Positions 1-36,139 of a stretch of 36,139 bases of DNA are shown here, in pieces. The notes beneath the pieces were generated by a model. That model worked only from the letters and a program-made list of their open reading frames with translations. It made no database searches and had not been told where the DNA came from. The DNA lies in contig JAEOUG010000125.1 of NCBI GenBank assembly GCA_016839445.1, forward strand, positions 1-36,139, given 5' to 3'. How positions within the stretch are numbered: the stretch's first letter is position 1; every line of letters starts with the position of its first letter. A program made the position numbers and the translations under genes. Source of the DNA: Candidatus Thorarchaeota archaeon. GTDB taxonomy: Archaea > Asgardarchaeota > Thorarchaeia > Thorarchaeales > Thorarchaeaceae.

Positions 1-8
1 AAAGAGCG

Positions 9-2378
9 ATGATTCTCACAGTTATTGCAGCAGCAATTGTAAGTCTCTTGTACGCCTGGTGGCTCAGGAGAGGTGTCCTCGCGCAGGACAAGGGTACTGA
101 GCAGATGCAGAAGGTCTGGAACGGCATCAAGGAGGGCGCATTGTCCTACCTTAGAAGACAGTTGAAGACCATTGTCCCAATACTGTTCGTGCTGTCCATC
201 CTTCTCTTCTTCACCGTTTATATCACGACTCCCGAGCGTGGTACTGAGCGACTCTTCGAGGCTACCCCAGAGCTGGGTAAGATCCTTGTCGGAGTAGGCC
301 GGTCTCTTGCTTTCGTTGTGGGTGCAAGCTTCTCATTGGCTGTGGGACAGCTGGGCATGCGCATTGCTGTGGAGTCGAATATCAGGGTTGCACAGGCTAC
401 TCGAGAGGGTGAAGATCGATACAACAGAGCACTAACAATCTCCTACCGCGGCGGTACCTACACAGGTATGTTGACCGACGGACTGGGTCTCCTCGGAGGC
501 ACTGTCGTCTTCATAATCTTCGGTATCGCAGCGCCTGATGCACTGCTAGGCTTTGGTCTGGGTGGCACCCTGCTCGCTCTCTTCATGAGAGTAGGCGGTG
601 GCATCTACACGAAGGCCGCTGATGTTGGTGCAGACCTCGTTGGCAAGGTCGAACATGGCCTGCCTGAGGACGACCCACGCAATGCAGCGGTCGTAGCAGA
701 CCTAGTAGGCGACAACGTAGGCGACTGTGCAGGTATGGCTGCCGACATTTTCGAGTCATACGAGGTCACGATTGTGTCCGCACTGATTCTAGCTATTGTG
801 CTCTATCTGAACATGCTCGAAGCCTTTGAGGACTTCCTCATTCCTATTCCCTTCCTGTCCCCCCTGGCAGTGGTTGTCTTCCCGCTCTTCGTCAGAGCAA
901 TCGGAGTCATATCTTCAATGATAGGTACTGTCATGGTGCCTGTCTGGCCAAGACTCCTGAGGAAGCGTGCTGTATACGCAGAGAAGGCCATGTTCCTCTC
1001 CTATGAGGCATCCAGCATCTTCACAATCGTTCTCACCACGATCCTATCGTGGTTCTACGTCGGAGACCTGCGGTTTGGAATACTCATTGCAGTGGGTGTG
1101 ATGTTGGCTGTGTCATTCAACCCGATTACCAGCTACTTCACGTCGCTCAAGAAACCGCCAGTTCAGGAGATTGTGAAGTCTGCAGACACTGGTAATGCGA
1201 CCTTCATCCTGTCCGGCATCGTTGCTGGATACGAGTCGACAGTCGCTGCACTCGTGGTGATTGTGGCTACCTTCGGTATCGCTTGGGCGCTGTTCGCTGC
1301 ACCCATAGCAGTTGCCTTGGCTCCATTCCTCATCAATCCAGCTCTCGTCACTGATGTCATGACAGGCAATCTGTGGACACTCTACGGTATTGCTTTGATT
1401 GGTATCGGGATGCTCTCGCACACTGGCAACAACGTCGCAATGGACAGCTACGGCCCCATCAGCGACAACGCTGCTGGAATAGGTGAGCTCTCCCCCGGCG
1501 ACTTCGATGAGAAGGCCATGAAGACCATGGCTGAGCTAGACGCTGTGGGCAACACGACCAAGGCAATCACCAAGGGCGTAGCCATTGCCTCTGCAGTCAT
1601 AGCAGCGGTGAGTCTGTTCGACAGCTTCGTTGTCATTGCTCTGGAGCCTCTGGGTCTCGAACACCTCTTCCTTGACGACCCGCGAGTGTTCGCTGGTCTC
1701 TTGCTCGGTGCTGCCCTTCCATGGCTGTTCTCGGCCGTGAACATCAAGGCGGTGACACGAGCAGCAGGAGAGATGGTCATGGAGGTTCGTCGTCAGTTCA
1801 AGATTCCCGGAATCCTTGAAGGGACCGTTGAACCGGACTACGACCGTGCCGTAGACATCTCGACCACAGCAGCGCAGAAGGAGCTGATATCCCTCGCAGC
1901 ACTCACTGTTTCCGTGCCATTGATCGTGGCAATCCTGTTCGGTGTTGCTGCTCTGGGCGGCTTCCTTGGTGGTATCATCGTTTCAGGCCAACTTCTCGCA
2001 GTGTACATGTCCAACACAGGTGGCGCATGGGACAACGCAAAGAAGGCCATTGAAGATGAGCCCTGCGACATCCAGGCCAACACTGGCAAGGGGTCCGAGC
2101 GTCACAAGTGTGGTGTCGTTGGAGACACAATCGGTGACCCGCTGAAGGACACTGCTGGTCCGGCACTGAACCCAATGATCAAAGTGGTCAACCTTCTCGC
2201 GCTGATTCTGGCCCCCGTGCTAGTAATGCTTGAGACTTCAGGCACCACTGAGATGATGGCTGCAGCTGCTATTGCACTCTTCGTTCTCTTCCTGATGACC
2301 ATCTGGTCTCTTCGAAAGAGCATGAAGCCAGCAGACTTCGGCATGGGCCACGCGGTTGAGGCCGAGGCAGTTCAGTAA
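9..2378 (+). CDS. hppA: Membrane-bound proton-translocating pyrophosphatase, K+-independent type (start may lie upstream of the window)
   Basis: Motifs GGGIYTKAADVGADLVGKVE, EDDPRN, DNVGD, GPISDNA, GGAWDNAKK and GDTIGDPLKD; many TM helices. GNTTKA has Lys at the K+-dependence determinant position. Confidence 0.95.
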   Translation: MILTVIAAAIVSLLYAWWLRRGVLAQDKGTEQMQKVWNGIKEGALSYLRRQLKTIVPILFVLSILLFFTVYITTPERGTERLFEATPELGKILVGVGRSLAFVVGASFSLAVGQLGMRIAVESNIRVAQATREGEDRYNRALTISYRGGTYTGMLTDGLGLLGGTVVFIIFGIAAPDALLGFGLGGTLLALFMRVGGGIYTKAADVGADLVGKVEHGLPEDDPRNAAVVADLVGDNVGDCAGMAADIFESYEVTIVSALILAIVLYLNMLEAFEDFLIPIPFLSPLAVVVFPLFVRAIGVISSMIGTVMVPVWPRLLRKRAVYAEKAMFLSYEASSIFTIVLTTILSWFYVGDLRFGILIAVGVMLAVSFNPITSYFTSLKKPPVQEIVKSADTGNATFILSGIVAGYESTVAALVVIVATFGIAWALFAAPIAVALAPFLINPALVTDVMTGNLWTLYGIALIGIGMLSHTGNNVAMDSYGPISDNAAGIGELSPGDFDEKAMKTMAELDAVGNTTKAITKGVAIASAVIAAVSLFDSFVVIALEPLGLEHLFLDDPRVFAGLLLGAALPWLFSAVNIKAVTRAAGEMVMEVRRQFKIPGILEGTVEPDYDRAVDISTTAAQKELISLAALTVSVPLIVAILFGVAALGGFLGGIIVSGQLLAVYMSNTGGAWDNAKKAIEDEPCDIQANTGKGSERHKCGVVGDTIGDPLKDTAGPALNPMIKVVNLLALILAPVLVMLETSGTTEMMAAAAIALFVLFLMTIWSLRKSMKPADFGMGHAVEAEAVQ

Positions 2379-2387
2379 ACCTCTATT

Positions 2388-2424
2388 GGTGGCACACTGT
2401 GCCACCTCTCTTCTTCTTTTTCTC
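2388..2424 (+). terminator. Hairpin followed by a pyrimidine tract after hppA
   Basis: GGTGGCAC-act-GTGCCACC (2388-2406) followed by TCTCTTCTTCTTTTTCTC. Confidence 0.6.
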
Positions 2425-2492
2425 TTATATTACGCTAGGAATCGACAACCCTTTATTCGTTCACCAGCGTAGCTTCAGATTGGAGAGATCGC

Positions 2493-3650
2493 ATGAAGGA
2501 AGGAGAAATGACGCTCACAGGCCAGTTTGAGGGCCATGAGTTCACGGTATGGTCTCTTGCGATGACCACAGATGGGCTGACTGTGGTGTCAGGGGGGCAG
2601 GACGCGTCAATCAGAGTCTGGGACCTGGGCAACGAGCGGGAGATTCACAAATTCGTCGGCCATGAAGGGCCCGTCTATGGGCTTGCCATCACTCCAGACA
2701 ACAAGAGGCTTGTCTCAATTGCGGACAAGGACCTTGCAGTTAAGGTGTGGGACCTTGAGACCTTCCACCTCATCTCGTCCTTGGCGCCCAACTCAGCACA
2801 TGTGGCGACGGTGGCTGTAAGCCCAGATCAGAGGTTCATTGTCACTGGTTCAGAAGAGGGGATAATCAGGTATTGGGACGCTGACAGGGGTGTGCTTCTC
2901 AAGAAGCTCGATTGCGCACACAGGGTCTACTCCATGATGATAAGCCCGGATGGAAGATACTTGCTCCTGGGAAGCAGAAGGCTTCCTGCCTCACGTGACC
3001 CCGGAATCGTGAGCATCTGGGAGTTCGAGCTTGGAGCACACGTACGCACTCTTGAAGGACACAGAGGCAATGTCACTGCTCTCGCAATGACTGCCGACTC
3101 GAAGTACATTCTCTCAGGTGGACAAGACGGAGAGGTCCATCTCTGGGATCTGGAAACGGGCACTCTTCTCAAGACCATGAGTGGCCACGCTGGGGCAGTT
3201 CTCAAGATTCACGTCACCAACGATGGACAACATGTAATCACGGGCTCTAGAGACGGGACAGTGCGAGCTTGGATTCTACGTGGAGGCGTTCTCCTTCAGG
3301 ACCTTACCCTGACTGAGAATGTTCAGTCACTCGTTGTTTCTCCTGACGGCCGGAATGTGATTACTGGGACAGTGGAGGGACTCGTCGAGGTCTGGGACTT
3401 CGAGAAGAGAAGTCCTTGGTTTGACACCTCGAAGGAGGATGCTGAGGCACGCCGGGCTGAACTCGAGGCCTTCAGAATAGTCCAGCTCCGTAAGATAATG
3501 TCTCGCTATGAAGCTCTGCCTCTTGACAGACTGGCGACGCTTCTCAGGTTCAAGTCACTTGAGGAGATGGAGGACTGGCTTCTCGAGCTTCCTCCGGAGA
3601 CTCCTATTCGTATCGATGGTCAAGAGATAGTCATCAAGAAGGCAGGGTAG
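2493..3650 (+). CDS. WD40-repeat protein (about 7 blades) with a C-terminal PCI-like winged-helix extension
   Basis: Repeated GH...V..LA.T.DG...SG..D..V.VWD units. The last ~65 aa (LRKIMSRYEALPLDRLATLLRF...IRIDGQEIVI) look like a winged helix. Confidence 0.85.
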   Translation: MKEGEMTLTGQFEGHEFTVWSLAMTTDGLTVVSGGQDASIRVWDLGNEREIHKFVGHEGPVYGLAITPDNKRLVSIADKDLAVKVWDLETFHLISSLAPNSAHVATVAVSPDQRFIVTGSEEGIIRYWDADRGVLLKKLDCAHRVYSMMISPDGRYLLLGSRRLPASRDPGIVSIWEFELGAHVRTLEGHRGNVTALAMTADSKYILSGGQDGEVHLWDLETGTLLKTMSGHAGAVLKIHVTNDGQHVITGSRDGTVRAWILRGGVLLQDLTLTENVQSLVVSPDGRNVITGTVEGLVEVWDFEKRSPWFDTSKEDAEARRAELEAFRIVQLRKIMSRYEALPLDRLATLLRFKSLEEMEDWLLELPPETPIRIDGQEIVIKKAG

Positions 3651-3704
3651 ACACAGCCCCGCTTAGCGGTCAAGATATATGCCTTCACGACAAGCCTCGC
3701 CTAG

Positions 3705-4688
3705 GTGGGACTCCTTATGGGAGAATCGATAGAAGAACAAGTCGACAAACCAAATCGAGAGACATACGAATATTCAGGCTCGCCAGTCCCGTTCATTACA
3801 TTGCTGGGCTTGGCCATCATAACGCTAGTACTCGCGTTCTATGGCGATGCATTTGGCATTCTCGTTGGGTTGGGCTTCGAGCAAACGCTGTTGATGGTCA
3901 TTGGCGTATTCAGCCTTCTACTACTTCCCGGCACCGTTGCCATCAATAGACAGTGGCAGGAGGCTATCATCCTAAGGTTCGGGAGATACAAGCGTCTTGT
4001 TGGGCCTGGGCTCTTCTTCAAGTGGCCGGGTGCTGAGAAGTTCCTTCGCCAGGATATGAGGATACAGACCCTAGACGTCATGAAGCAAGAAGTCATGACG
4101 AAAGACAACATTAGTCTCATTGCTGATGCGGTTGTCTTCATGAAGGTCATCAATACCGCGAAGAGCCTCATCAACATCCTGGATGTCAAGTTGAGTGTTG
4201 TCCAGTACTCTCAGACCACAATGCGTGATGTCATTGGTAATGTAGAGCTGGACGAGCTCCTTGAGAAGCGTGATGAGATCGCGGACAGAATAAAGACAAT
4301 CGTGGACGCAGCAACTGCAGACTGGGGTGTAGACATCCTGAGTGTTAATCTGCAGAACATAGAACTTCCCGATGACATGAAGCGCGTCATTGCGAGGCAG
4401 GCCGAAGCCGAGCGCGAGCGTCGAGCGGTTATCATCAAGAGCGAAGGTGAGCTCAGGGCCGCCAAGAACCTTGAGGCCGCCGTTCGCCAGATGAGTTCGC
4501 AGGCACTCTATCTGAGAACGCTCTCCAGTCTTGAAGACATCAGCTTCGACCAGAGCAACACCATTGTCTTCGCCATACCCCTTGACGTCGTAAGCGGTGA
4601 GATCATGGGGCTGGCAGGCCTGGCCGGGGCAGCGAGAACAGCGAAGGAGGTTCAAGACTCCGAGAAGGCGCTAAGGAGCAAGAAATGA
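3705..4688 (+). CDS. SPFH/band-7 (stomatin-like) membrane protein
   Basis: N-terminal TM segments; RFGR...GPGLFF, QEVMTKDN, QTTMRDVIG..ELDELL..RDEI, and RQAEAERERRAVII.SEGE. Confidence 0.92.
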   Translation: MGLLMGESIEEQVDKPNRETYEYSGSPVPFITLLGLAIITLVLAFYGDAFGILVGLGFEQTLLMVIGVFSLLLLPGTVAINRQWQEAIILRFGRYKRLVGPGLFFKWPGAEKFLRQDMRIQTLDVMKQEVMTKDNISLIADAVVFMKVINTAKSLINILDVKLSVVQYSQTTMRDVIGNVELDELLEKRDEIADRIKTIVDAATADWGVDILSVNLQNIELPDDMKRVIARQAEAERERRAVIIKSEGELRAAKNLEAAVRQMSSQALYLRTLSSLEDISFDQSNTIVFAIPLDVVSGEIMGLAGLAGAARTAKEVQDSEKALRSKK

Positions 4689-4964
4689 AGCGCCAAACGC
4701 GAAACGAGTAGAGGCCATCATAGTCCTTGGAGGAGCAAGCCGAGACACTGGACCAGGGTCTACTCTGTCCAGTGTCCATCTCTACACAAGAGCCATGATA
4801 CCCAACCTTGACGCAATCTCTTGAGGGTATGTCATCTTGGGTATTGCACGTAGTCGTACTACAGTGTTTCAGTTCGCTCAGTTAGAGAAGCAGCGTGGCG
4901 CCGAAGAGTCATCGAAACTGAAGGAGCACTGAGGGGTCAATCTACAGGGCAGAGGCTGAGTACT

Positions 4965-6368
4965 CTAACTGCTCACGGTCTGCGCAACTTGAATCACATC
5001 TTCGCTTTGCTTGTCGTTCGCCGGGGCGATGGCTGACCTGAGTGCAAGGAATCCGAGCGACCCTGAAATCAGTGAGGCTATGAGGATTCCCGCCTTCGCT
5101 GATGCTAGAACCACCCCTGGAATGAATGAGAGCCCTGCGATGAAGAGGGATATCGTGAAGCCCACTCCAGTTAGCAGCGCGATACCAAGTATCAGATCTC
5201 GGTTCATGACTTCAGGAATGCCTATACGTCCAGTCTTTTCTGCCAGCCATAGGCTTGAGAGTACTCCTACAGGCTTGCCAACTACAAGGCCGAAGATGAT
5301 TCCCAATGTCACGGGCTGAGAGAAGAGCTCGAAGACACTCACCTCGAGCCTTACTCCCGCGTTGGCCAACGCAAAGAGCGGCACGATAAGGAACGCCACC
5401 CAAGGCGCCAACATGACCTCTATCCTCTGTAAAGGTGCCTCGACATCACGACAGGCTTTCTCAAGGGTGTGGGTTGTGTTCTGGAACGCCTTGGAGTCAA
5501 CCTCCTCCGGAGAGCAACTCACGATCTTCTCAAGACGCTCGTGGAGCTGGCCGCTTATCTCTCTGAACTCGCCGTAGTCAATCTTCGTCGTGGCCGGGAT
5601 TGTGAGAGCGAGGAGTACACCTGCTAGAGTAGGATGGATCCCTGCGAAGAACAGAGAACACCAGAGCGCGATTCCAATCAACAAGTACGGGAGCCTCATT
5701 CGAACCCCGAGGCGGTTTAGAATCGCCATGAATACAACGAACCCTGCACTAAGAGCTAGAGGAACAAGCAGGATGCCGTGTGAATAGAAGAGGGCAATGA
5801 CCAGAATGCCGCCAAGGTCATCTGCGATGGCCAGAGTTGTCAAGAAGACTTTCGTGGGTGTGGGTATCCTGTCGCCAAAGAGACCTAGTATTCCGAGACA
5901 GATGGCAATGTCTGTTGCCATTGGGATGGCCCATCCTGCAGAACCAGGACTGCCAGGGGGGTTGAATACAGAGTAGATGAGTGCAGGAACGAGCATTCCA
6001 CCAGCCGCTGCAATGACAGGTAGGACCGCCTGTTCGAAGGATGAAAGCCATCCAATCAGGAGTTCTCTCTTTATCTCAAGGCCGATCAGGAAGAAGAAGA
6101 CGGCCATCAAGAAATCGTTGATCCAGAAGCCCAGTGGCTCATCTATGACGACTGAGCCTATGCCTAGGGACAGGTGAGTCCCCCAGAAAGCGTCATATGT
6201 CCACCCTATGGGCAGGTTCACCCAGATGAGGGCTAAGAGTAGACAGGCAAGCAGAAGCATGCCACCTGATGCCTCGATTCTCATGAACTCCCTGAAGGGG
6301 CGAATCGTACGATAGAGAAATGGATGAACGGGTCTTGACTTCTTGTATCTCTTCTGGGCTTCCTTCAA
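4965..6368 (-). CDS. nhaA: Na+/H+ antiporter NhaA
   Basis: EASGG, WINDFLMAVFFFLIGLEIKRE, GWAIPMATDIA, LAIADD, PLFALANAG, GKPVG and GVGFTISLFI motifs. TTG start with a GGAGG SD at 6376-6380. Confidence 0.96.
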   Translation of the reverse strand: MKEAQKRYKKSRPVHPFLYRTIRPFREFMRIEASGGMLLLACLLLALIWVNLPIGWTYDAFWGTHLSLGIGSVVIDEPLGFWINDFLMAVFFFLIGLEIKRELLIGWLSSFEQAVLPVIAAAGGMLVPALIYSVFNPPGSPGSAGWAIPMATDIAICLGILGLFGDRIPTPTKVFLTTLAIADDLGGILVIALFYSHGILLVPLALSAGFVVFMAILNRLGVRMRLPYLLIGIALWCSLFFAGIHPTLAGVLLALTIPATTKIDYGEFREISGQLHERLEKIVSCSPEEVDSKAFQNTTHTLEKACRDVEAPLQRIEVMLAPWVAFLIVPLFALANAGVRLEVSVFELFSQPVTLGIIFGLVVGKPVGVLSSLWLAEKTGRIGIPEVMNRDLILGIALLTGVGFTISLFIAGLSFIPGVVLASAKAGILIASLISGSLGFLALRSAIAPANDKQSEDVIQVAQTVSS

Positions 6369-6621
6369 TAGCCTTCCTCCCTTTTGCTAATCTGAGTGTA
6401 TGTGGACTGAGACATTCATCTGTCCACAGAAAAGGTCGTGGATGCATTCGGAGTCCTTTCTGTCTTTTATCTTAGATGATGTGACGCAGCTCAGAAGATA
6501 CAAGAAGCGGGGTTTGGGTTCGAGCAGAGCAAAAGAAGGGAAAGTAGGTAGCCTACTTTTGTAGGTATTCGCGTGGTTAGGAGGGGAGTTTGTTTGAATC
6601 TGCTCTGCTCCGAACCCTACC
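6369..6621 (-). promoter_or_regulatory. Long structured 5' leader of nhaA (candidate cis-regulatory RNA)
   Basis: TATA-like TTAATATA at about 6639-6646 on the minus strand. Helices: 6511-6531/6601-6621, anti-SD 6528-6544/6372-6388, and 6488-6507/6339-6360. Hairpins at 6541-6559 and 6401-6428. Confidence 0.6.
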
Positions 6622-6694
6622 AGAATCGTTCTCTGACATATATTAAGCATTTAGTTTGGGGAATTTGTAAGAATTGCCGGGGCGGCAATCTCTT

Positions 6695-7021
6695 CTAGCG
6701 CATCCATTTGAGATCTTTCACAATGAAGTCGGAGATGGAGCTGAGCAGCTTGCCGAGCTTCTCACCTCTCTTAGTGAGAAGGTGCACAATCTCTTTGCCT
6801 TCCTTCTGAATCTCAATCAACTCATTGTCCAGCAGGAACTTCCGGGCGCTGGCCACTCTTGCGCCGTTGAGCGCAGGAAGGGTCTTCGTTTCAAGACCCT
6901 TCTTGATAATCTCGTCTGCTCTGGCTCTGCCCTTGAGCCTTGTGAGGAGGAGAATGACTGTGAGTTCATACTCGCCTCTCAGGAGCTTGACGAACGGACT
7001 GATCTTAGCCATGACAGTCAA
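6695..7021 (-). CDS. Small winged-helix transcriptional regulator (MarR/HxlR/ArsR-like); start possibly at ATG 7012
   Basis: ARKFLLDNELIEIQKEGKEIVHLLTKRGEKL is a typical recognition helix, wing and LTxxG motif. Confidence 0.75.
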   Translation of the reverse strand: MTVMAKISPFVKLLRGEYELTVILLLTRLKGRARADEIIKKGLETKTLPALNGARVASARKFLLDNELIEIQKEGKEIVHLLTKRGEKLGKLLSSISDFIVKDLKWMR

Positions 7022-7243
7022 AACCTGTGTGAGAATAACACGGTCCTTGACTATGAATCTTGATACTATGAATAGCGCCGGAGAGAATCACTCCTGCTTG
7101 GCCACTTCCTAGGTCCACCTTGAGGAAGATTGTGTCATGTCTTTTCCAAGTACTCAGTCGTACTTGTCGATGTCAGATTACATCAGGCTCGAGAGCGGGA
7201 AAACGGAAGAAAGATATCTTAGGGGGTCACCCTGTGTCTTTGG

Positions 7244-7801
7244 GTGAGTTTGATGAGGCGGTTGCTACGCTACATGCTTTTCCTCTACGTCGTCTTGAGT
7301 CCAATTGGGGCCACTGCTGTCCCCCAAGACGGATCTGAAAGAGAGATGCAGATAACGGCTGATTTCTGGATTGACCCAGGGCAAATCAGCTCGTGGTACA
7401 GTCACACTAGCGGACAGGTCTATATCCAGGTCCGAGTATCGACCGGCAGCGGCCTGGTTTTCTTCATATGTGACCGCGACAACTACGACGATTGGCGGGA
7501 TGGCTACAGCTCTACTCGGTACCACATCGACGAGAATATGGTGTCCAAGTCAATGACTTTCGACTTCCCATACTACGATGAGTGGAGGGTCGTGTTCTAC
7601 AATGACAAGTCCTCCAGTCAATACCTCACGGGCTGGGTTGGACTGGACCCGCCGCCCTTCTACATGAGCCCAGCATTCCCGATTCTCGTTGTTTCAATCG
7701 TTGGAGTGGCTGCCGGGGTGATTGGAGTCCTCTTCTGGAGGAGCAGGAAGAAACCACAGAGAGTGCCACCTCCACCTCAGATCGAAGGAGCGCTCTATTG
7801 A
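7244..7801 (+). CDS. Type I membrane protein with a beta-sandwich (GOLD/p24-like) ectodomain
   Basis: Signal-peptide-like N-terminus; beta-rich domain (VYIQVRV..GSGLVFFICD..NY..W...FDFPYYDEWRVVFYN); C-terminal TM helix; basic, Pro-rich tail. Confidence 0.55.
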   Translation: MSLMRRLLRYMLFLYVVLSPIGATAVPQDGSEREMQITADFWIDPGQISSWYSHTSGQVYIQVRVSTGSGLVFFICDRDNYDDWRDGYSSTRYHIDENMVSKSMTFDFPYYDEWRVVFYNDKSSSQYLTGWVGLDPPPFYMSPAFPILVVSIVGVAAGVIGVLFWRSRKKPQRVPPPPQIEGALY

Positions 7802-7828
7802 GAACAGTCAACTCGGGAAAACATTCAT

Positions 7829-9622
7829 GTGATTCCACGCGGATGTCGCAGGTGCGTCTGGGAGGAGATTCAACTGCGCACCGGCATCACGATTCTGACG
7901 CTGATGTGTCTCACAGTTAGTCCTCTGCTTCTCCTGCCAATCAGCACTGACTACCAGGGTACCACGCCACCAGAACTCTGGCATTTCGACTTTGACTCCA
8001 ACAGCTACGGCGGAGCTGCAGTGGGAGATGTTGATGGAGATGGCAGATTGGAGATTGTCTTCGGGACGTACATGGGTGACGAGACTCTCTACGCTCTGAA
8101 TGCCGAAGATGGAAGCGTGGCATGGACCTACTGGGCTGGACCTGGCCCGCTCGATGCATCAGTCAGACTTGTCGACATCAATGACGACGGGAATCTCGAG
8201 GTGATTTTCGCTACATCAGGTTCATACACGAGTGGAGCAGGTGTCATGCACTGCCTCCACGGCTGCAACGGGACTCCAATCTGGCACTACAACCCACATA
8301 CGTGCACCGACTCCCCTCCGGCGTTAGCTGACATCGATAATGACTCCAAGTTGGAGGTCCTCTACGGAACATTCCACGACGGGGAAAGCGGTGGGTACGT
8401 GCACATACTCAATGCAGAGGACGGCAGCCTCGTAGATATCGCTGGTCCCTACAATGGTCACATTCAGTCAGGTCCTGCTGTTGTGGATCTAGACCTTGAC
8501 GGTCAGCTTGACTTCGTCATCACCATGTTCGGTGGGAACGACAGAATCTATGCAGTCAATGGCAGCGACTACTCAACAATGTGGAACTACTTGACAGGTG
8601 ACAGCATGTACCATACCTGTTCATTCTCCAATCTGGATGACGATGCCTTTCCCGAACTCGTGGTTGGCAACTATGATGGGTTTGTCTATGCTATCCATGG
8701 AGAGAATGGCTCTCTCTATTGGAAGTACGATGTGACCTATGCCTCCTACTGCACTTCAATTGCAGATGTCGACGGGGACTCTCTTCCTGAAGTCATCGCA
8801 TCAGGCACCTACGAAGTCACCGTAATCAACAATGATGGGTCACACCTCTGGCATAGGAGTGTGTTCGGCTCCTTCAGGGGCGCTGCCATGGCTGATGTCG
8901 ATGGAGATCAGGGCCTTGATGTCATCGTGGGAGGAGATGACGGGGTCTTGATGGCCCTTGATGGATCCTCAGGCTCCACACTCTGGTCTTTTGACGCCGC
9001 TAGCGACTACGGGCAGACACCGTTCCAGATGGATCATGCTCCGGTCATTGCCGACTTTGATGACGACCAGGATCTTGACATCTTCATCATAGGTGGTAGA
9101 GGATACTCAGGAGACCCAGAGAACAACTATGGACGTGCCTATGCGCTTGAGCTCTCTGATACTTCTGGTGCCGGCTGGACGATGTTCCATCATGACTACT
9201 GCAATAGCGGCGACTTCGACCATGACACACCAGGGCAGGTATACGGCTTCGTGGCGGATGCAAGCACGGGTTCTCCTATCGAGGGTGCTCTAGTTGAGAT
9301 TGGGTCGAAGAGCTGCGTGACTGATCAAGATGGGGTCTTCTGGATATCTCTAGACTGTGGTTCCTACTCTGCGAATGTAAGCTCAGATGGCTACCAGTCA
9401 GTATCTAGGGAACTAGCGGTTCTTGCTGGCCTCCTTCCTGATTCCAACTTCACACTCACACCCTCCTCTGCAGGGACCACTGACACGGGAACGAGCACTG
9501 GTTCCGCTACTGGTGGCACTGGTACTGGACCTGGCATTCTTGCACTTGGCGGGATTCTGGCTGGATCTGCCGCAGCTGGTGCCGTTGTCACACTCTGGTA
9601 CAGAAGAAGGAGCTATGACTAG
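7829..9622 (+). CDS. Cell-surface FG-GAP/PQQ-like beta-propeller protein with a carboxypeptidase-regulatory-like domain and C-terminal membrane anchor (true start probably slightly downstream)
   Basis: Seven D-x-D-x-D-G-x-x-(E/D)-type Ca-binding repeats alternating with YALN..DG...W; GFVADASTGSPIEGALV domain; Thr/Gly linker; TM helix followed by RRR. Confidence 0.85.
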   Translation: MIPRGCRRCVWEEIQLRTGITILTLMCLTVSPLLLLPISTDYQGTTPPELWHFDFDSNSYGGAAVGDVDGDGRLEIVFGTYMGDETLYALNAEDGSVAWTYWAGPGPLDASVRLVDINDDGNLEVIFATSGSYTSGAGVMHCLHGCNGTPIWHYNPHTCTDSPPALADIDNDSKLEVLYGTFHDGESGGYVHILNAEDGSLVDIAGPYNGHIQSGPAVVDLDLDGQLDFVITMFGGNDRIYAVNGSDYSTMWNYLTGDSMYHTCSFSNLDDDAFPELVVGNYDGFVYAIHGENGSLYWKYDVTYASYCTSIADVDGDSLPEVIASGTYEVTVINNDGSHLWHRSVFGSFRGAAMADVDGDQGLDVIVGGDDGVLMALDGSSGSTLWSFDAASDYGQTPFQMDHAPVIADFDDDQDLDIFIIGGRGYSGDPENNYGRAYALELSDTSGAGWTMFHHDYCNSGDFDHDTPGQVYGFVADASTGSPIEGALVEIGSKSCVTDQDGVFWISLDCGSYSANVSSDGYQSVSRELAVLAGLLPDSNFTLTPSSAGTTDTGTSTGSATGGTGTGPGILALGGILAGSAAAGAVVTLWYRRRSYD

Positions 9623-9751
9623 TCCTGTTCGCAGAAGTCATGACAAGAAGAGAGGTTGGGACCTGACTCGAGAATTCGTCTTCATGCTGCTTTCACAGCA
9701 CGTATCGCGTGGTAGGAGGGAGATTGAAGAACAAAGTAGTCGCTGAGTCAA

Positions 9752-9782
9752 GTCCTGAGTTCTCCGACTCGGGACCCGTTTT
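9752..9782 (+). terminator. Possible terminator hairpin
   Basis: GTCCTGAGTT-ctcc-GACTCGGGAC (10 bp, including 2 G-U pairs) followed by CCGTTTT. Confidence 0.35.
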
Positions 9783-9894
9783 AAGGATAATCATTTCGGC
9801 TAAAAATTCTAATCAGATTCATAGAAAATAACGTTACTAGTCGACGTTTCGTTCGACGAATCGCTTATCTTCGGGGTCTGCTCAGTGTGTTGTC

Positions 9895-10605
9895 ATGTCT
9901 GCTACCTATTCGTTCTTCGCGAGATACTACGATGCCATCTACTCAGAGAAGGACTACAAATCAGAGGTAGAGTCTCTTCACAAGACAATCCAGGCCCTCA
10001 AACGTTCAGAGGGCAATACACTGCTCGATGCGGCCTGTGGTACTGGAGGACACATCCAGTACTTCAGAAACTACTACAATGCAGCCGGCATGGACGCAAG
10101 CAAGGAGATGCTCGAAGTGGCGCGTGGGAAGTTTGGTGATGTGGACTTCTATCAGGCAAACATGACCGAGTTCGACCTGAATCGTCAGTTTGATGTTGTC
10201 ACCTGCCTCTTCGGTTCAATCAGCTACTTGATCACGAAGGAATCCCTCCACCGCGCCATCAAGTGCTTCTCTGACCACACTGTCAGAGGAGGACTCGTCA
10301 TCATTGAACCAGTATTCACTGCGGAGACCGTGCGGCCAAGCTCGATGGGTATCCGCTGCGTTGACGAAGCGGAATACAAGCTATCACGCGTCAGTTCAAG
10401 CAAGCGCGAAGGGGACGTTGTCTACCTCAACTTCCATTATCTTCTGGCTACACCCTCGGAAGTTGAGCACATATTCGATCCAAGTCCAATGGGTGTCTTC
10501 TCGAAGCATGACTTCGTGGATGGCATGAAGTCTGCAGGTTTCGAAGTCATCGGCGAAGAATCAGGTCTCTCAAAAGAAGCTATCTTCATCGGCATCAAGC
10601 CATGA
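9895..10605 (+). CDS. Class I SAM-dependent methyltransferase (TylM1/DesVI/CypM-like N-methyltransferase family)
   Basis: LLDAACGTGGH (motif I), GMDASKEML, FDVVTCLFGSISYL and GGLVIIEP. Confidence 0.88.
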   Translation: MSATYSFFARYYDAIYSEKDYKSEVESLHKTIQALKRSEGNTLLDAACGTGGHIQYFRNYYNAAGMDASKEMLEVARGKFGDVDFYQANMTEFDLNRQFDVVTCLFGSISYLITKESLHRAIKCFSDHTVRGGLVIIEPVFTAETVRPSSMGIRCVDEAEYKLSRVSSSKREGDVVYLNFHYLLATPSEVEHIFDPSPMGVFSKHDFVDGMKSAGFEVIGEESGLSKEAIFIGIKP

Positions 10606-10668
10606 ATGCCTGTTAGTCATATTGAGACCTATGGTGTCCACTAGGGGTGGGGCTCTGTGCTCTCCTGT

Positions 10669-11028
10669 TCAGTATCCCCACTCTTGGCCCAGTCGCTGGC
10701 GGTACCACCTCTGACCACGTTTGGTCAGGGAGTAGTCCTCACCTATCTTCTGAACAAGGTCCATGCTCTCCATGTTCTGGAGGACTCCAAAGAGCTTGTC
10801 CTCAGAAGCCCCTGTCATCTCACGAAGCCTCGAGAAGGTGAGTTTGCCATTCCGCTTAAGATGCTGAGCCACACTGTATTTACTGACCGCTCTGGTCTCG
10901 CTGCGGGTGATTATGTGACCGCAGTTTGTGCACAGAAGATCGCCCTTGTTGTCATCTCGAGCTACCTCCTTGCTGCCACAGATCGGACAGGGAGTCTTAG
11001 AGAATCTCAGTGAACTCCTGTGTGACAT
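10669..11028 (-). CDS. TFIIB-type zinc ribbon fused to a winged-helix domain
   Basis: CPICGSKEVARDDNKGDLLCTNCGHII, then HLKRNGKLTFSRLREMTG...LQNMESMDLV...YSLTKRG. TATA-like TTTTATC at about 11064-11070 on the minus strand. Confidence 0.8.
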   Translation of the reverse strand: MSHRSSLRFSKTPCPICGSKEVARDDNKGDLLCTNCGHIITRSETRAVSKYSVAQHLKRNGKLTFSRLREMTGASEDKLFGVLQNMESMDLVQKIGEDYSLTKRGQRWYRQRLGQEWGY

Positions 11029-11092
11029 AGGTTTTAACCAATTAACCCCTGACTGGGATACTAGATAAAAGTAACGAAGCGGTATAGATGTT

Positions 11093-11608
11093 TCAGGAGT
11101 CTACCTGTCCTTTTCGCCCGAGTTCTGCGAAGAAGCTCTCATAGTCCATCTCAAAAGACGACCGCTGGCCCAGTCTCACTTGCTTCTTGTCCGAGTCAAG
11201 CTCTACGTATCCATCCGTCTGAAGCTCTCGAAGATCTGCTAGTACACCCTTCAAGCCCTTCCTCCTGAACTTCTGAACTCTCTGAAGTGAGACCCATCCT
11301 CCTTCTTGGTAGGCAAGCGTGATGACAACAAGCAGTGTTGCCGCAAGCCTGTCAGGAAGTGGTGAACTTCCCTGTGCTGATCCAACATCCGCAACTGCGT
11401 CAAGATAGAATACCCCGTAGAGAGGGTTATGCTTGATTTGGAGCCCTAGCCGTGACAGATGCCTTGAGAGGGACCCTAGCTTCTTGAAGAGCAGAGGGCG
11501 TCCGACCTCATCAGGTAGGCCTAGGGCATCCAGCATATCCTCTACGCTGGCCCCAATGGGGTCTCCACTCCTGGTAAGGAGCTTCATCAGGATACCAAAC
11601 TCGTTCAT
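11093..11608 (-). CDS. KITE (tandem winged-helix) SMC accessory subunit, Nse1/Nse3/ScpB-like, without a RING domain
   Basis: WH-A: LSRHLSRLGLQIK...FYL. WH-B: LAATLLVVITLAY..GGWVS...LRELQTDGYV...VRLGQRSSFEM, which resembles the Nse1/MAGE LGxR..E motif. ATG 11608 has a GGAGG SD; the ORF is open from 11623. Confidence 0.7.
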   Translation of the reverse strand: MNEFGILMKLLTRSGDPIGASVEDMLDALGLPDEVGRPLLFKKLGSLSRHLSRLGLQIKHNPLYGVFYLDAVADVGSAQGSSPLPDRLAATLLVVITLAYQEGGWVSLQRVQKFRRKGLKGVLADLRELQTDGYVELDSDKKQVRLGQRSSFEMDYESFFAELGRKGQVDS

Positions 11609-11724
11609 GGGCTTGCCTCCCATTGTATACTAGCCACAAAAACCTGACTCGTGGCTGCCCAGTCCGCGCGCAAGATAGTAACAACAGGTGACTACTTACT
11701 GTGACCCTAATTTGTGGCTCCGCA

Positions 11725-11731
11725 TTATATA
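11725..11731 (+). promoter_or_regulatory. Putative TATA box for the micro-ORF array
   Basis: TTATATA ending 32 nt before the ATG at 11764. Confidence 0.55.
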
Positions 11732-11763
11732 CTGATTCTGAGTGGTGTATGTTGTGAACTATA

Positions 11764-11871
11764 ATGGCTCTAACAACCAACAATCCCAACACATCTGTGC
11801 TGAAGAACAAGACCGGCAAGGTTCAGTCAACTGATGCGCTTGCCTATGCCTACGCCACTGTGGTGAGGTGA
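11764..11871 (+). CDS. Micro-ORF 1 of the paralogous peptide array (35 aa, MALTTNNPNTSVLKNKTGKVQSTDALAYAYATVVR)
   Basis: Translated by hand. Lies downstream of the TATA-like box, is similar to micro-ORFs 3 and 4, and its stop lies within the GAGGTGA SD of the next ORF. Confidence 0.7.
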   Translation: MALTTNNPNTSVLKNKTGKVQSTDALAYAYATVVR

Positions 11872-11876
11872 ACTGA

Positions 11877-11993
11877 ATGATGCTGTGCCATCGTGAAGTC
11901 AGTACTCTGCATGTTGACCTCGCTGTTGTCCAGCGTGGCCACGTTGTGGTCAGAGAAGCGGTCAGGAGTATGCAGAATCAGCATATCCTGTGA
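11877..11993 (+). CDS. Micro-ORF 2 of the array (38 aa, MMLCHREVSTLHVDLAVVQRGHVVVREAVRSMQNQHIL), the most divergent member
   Basis: GAGGTGA SD at 11865-11871. GHVVVREAV aligns without gaps to GKVQSTDAL of ORF 1. Confidence 0.5.
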   Translation: MMLCHREVSTLHVDLAVVQRGHVVVREAVRSMQNQHIL

Positions 11994-12021
11994 CCACCCT
12001 ATGTATGGAGTGAAGTTGACA

Positions 12022-12132
12022 ATGATGTCGCAAGTATCTGGAACCTACCCAATATCGGTGACAAGAGAGAACAAGTCAGTTAGGGTGCACTCTCGCCCCC
12101 TGGCCTACGCAAACCTAACGGAGTCGAGGTGA
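12022..12132 (+). CDS. Micro-ORF 3 of the array (36 aa, MMSQVSGTYPISVTRENKSVRVHSRPLAYANLTESR)
   Basis: GGAGTGA SD at 12007-12013. Shares SV...NK..(K/R)V.S...LAYA..T..R with ORF 1. It is the 3' part of the 11893-12132 ORF in the supplied track. Confidence 0.7.
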   Translation: MMSQVSGTYPISVTRENKSVRVHSRPLAYANLTESR

Positions 12133-12136
12133 TAAT

Positions 12137-12235
12137 ATGGCGCTTGCTAAGATTGAAGCAGATCCCCGAGTCTTCACGAAGCCGCACAAGGTGATTTCTA
12201 CAGAGGCAATCACTCGTGCATACTTCAGGAAGTAG
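12137..12235 (+). CDS. Micro-ORF 4 of the array (32 aa, MALAKIEADPRVFTKPHKVISTEAITRAYFRK)
   Basis: GAGGTGA SD at 12126-12132. Shares the MAL start and KV.ST(D/E)A(L/I)..AY with ORF 1. Confidence 0.7.
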   Translation: MALAKIEADPRVFTKPHKVISTEAITRAYFRK

Positions 12236-12284
12236 AGGACTTGGAGGACAGTCTCAGGTTATTCAATTTCCGTCTCCTCTCATG

Positions 12285-12317
12285 ATCCTTGCCTGCACTC
12301 AGCACGCAGGCTGGGAT
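12285..12317. terminator. Hairpin between the convergent peptide array and kleisin gene
   Basis: ATCCTtGCCTGC (12285-12296) pairs with GCAGGCtGGGAT (12306-12317). Confidence 0.35.
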
Positions 12318-12391
12318 TGGAGTTGATGTTCTAGAGCCAAAGAACTCACTCGTGAGGATTGGCAGGGCCCCAAAATGGGTCGTGCCGGTCC

Positions 12392-13033
12392 TCACACCTT
12401 CTTCTTGGACACTAACTCGGTTTCGGGGTCATACTCTAGAAGACCACGAGAAACCAACACGATCACAAACAGGAATCTCTTGAGAAACAAATCGAAATCA
12501 TCGGTGTCAATCAGTTCCTCCAATGGTATCGATTCACGTTCTGGAACAGACCTCAGGAACTCCATGAGATCATCAAGAAAGATGGAGTCCTCGGTCTCAA
12601 TCGTATATCCGTTGGGCACTCCAGACATCTGAGGTATCTGTTCCTCTGTTTCTGCTCTCGCCATGGCCTCCAACAGATTGCCGACTCGTGTCAATGACTC
12701 GTCAAGAGATGTCCTCTCTAGGTGCCTAAACACAACCGGCTGGTGGATTGCCAGCATACTCGCTAGTCTTCGAGGAGGCAGTTCTCGAATGCGTTCCACG
12801 TAGAGCTCTGGTGACGCAAGTATTCTGGCGAGCTCTTGTACTCTGTTCACCTTGAGGCCAAGAATCTCGTTGAGCATCTCGTCAATGTCCAGCCGACTGC
12901 CAACTTCCGCTGCCATATCTCGCAGATTCTGGTAGGACTCAGTCAGGCGAAACTCGAGTGGGTCAATCTCCCCGGCCCTTATCTGCTCTGCAACCTCCAG
13001 AACTCGTTCCGCAAGATCCGTAGCTCCAGTCAT
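12392..13033 (-). CDS. Kleisin (ScpA/Nse4-like) subunit of an SMC complex
   Basis: N-terminal GEIDPLEFRL...LNEILGLKVNRV helical domain. C-terminal WH IPLEELI......FLKRFLFVIVLVSRGLLEY. Directly follows the SMC gene; likely ATG at 13033, ORF open from 13090. Confidence 0.75.
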   Translation of the reverse strand: MTGATDLAERVLEVAEQIRAGEIDPLEFRLTESYQNLRDMAAEVGSRLDIDEMLNEILGLKVNRVQELARILASPELYVERIRELPPRRLASMLAIHQPVVFRHLERTSLDESLTRVGNLLEAMARAETEEQIPQMSGVPNGYTIETEDSIFLDDLMEFLRSVPERESIPLEELIDTDDFDLFLKRFLFVIVLVSRGLLEYDPETELVSKKKV

Positions 13034-13043
13034 AGGGTTCACC

Positions 13044-16000
13044 TCACTGAGCCTTGAAAGAGGGACTTTCAATGATAACCGAGGGCTCAACGCCGTTCGG
13101 GGCTACGACTCCAAGTATCTTGTCAGCGTGTTTTAGCAGATGTGTGCTCTTCGCAGGAGTCAGTAGAATGAACTGGCTTCTCCTTGACGCATCATGGAAC
13201 AGCCTGCTAACCAGTTCTGTGTTGGTTGCATCTAGGAAGGTGTCAACCTCGTCCATTACATAAACTGGAGCTGGGTTGAACCTCTGTAGCGCAAGTATGA
13301 GCCCAATCGCGATCAGAGACCGTTCGCCTCCTGATCCTGCACTCAGTTCTCCGTAACCCTCTGTCTTGATTCTTGTCCTGAACAAAACACCGTACTCCCC
13401 ATCGTGCTTCTCAAGCTTGAACCTCACACTGCCCGGGAACTTGACGGTGCTCAGGATGCGGTTGACCTCTCCCTCGACCTCATCCAATGCCTTGTTCATG
13501 CCGTCAAGGTACTGATCCCTGATGTCCTTGACTGTAGCTTCCGCCTCGTCGAGTTCCTCAGAGAGCTCGGCCACGCGTTGCGAGAGCTCTCCCAGCCGGT
13601 CCTTCAGTCTTGATTCAGTGAGGGCGACATTCTCGGAGATGTCTTGGTAGTCATCTAGGATGTGACGAAGTCTGATTAGTTCGTCGCGAACCGTCTCGAG
13701 GTTTCTGATTCCGTCAGGCCTTGTCAGTCCCTCTAGCTGCGATGAGAGACTGTCAAGCTCGTACTGCAGGTTGGTCATTTGCCGCTTTGCCTGCACGATC
13801 TGAAGTCTTCGGTCCTTGACTGTGACATTGAGCTCTACAAGCCTCTGGCTTAGTTCTTTCAATGTCTGTGAGGTCACCTGTATCTCCTCCCTGAGTGCAC
13901 TGCGCCGATTGAGAAGCTCAGCACGGCTCTCCTTGAGTTGCTCTATTACCTCAAGGTGTTCTGATGCACTATCTCTTGCAGCCCTGATTTCCTCGCGAAG
14001 TTCTGTTATTCTCTCAGACAGCATTGTTTCATTCTCGGTGGCCTTCTTGAGCTCTACACGCTTCTGTTGCTCGTCTCTTCTGGCGAATTCGAGGCGCCTC
14101 TCCAGCTTGGAGAGGTCTCCTTGATGTTTCCTCAGCTTGATCTTCAGGGCAGAGTCTTGGCCAACCAAACGGCTCCTCTCTGGAGGCTGTGTGCTGTCAA
14201 GCTTCCTTAGCTCTCTCTCAGCTGACCCAAGATCCTTCTGGAGTCCCTTGAGTTCCTCATCTAAGACAGCAATCCGTTCCTGAAGGTTCGGAATGCTAGA
14301 TAGAAGGCTCTTCCTCTTCTCCCAGGTGGCACTCCAACGCGTGATTTGGCTGAGCAGATTCACAGTCTCCTCTCTCTCTGACGTGAGCTTCTCAATCTCA
14401 CTGATTACCTCGGTGGCACGGCTTCTCGAAGCTGTCAGGCTGGTTTCAGCACTTGCCAGTCTCGATGAGAGTGGGGTTGTTGAGATGATTCCTGTCGGGT
14501 CGCTTCTCGGATTGCTGACAACCTTCGTATCATCGGGGATGATGACATGGCCGTCCTGCGATACTGCTGGCAGTCCCTTCTTCTTTGCAGCCCTTAGAGC
14601 TGTCTTCGCGTCCTCTGTGAAAGCGAAGTTCCCCAGGACGGCAGACAGGACCTTCTTGCTCTCTTCGTCCATTCCAAGTACATCCCACAGCCACCCGAGG
14701 ACTCCCTTCAGCTGTGGAATCTCCTTTTCCTCACTATCCTGGTGTTCTTTGATGAGTATCACTGGGCTAGGAGCCTTGGCTTTGTCGCGTATCTTCTGGA
14801 TGAGCTGGAAATCAGATTCATCAGTGGTCACGAAGGCAAAGGCCATGTTTCCAGATAGCAGGGCCTCTATGGGCGTTGAGTGCTCCTCCTTGCCAGTGAA
14901 CATCTCCAGCAGAGGACCGGTGGAGGAGGCAATGCCGTGCTCAGCAATCGCCGCCTTGACTTCCCTCACTGATATTGGTATCCTTTCCGAAGCCTCCGAG
15001 AGCTTGGTCTTGATTTCATCAATCTCCTTTTGGAGCTGAGAAGATGTGCTGCTTGCCCTGAATCTCTCCTCATTCAGAGATGCTATCTTCCTCTCAAGCT
15101 GGGCCTTCGTTGCAGCCAGCTGCTTCTCGTCTGCAGCTTCCATCGAGTCCCAGAGATGAGAGGACTTGCTTTCAATCGAGTGCAATTCTGCCTCTTCGAT
15201 CTGCATTCGCTCACGAACGCTTCTCATGAGAAGGTCCTTTCCCTCGATCTCTGCCTGAAGTGTTCTATACGCTCCATGTGCCTCAGAGCGTTTTGCGTTC
15301 CACTCTGCGAATGCAGTAAGGTCTTCCCGAATCTTTGAACGTTCTTCCTCTACTCCCTGAATCTCCCTCTCCAACCCCCGACTCTCTTCGAGATGCTGCT
15401 CGATTGTGGCAGAGATGCGGTCAAGGTCGCTCTTCGACCGTTCTCTCTTGTCCCTGTCTTTCTTGAGTTCTCCCTCGAGAAGTCTCATCTCTGCGACTTG
15501 CTTCTTCGTTTCGCCTTGCGACTTCTCAAGGTCTTTCTCTCGCTGTTCCAGAGTAGCATCCAGATGACCAATCTCTTTCTGCATACCCTCAAGCGAACTT
15601 CGGGCAGAGCTCTCTTCAACCTCTCTCTCCTTGATCTGGGATTCGATGCTCCCCTGCTCTTCCAGAATGTCGATAATGCCTGCCTCACGTTCGTCTATCT
15701 CCGCTTTGGCCTCCTCGACTCTCTTGGTAAGATCGCTCTGTCTTGCCCATCTGAGCTCAGTTTCGAGGTTGCTCTCCTGCTGCTGCAAGTCGCGCTTCCT
15801 CTGGAGCCGGGTGAGGTCTCCCTGCAGAAGCTGGATCTCACGTTCGACAGATCTTGACTCTGTGAGCGCGCTCTCAAGCCGTATGCGACTCTGAGCCACC
15901 TCGGTCTCTTGGAGAGTGATACGGTTACGTAGTTTGTCGAGGCCTGTACCCTCCTCGACAAGCCTGCGGACCTCCTGCGGGTCCATCTCGCGCAGTGCAT

Positions 16001-16412
16001 TGATACGTTCCTGCGGCATGAAGACGAGAGGATTATCGGTTTCAAGACCAAAGGAATCTGAGAGCCGCCTCAGCTCTGCAGCCTTCACTCTCTTACCATC
16101 AATGTAGGACCTAGGTATGCCATCCCGGTCAATCTTCCGAATCAGTCTTTGACTCTGGCCGTTTAGCCTTACCTGAATCTCCACTTCCGCAGAGTTGGCG
16201 CCATGCCGGATGAAGTCGCTCCACTTCGAGTATCTGTTCTCTCTCTGATTGGACCCCAGACCAAACTTGAGGGCATGGAAGATTGATGATTTACCTGAAC
16301 CATTTGGACCTGCAATGACTGTGAGTCCCTTATCAAACGGTACTTCATCTGAATAGAACGAAAGGAAATTGCGCAGTCTTACTGCTTCGATGTGTACCGT
16401 CTTTTCACTCAA
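13044..16412 (-). CDS. smc: SMC-family ATPase, Smc5/6-like
   Basis: Walker A GPNGSGKSS, Q-loop FMPQERI, long coiled coils around a central hinge, signature SGGERS, Walker B/D-loop VMDEVDTFLD, and QFILLTP. Confidence 0.93.
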   Translation of the reverse strand: MSEKTVHIEAVRLRNFLSFYSDEVPFDKGLTVIAGPNGSGKSSIFHALKFGLGSNQRENRYSKWSDFIRHGANSAEVEIQVRLNGQSQRLIRKIDRDGIPRSYIDGKRVKAAELRRLSDSFGLETDNPLVFMPQERINALREMDPQEVRRLVEEGTGLDKLRNRITLQETEVAQSRIRLESALTESRSVEREIQLLQGDLTRLQRKRDLQQQESNLETELRWARQSDLTKRVEEAKAEIDEREAGIIDILEEQGSIESQIKEREVEESSARSSLEGMQKEIGHLDATLEQREKDLEKSQGETKKQVAEMRLLEGELKKDRDKRERSKSDLDRISATIEQHLEESRGLEREIQGVEEERSKIREDLTAFAEWNAKRSEAHGAYRTLQAEIEGKDLLMRSVRERMQIEEAELHSIESKSSHLWDSMEAADEKQLAATKAQLERKIASLNEERFRASSTSSQLQKEIDEIKTKLSEASERIPISVREVKAAIAEHGIASSTGPLLEMFTGKEEHSTPIEALLSGNMAFAFVTTDESDFQLIQKIRDKAKAPSPVILIKEHQDSEEKEIPQLKGVLGWLWDVLGMDEESKKVLSAVLGNFAFTEDAKTALRAAKKKGLPAVSQDGHVIIPDDTKVVSNPRSDPTGIISTTPLSSRLASAETSLTASRSRATEVISEIEKLTSEREETVNLLSQITRWSATWEKRKSLLSSIPNLQERIAVLDEELKGLQKDLGSAERELRKLDSTQPPERSRLVGQDSALKIKLRKHQGDLSKLERRLEFARRDEQQKRVELKKATENETMLSERITELREEIRAARDSASEHLEVIEQLKESRAELLNRRSALREEIQVTSQTLKELSQRLVELNVTVKDRRLQIVQAKRQMTNLQYELDSLSSQLEGLTRPDGIRNLETVRDELIRLRHILDDYQDISENVALTESRLKDRLGELSQRVAELSEELDEAEATVKDIRDQYLDGMNKALDEVEGEVNRILSTVKFPGSVRFKLEKHDGEYGVLFRTRIKTEGYGELSAGSGGERSLIAIGLILALQRFNPAPVYVMDEVDTFLDATNTELVSRLFHDASRRSQFILLTPAKSTHLLKHADKILGVVAPNGVEPSVIIESPSFKAQ

Positions 16413-16429
16413 TCTAGTTGTCCCCTAGA

Positions 16430-17587
16430 TCACTTGCCCATTATTCTCTGAAGTCTATCACTGCTCTTCTTAGCCCGCAGCAGTCTTGTCAGCCGCTCTT
16501 CTGCCGTGCCGTTCAACAGATGCGGGTGCTTGCTCAGGAATCCACGGTCCTCTGATGATAGAGGTAGTCCGTCATTCAGCACCTCAACGACCCTCTGCGT
16601 TCTCGCGTAGTCTTCTCCCACCGACATCAAATAGAGCTGGTCAATGAAGTCGTCCGGATACTCTGTTTCAACTCTGGACAGACTGGGAGATGCGCCGCGT
16701 TCCACCAAGTGAACGATGCTTCCTAGTGTCGCAGGGTCATTCAGAGGCATTACGCCGCTCTGCGCAATGAGCTTCTCCAGGTCATCGCGCTGCATGATGT
16801 TTGCTGACGCCTCGGTCATGACGAGGCTGACAGCCAACCGCTTGACTGACTGAAAACCCCACCCCTGTGTCAAATCCGCTAGCATGGCTGTGTCGATGTC
16901 CTTCCTGCCCTTCAGCACCCTCTCGAAGACACGAACGCGATCCTCTGAGGATGCAACCTCGATGACGAAGGTTCTGTCGAAAAGCGTCAGCATTTCTTCA
17001 TCGAGTTGGCTCGGCTTGGTCGTCGAAGCGATGAGTAGAACTTCGTCGTCATCCCATGACGTTCTGGATATCTCATCATGCAACGCAGCTGACCTCTCTG
17101 AGCCTGCTGGTGCGAGCATCTCGATTCTCTCCGCAAACATGATTGCTGGGGAGGACCTTCTTGCGAACTCAAACCCTACCCTTAGTGCATCTGCGCCTCT
17201 TTTCTTCTCATTGAGGATTTCTTCCTGTCTGAATGTGACGAGTTTGATGGGCACCTCGCGGCCCAAGAACCGCACAAATGCACCAAAGTCAGTTTCAGGA
17301 GGACCAATCAGTAGGACTCTGCCGCCTAATTCCAGTCCTGACTCAGCAAGCTTGTCTTTGAGCGATGTGAAGCGATTCAGGAGTGACTGGAACTCCATGG
17401 CCCGCTGCTCAACAGAATACTGATTGATCTGGTCTGCTGGCAGCTGCTCGGGCTCGACCAGCCTGACCGCCTCGGCAAATGTCTGCTCATCACTCAACGG
17501 TAAAACCTCAATGGTGGCATCGGGAACCACTTCCTGAACGCATATTACCCCTTCGAACCGGGAAGGCTTCCGCGCCCTTCCATGCAA
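16430..17587 (-). CDS. AAA+ (classical AAA clade) domain protein with degenerate catalytic motifs; start uncertain
   Basis: VLLIGPPETDFG at the Walker A position, ARRSSPAIMFAERIE at Walker B, and ASTTKPSQLDEEMLTLFDR at sensor 1/SRH; lid region LADLTQGW. Confidence 0.75.
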   Translation of the reverse strand: MHGRARKPSRFEGVICVQEVVPDATIEVLPLSDEQTFAEAVRLVEPEQLPADQINQYSVEQRAMEFQSLLNRFTSLKDKLAESGLELGGRVLLIGPPETDFGAFVRFLGREVPIKLVTFRQEEILNEKKRGADALRVGFEFARRSSPAIMFAERIEMLAPAGSERSAALHDEISRTSWDDDEVLLIASTTKPSQLDEEMLTLFDRTFVIEVASSEDRVRVFERVLKGRKDIDTAMLADLTQGWGFQSVKRLAVSLVMTEASANIMQRDDLEKLIAQSGVMPLNDPATLGSIVHLVERGASPSLSRVETEYPDDFIDQLYLMSVGEDYARTQRVVEVLNDGLPLSSEDRGFLSKHPHLLNGTAEERLTRLLRAKKSSDRLQRIMGK

Positions 17588-17633
17588 GGTTCACAAGCAT
17601 TAAGACGAAACCTGACAGGAGGGTCACGTTATC

Positions 17634-19337
17634 ATGAGCACTCAATCGGACCGACTAAGAGACCTTGTGAACTCAGTCATCACCACAGCCGAGAGCAGAG
17701 GGCTGTTTGTCCACTCCAAAGAGCTGGTCATTAGATACTCTCAGGACGACACCGGAAAGTCAAGCAAGACTCGTCGGGTTCCACTCATCGTTGGAGCATG
17801 TGTGTTGAATGCGCTGGTCCCGAGATCTGCGATGCTATTGGTGGGAGGTCATGGCGGCGGAAAGACAACGCTTGTCAAGGCGTTGGGACGTATGCTGACC
17901 GGAAGGAGCCTGGAGGAAATTGAGGATGGAATTCTCCGGGGGCATCCCCAGCTAACTGAAGAGAAGATGGTTGCCACACTGAAGCCCGGTCCTCTGATGA
18001 AGGATGGTGTGGAGGTGATTGTCTGGAGAAGGTTCGTCACCGACTTCTTCAAGATCATTGACGAGGTCAATCGACTGACCCCTCATGCCCAGAACATCCT
18101 GCTCTCACTTCTAGCAGAGGGGGAAGTCAAGTACTTCGACCAGGTTAGGCGCTGTGACGAGTTCTCTCTCTTTGCCACTCTGAATCCCGGTGATGCTGGC
18201 ACGTTTGAGCTCGGCCCTCCGTTCCTTGACAGATTCGGTATTGCAGTCCCCATCACAATGCCATCGATCAATGACCTGGAGCTGATCCTCTCATCCCGTG
18301 ACGAGAAGCTCTTCGGATTCGATGAGATGTGGCAGGTTCCGGCCATCCTGCGCATCGAAGACCTTCTGACAATCTGGAACCTTGCAGACAAGGTCGTAGT
18401 GCCGGAGGGTGTTTCCGAGTATATGCGGTCGCTGGTGAGGGAGTTCGGGGCATGCATGAGAGCGGACAAGAGCCAGTCCTCGGGTCTTACTGTGGAGACT
18501 GGTCTGTGTGATGGGTGTCACTTCAATACTGCAAAGAGTGTCTGCAACAAGGTCGTTCTTCCACTGAGCGTTCGGGCAGCAAAGGACCTCAATCGCTTCT
18601 CAAAGGCTGCAGCATGGCTGGTGGGGGCGACGGAGGTTTCCGTCGATATCGTGAAGACTCTAGCCCCACTTGTCTTCTGGCATCGCACAAGATTCGTTGG
18701 CGAAGAACTCGAGAGGGCCCCCTTCTACGGGGATCGTTTCGCGTACGCGAGCCACCTTGTAGAGCTGGCATCGTCAAGGTTTGTGGAGCGCTCAACGGCA
18801 ATCCTGTTGATGAAGAAGCTCAGAATAGGAGAGGACTCGAAGGAGTCCGCCGACCAGTTGCAGGAGATGGCCAAGAGTGACCTATTGGTCCGTCTGGACT
18901 ACGCAGAGCTTGCCCGAGACCTCAAGAAACAGAAGTACGTGAAAATCATTCGTGCTATCGATTCGGCAATGAGCAAGGGTGGAGTTGACTCCCTTACGGC
19001 AATCCTGGAGGAGCTTCAGAAGGACACTGAGATTCCAAACCGTCCCATGCTCATCAACAGAGTCACGGAGGCCCTACACAGAATCACCTTGACACAATAC
19101 GAGATGACCTTCGAGGATTGGTCTGAAATGTGGACAATGATTAGTCTGAAGCATCCACAGCTGACACAGATACTGAAGGAAACTCTGGATCCTCCAAAGC
19201 GCCGTGTCGCGCGCGCAAACGGTCTTACTGTTGTAGTCTACGTTACAGGTAACGCAATGGACTCACGCGTGTTTCTTGAGGTGTCCGGGGGCAAGGAGGC
19301 GTTAGAACTGCGTGAAGCCATTGAAAAGCAGATTTGA
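17634..19337 (+). CDS. MoxR-family AAA+ ATPase with a Cys-rich insert
   Basis: GGHGGGKTT, IIDEVNR, ATLNP, FLDRF and SVRA (sensor 2). Insert C-x15-CDGC-x8-C. Confidence 0.85.
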   Translation: MSTQSDRLRDLVNSVITTAESRGLFVHSKELVIRYSQDDTGKSSKTRRVPLIVGACVLNALVPRSAMLLVGGHGGGKTTLVKALGRMLTGRSLEEIEDGILRGHPQLTEEKMVATLKPGPLMKDGVEVIVWRRFVTDFFKIIDEVNRLTPHAQNILLSLLAEGEVKYFDQVRRCDEFSLFATLNPGDAGTFELGPPFLDRFGIAVPITMPSINDLELILSSRDEKLFGFDEMWQVPAILRIEDLLTIWNLADKVVVPEGVSEYMRSLVREFGACMRADKSQSSGLTVETGLCDGCHFNTAKSVCNKVVLPLSVRAAKDLNRFSKAAAWLVGATEVSVDIVKTLAPLVFWHRTRFVGEELERAPFYGDRFAYASHLVELASSRFVERSTAILLMKKLRIGEDSKESADQLQEMAKSDLLVRLDYAELARDLKKQKYVKIIRAIDSAMSKGGVDSLTAILEELQKDTEIPNRPMLINRVTEALHRITLTQYEMTFEDWSEMWTMISLKHPQLTQILKETLDPPKRRVARANGLTVVVYVTGNAMDSRVFLEVSGGKEALELREAIEKQI

Positions 19338-19355
19338 AACTAGGAGCGGACAACG

Positions 19356-21083
19356 ATGTCGGTTGGAGCTAGGGATGCCCTGCCAGATTCCCACCTCCTC
19401 GCAGTCGCCAGAAGGGCATGGGATCTCGCCGTCATCGACTTCTTCCATCCTCCGCTGCCAGAGCCGGTCATTGAGCACTCACCGGATGCGTCTAGCTTCT
19501 TCTACATCGATTCTTCCAGCTGGACTGTCCATCTGAACACAGCCGGTGTGCCTCTCTACCTTGGAGGGCCTGAAACCGAAGGTTTCCTGAGATCGGTTTG
19601 CCATCACGAGATACAGCACTATCTTCTCTGCCCCTTTGACGGGGTTACCTCAGGAATGATGTTCGCTGGTGCACGTAGGCATCTGAACAATGATCTGGCC
19701 ATGTTTGTGGTCAACCTCTTTGCAGATCTCGTTGTTGAGAGCAGCCTACTGCGGAGATATCCCTCTCTTACCCACTCGAGGATCATGGCCTCGATTCATG
19801 AGTCGAGTCTTCGTATGTCAGAACATAGTCGACTGTGGAAGCTCATAGTTGCTTGCCATCGTGCCATGTGGGGTTTTCCTCTCCCAGCGACCGCGCAAGT
19901 AACGAGTGACGACTATGCTATGGCGCAAGAGATTGTGCGGATCGCAAGGCAATCAATCGACAACGAGAGACGATGGCCACGAGCCTGCGAGAAGATCGCT
20001 GAGGCTATCGCGGAGTGGATGCCAGAGGATGAGGAGCTCTTCGACAAGGGCGCAGAGGGAGCCAAGTCCGCTGTAACCGTCGTTGATGGGGGCTCCGGGG
20101 TCTTCGTACCCGTTGATGTCGATGCGGTCATGGGCAGTCCTCTTGAGAACAGAAACGGCGACATGGCCAGAAAATGCATTCCGGGAGCGGAACAGGGTGG
20201 GAGCGACACTGAAAGAGAACGTCTTGCGAGATTGGTGAACGACAGAGGAGGCAATCTTGAAGATCTTGAAGCTGTCTACATCTTGGCGGGAATCGGCGTT
20301 GAGGACAGGGAGTGGGTTAGATTCTGGTATCGCGCAAAAGCGAGTGACATCATCAGATTCGACGTGAGGGCACCCAAGCTCTCTGGGTCTCTCCCAGTCA
20401 CTCCGGAGTTGTGGCGACTTGGTGATCCCGTCGAGGAACTTGATGTGGTGCAGTCCCTTCAAGCCTTCCCGGTATTAGTGCCAAACATGTCAACTCGTCG
20501 TTGGCAAAGGATGGAGCCGCCTGGGTCCTCAGACTCCGAGTCGCTTCCTGACCTGCTTCTAGTCATTGATTCAAGTGGATCGATGACTTGGAGGATGTCA
20601 AGCAAGAGGGTAGCTGGGCCATACCATACCGCTTTGGTGGCTGCCTTTGCTGCTATGAACTTCGCAGTGAAGAATGGACGACGGATTGCCGCAATCAACT
20701 TCTCTGATGGCACGAAGACATGCGATTGGTCAACGGAGCGGAAGGAAGTCGAGCGGACTCTCCTGACCTATCAGGGAGGAGGGACTGTCGCACCGGTCAA
20801 GTCCATAGAGGGAATGTGTAATGCAAGCGAGTCCAGAGTACTGGCGATAGTCATCACCGATGCAGAGATTGTCAACTGGTCTCATTTGATCAGGAGCGTG
20901 TCAGTCCTCTCTCGGAGAGGTCACAGGCTTGTCTTCTTCCACATAGGGTCGGGGAGCTCATCTCGTGACAAGAAGACTCACGACTCGATACGATCTGCAG
21001 GTGCGGCGGTATACGGAATCAAGTCCCCGAAGGACCTCCCAAGGCTTGTTGTAAGAGAGGTTCGCTCGGCTTACTCCTCCTAG
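19356..21083 (+). CDS. VWA-domain protein with an N-terminal HExxH (zincin-like) domain
   Basis: HHEIQH followed by NLFAD; MIDAS motif DSSGS...GGGT...ITD. Confidence 0.85.
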   Translation: MSVGARDALPDSHLLAVARRAWDLAVIDFFHPPLPEPVIEHSPDASSFFYIDSSSWTVHLNTAGVPLYLGGPETEGFLRSVCHHEIQHYLLCPFDGVTSGMMFAGARRHLNNDLAMFVVNLFADLVVESSLLRRYPSLTHSRIMASIHESSLRMSEHSRLWKLIVACHRAMWGFPLPATAQVTSDDYAMAQEIVRIARQSIDNERRWPRACEKIAEAIAEWMPEDEELFDKGAEGAKSAVTVVDGGSGVFVPVDVDAVMGSPLENRNGDMARKCIPGAEQGGSDTERERLARLVNDRGGNLEDLEAVYILAGIGVEDREWVRFWYRAKASDIIRFDVRAPKLSGSLPVTPELWRLGDPVEELDVVQSLQAFPVLVPNMSTRRWQRMEPPGSSDSESLPDLLLVIDSSGSMTWRMSSKRVAGPYHTALVAAFAAMNFAVKNGRRIAAINFSDGTKTCDWSTERKEVERTLLTYQGGGTVAPVKSIEGMCNASESRVLAIVITDAEIVNWSHLIRSVSVLSRRGHRLVFFHIGSGSSSRDKKTHDSIRSAGAAVYGIKSPKDLPRLVVREVRSAYSS

Positions 21084-21174
21084 ACACCTTAGCAAGACCC
21101 AAACTTTTATCTCGCGCGTGATTGGGCAGACGAATCGTAGCCTGCTTCAGAAAGGCTCTCGAGGCTGTTCTCAC

Positions 21175-22017
21175 ATGTACAAGATTCTGGAGAAGAAGGT
21201 ACTCAATCCTGTGACTAAGATGAACGTGATTGCGGCTCCTGATATCGCGAAGGTCTGCAAACCTGGCCAGTTTGTGATGATCAGAGTGAACGAAACCGGC
21301 GAGCGGTTTCCATTGACGATTGCTGACTTCGACCGCAAGAAGGGGACAATCACGATTGTCTATCAAGAGGTCGGGAAGTCAACCAAGCTTCTTGGGAGTA
21401 TGGAGAAGGGCGAATCACTACTAGATTTCATTGGCCCCCTTGGAAAGCCATCCCCCACCGACAAGGTCTACGGTACAGTTGTTGCCATTGGTGGAGGTTG
21501 TGGCAGTGCTATTGTATATCCTGTGGCACGAGCATTCAAAGAGTCGGGCAACAAGCTGATCACCATCAACGGAGCCCGAAGCATGGATCTCCTGCTCTAT
21601 CAGGACGAAATGGAGGCGATAAGTGATGAGTCCTACATTACCACAGACGACGGCACTTGTGGTGTTCACGGCTTCGTCACTACAGTATTGGGAGAATTGA
21701 TTCAACAGGGCCGTCAGATTGACCTGGTCTTCGCAGTTGGCCCAGTGCCAATGATGAAGTTTGTATCCAAGACAACAGAGGCGCCAAAGATACACACGCT
21801 TGTAAGCCTCAATAGCATCATGGTTGACGGCACAGGGATGTGCGGTGCTTGTCGTGTAACAGTCGGAGGTCAGATGAAATTCGCCTGCGTAGACGGGCCC
21901 GAGTTTGATGGACATCAGGTGGACTTCAACGAGTTGATGGGCCGCCTGAATGCATATGTCGACTACGAGAAGGTCTCTGATGAAGCATGGGAGAAGGCTC
22001 ATGGAGGTGGCAAATGA
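21175..22017 (+). CDS. nfnA: NADH-dependent reduced ferredoxin:NADP+ oxidoreductase small subunit (NfnA/SudB)
   Basis: PGQFVMIR...ERFPLTIAD, GPLG, GPVPMMK and MVDGTGMCGACRV...ACVDGPEFD. Start taken at ATG 21175. Confidence 0.93.
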   Translation: MYKILEKKVLNPVTKMNVIAAPDIAKVCKPGQFVMIRVNETGERFPLTIADFDRKKGTITIVYQEVGKSTKLLGSMEKGESLLDFIGPLGKPSPTDKVYGTVVAIGGGCGSAIVYPVARAFKESGNKLITINGARSMDLLLYQDEMEAISDESYITTDDGTCGVHGFVTTVLGELIQQGRQIDLVFAVGPVPMMKFVSKTTEAPKIHTLVSLNSIMVDGTGMCGACRVTVGGQMKFACVDGPEFDGHQVDFNELMGRLNAYVDYEKVSDEAWEKAHGGGK

Positions 22018-23432
22018 TGTCTGACACTCCTAAGCGAGAGAGGAAGCCACCGACAAAGAAGGTGCCCATGCCAGAGCAGGATCCAAAAGCCAGGAGCAAG
22101 AACTTCGACGAGGTTGCACTTGGCTACACTGCAGAGCAGGCCATGGAGGAGGCGGAGAAGTGCCTCCAGTGCAGGAACCCCAAGTGCATCAGTGGTTGCC
22201 CCGTTGAGGTGCCAATCAAAGAGTTCATCGAACTGGTCCGAGAGGGGAAGTTCGCTGAGGCCGCTCTGAAGATAAAGGAGACAAACAGCCTTCCCGCAGT
22301 CTGCGGTAGAGTATGTCCCCAAGAGACTCAGTGCGAGCAATCCTGCATCTACGGGATTCGCAATGAGCCTATTGCGATTGGACGACTTGAGCGGTTCGTG
22401 GCGGATTACGCCCGTGAGAGAGGAGAGGAGCTCCCCAAGCTTCCCAAGAAGCTTGGGAAGAGAATAGCCATCATTGGGGGCGGTCCGGCGGGCCTCACTT
22501 GCGCCGGTGACCTGATTCGCCTTGGTTATGATGTGACCATCTTCGAGGCGTTCCACAAGGCGGGAGGAGTCCTCGTATATGGGATCCCCGAGTTCAGGCT
22601 GCCCAAGTCCATCGTCAAGGCTGAGGTTGACTACCTGAAGCGACTTGGCGTTGAGATTCGATACAACTACGTAGTAGGGAAGATACGAAACGTAATGGAC
22701 CTGATGAAGGAAGACGGGTATGATGCGGTCTTCATCGGGACTGGAGCTGGAGCTCCAAACTTCATGAGAATCGCTGGCATGAACCTTGTCACAGTCTTCT
22801 CAGCAAACGAGCTGCTGACACGGACCAACCTCATGAAGGGGTACAAGTTCCCTGAATACGATACACCCGTGAAGGTTGGCAAGAAGGTGGCTGTAATAGG
22901 CGGAGGCAACGTGGCGATGGACGCCGCAAGGACCTCCCTGCGGCTTGGGGCTGAACAGGTGTACATTGTGTACCGAAGATCGATGGAGGAGCTTCCGGCG
23001 AGAGCAGAAGAGGTTCACCATGCAGAAGAGGAAGGTGTCCAGTTTCGTTTGCTTGTGAACCCCACTGAGGTCATTGGCGACGAGAAAGGTCATGTCATTG
23101 GTATGAAGTGTGTGAAGATGGAGCTGGGAGAGCCTGATGAATCAGGGAGGCGAAGGCCTATTCCTATTCCTGACTCAGAGTTCGTCTTCGATGTAGACAC
23201 GGTGGTTGTAGCCATTGGGAACTCTCCAAATCCAATTGTGCCTGAGTCCATTCCTGGCCTCGAGATATCACGATGGGGGACCATCGTCATTGATGAGGAA
23301 ACGGGGATGAGTTCTGTTCCGGGCATATTCGCTGGCGGTGACATCGTCACAGGTGCAGCAACCGTGATTAGTGCCATGGGTGCAGGGAAGATCGCTGCTC
23401 GAGGTATTCACAAGTATCTCAATGAGAAGTAG
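22014..23432 (+). CDS. nfnB: Nfn large subunit (NfnB/SudA, GltD-like)
   Basis: CLQC..PKC..GCP, CGRVCPQE.QCE, GGGPAG, YGIPEFRLP, GGGNVAMDAAR and FAGGD. ATGA overlap with the nfnA stop; GGAGGTG SD. Confidence 0.93.
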   Translation: MMSDTPKRERKPPTKKVPMPEQDPKARSKNFDEVALGYTAEQAMEEAEKCLQCRNPKCISGCPVEVPIKEFIELVREGKFAEAALKIKETNSLPAVCGRVCPQETQCEQSCIYGIRNEPIAIGRLERFVADYARERGEELPKLPKKLGKRIAIIGGGPAGLTCAGDLIRLGYDVTIFEAFHKAGGVLVYGIPEFRLPKSIVKAEVDYLKRLGVEIRYNYVVGKIRNVMDLMKEDGYDAVFIGTGAGAPNFMRIAGMNLVTVFSANELLTRTNLMKGYKFPEYDTPVKVGKKVAVIGGGNVAMDAARTSLRLGAEQVYIVYRRSMEELPARAEEVHHAEEEGVQFRLLVNPTEVIGDEKGHVIGMKCVKMELGEPDESGRRRPIPIPDSEFVFDVDTVVVAIGNSPNPIVPESIPGLEISRWGTIVIDEETGMSSVPGIFAGGDIVTGAATVISAMGAGKIAARGIHKYLNEK

Positions 23433-23508
23433 TCTGGTTGCACTCTGCCGCCCTTCACCTGCACTATTGATAAGGACGCCAGACATAGAAGTGGCAGCGG
23501 CGCAGGAT

Positions 23509-25035
23509 GTGTTGTCCTTGGAGAAGGAGCCCATTAGCACACTAGAAATGCGAATTGTGGAGCGGAATGCCGAGTACCTTGGCATATCCCACAGCCTGCT
23601 TATGCAGAATGCGGGACGAGAGGTCGCCAGGGTCATATCGAAGAATGAGAAGGTTCGCGGGAAGAGAATCTCTATTGTGTGCGGGCTGGGTGGCAACGGC
23701 GGCGATGGAATGGTGGCCGCACGCTACCTTGACGAGGAAGGTGCGTCTGTCGAGGTCTTTCTAGTCGGTAGTGAGAGCTCGATATCAAGTGAGGACACAC
23801 TCATGAATTGGGAGATCCTCCTTGGTCTGGACAACATCAGTACCTCGGTTCTCTCCACAGAGTCAGCAGTCCGTTCATGCAAGAGCATTCTGGATGCTGA
23901 CATTGTCATTGACGCGTTGATGGGCTTTGGCCTGCGCTCGAAGCTCAGAGAACCCCTGCTATCGGCGGTGCGGCAAGTAAACAAGGCAAGCGGCACCAAG
24001 TACGCAATCGACATGCCAACAGGTATTGATTCTGACACGGGAGAGGTACATGGTAGCGCCGTGAAGGCAGACCACACAGTATCATTGCATGCGGAGAAGA
24101 GAGGTCTCCGGGGTGCTGAAGAGCATGCGGGCAAGCTGCATGTGGTATCGTTGGGCATTCCTGCGGAAACCAAGTATACATGCGGCCCTGGCGACCTGAT
24201 ACCGTTCAGCTCTCCGCGTAGCCTTACGGCCAAGAAGGGCGACTTCGGCCGTGTGCTTGTTGTGGGTGGAAGCGACGTCTTCTCAGGAGCACCTGCTCTC
24301 TCTGCTCTGGCCGCGTTGAGAACAGGATCCGATCTGGTCACAGTCCTCGCTCCTGAACCCATGTTAACGCCTATCCGTTCCTTCAGCCCAAACCTAATGG
24401 TAGAGAGCCTCGGCACTTCCATACTACTGCCAGAATCTGCCAGCGACGTTGAACAGAAGGCCAGAATGAACGACTCTATTGCACTTGGACCTGGACTCGG
24501 ACAGGACCAGCAGACCCGGCTGGCAGTCATTACAATCACTGAGAACCTCTCAAAGCAGTCCTTCCCCACGGTTCTGGACGCAGATGGGCTCAAGGCCTTG
24601 GCGGCATCTGAGTTGGAGCTCAATCCTGAATCTACGGTTCTTACTCCTCACTGGGGAGAGCTAAAGACTATCATGGACAGAGATCTTGGGTCTGCCACCG
24701 ACTTGGGAAATCGCAGAAAGCAGGCTCTAGAGTGTGCGAAGCTGTTCAACAGCGTGGTCTTGCTCAAGGGTCCGGTCGATGTGGTTGCTCACCCCGATGG
24801 GACATTCAAGCTCAATCACACTGGCGTGCCTGCAATGACTGTTGGCGGCACTGGTGATGTTCTCACTGGAATTGTAGCATCCCTGCTGGGTCAGGGTGGC
24901 AACGCGTTCAGGGCTGCCTGCGCTGCAGCTTACATCTCGGGGACTGCAGGTGAATTCGCGCATGCCAAGTTAGGCGACCATCTCCTTGCTACTGATTGCA
25001 TCGATGAGATACCCTTTGCATTTGAGTGGGAGTAG
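23509..25035 (+). CDS. nnr: Bifunctional NAD(P)HX epimerase/dehydratase (YjeF_N plus carbohydrate kinase domain)
   Basis: LMQNAG, GGNGGDG, DALMGFG, IDMPTG, KGDFGRVLVVGGS, DADGL, LTPH.GE and GGTGDVLTG. Start estimated. Confidence 0.93.
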   Translation: MLSLEKEPISTLEMRIVERNAEYLGISHSLLMQNAGREVARVISKNEKVRGKRISIVCGLGGNGGDGMVAARYLDEEGASVEVFLVGSESSISSEDTLMNWEILLGLDNISTSVLSTESAVRSCKSILDADIVIDALMGFGLRSKLREPLLSAVRQVNKASGTKYAIDMPTGIDSDTGEVHGSAVKADHTVSLHAEKRGLRGAEEHAGKLHVVSLGIPAETKYTCGPGDLIPFSSPRSLTAKKGDFGRVLVVGGSDVFSGAPALSALAALRTGSDLVTVLAPEPMLTPIRSFSPNLMVESLGTSILLPESASDVEQKARMNDSIALGPGLGQDQQTRLAVITITENLSKQSFPTVLDADGLKALAASELELNPESTVLTPHWGELKTIMDRDLGSATDLGNRRKQALECAKLFNSVVLLKGPVDVVAHPDGTFKLNHTGVPAMTVGGTGDVLTGIVASLLGQGGNAFRAACAAAYISGTAGEFAHAKLGDHLLATDCIDEIPFAFEWE

Positions 25036-25046
25036 GTCAACTTATC

Positions 25047-26063
25047 CTACTTGATCACCGGCATTGCTTGCAGAAGTTCGTCAGCAATCTGCTTGTTGTC
25101 TTCTGTGACAGGTATCCATACAATCCCAACATCTGGCTGTCCATAGAGCACGGCAGAGCCCAGTGGTGCCAAGAGTACCGCCGGGAACCCCATCAGATCT
25201 TCCTCTCCGTCCACCGTGATGAGAGCGCTCTCTGTCTGACTCAGAGCGGTGGCAATGGTTGACCACGTTTCGGGGAATATCGCCGCAGCAGGATTGTAGA
25301 CCAAGTACTCTCTTGCTGCATTGAAGACCCCCTCGAATGGGCCTCTCTTGGTTATACCGTCCACTATCATCACATCTGGGGTGAAGTCCTGCTGCAGCAG
25401 GGAATGAGTTGTAACATCGCCCACCGAGATGACCTTCGAAGGCATCTCTTCTCTCAGCTTGCGGGCAACTCGTTCCTCCGGAGGACCGTCTCGCTTCTCG
25501 AAGACCTCTCCTTTCGGCGACTTGAGCACCTCCCTATTATCTGTGGGCAATCTGCGTGGGGGTTGGTCGGTCCCCAGCAGCCGGTTGCCGCTTCGGTCGA
25601 TTTCTCCGCGCCTAATCCTTGCCGATGCCACCTTATCTCCGTCGTTTGCGCGGACTGGTTTGAGGAACTCGTACCTATCGTTCGCTCCCAGTGCTTCTCT
25701 TCTCGCATCAAGGAATCCGGACTTGACCTCTGTGCAACAAGGGCCCTCGTACATGAGGAATGTTATGTCTCCCTCAGCATCTAGGAGTTCGTCAAGCCCT
25801 GATGCTACGCGGACCTCGATGGAGCCATCTAGACGCTGTTTCTTTAGGTAGTCCCTAAGTCTTCGGACTCGTATCTCGAGTGGCTGGATTAGTTCTGCAA
25901 GATCGAGATCGTGCCCCATGAGAGGTCCATCTGTGACACACGCCACAGGGTTAGGCAACTCACTAAGGTGGTCAATCAGTACATGATGACCAATGTGAAG
26001 ACGGTCGAAGAGATTCAGTGCCCAAGTTCCGTCCATTGGTTCCACTCTGGCAGGATAACGCAA
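25047..26063 (-). CDS. Fused phosphopantetheine adenylyltransferase and GTP-dependent dephospho-CoA kinase (DUF359)
   Basis: N-terminal FDRLHIGH (HIGH motif) and KVASARIR. C-terminal VGDVTT, IVDGITKR, NPA, VDGEEDL and YGQP. Confidence 0.85.
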   Translation of the reverse strand: MRYPARVEPMDGTWALNLFDRLHIGHHVLIDHLSELPNPVACVTDGPLMGHDLDLAELIQPLEIRVRRLRDYLKKQRLDGSIEVRVASGLDELLDAEGDITFLMYEGPCCTEVKSGFLDARREALGANDRYEFLKPVRANDGDKVASARIRRGEIDRSGNRLLGTDQPPRRLPTDNREVLKSPKGEVFEKRDGPPEERVARKLREEMPSKVISVGDVTTHSLLQQDFTPDVMIVDGITKRGPFEGVFNAAREYLVYNPAAAIFPETWSTIATALSQTESALITVDGEEDLMGFPAVLLAPLGSAVLYGQPDVGIVWIPVTEDNKQIADELLQAMPVIK

Positions 26064-26152
26064 TTGGCACTTAATTCCACTGCTTCTGGTATAGGCGGGA
26101 AGGATAGGAGTGCGAGTTCATGGGTTGGTGTCGACGCAATCGATGATCTCTC

Positions 26153-26899
26153 TTGAAACACTTAATACTCCCAGTCAGCTTCATCAACGCGCGTGTGGAT
26201 GAAGTGAGAATCCTCTCTGTAGCCGACGTTCACTGTCCCAAGTACCTCAGTGAATTCAAGGCAGCATTGGATGGGCTCCAGGCTCCAGATGTGTTTCTCA
26301 TGGCGGGCGACATGATCTTCAGAGGCCAGGTAACCGAATACGTCCATGTTCTTGATTCGATAGAGGAGTCCCTGGGATCTGATTTCCCAATCATCGCGTG
26401 TTTTGGAAATGAGGAATATGGAGAGGTCCGAGATGACATCATCGACCTCACTGAAGAGAGAATGCTCTTCCTCGACGAGAAGTCAACCATACTTGAAACC
26501 AGTGAACTGAAGGTAGGCATTGTCGGGACTCAGGGCTCTCTGGACAAGGCGACCACCTGGCAGAGACGTAACATACCGAGTTGGAAGGGCGTGTTTGAGA
26601 GAAGGGCCAAGCGTGCTGCTGCCCTGTTGAAGAAGATTGAGGACGAAGTCGACAGGACAGTTCTTCTGATGCACTACAGCCCCTGTTTGGAGACATGCGA
26701 AGGAGAGGAGGAGAAAGCATTCTCTTGGCTCGGAAGTAGGAAGTTCTACCGTGTTGTGCTCGAGCAGCAGCCAGACCTAGTGATTCACGGTCATGTCCAC
26801 AATTCGACAAGACATTGTGTAACACTTGGTTCAACTCAAGTCCGCAATGTCGCCTTTCCGGCTGTGGGTGGAATCACCGAGATTGAGCTGGTGCTCTAA
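26153..26899 (+). CDS. Calcineurin-like metallophosphoesterase (true start likely near 26195-26204)
   Basis: ADVH, AGD, GNEE, MHY and HGHVH metal-binding motifs. Confidence 0.88.
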   Translation: MKHLILPVSFINARVDEVRILSVADVHCPKYLSEFKAALDGLQAPDVFLMAGDMIFRGQVTEYVHVLDSIEESLGSDFPIIACFGNEEYGEVRDDIIDLTEERMLFLDEKSTILETSELKVGIVGTQGSLDKATTWQRRNIPSWKGVFERRAKRAAALLKKIEDEVDRTVLLMHYSPCLETCEGEEEKAFSWLGSRKFYRVVLEQQPDLVIHGHVHNSTRHCVTLGSTQVRNVAFPAVGGITEIELVL

Positions 26900-26902
26900 C
26901 GC

Positions 26903-27325
26903 TCACTGGTGTCCTGTGACCTTCATGGTCGGCTCGAATTTGTAGCCATAGACGATGATGCCGCCTTGCCCCTGTTCCTTGATCTTTCGGAAGCAGGCTC
27001 GCACACGCATTCCAATCTTGACGTTTTCTGGATCAACGTTCACTATCTGGGCTGTGAGCCTGGTTCCCTCGTCTAGCTCAACCTGGGCTATAACATAGGG
27101 CAGCTGTCTTTTGAAGTCGTCCGGTGCCTGTCTCACCACTGCGAATGAGTAAATCTTGCCCAGACCCTTGAACTGATGATCCACAAGATTGCCCTTTCTC
27201 CTGCAGGTGGGACACACAGGACGTGGAGGGAAGTAATACGTTCCGCAGGTCTCACACTTGTTACCCTGAATATTGTAGATTGCCCGAATCCGTCGCCAGA
27301 CTTGTGCTACTCCTTGTTCTGCCAT
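26903..27325 (-). CDS. DUF35 Zn-ribbon/OB-fold scaffold of the thiolase-HMG-CoA synthase complex
   Basis: CETCG..YFPPR.VCPTC, PYVIA.VEL.EG and YGYKF; operonic with the thiolase. Confidence 0.92.
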   Translation of the reverse strand: MAEQGVAQVWRRIRAIYNIQGNKCETCGTYYFPPRPVCPTCRRKGNLVDHQFKGLGKIYSFAVVRQAPDDFKRQLPYVIAQVELDEGTRLTAQIVNVDPENVKIGMRVRACFRKIKEQGQGGIIVYGYKFEPTMKVTGHQ

Positions 27326-27331
27326 CTATCA

Positions 27332-28498
27332 TCATCTCCCTAGAATGTGCACTATTGACGTTGCCCCAGTACCACCGATATTCACAGCCAGTCCTTTCTC
27401 TGCTCCATCAACCTGCCTCTTGTCAGCGTCGCCTCTCAGTTGGAGAGCCAACTCCACAATCTGGGCAACACCCGTTGCACCAACCGGATGACCTCGCGCC
27501 TTCAAACCGCCTGATGGGTTGACTGGGAATTTCCCGCCAAGTTCTGTGATTCCTTCGTCGAGCGCCTTACCGCCATCTCCCTTCTCAACGATACCAACGT
27601 CTTCTGTTAGTATGATCTCGCCAATCGTGAAGGAGTCATGCAGCTCAAGCACATCAATATCGTTGATGCCGAGGCTTGCTTCCTTCAAGGCAGACCGAGT
27701 CGAGTGGATGACAGCGTCCATCCTCGTCAGGGACGCTCTATCGTGGAGCGCAAGAGTGTCACTGCACTGCTCAGACGCCTCAATGTACACTGGAGTGTCT
27801 GTGAACTTCTTGGCAAGTTCAGCATTGCACATCACAAGACCTGCAGCACCATCAGTCACTGGCGAAGAATGCAGGACGCGTATTGGGTCTGCAATCAGGC
27901 CCGAGCTCATAACCACCTCGAGAGGCACTGCCTTCTGGAACTGGGCCCATGGGTTCTTCGCTGCGTTGGCATGGTTCTTCACTGTGACCTTGGCTAGATG
28001 TTCTTCTGTTGTACCGTACTCCAGCATGTGCCTCCTAGCCATGAATGCGTAGAGTGCCGGGAAGGTAGCACCGAACATTCCTTCCCACTCCCAATCTGAG
28101 GCCACTGAGATTGTGTTCATCGCCTCTGTCTGATTCACATCACTCATCTTCTCACAGCCGAGAACAAGCATCACGTCGTGTTCTCCTGATTTTATGGCCA
28201 TGTAGGCCTGCCTTACGGCCGCACCTCCGCTGGCACAGGCAGCTTCCACGCTATACGATGGGATATTACCAAGTCCGCCTTGGTCCGCAGCCATGGCTCC
28301 AAGGTGCTCCTGTCCTGTGAACCTACCCGCGCTCATGTTCCCGATGGTGATGCCATCGATTTCCGAGCCGCTCACTCCTGAGTCGAAGATGGCGTACATT
28401 CCTGCTTCAAGTGCTATGTCAATCAGGCTCTTGTCCCAGAGCTCTCCAAACTCACACATTCCGACACCAATGATGGCAACTTTCCTACCCATTATCAT
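27332..28498 (-). CDS. Archaeal acetoacetyl-CoA thiolase
   Basis: EAACASG, KNH.NA..NP.A, ELHDSF and NPSGGLKARGHPVGATG. Confidence 0.93.
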   Translation of the reverse strand: MIMGRKVAIIGVGMCEFGELWDKSLIDIALEAGMYAIFDSGVSGSEIDGITIGNMSAGRFTGQEHLGAMAADQGGLGNIPSYSVEAACASGGAAVRQAYMAIKSGEHDVMLVLGCEKMSDVNQTEAMNTISVASDWEWEGMFGATFPALYAFMARRHMLEYGTTEEHLAKVTVKNHANAAKNPWAQFQKAVPLEVVMSSGLIADPIRVLHSSPVTDGAAGLVMCNAELAKKFTDTPVYIEASEQCSDTLALHDRASLTRMDAVIHSTRSALKEASLGINDIDVLELHDSFTIGEIILTEDVGIVEKGDGGKALDEGITELGGKFPVNPSGGLKARGHPVGATGVAQIVELALQLRGDADKRQVDGAEKGLAVNIGGTGATSIVHILGR

Positions 28499-28503
28499 TC
28501 CTC

Positions 28504-29562
28504 CTAGCTGAGCGCCTTGATCTTCCTTCTGTACTTCGCGTACGTCGAGTAGTCTACGTACGTTTTGCGTCCTATGTAGTCATCTACAGTCGGCACTTCT
28601 CCACGCCTTCGCTCGATTGCGTCTTCAACCGTTATAGAAAATGCATCACTGCCTGCACCGGACCCGTACGACACCATGAAGATTCGGGAGCCTGGCTTGG
28701 CAATGTCCAGAACTCTCGCGAGACCCATCATTGCAGAGCCTGAATAGGTGTTTCCTATCTGCTTCACGACGAGGCTGTCCTCTAGCTTCTCCTTTGGCAC
28801 TCCGAGCTGTCTGCCCATGGCGACAGGGAACTTGCCATTGGGCATGTGAAACACGAAGTAATCATAATCGTCCACATCGGTCTTCGTCTTCCTGAAGAGG
28901 GCCTTTGCGCCCTCGCCGACATGTCGGAAGTACGCTGGTTCTCCTGTGAAGCGAGCACCATGGCTAGGGAAGTCCTCTCCCTCTCTGCGCCAGAAGTCAG
29001 GGGTGTCCGTTGTGAAAGAACTCGTGGCGTTTAAGGTAGCAATGACGTTCTTCTTTCCGATGAGAAAGGCTGCGCCTCCCGCGGCAGCAGAGTACTCCAG
29101 AGCGTCTCCTGGTCTTCCTTGTGCCGTGTCTGAACCGATAGCCAGACCCACCTTGATCATATCTGACTTGACGAGGCCCATACAAGTCTGAATAGCAGCC
29201 GTTCCCGCCTTGCAGGCGAACTCGTAGTCTGCGCAAGTCATGTCGTACGAGCATCCAATGGCCTCCGCAACAATGGTGCCAGTGGGCTTGACGGCATAGG
29301 GATGTGATTCAGAGCCAACATAGATTGCCCCGATGTCCGTCGGGTCGATACTTGCCCTTTTTATTGCGTTCCTTGCTGCCTCGACGGAGATGGTGGCAAC
29401 ATCCTCATCAGGGCCGGGCACAGACTTCTCGAAGACGTTCAGGCCCTTTGCGAGAGATTCTCCGTCTTCGCCCCATACCGCGGCAATATCTGCGGTTCTT
29501 ATCCGATAGCGGGGAATGTAGACTCCATAACCAGTGATCCCAACCATAGCGATTCTCTCCAT
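28504..29562 (-). CDS. Hydroxymethylglutaryl-CoA synthase (start possibly 29547)
   Basis: [46 protein letters not shown] and SYGSGAGSD. Confidence 0.95.
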
Positions 29563-29841
29563 AGTCGTAAGTCGTTAATTGTCGAATCGGTATACGTCGT
29601 TAGACATCGGGTCGGCCCTGTGCCTCTTAAGAAGCTTGTTGTCTGTTCCTCCAAACAGAACGGCTTTCACCGATAGTTGCTTGCTGCTTTCGTGTGGTGA
29701 CGAGAGTCTTCAAGGACTGTTATATATCACTGCCGAAAGACACCCGTCGAACGTAGAAGAACGATTGGCAAATCGTCGTAGATTCACTGCTGTTTGAATT
29801 AACCCTATAAGCCCTAGAGTGGAAGAGGGATAGGTGAACAC

Positions 29842-30036
29842 ATGTCCGACGTGATCAGAGAGCCGGTGCTTCGAAGAGTTGTCATTGATGAGGTCAAGAC
29901 AGTCGCCGAGCTCCTGATTGAGCTTGGAATCTCGAAGGACCATGTAGTCCTAGTCAACGGGAAGAAGCAGTCACCTGAGTTTGTGCTTAGAGAATCCGAC
30001 AGCGTCGTCATTCTCCCCAAGATTGCAGGTGGATAA
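29842..30036 (+). CDS. Ubiquitin-like sulfur carrier (SAMP/MoaD/ThiS family)
   Basis: 64 aa; TVAELL..LGI....VVLVNG...L..D.V.ILP.IAGG with a C-terminal diglycine. AGGTGA SD; TATA-like CTATAA at about 29805. Confidence 0.88.
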   Translation: MSDVIREPVLRRVVIDEVKTVAELLIELGISKDHVVLVNGKKQSPEFVLRESDSVVILPKIAGG

Positions 30037-31509
30037 TCACGGCCTAACTCTCTTCAACAGCTTGATTGTGGGGCCAAGGTCCATGTCAAATTCCCTCACG
30101 AAGCCAAACTGTGGTGCAACACCTATTTCATTGCCAATGTAGTCAAGGACATCCTGAACCATCCTTTCCGCGTCTCTCTTCCCGACCTTCTTGGCTTCTG
30201 ATACATTCGCCTTGACTGCCTGGAGAAGGACCTTTGCCGAGCCTGAGCTATACTGTGTAGCGTGTTTCGGAGTGCCAGTGAGTCTGGTCGGTAGGCCGAG
30301 TCTCTTCGCCATTGACCTGAAGATGTTCTTCCTCGACTCCTTGCCTTCCGTTGTGATCAACATGCTGGTAGGAATCCGAAGGGCAATGTCCACGAAGTCG
30401 GAGTGCAGGAAAGGGAAGAACGCAGGGATTCTTTGGTGGGCAATCGCTCGCTCATCTCTTGCGATGTTGACTTCATGTGTTCTGGAGACCGCCGCCCAGA
30501 GCTCGTTCCTGAGACTCTCCTCCCCTTGGTCTCTCAGGATTGCCAGATGCTTTGCATAGCCTGCAAACAGCTCATCCGGACCCTGACCAGAAATGACAAC
30601 GTCTTTCTTGGAAGACTTGGCCTCTCCTGCAGCCAAGAAGAATGGAATGGCTATCTCCACATCCATCCTGTTCGTAGACTCTATGGCGTAGATCACACTT
30701 GGCAGTATTCTCCACACTGTCTCGTGGTTGAGATACACGGTCCTGTGTTCAAGGTTCAACTGCTTCGCGGCGGCTTCTGCCGCCCTAGAGTCTTTCGCCG
30801 AGCTCGTTGTGGCTGTGAACAGGCTTGTGCTCTTGCACACTCTTGATGTCATGAGTGCGGCAACTGAGCTGTCTATTCCTCCCGAGAACAGAACAGCGGC
30901 ATTCCTGACGTGCTTGAGCCTAGAGAATGACCCTTCAAGGGCGGCAATCAGCATGCTGATGAGTTCGCTCTCACTTCTTACTGTGTCGACGACAGGTCTC
31001 TTCCTAACTTCTAGGGTCCGTGAATCAGAAGCCCCGTTCCAGAGAAGTGTCACGATTTCTCCTGGTTCTATTGGGCGAACGAAGCCTGTCGCCAGTGACC
31101 AGAGGCTCTTGCGTTCAGATGCGAATGCGAAGCCTCGCTCCAGAGGGGCGTAGTATACAGGTCGGGTTCCCTCAATTGACCGATAGATCCTTAGTCCATT
31201 CTTCACAAAGCCTGCCACTGCGGCGTCGTGCAGGCCAGAAGGTCTAGAATTGACAAGAAGATCTGCGGCAGCATCTTCCAATGCCTCTGAAACGGCTGGC
31301 AGAGGTGAGTCGACTACTGCGCTCTGCCCTTGGCTTCCTCTGGCGGCCCGCCTCTCACATCCAAGCTTCGCTATGATTCCAGTTCCCTGAGAGTTGCCAA
31401 CTTTGTGTAGTAATGCCCTCCCACGGTGCTTCATGCCCTTGAGCATCTGCTCAAACATAGCATCAGCATCGCCATCACCAAGAAGCAGAATGCCTGCGAT
31501 ACCAGACAT
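30037..31509 (-). CDS. Asparagine synthetase (AsnB)-like protein
   Basis: MSGIAG...HRG, GTRPVYY, FASERK, PP-loop FSGGIDSS, SGQGPDELFAGY and PFL...K. Confidence 0.85.
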   Translation of the reverse strand: MSGIAGILLLGDGDADAMFEQMLKGMKHRGRALLHKVGNSQGTGIIAKLGCERRAARGSQGQSAVVDSPLPAVSEALEDAAADLLVNSRPSGLHDAAVAGFVKNGLRIYRSIEGTRPVYYAPLERGFAFASERKSLWSLATGFVRPIEPGEIVTLLWNGASDSRTLEVRKRPVVDTVRSESELISMLIAALEGSFSRLKHVRNAAVLFSGGIDSSVAALMTSRVCKSTSLFTATTSSAKDSRAAEAAAKQLNLEHRTVYLNHETVWRILPSVIYAIESTNRMDVEIAIPFFLAAGEAKSSKKDVVISGQGPDELFAGYAKHLAILRDQGEESLRNELWAAVSRTHEVNIARDERAIAHQRIPAFFPFLHSDFVDIALRIPTSMLITTEGKESRKNIFRSMAKRLGLPTRLTGTPKHATQYSSGSAKVLLQAVKANVSEAKKVGKRDAERMVQDVLDYIGNEIGVAPQFGFVREFDMDLGPTIKLLKRVRP

Positions 31510-31598
31510 CTCAGTACGCGTCCTCCGGGCGGTCGTTCATTTCATTCCCGGAAGCGGCGGGTGCTTCTGGTCTAGGGTAGTGGTCCTTGGTGGAGTCT

Positions 31599-31997
31599 CT
31601 ACTTCGCAACTTCGTTCAACATCACACTGCGAACGCCAGTAATGTCGTTCAGACGCCTCTCCAGATCTCTCACGTCGACTGAGAGCTGCTTTGGCGTGAA
31701 ATAGCACTCGTAGTAGCATTGGTCAGCGGCCTGACATATTCCGCTAGTGAACAAGATGTCCTCAAGTCCGACCTCCATGAAGACCATGGTGAGTTCCTCG
31801 AGGAAGCTCTTGCTGAGCTTGTCGATTACGAGCTTAAGATACATCACGTGTTCGCTGTCGACTGGATATAGCTTCACATTGCCGTCTTTGACTACTAGGA
31901 TTGCCAGACCGTAGTCGTGGCCGATCTTCTCGACAAATTCGCCCGGAAGTGTGATTGTGTCACCTTTCTCTATCTTGAGAACCCTGGCCTGAGTCAT
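31599..31997 (-). CDS. AbrB-like N-terminal domain plus ACT-like domain protein (putative regulator)
   Basis: KIEKGDTITLPGEFVEKIG (AbrB-like). The C-terminal beta-alpha pattern includes SGIC....C.YECYF. ATG 31997 has a GGGAG SD; the ORF is open from 32054. Confidence 0.55.
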   Translation of the reverse strand: MTQARVLKIEKGDTITLPGEFVEKIGHDYGLAILVVKDGNVKLYPVDSEHVMYLKLVIDKLSKSFLEELTMVFMEVGLEDILFTSGICQAADQCYYECYFTPKQLSVDVRDLERRLNDITGVRSVMLNEVAK

Positions 31998-32083
31998 ATC
32001 TCCCTTGCTCAATCGAATCTGCCTCCGGTTTTCACTGTGATTCAGGGCCGACATTGATTATATCTGTTGTGGGAAAGCACCAA

Positions 32084-33664
32084 TCAAGGCCCTCTCCGAA
32101 ACCAACTCCGGATTCTCGCTAGTGCCTCGGATTCGGGCTTCTGAACTACGCGCAGATGCCAACGAACTGGCGCATCTCTCACATACTCGAGAAATGCCAC
32201 TTCTCCGCTTGTCCGTATTCGCTCCATCTCCTGCAATCGGCCGTTCAGCCACGCCTTCCTGGAAACAGGCATTCTGACTGTGGCGAGGTCGAAGAGAGTT
32301 GGATGCAGGTCAAAGATCAGCGCTCGCTCCTGCATGTATTCTAGAACCCCGTTCTGCAACGCCTCACTAATCTTGTCACGGTCCGTGAAGAACGAGGCTG
32401 CCACGGACATGTTCGGATGTTTGTCAGGAATATTGAGCGCGAAATTGAAAGATCTATTGAACTTGGACAGGTGTGTCGCTGCGTCGAGGAAGAGGACTGT
32501 TTCAGGCTTTCCCTCAAACTCGTCTTCAGACATCTCGACCTCTGCCTTCTTGAGCATCTCTTCGTCTTCTATGACAGACTGTATCAGCTGGTCGGTCACA
32601 GGAGGCAGATCCTCGTCGCTTATGCGCTCCAGCTCCTGATAGGAGAGTTCCTCGCTGTCCGACTCCTCGTGTGCGCCCTGCTCTGTCCTCTTGTCCGTCT
32701 TGCTTGCTGGTCTACGATGTGTTGGAATGAAGCCGATCTCCTCAACTAGATGCTGCAGCACCAACGGCAAGAATAAGTCGTAGAGCGTGCTTCTCGTTTC
32801 AAGTATGATCAGTACAGGTTTGTAGGATGCGACAGCTTCTATCAGCCCTGATGAGAAGTCCGGGCCGTCGTCAAAGAACTTCTCTAGGTTCTCTTTGGAG
32901 TATCCCTCGGTCACTCTCTCGGTCCACTCTTGGTAGACCTCTTTGACTTCCTGCTTCCTTCTATCCTTCAGCATACCCATGAATTTGCCTAGGTATTTGA
33001 CACCTCGCGAAACGGCCGTTGTCGGGCTCACGAACACAGTCATCAGACCTACTGCCTCACCAGCATATTCACTTGCTTCGGCACTACGAATCTTCCCCAT
33101 CATCTCCTCCGTGAGGGAAGGAGGACCAAGCTTCTCTACTAGAACCTCAATCATTCCTTCGTAGTTCTCAAATGCTGCGTCCCCTGGCCCAATCTTCTCT
33201 CCCACCGGAGAGGCATCAGACAATACTTCGGCGAACACATTCGGTCTCTTCACGAGCCAGGCGAGAGGTATTCGAAGCGGCGTATACCCGTGCAACCATG
33301 TTCTAGTGGAGTCTTGTGGACCGAAGTAGAACTTCAACGAGTCCGGGAACAGACCATCGAAGATCTCCATAAACTGGTCAAAGCCCTGTTTCGTACTAAG
33401 ACCCATTTCCCCCTTCTCTAGAGCATCGACAACGAAGACAAGCCCCGATTCCTTGGTCTTGGCAAGCTTCGCCATTGTAAGCATTACCTGCTTTGGCGAA
33501 AGGTAGAGAAGGTCACTCTCCGCGTACGGGGCGTCGTAGAACGTGAAGAGGCCCATTCGGCGCCAGGGCTTCTTCGAGAGTTCGGTGTTCGCTAAGTGAG
33601 AGAACCATTCATAGCCACGCTTATACCTTGGAATGGACTCGTCGTCAATGTCTTGATGTGGCAT
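32084..33664 (-). CDS. Hypothetical protein, possibly a degenerate HerA/FtsK-like P-loop fold with an acidic insert
   Basis: Long 526-aa ORF. GLVFVVDALEKGE and PETVLFLDAATHL resemble HerA-family strands; there is no Walker A GxxxxGK. Confidence 0.45.
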   Translation of the reverse strand: MPHQDIDDESIPRYKRGYEWFSHLANTELSKKPWRRMGLFTFYDAPYAESDLLYLSPKQVMLTMAKLAKTKESGLVFVVDALEKGEMGLSTKQGFDQFMEIFDGLFPDSLKFYFGPQDSTRTWLHGYTPLRIPLAWLVKRPNVFAEVLSDASPVGEKIGPGDAAFENYEGMIEVLVEKLGPPSLTEEMMGKIRSAEASEYAGEAVGLMTVFVSPTTAVSRGVKYLGKFMGMLKDRRKQEVKEVYQEWTERVTEGYSKENLEKFFDDGPDFSSGLIEAVASYKPVLIILETRSTLYDLFLPLVLQHLVEEIGFIPTHRRPASKTDKRTEQGAHEESDSEELSYQELERISDEDLPPVTDQLIQSVIEDEEMLKKAEVEMSEDEFEGKPETVLFLDAATHLSKFNRSFNFALNIPDKHPNMSVAASFFTDRDKISEALQNGVLEYMQERALIFDLHPTLFDLATVRMPVSRKAWLNGRLQEMERIRTSGEVAFLEYVRDAPVRWHLRVVQKPESEALARIRSWFRRGP

Positions 33665-33730
33665 TCGTGGTTCCCAACTCTACTCCTTTTGAGTGAGGTT
33701 GCCGGGGCCTCGAATAAACATATCCATTAC

Positions 33731-34951
33731 TCAGTCCATTCTCACGCTGAGAATGGCCAAGACCAAGGCAGCTCCAACGATACCAATGATGACGCCAAGT
33801 CGCCAGTCGAATCCGAAACCACCAGCTGAACCCGGGTCAACTGCTGAAGCCAGGATGTTTCTGGCGTTGCCCAAGTAGTTGAGGCTCTCGACGGCGCAGG
33901 AGGCAAGAACCAGGTTCCCGGTTTCGAGTCCGGGGATGTTGGCCCATGCTCCATCTTCGCTCTGGCAGTTCAGAAGGAAACTCTGCGCGATTGACTGATT
34001 GAGCTCCTCAGTGCCCAGAAGGAGGTCTAATGCCTTCATGGCCCAGTACGTGGTCTTCAGGTTTGGATCTTCAGTCTGGTTGGTCTCTTCGAAGCCTCCG
34101 ATGAATTCAGGCGCTGGAGCTGCTGTGATCTGACGATCAAGTATCCAGTTCTTCATTGCATCAATATCTGGATATGTTTGAAGCTCATCGAGAATGTCTA
34201 GAGCAAGAAGTGCAGCCGAAGTCGCTGTCACACCTTCTCTGACCGATATGGGACTGAGTTTGAAGCCACTTCCGTATCTACAGCTGTCGATGAACTCGAG
34301 AGTGGCAGTCGCATTCCAGAGCCAGTTCCAGGCGTTCAAATCTTCGCCGTACATCCGGTCTAGTATCTCCATGGTTGCCAAGGCATGGTATGTGGAAACA
34401 ATATCCGGAGTCAGACTTGGTTCACTGGCAAAGCCACCGCCGACTGTCTGGGTCTTGTTGATCCACACGAGGACTGCGGTCTCGTTTATCTCAAACTGGT
34501 CAGTTCCAGGAATACCCTCCTCGTTCGACAGGGTCTCCCATAGTATCATTCCCCAGTGTGTGCGTTCAGAAGTCACTGGGCCCAGTAGGATCTCCATGAA
34601 TCCTCCATAGCGGGGTGTGTCTTCGTCTCCTGACAGCCACTGGTAGAGGGTTGTGAAGTTCATAACGCTGGCAATGTCTACCGGTGGGGGTCGATTGGCC
34701 AGGGTTCCAAGCTCATCGAATACCACTATGGCCCCGTAGGTCTCATCTACTCTGACCACTTCGTCCGCGGCCAAGTTGTAGCCGCCTCGGACCGGGTCCC
34801 ATCGGTCGTTCATATAGGATCTCAAGGAATCGTAGCGACTTGCAGCCGCGGCAGGCTGTACAGTGAATGCAGCCGCGAGAATGACAAGCGCGAAAGCCAA
34901 TGTGACTGCTCTGACCCGCTTCATAAGGACATCCCGGTCAAATCTGTTCAC
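33731..34951 (-). CDS. Exported prenyltransferase/squalene-oxidase-repeat (alpha/alpha barrel) protein with a C-terminal TM anchor
   Basis: Signal peptide ...VQPAAA; repeats of Q...GGF...P......TY.A...L.IL; C-terminal hydrophobic helix. Confidence 0.78.
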   Translation of the reverse strand: MNRFDRDVLMKRVRAVTLAFALVILAAAFTVQPAAAASRYDSLRSYMNDRWDPVRGGYNLAADEVVRVDETYGAIVVFDELGTLANRPPPVDIASVMNFTTLYQWLSGDEDTPRYGGFMEILLGPVTSERTHWGMILWETLSNEEGIPGTDQFEINETAVLVWINKTQTVGGGFASEPSLTPDIVSTYHALATMEILDRMYGEDLNAWNWLWNATATLEFIDSCRYGSGFKLSPISVREGVTATSAALLALDILDELQTYPDIDAMKNWILDRQITAAPAPEFIGGFEETNQTEDPNLKTTYWAMKALDLLLGTEELNQSIAQSFLLNCQSEDGAWANIPGLETGNLVLASCAVESLNYLGNARNILASAVDPGSAGGFGFDWRLGVIIGIVGAALVLAILSVRMD

Positions 34952-35034
34952 GTAGAGCTACCTAGCTCAGCGTGGTGAGCACCGGACCGAGGTGCAGTTA
35001 TTAACGTTTCCCCATCACAAGACTCGTACTAGGC

Positions 35035-35514
35035 ATGTGTGGTGCGTTACACCAAACGATTCATTTTCCGGGGGCGCCTAGTATGAGATCTGATGTGATG
35101 CAGCTGGGTAGAAACATGCAATGGCCGGATTGGCTAGCAGTTCTACATTTCGTTAGGTTTCCAATATGGTTGTACTGGTTCTTCTTTGTGGTCCAACAGG
35201 CTGCAGTGCTCGGAGAGTCGCAGTGGTTCATGGGGCATCCTCTCTTTGTGCTCCCGGGCCTCTACTCAGATACTCTCATTGGACATCTTCTGCTGAGACG
35301 CTATCGAGTAGCTTCCGCAGTCTCCGCCTGTGAGAACTCCATTCTCATATTCGGCGGTGTGTTGGCCTTTCCTGCCATACAGACTCTCGGGCCGCTTCTG
35401 ACTTGGACCGCGATGGGCGCTCTTAGTATGAGCTTCTTCGTCTGGCTCGGCCTTAGTATTGTTGGAGTGTTCACTACCGTCCTCGCAGCGGTTGGGTCAC
35501 TCAAGAAACGATAG
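35035..35514 (+). CDS. Hypothetical integral membrane protein (start probably later, about 35098-35116)
   Basis: Three to four hydrophobic segments; the ORF fills an otherwise empty gap. Confidence 0.5.
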   Translation: MCGALHQTIHFPGAPSMRSDVMQLGRNMQWPDWLAVLHFVRFPIWLYWFFFVVQQAAVLGESQWFMGHPLFVLPGLYSDTLIGHLLLRRYRVASAVSACENSILIFGGVLAFPAIQTLGPLLTWTAMGALSMSFFVWLGLSIVGVFTTVLAAVGSLKKR

Positions 35515-35518
35515 TGGA

Positions 35519-36139
35519 TCAGGCGTACCCTAGGGGTCCTCTCTGAATGCGTCTGACGTAGCTGTAAGCAGAGTCGGCGGCGATCGCGCCATGACCCACT
35601 GCTACCGCAATCTGCTTCATAGACTCCACCACGTCGCCCGCCGCATACACGCCGACCACGTTTGTTGCCTGCTTGTCATTGACCAAGATCTCGCCCCTCT
35701 CGTTGGTCTTCACCCCGATGCTCTTCGCAAGGGCGCTCTCGGGGTCTGAGCCGAGTGCGACAAATGCACCGTCAACCTTCAGCGTGGACTGAGCTCCAGT
35801 CTTGACATTCTCTAACTGGAGTTCCTGAATCAGGTCGTTTCCTCGGACCTCCTTGACAATGGTGTCCCAGAGAATCTCTACTTCGGAATTGAACACATAG
35901 TCTTGGACTACCTTCTCGGCGCGAAGCTCATCCCGTCGGTGAATGAGATACACCTTGCCTGTGACCTCTGCTAGATAGAGCGCCTCGGTGACAGCAGTGT
36001 TCCCACCGCCAATGACTGCCACGGTCTTGTCACGGAAGAGAGGTCCATCGCATGTGGCACAGAATGAAACACCTCTTCCAGTGAACTCATCCTCTCCCGG
36101 TATACCAAGATGGCGATGGCCTCCGCCTGTGGCGATGAT
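35519..36139 (-). CDS. trxB: Thioredoxin-disulfide reductase (5' end runs off the window)
   Basis: The frame reads IIATGG...GRGVSFCATCDGP...VIGGGNTA..EA..L...HRRD...GVYAAGDV from the window end. Confidence 0.95.
   Translation of the reverse strand: MIATGGGHRHLGIPGEDEFTGRGVSFCATCDGPLFRDKTVAVIGGGNTAVTEALYLAEVTGKVYLIHRRDELRAEKVVQDYVFNSEVEILWDTIVKEVRGNDLIQELQLENVKTGAQSTLKVDGAFVALGSDPESALAKSIGVKTNERGEILVNDKQATNVVGVYAAGDVVESMKQIAVAVGHGAIAADSAYSYVRRIQRGPLGYA

Follow-up and report, generated by a model that had tools for sequence, protein, structure and literature searches.

Four very short open reading frames (ORFs) occupy the plus strand of a 768-nt gap between two minus-strand genes (11093-11623, 176 aa, and 12392-13090, 232 aa) within an SMC gene cluster of Candidatus Thorarchaeota, and the question raised by this locus is whether they are genes and, if so, whether they serve the cluster in which they lie. 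The window, i.e. the whole stretch of DNA that was analysed, is 36,139 nt long. In Asgard archaea, to which no known organisms closer to eukaryotes can be preferred as relatives, most small proteins have yet to be charted.

Layout of the array and coupling of its ORFs

Direct reading of the gap confirmed the coordinates and translations of all four ATG ORFs given in the initial annotation (Table 1), together with the TTATATA box upstream of ORF1 and the Shine-Dalgarno (SD) motifs before the other three: GAGGTGA at 11865-11871, 5 nt ahead of the ORF2 ATG and overlapping the AGG-TGA end of ORF1; GGAGTGA at 12007-12013, 8 nt ahead of the ORF3 ATG; and GAGGTGA at 12126-12132, 4 nt ahead of the ORF4 ATG and overlapping the AGG-TGA end of ORF3. 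In 20,000 random versions of the gap, generated with a first-order Markov model and scored for neighbouring ATG ORFs no shorter than 32 codons and lying close together, chains of three or more ORFs arose in 5% and chains of four or more in 0.4%; the real gap counts as a chain of three, the frame of ORF3 staying open further upstream. These ORF statistics alone are suggestive, and it is the comparative data that decide.

Table 1. Features of the array region (window positions)
Feature	Position	Strand	Basis
Putative operator and promoter	11676-11732	+	Inverted repeat, third half-site, TATA box
Conserved initial transcribed region/short leader (..CTGAG..TGTGAACTATA), without SD	11733-11763	+	
ORF1, A-type small protein, 35 aa, basic	11764-11871	+	Direct reading and relatives-only profile
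ORF2, probably translated spacer, non-member of the A/B family	11877-11993	+	Direct reading and relatives
ORF3, degenerate 'D-type' (A-like) small ORF	12022-12132	+	TGTGAA-type leader remnant and SD upstream
ORF4, B-type small protein, 32 aa, basic, C-terminal Y-F-R-K	12137-12235	+	Relatives-only profile
Deletion scar, holding a hairpin at 12284-12318	12236-12391	none	MFS gene starts here in relatives

The proposal that the ORFs are translationally coupled through SD motifs in the preceding stop region gained support across arrays, where SD-like motifs stand before 44 of 54 internal ORFs and only 2 of 51 first-in-array ORFs (background 7.7%). In relatives, the last codons of ORF4 (AGG AGA/AGG plus stop) form the SD of the gene that starts at +5/+6. 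The first ORF lacks an SD, and each later ORF takes its SD from the Arg codons and stop of the preceding ORF, an unusual coupling device in which C-terminal Arg codons double as the ribosome-binding site of the next gene.

The hairpin that had been noted downstream does fold, but no better than shuffled sequences (z = -0.69) and with no T-run; it is not conserved, relatives having a gene at the same place, and it was rejected as a terminator. An Rfam scan of 10500-13500 returned a single chance lncRNA match (E=0.46), and no tRNAs were found in the window or in three paralogous loci.

A conserved family of small proteins

When a profile built from relatives only was run against the 1060 reading frames of the window, ORF1 (E=5e-16) and ORF4 (E=1.6e-13) were recovered whereas ORF2 and ORF3 gave no score (E>10), so that the four paralogous genes of the initial annotation reduce to two members and a degenerate ORF3. 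Members are 27-37 aa long, with N-terminal M-A-L, C-terminal S-T-x-A-[LIV]-x-x-A-Y-x(1-4)-R(R) and a net basic charge, and both ORF1 and ORF4 conform to this pattern when compared, column by column, with 48 A-type and 44 B-type sequences. Of the pattern ORF3 retains only ..P-L-A-Y-A.. and ORF2 nothing. ORF3 scored E=0.014 only against a profile of its own 10 positional orthologues, which have a median dN/dS of 0.36, and is a decayed positional orthologue, very probably an A-like copy.

The earlier suggestion that selection acts on the peptide was upheld by the dN/dS check, with medians of 0.28 for ORF1 orthologues (n=11) and 0.26 for ORF4 orthologues (n=13) and an excess of third-position differences that is strong in the latter; these values, from a simple Nei-Gojobori count in which synonymous divergence is near saturation (pS 0.5-0.7), point to purifying selection at a median dN/dS of about 0.26-0.28. 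All 40 sequences of the A-gene alignment have an open sense frame, each other frame being stopped in 37-40 of them, and in both A and B the ATG start is conserved and indels come in multiples of three.

A profile search of a sample of Asgard genomes from across the phylum, as had been proposed, recovered the family from 52 of the 59 genomes that belong to the window's own GTDB family and from 0 of 191 in 27 other families. A search of relatives likewise gave 27 of 27 genomes of the genus, 34 of 36 of the GTDB family (those 27 included) and 0 of 24 outside, and the cassette family is, as far as searched, confined to the window's own GTDB family. The syntenic relatives that bear names carry the title Candidatus Thorarchaeota. 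Each genome holds 3-13 copies as stop-free open frames, distributed over at least five syntenic locus types of which one lies beside the SMC cluster; the window's own genome has three further copies of the A-type ORF1. Among 1.84 billion protein representatives there were 49 matches at E<=0.001, nearly all of them 29-46 aa long.

No named family was found for the small proteins, in agreement with the initial annotation, which had not recognised them. Pfam, NCBIfam and PHROGs returned nothing meaningful for the four peptides (for ORF2, sub-threshold chance matches only), a PDB profile search gave chance matches only (E=1.7), and the full-text literature listings contained no such small-protein family. 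Among the passages retrieved from preprint 10.64898/2025.12.15.694180, 'Asgard' occurs once, in the reference list.

The AF2 model of ORF1 has a helix at residues 23-34 that carries the conserved motif (pLDDT ~77-81) and an N-terminal half of low confidence. A prediction of the complex of ORF1 (A alignment) and ORF4 (B alignment), run without controls, gave no answer for or against pairing (score 0.01, mark 0.32). The C-terminal motif has some resemblance to PIP-box, UIM, MIM and SERF motifs, to our knowledge too little in its spacing or its key residues to support an assignment.

In metatranscriptomes of a single study, two contigs with 99-100% identity to the window cover 11801-12070 and 12060-12322. 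They show presence in RNA libraries and no more, the runs having been chosen with the same DNA stretch, the libraries possibly containing DNA and the contigs not being strand-resolved. Within 10000-14000 RNA-library contigs fall inside the array only, the bare flanks not being counted as evidence.

A shared putative operator

Upstream of ORF1 lie an inverted repeat, TAGTAACA-N4-GTGACT (11676-11693), a third half-site, TGTGACCC (11700-11707), GTGGCTCCGC (11714-11723) and the TATA box (11725-11731). The same block of ~90 nt precedes 43 of the 44 A-type ORFs examined, across loci and genera, the one exception being internal to an array, and we infer from its palindromic form and position that it contains a putative operator. 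Mean pairwise identity (n=42) is 0.80 in this block, 0.69 in the A coding sequence and 0.27 in the flank from -190 to -91; the palindromic putative operator and TATA box are thus more tightly conserved than the genes. The short leader is also conserved across the promoter alignment. Variability in the promoter block has no 3-base periodicity. An antisense ORF at 11511-11819 was rejected, antisense frames being stopped in 37-39 of 40 sequences of the A-gene alignment and the promoter having no codon periodicity.

A 31-nt promoter pattern gave 22 matches in five genomes and 12 in five more, against 0 for the reversed control, and 0 in viral contigs. In both five-genome scans most matches head peptide arrays without a following large gene. 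Counted from the TATA end, the ATG of 14 of the 15 array-type matches is at +32 (in one case +31) or is accompanied by a second in-frame ATG at +29; in all 8 of the second scan it is at +32. The window has this architecture, with the first ORF 32 nt past the TATA box of the conserved promoter and the later ORFs SD-coupled. Transcription would start ~8-9 nt before the ORF1 ATG, a length of 5'UTR that we take from general archaeal promoter geometry.

The same putative operator also heads stand-alone A-B(-E) operons and two kinds of MFS pump genes, and occurs in a looser form upstream of a gene for a bactofilin-domain protein. With one putative operator before peptide operons, MFS pumps and the bactofilin-domain gene, these genes appear to form a regulon. 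Within the genome of the window, complete copies of the block are confined to the four array loci and to a site preceding an MFS gene on contig C164. No window-wide enrichment was seen for the motifs TGTGAC and GTGACCM. A 119-aa Zn-ribbon/wHTH protein considered as regulator of the array was rejected, since its gene follows the 176-aa gene in 23 loci, array or not.

The ORF2 spacer

ORF2 shares 13% identity with ORF1 and overlies the DNA blocks TGGCCAC (11936-11942), TGGTCAG (11947-11953), GGTCAGG (11960-11966) and CATATCCTGTGACCA (11982-11996). These blocks are invariant in 13 loci, yet the open frame differs among relatives, being frame X in seven loci (the window, L049, L050, L051, L062 and L066 among them), X passing to Z in one and Y in six. 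Its dN/dS of 0.63-0.73 and nearly flat codon-position differences come from an alignment of mixed frames. ORF2 is therefore not a conserved peptide, and conservation seems to lie in the DNA, although ribosomes probably read the spacer. The blocks resemble a second, degenerate copy of the operator/promoter, which would make the four-ORF array look like a tandem duplication of a [promoter-A-B] unit. The spacer could instead be an RNA element; RNAalifold gave a covariation term of -0.02, an uninformative test in that both arms are invariant.

Insertion into the SMC cluster and loss of a pump gene

Only the SMC protein, alone among the labels of the cluster, had its identity confirmed; the proteins labelled 'kleisin' and 'KITE' had no match in Pfam or PDB. 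Eight related loci lack the array, their two SMC-associated genes lying directly side by side. Of the 24 orthologous arrays, 23 are followed on the same strand by the coding sequence for an MFS N-terminus, at ~21 nt or less in 20 cases. Comparison of these loci shows an ancestral insertion, between two SMC-associated genes, of the cassette plus an MFS gene coupled to the last peptide gene. The pump matches MFS_1/MFS_3 and TIGR00900 and is Mef/EntS/Tap-like, of DHA3 type; a second array type precedes another MFS_1 gene, and in the window's own genome and in G001 a paralogue of the array pump is driven directly by the same promoter.

At the corresponding site of the window no MFS remnant was detected by blastn, tblastx or tblastn, the window's genome (90% complete) has no close orthologue of the array pump, and locus L061 is an intermediate with a truncated 123-aa MFS protein. 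The comparison shows that the adjacent pump gene has since been deleted in the window's genome. Adjacency of the array to the SMC cluster is incidental, an accident of insertion.

Interpretation of the locus

The region 11676-12235 is very probably a single transcription unit in which a gated promoter precedes polycistronic small ORFs, the A and B products being genuine proteins, ORF3 decaying and ORF2 a spacer, and which represents a cassette family confined, as far as searched, to one GTDB family. A repressor or activator would gate the archaeal promoter, the resulting mRNA would carry all of the small ORFs, and their translational coupling would yield the peptides in fixed proportion. What we describe is a multi-copy family under clear purifying selection, found in nearly all of the genomes searched from one Thorarchaeal family.

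As to function, the leading, although tentative, reading is that the basic peptides work in trans alongside the co-regulated efflux pumps, whether exported without a leader or serving as modulators of the pumps. We know of no MFS pumps that export 30-residue peptides, the C-terminal helices are weakly amphipathic (over the last 14 residues, mean Eisenberg hydrophobic moment 0.32 for A and 0.25 for B; mean hydrophobicity 0.02 and -0.18), and no transporter lies near three of the five locus types, all of which speaks against export; that the window's genome retained its array once the neighbouring pump gene was gone tells against any reliance on the pump. About as likely as the pump-linked role is that the peptides form an intracellular A/B(/E) complex with another target, possibly the operator itself. 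More speculative is the doubtful prospect of a private regulon of one Asgard family, in which one ultra-conserved palindromic operator would control operons of basic A/B and acidic E micro-proteins, two kinds of MFS pump and the bactofilin-domain protein, the peptides being either a leaderless, MFS-exported signal or antagonist or DNA-binding autoregulators of the operator. If true, either peptide role would be a peptide-based system of a kind undescribed in archaea. The shared operator provides a concrete handle for finding the regulator, and the regulon ties the peptides to efflux pumps.

Cis-acting leader peptides (uORFs), setting translation of the pump by stalling or termination-reinitiation and with products that have no role of their own, are an improbable explanation. 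Their appeal is that arrays lie between a regulated promoter and MFS genes, that the stop of the last ORF is ~5 nt from the pump start with its final codons serving as the pump SD, that one promoter copy drives a pump without peptides and another does so via a single divergent small ORF, and that conservation is concentrated C-terminally. Three of the five locus types, however, are stand-alone A-B or A-B-E operons with no large gene downstream, the window's array outlived its pump gene with ORF1 and ORF4 intact, and B peptides of locus type II keep their terminal Arg-Arg where the codons form no SD and no ORF follows. The invariant Tyr, moreover, lies at varying distances from the C-terminus, a poor fit to an exit-tunnel arrest motif.

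The RiPP precursors that had been suggested, multi-copy and with modifying enzymes encoded elsewhere, have very little probability left. Tandem multi-copy small genes, a conserved motif with an invariant Tyr and Ser-Thr and an adjacent transporter at some loci would suit such a role, but no maturase lies beside any locus type examined: the conserved neighbours (1.5-4 kb flanks) include no radical-SAM, YcaO, lanthionine-synthetase-like or dedicated peptidase gene, the five locus types having instead a Zn-ribbon membrane protein, desulfoferrodoxin and MFS pumps and, called by eye, a PolX-like protein, a 3-hydroxyacyl-CoA dehydrogenase and a GNAT-like protein. Cys is absent from the peptides (0-1 in 92 A and B sequences), and both peptide ends are conserved, with no split into leader and core.

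A non-coding DNA or RNA element with incidental ORFs is scarcely tenable for the array as a whole; it suits the ORF2 segment, where nucleotides but not the frame are conserved, and the promoter block is the best-conserved part, but for A and B the uniquely open sense frame, indels in multiples of three, third-position excess and low dN/dS argue against it, as do the conserved ATG and the properly spaced SD motifs.

Short-linear-motif ligands or modulators of the adjacent SMC/'kleisin'/'KITE' complex, the functional tie favoured by the position of the array (divergent, ~140 nt away from where the 176-aa gene begins, a placement kept in array-bearing related loci), are largely refuted by distribution and almost certainly a misreading, since only one of at least five locus types adjoins the SMC cluster and the four others are unlinked to it, eight related loci have the cluster without the array, the array arrived with an MFS gene and the family is co-regulated with pumps, not SMC genes. 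A tempting but wrong assignment of the peptides to SMC machinery is thereby corrected.

Comparison with known systems

In Firmicutes, leaderless multi-peptide bacteriocin operons such as those of aureocin A70 (four peptides) and enterocin L50 (two peptides) resemble the thorarchaeal arrays in their tandem genes for ~30-aa cationic peptides without leader, signal or Cys and in variable copy number. Their peptides act on membranes, are hydrophobic or amphipathic and usually come with ABC exporters and immunity proteins; in the thorarchaeal loci, by contrast, the A and B helices are only weakly amphipathic, the pumps are MFS proteins, there is no evident immunity gene and purifying selection preserves the peptides across genera. 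The co-expressed dedicated exporter of the bacteriocin operons may have a counterpart in the MFS pumps, whose genes come after the peptide genes in two of the five array types and carry the putative operator as well; the window has no pump gene.

Leader peptides that control drug-efflux or resistance genes such as mef/msr, tet(L), erm and cat by translational attenuation offer a second parallel, with short ORFs between a promoter and a Mef/EntS-like MFS pump gene whose translation is coupled to the last ORF. Such leader peptides are single and cis-acting, with no stand-alone copies, whereas here arrays comprise 2-5 ORFs, most have no downstream pump gene, and the stand-alone copies, which make up three of the five locus types, are also under purifying selection; the small ORFs are therefore not restricted to a position directly upstream of a pump gene.

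The small proteins of ~30-70 aa from model archaea, Haloferax and Methanosarcina among them, are likewise genuine, conserved and usually missed or left unnamed by annotation. As far as is known, those archaeal proteins are mostly single-copy zinc-finger or membrane proteins, whereas the thorarchaeal family lacks Cys and is basic, multi-copy, polycistronic and tied to one shared operator.

Coding evidence for the small ORFs

The 768-nt gap between the minus-strand genes for proteins of 176 and 232 aa carries four plus-strand ORFs (ORF1–ORF4), which direct reading found, with the TTATATA box and three Shine-Dalgarno (SD)-like motifs, exactly where the initial annotation had placed them. Taken alone, ORF statistics make the array only mildly unusual, as chains of at least four ORFs arose in 0.4% and of at least three in 5% of 20,000 random gaps; Rfam and tRNA scans gave no match. 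Nei-Gojobori counts on positional orthologues gave a median dN/dS, if anything overestimated because synonymous sites are near saturation, of 0.28 for ORF1 (n=11; 445/323/789 differences at codon positions 1/2/3), 0.26 for ORF4 (n=13; 832/600/1475) and 0.36 for ORF3 (n=11; 879/743/1129). For ORF1 and ORF4 these are not the values of about 1 that would have contradicted the selection on the peptides previously proposed, and their A (ORF1-like) and B (ORF4-like) types constitute a conserved coding family. The sense frame was open in 40/40 A genes, with stops in the other two sense and the three antisense frames in 37–40 of the 40, so the overlapping antisense ORF at 11511–11819 was removed as a candidate. 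That the array is non-coding is, we consider, very improbable.

A profile free of any sequence from the window's own genome (G000) recovered ORF1 (E=5e-16) and ORF4 (E=1.6e-13) and gave no score for ORF2 or ORF3; the suggested paralogy of all four thus stands for the outer pair only. ORF3, which scored E=0.014 when compared with its positional orthologues, is the decayed local copy of an A-like gene, here termed D-type.

The A peptides (about 33–36 aa, MALTTN..SVLKNK...STDALxYAYxxRR) and B peptides (about 27–34 aa, MALAK.......K.ISTDAIxxAYFRR) are basic (median net charge +4 and +6, respectively) and essentially Cys-free, with weakly amphipathic helices. AF2 modelling of ORF1 (mean pLDDT 67) gave low confidence for the N-terminal half and a 12-residue helix at residues 23–34 (pLDDT about 77–81), which coincides exactly with the conserved motif. 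We found no relative in Pfam, NCBIfam, PHROGs or PDB and no description of such a family in a literature search; that these are RiPP precursors is quite improbable.

Positions of the array, its neighbours and related features (ORF1–ORF4 and other plain numbers, window coordinates; C, contigs of G000; L, related loci)
Feature	Position	Strand	Remarks
ORF1	11764–11871	+	A type
ORF2	11877–11993	+	
ORF3	12022–12132	+	D type
ORF4	12137–12235	+	B type
176-aa gene	11093–11623	-	SMC-adjacent; ScpB/KITE-like proposed
232-aa gene	12392–13090	-	SMC-adjacent; kleisin-like proposed
119-aa gene	10669–11028	-	TFIIB-type Zn-ribbon, winged-helix-like C-terminus; downstream of 176-aa gene
Copies of 11673–11871	C7:9870–10068, C157:18637–18814, C43:2274–2450		Promoter and A gene; 81–90% DNA identity
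508-aa MFS gene	C164:48532–50117 (L083:4533–6118)		Promoter-headed, no peptide ORFs
Bactofilin-domain genes	C98:1682–2917; L097, L102, L103, L112–L114		About 410–420 aa (274 aa in L113)
E ORFs	L003:1790–1900 (= L082:4927–5034), L016, L018–L020, L029, L043, L089, L095		
MFS remnant	L061:4682–5053		123 aa, in frame; N- and C-terminal parts joined

Distribution of the family

Three further copies of the stretch 11673–11871 occur in G000 (190 contigs, 90% complete), each pairing an ORF1-like gene with an ORF4-like gene behind it, and one locus has four such genes. The A peptides of G000 are 79–94% identical among themselves, versus 53–79% between ORF1 and its positional orthologues in other species, and the copies in a related genome (G001) likewise have genome-specific residues in common, which suggests gene conversion among paralogous cassettes within a genome.

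A profile built from the 11 G000 copies matched 27/27 genomes of the genus and 34/36 of the GTDB family (those 27 included), and 0/24 from other families. With a broader profile of 101 sequences and an even sample of the phylum, the search of Asgard genomes returned a lineage-restricted family, present in 52 of 59 genomes of the GTDB family (1–13 matches each, in stop-free frames) versus 0/191 from 27 other families. It is probably near-universal in its lineage, since four profile-negative members retain the promoter, with divergent small ORFs built to the same plan after it. Where a syntenic contig had an organism title, the name was Candidatus Thorarchaeota or, in a few cases, Promethearchaeota or Hermodarchaeota. 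Among 1.84 billion representative proteins there were 49 matches at E<=0.001, nearly all of 29–46 aa, and the ten checked were unnamed or 'hypothetical protein'. The representatives P0022, P0033 and P0043 include B-E read-through forms of 70–72 aa and one of 103 aa whose A peptide is preceded, in the same frame, by the N-terminal portion of an adjacent gene; such forms may be either genuine fusions or artefacts of gene calling.

A conserved promoter and probable translational coupling

A conserved non-coding control region of roughly 90 nt precedes 43 of the 44 A-type ORFs examined, the remaining one being internal to an array. It comprises an inverted repeat (TAGTCACA-N2-4-TGTGACT), a third half-site (TGTGACCC), GTGGCTYCGC, TATATATAC and a conserved leader, and the ATG lies 32 nt past the TATA end. 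This block, which lacks codon periodicity, is the best-conserved part of the cassette (mean pairwise identity 0.80; A coding sequence, 0.69; adjoining 100 nt upstream of the block, 0.27), and a 31-nt pattern from it gave 22 matches in five genomes and 12 in five more, with no match for the reversed control.

Translation of the ORF2 segment in three frames at 13 loci revealed invariant nucleotide blocks (TGGTCAC-N4-GTGGTCA-N5-6-GGTCAG ... CATATCCTGTGACCA ... TGTGAA-N-ATG), whereas the open frame bearing a start codon was X in the window plus five relatives, shifted from X to Z in one and Y in six. As the frame differs while the blocks do not, selection acts on DNA (or RNA) and not on a peptide, and ORF2 was ruled out as a conserved peptide. 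The GTGAC/GGTCAC motif of the main operator recurs in these blocks, which finish with the TGTGAA-ATG leader also found before ORF1; we interpret the segment as a degenerate second promoter/operator, and the four-ORF array as a promoter-A-B unit duplicated in tandem. The stems that RNAalifold gives for this segment never vary across loci and so say nothing on RNA structure.

An SD precedes 2/51 first ORFs versus 44/54 internal ORFs (background 7.7%). For internal ORFs the final codons of the gene before them supply it (CGG-AGG-TAA, ..R-R-stop; GTG-AGG-TGA, ..V-R-stop), the terminal AGG-AGA/AGG and stop of the B gene forming the SD of a gene starting 5–6 nt downstream. Such SD-in-codon coupling would yield the peptides in a fixed ratio, from a transcript with a putatively short leader. 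In one locus type B ends AGG-CGC-TGA with no gene after it, so the terminal Arg-Arg is also selected as protein; that the small ORFs are pure cis-acting leader peptides is unlikely.

Two metatranscriptomic libraries from one study hold contigs 99–100% identical to 11801–12070 and 12060–12322, so array sequence is present in RNA libraries and contiguous there from ORF1 to ORF3 and from ORF3 to past ORF4, irrespective of strand, level and ends.

Insertion into the SMC cluster and association with efflux pumps

Further along, the minus strand encodes a protein of 1122 aa that carries SMC_N and SMC-hinge domains. The 'kleisin' and 'KITE' labels of the genes flanking the array are the initial annotation's inference only, since neither protein has a Pfam match above threshold or a PDB sequence relative. 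In 23 related loci the 119-aa gene (70–78% identity) comes after the 176-aa gene whether the array is present or absent, and it looks like a fixed fourth member of the cluster. At this site (locus I) the array occurs in 24/35 fetched relatives, and in 23 of these 24 an MFS gene follows on the same strand, in 20 no more than about 21 nt from the final peptide gene; in eight relatives the 232-aa and 176-aa genes adjoin without insert. From these insert-free relatives, and the 119-aa gene with or without array, it follows that array and pump were inserted together in a sub-lineage and that the pump gene was later lost in G000. The window has no trace of the pump and G000, at 90% completeness, no close orthologue; the L061 remnant represents a stage between an intact gene and this clean loss. 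That the peptides modulate SMC is extremely improbable.

Elsewhere in the genus the cassette lies after a Zn-ribbon membrane protein (A-B), a desulfoferrodoxin or a PolX-like gene (both A-B-E), or, as A-B-A'-B', upstream of an MFS_1 pump of a second kind. The third small-ORF type, E, is absent from the window; it encodes an acidic peptide of about 35 aa (median net charge -3) ending ..[DE]EVL[AML]LEAT and, in two locus types, starts 5–6 nt past the B gene. Nine distinct sequences gave a median dN/dS of 0.53.

The complete promoter occurs in G000 at the four arrays and at one further place, directly before the gene for a 508-aa paralogue of this second pump (the one encoded after the four-peptide array of contig C43), an arrangement repeated in a congener (L099). 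Peptide operons and efflux pump genes thus have one operator in common, on which a putative factor would act. A looser version (TAGTCACA-N3-4-GTGACC palindrome and TATA) precedes bactofilin-domain genes (Pfam run on two of the proteins) in several genomes including G000, and these may belong to the same regulon.

As to function, we tentatively put forward two readings at about equal odds: the peptides might act together with the co-regulated pumps, either being exported by them or modulating them, or they might form a complex, A/B(/E), inside the cell with some other target, which could be the operator. The locus-I pump matches MFS_1/MFS_3 and TIGR00900 and, at scores under their naming cut-offs, resembles the Mef, EntS and Tap efflux pumps.
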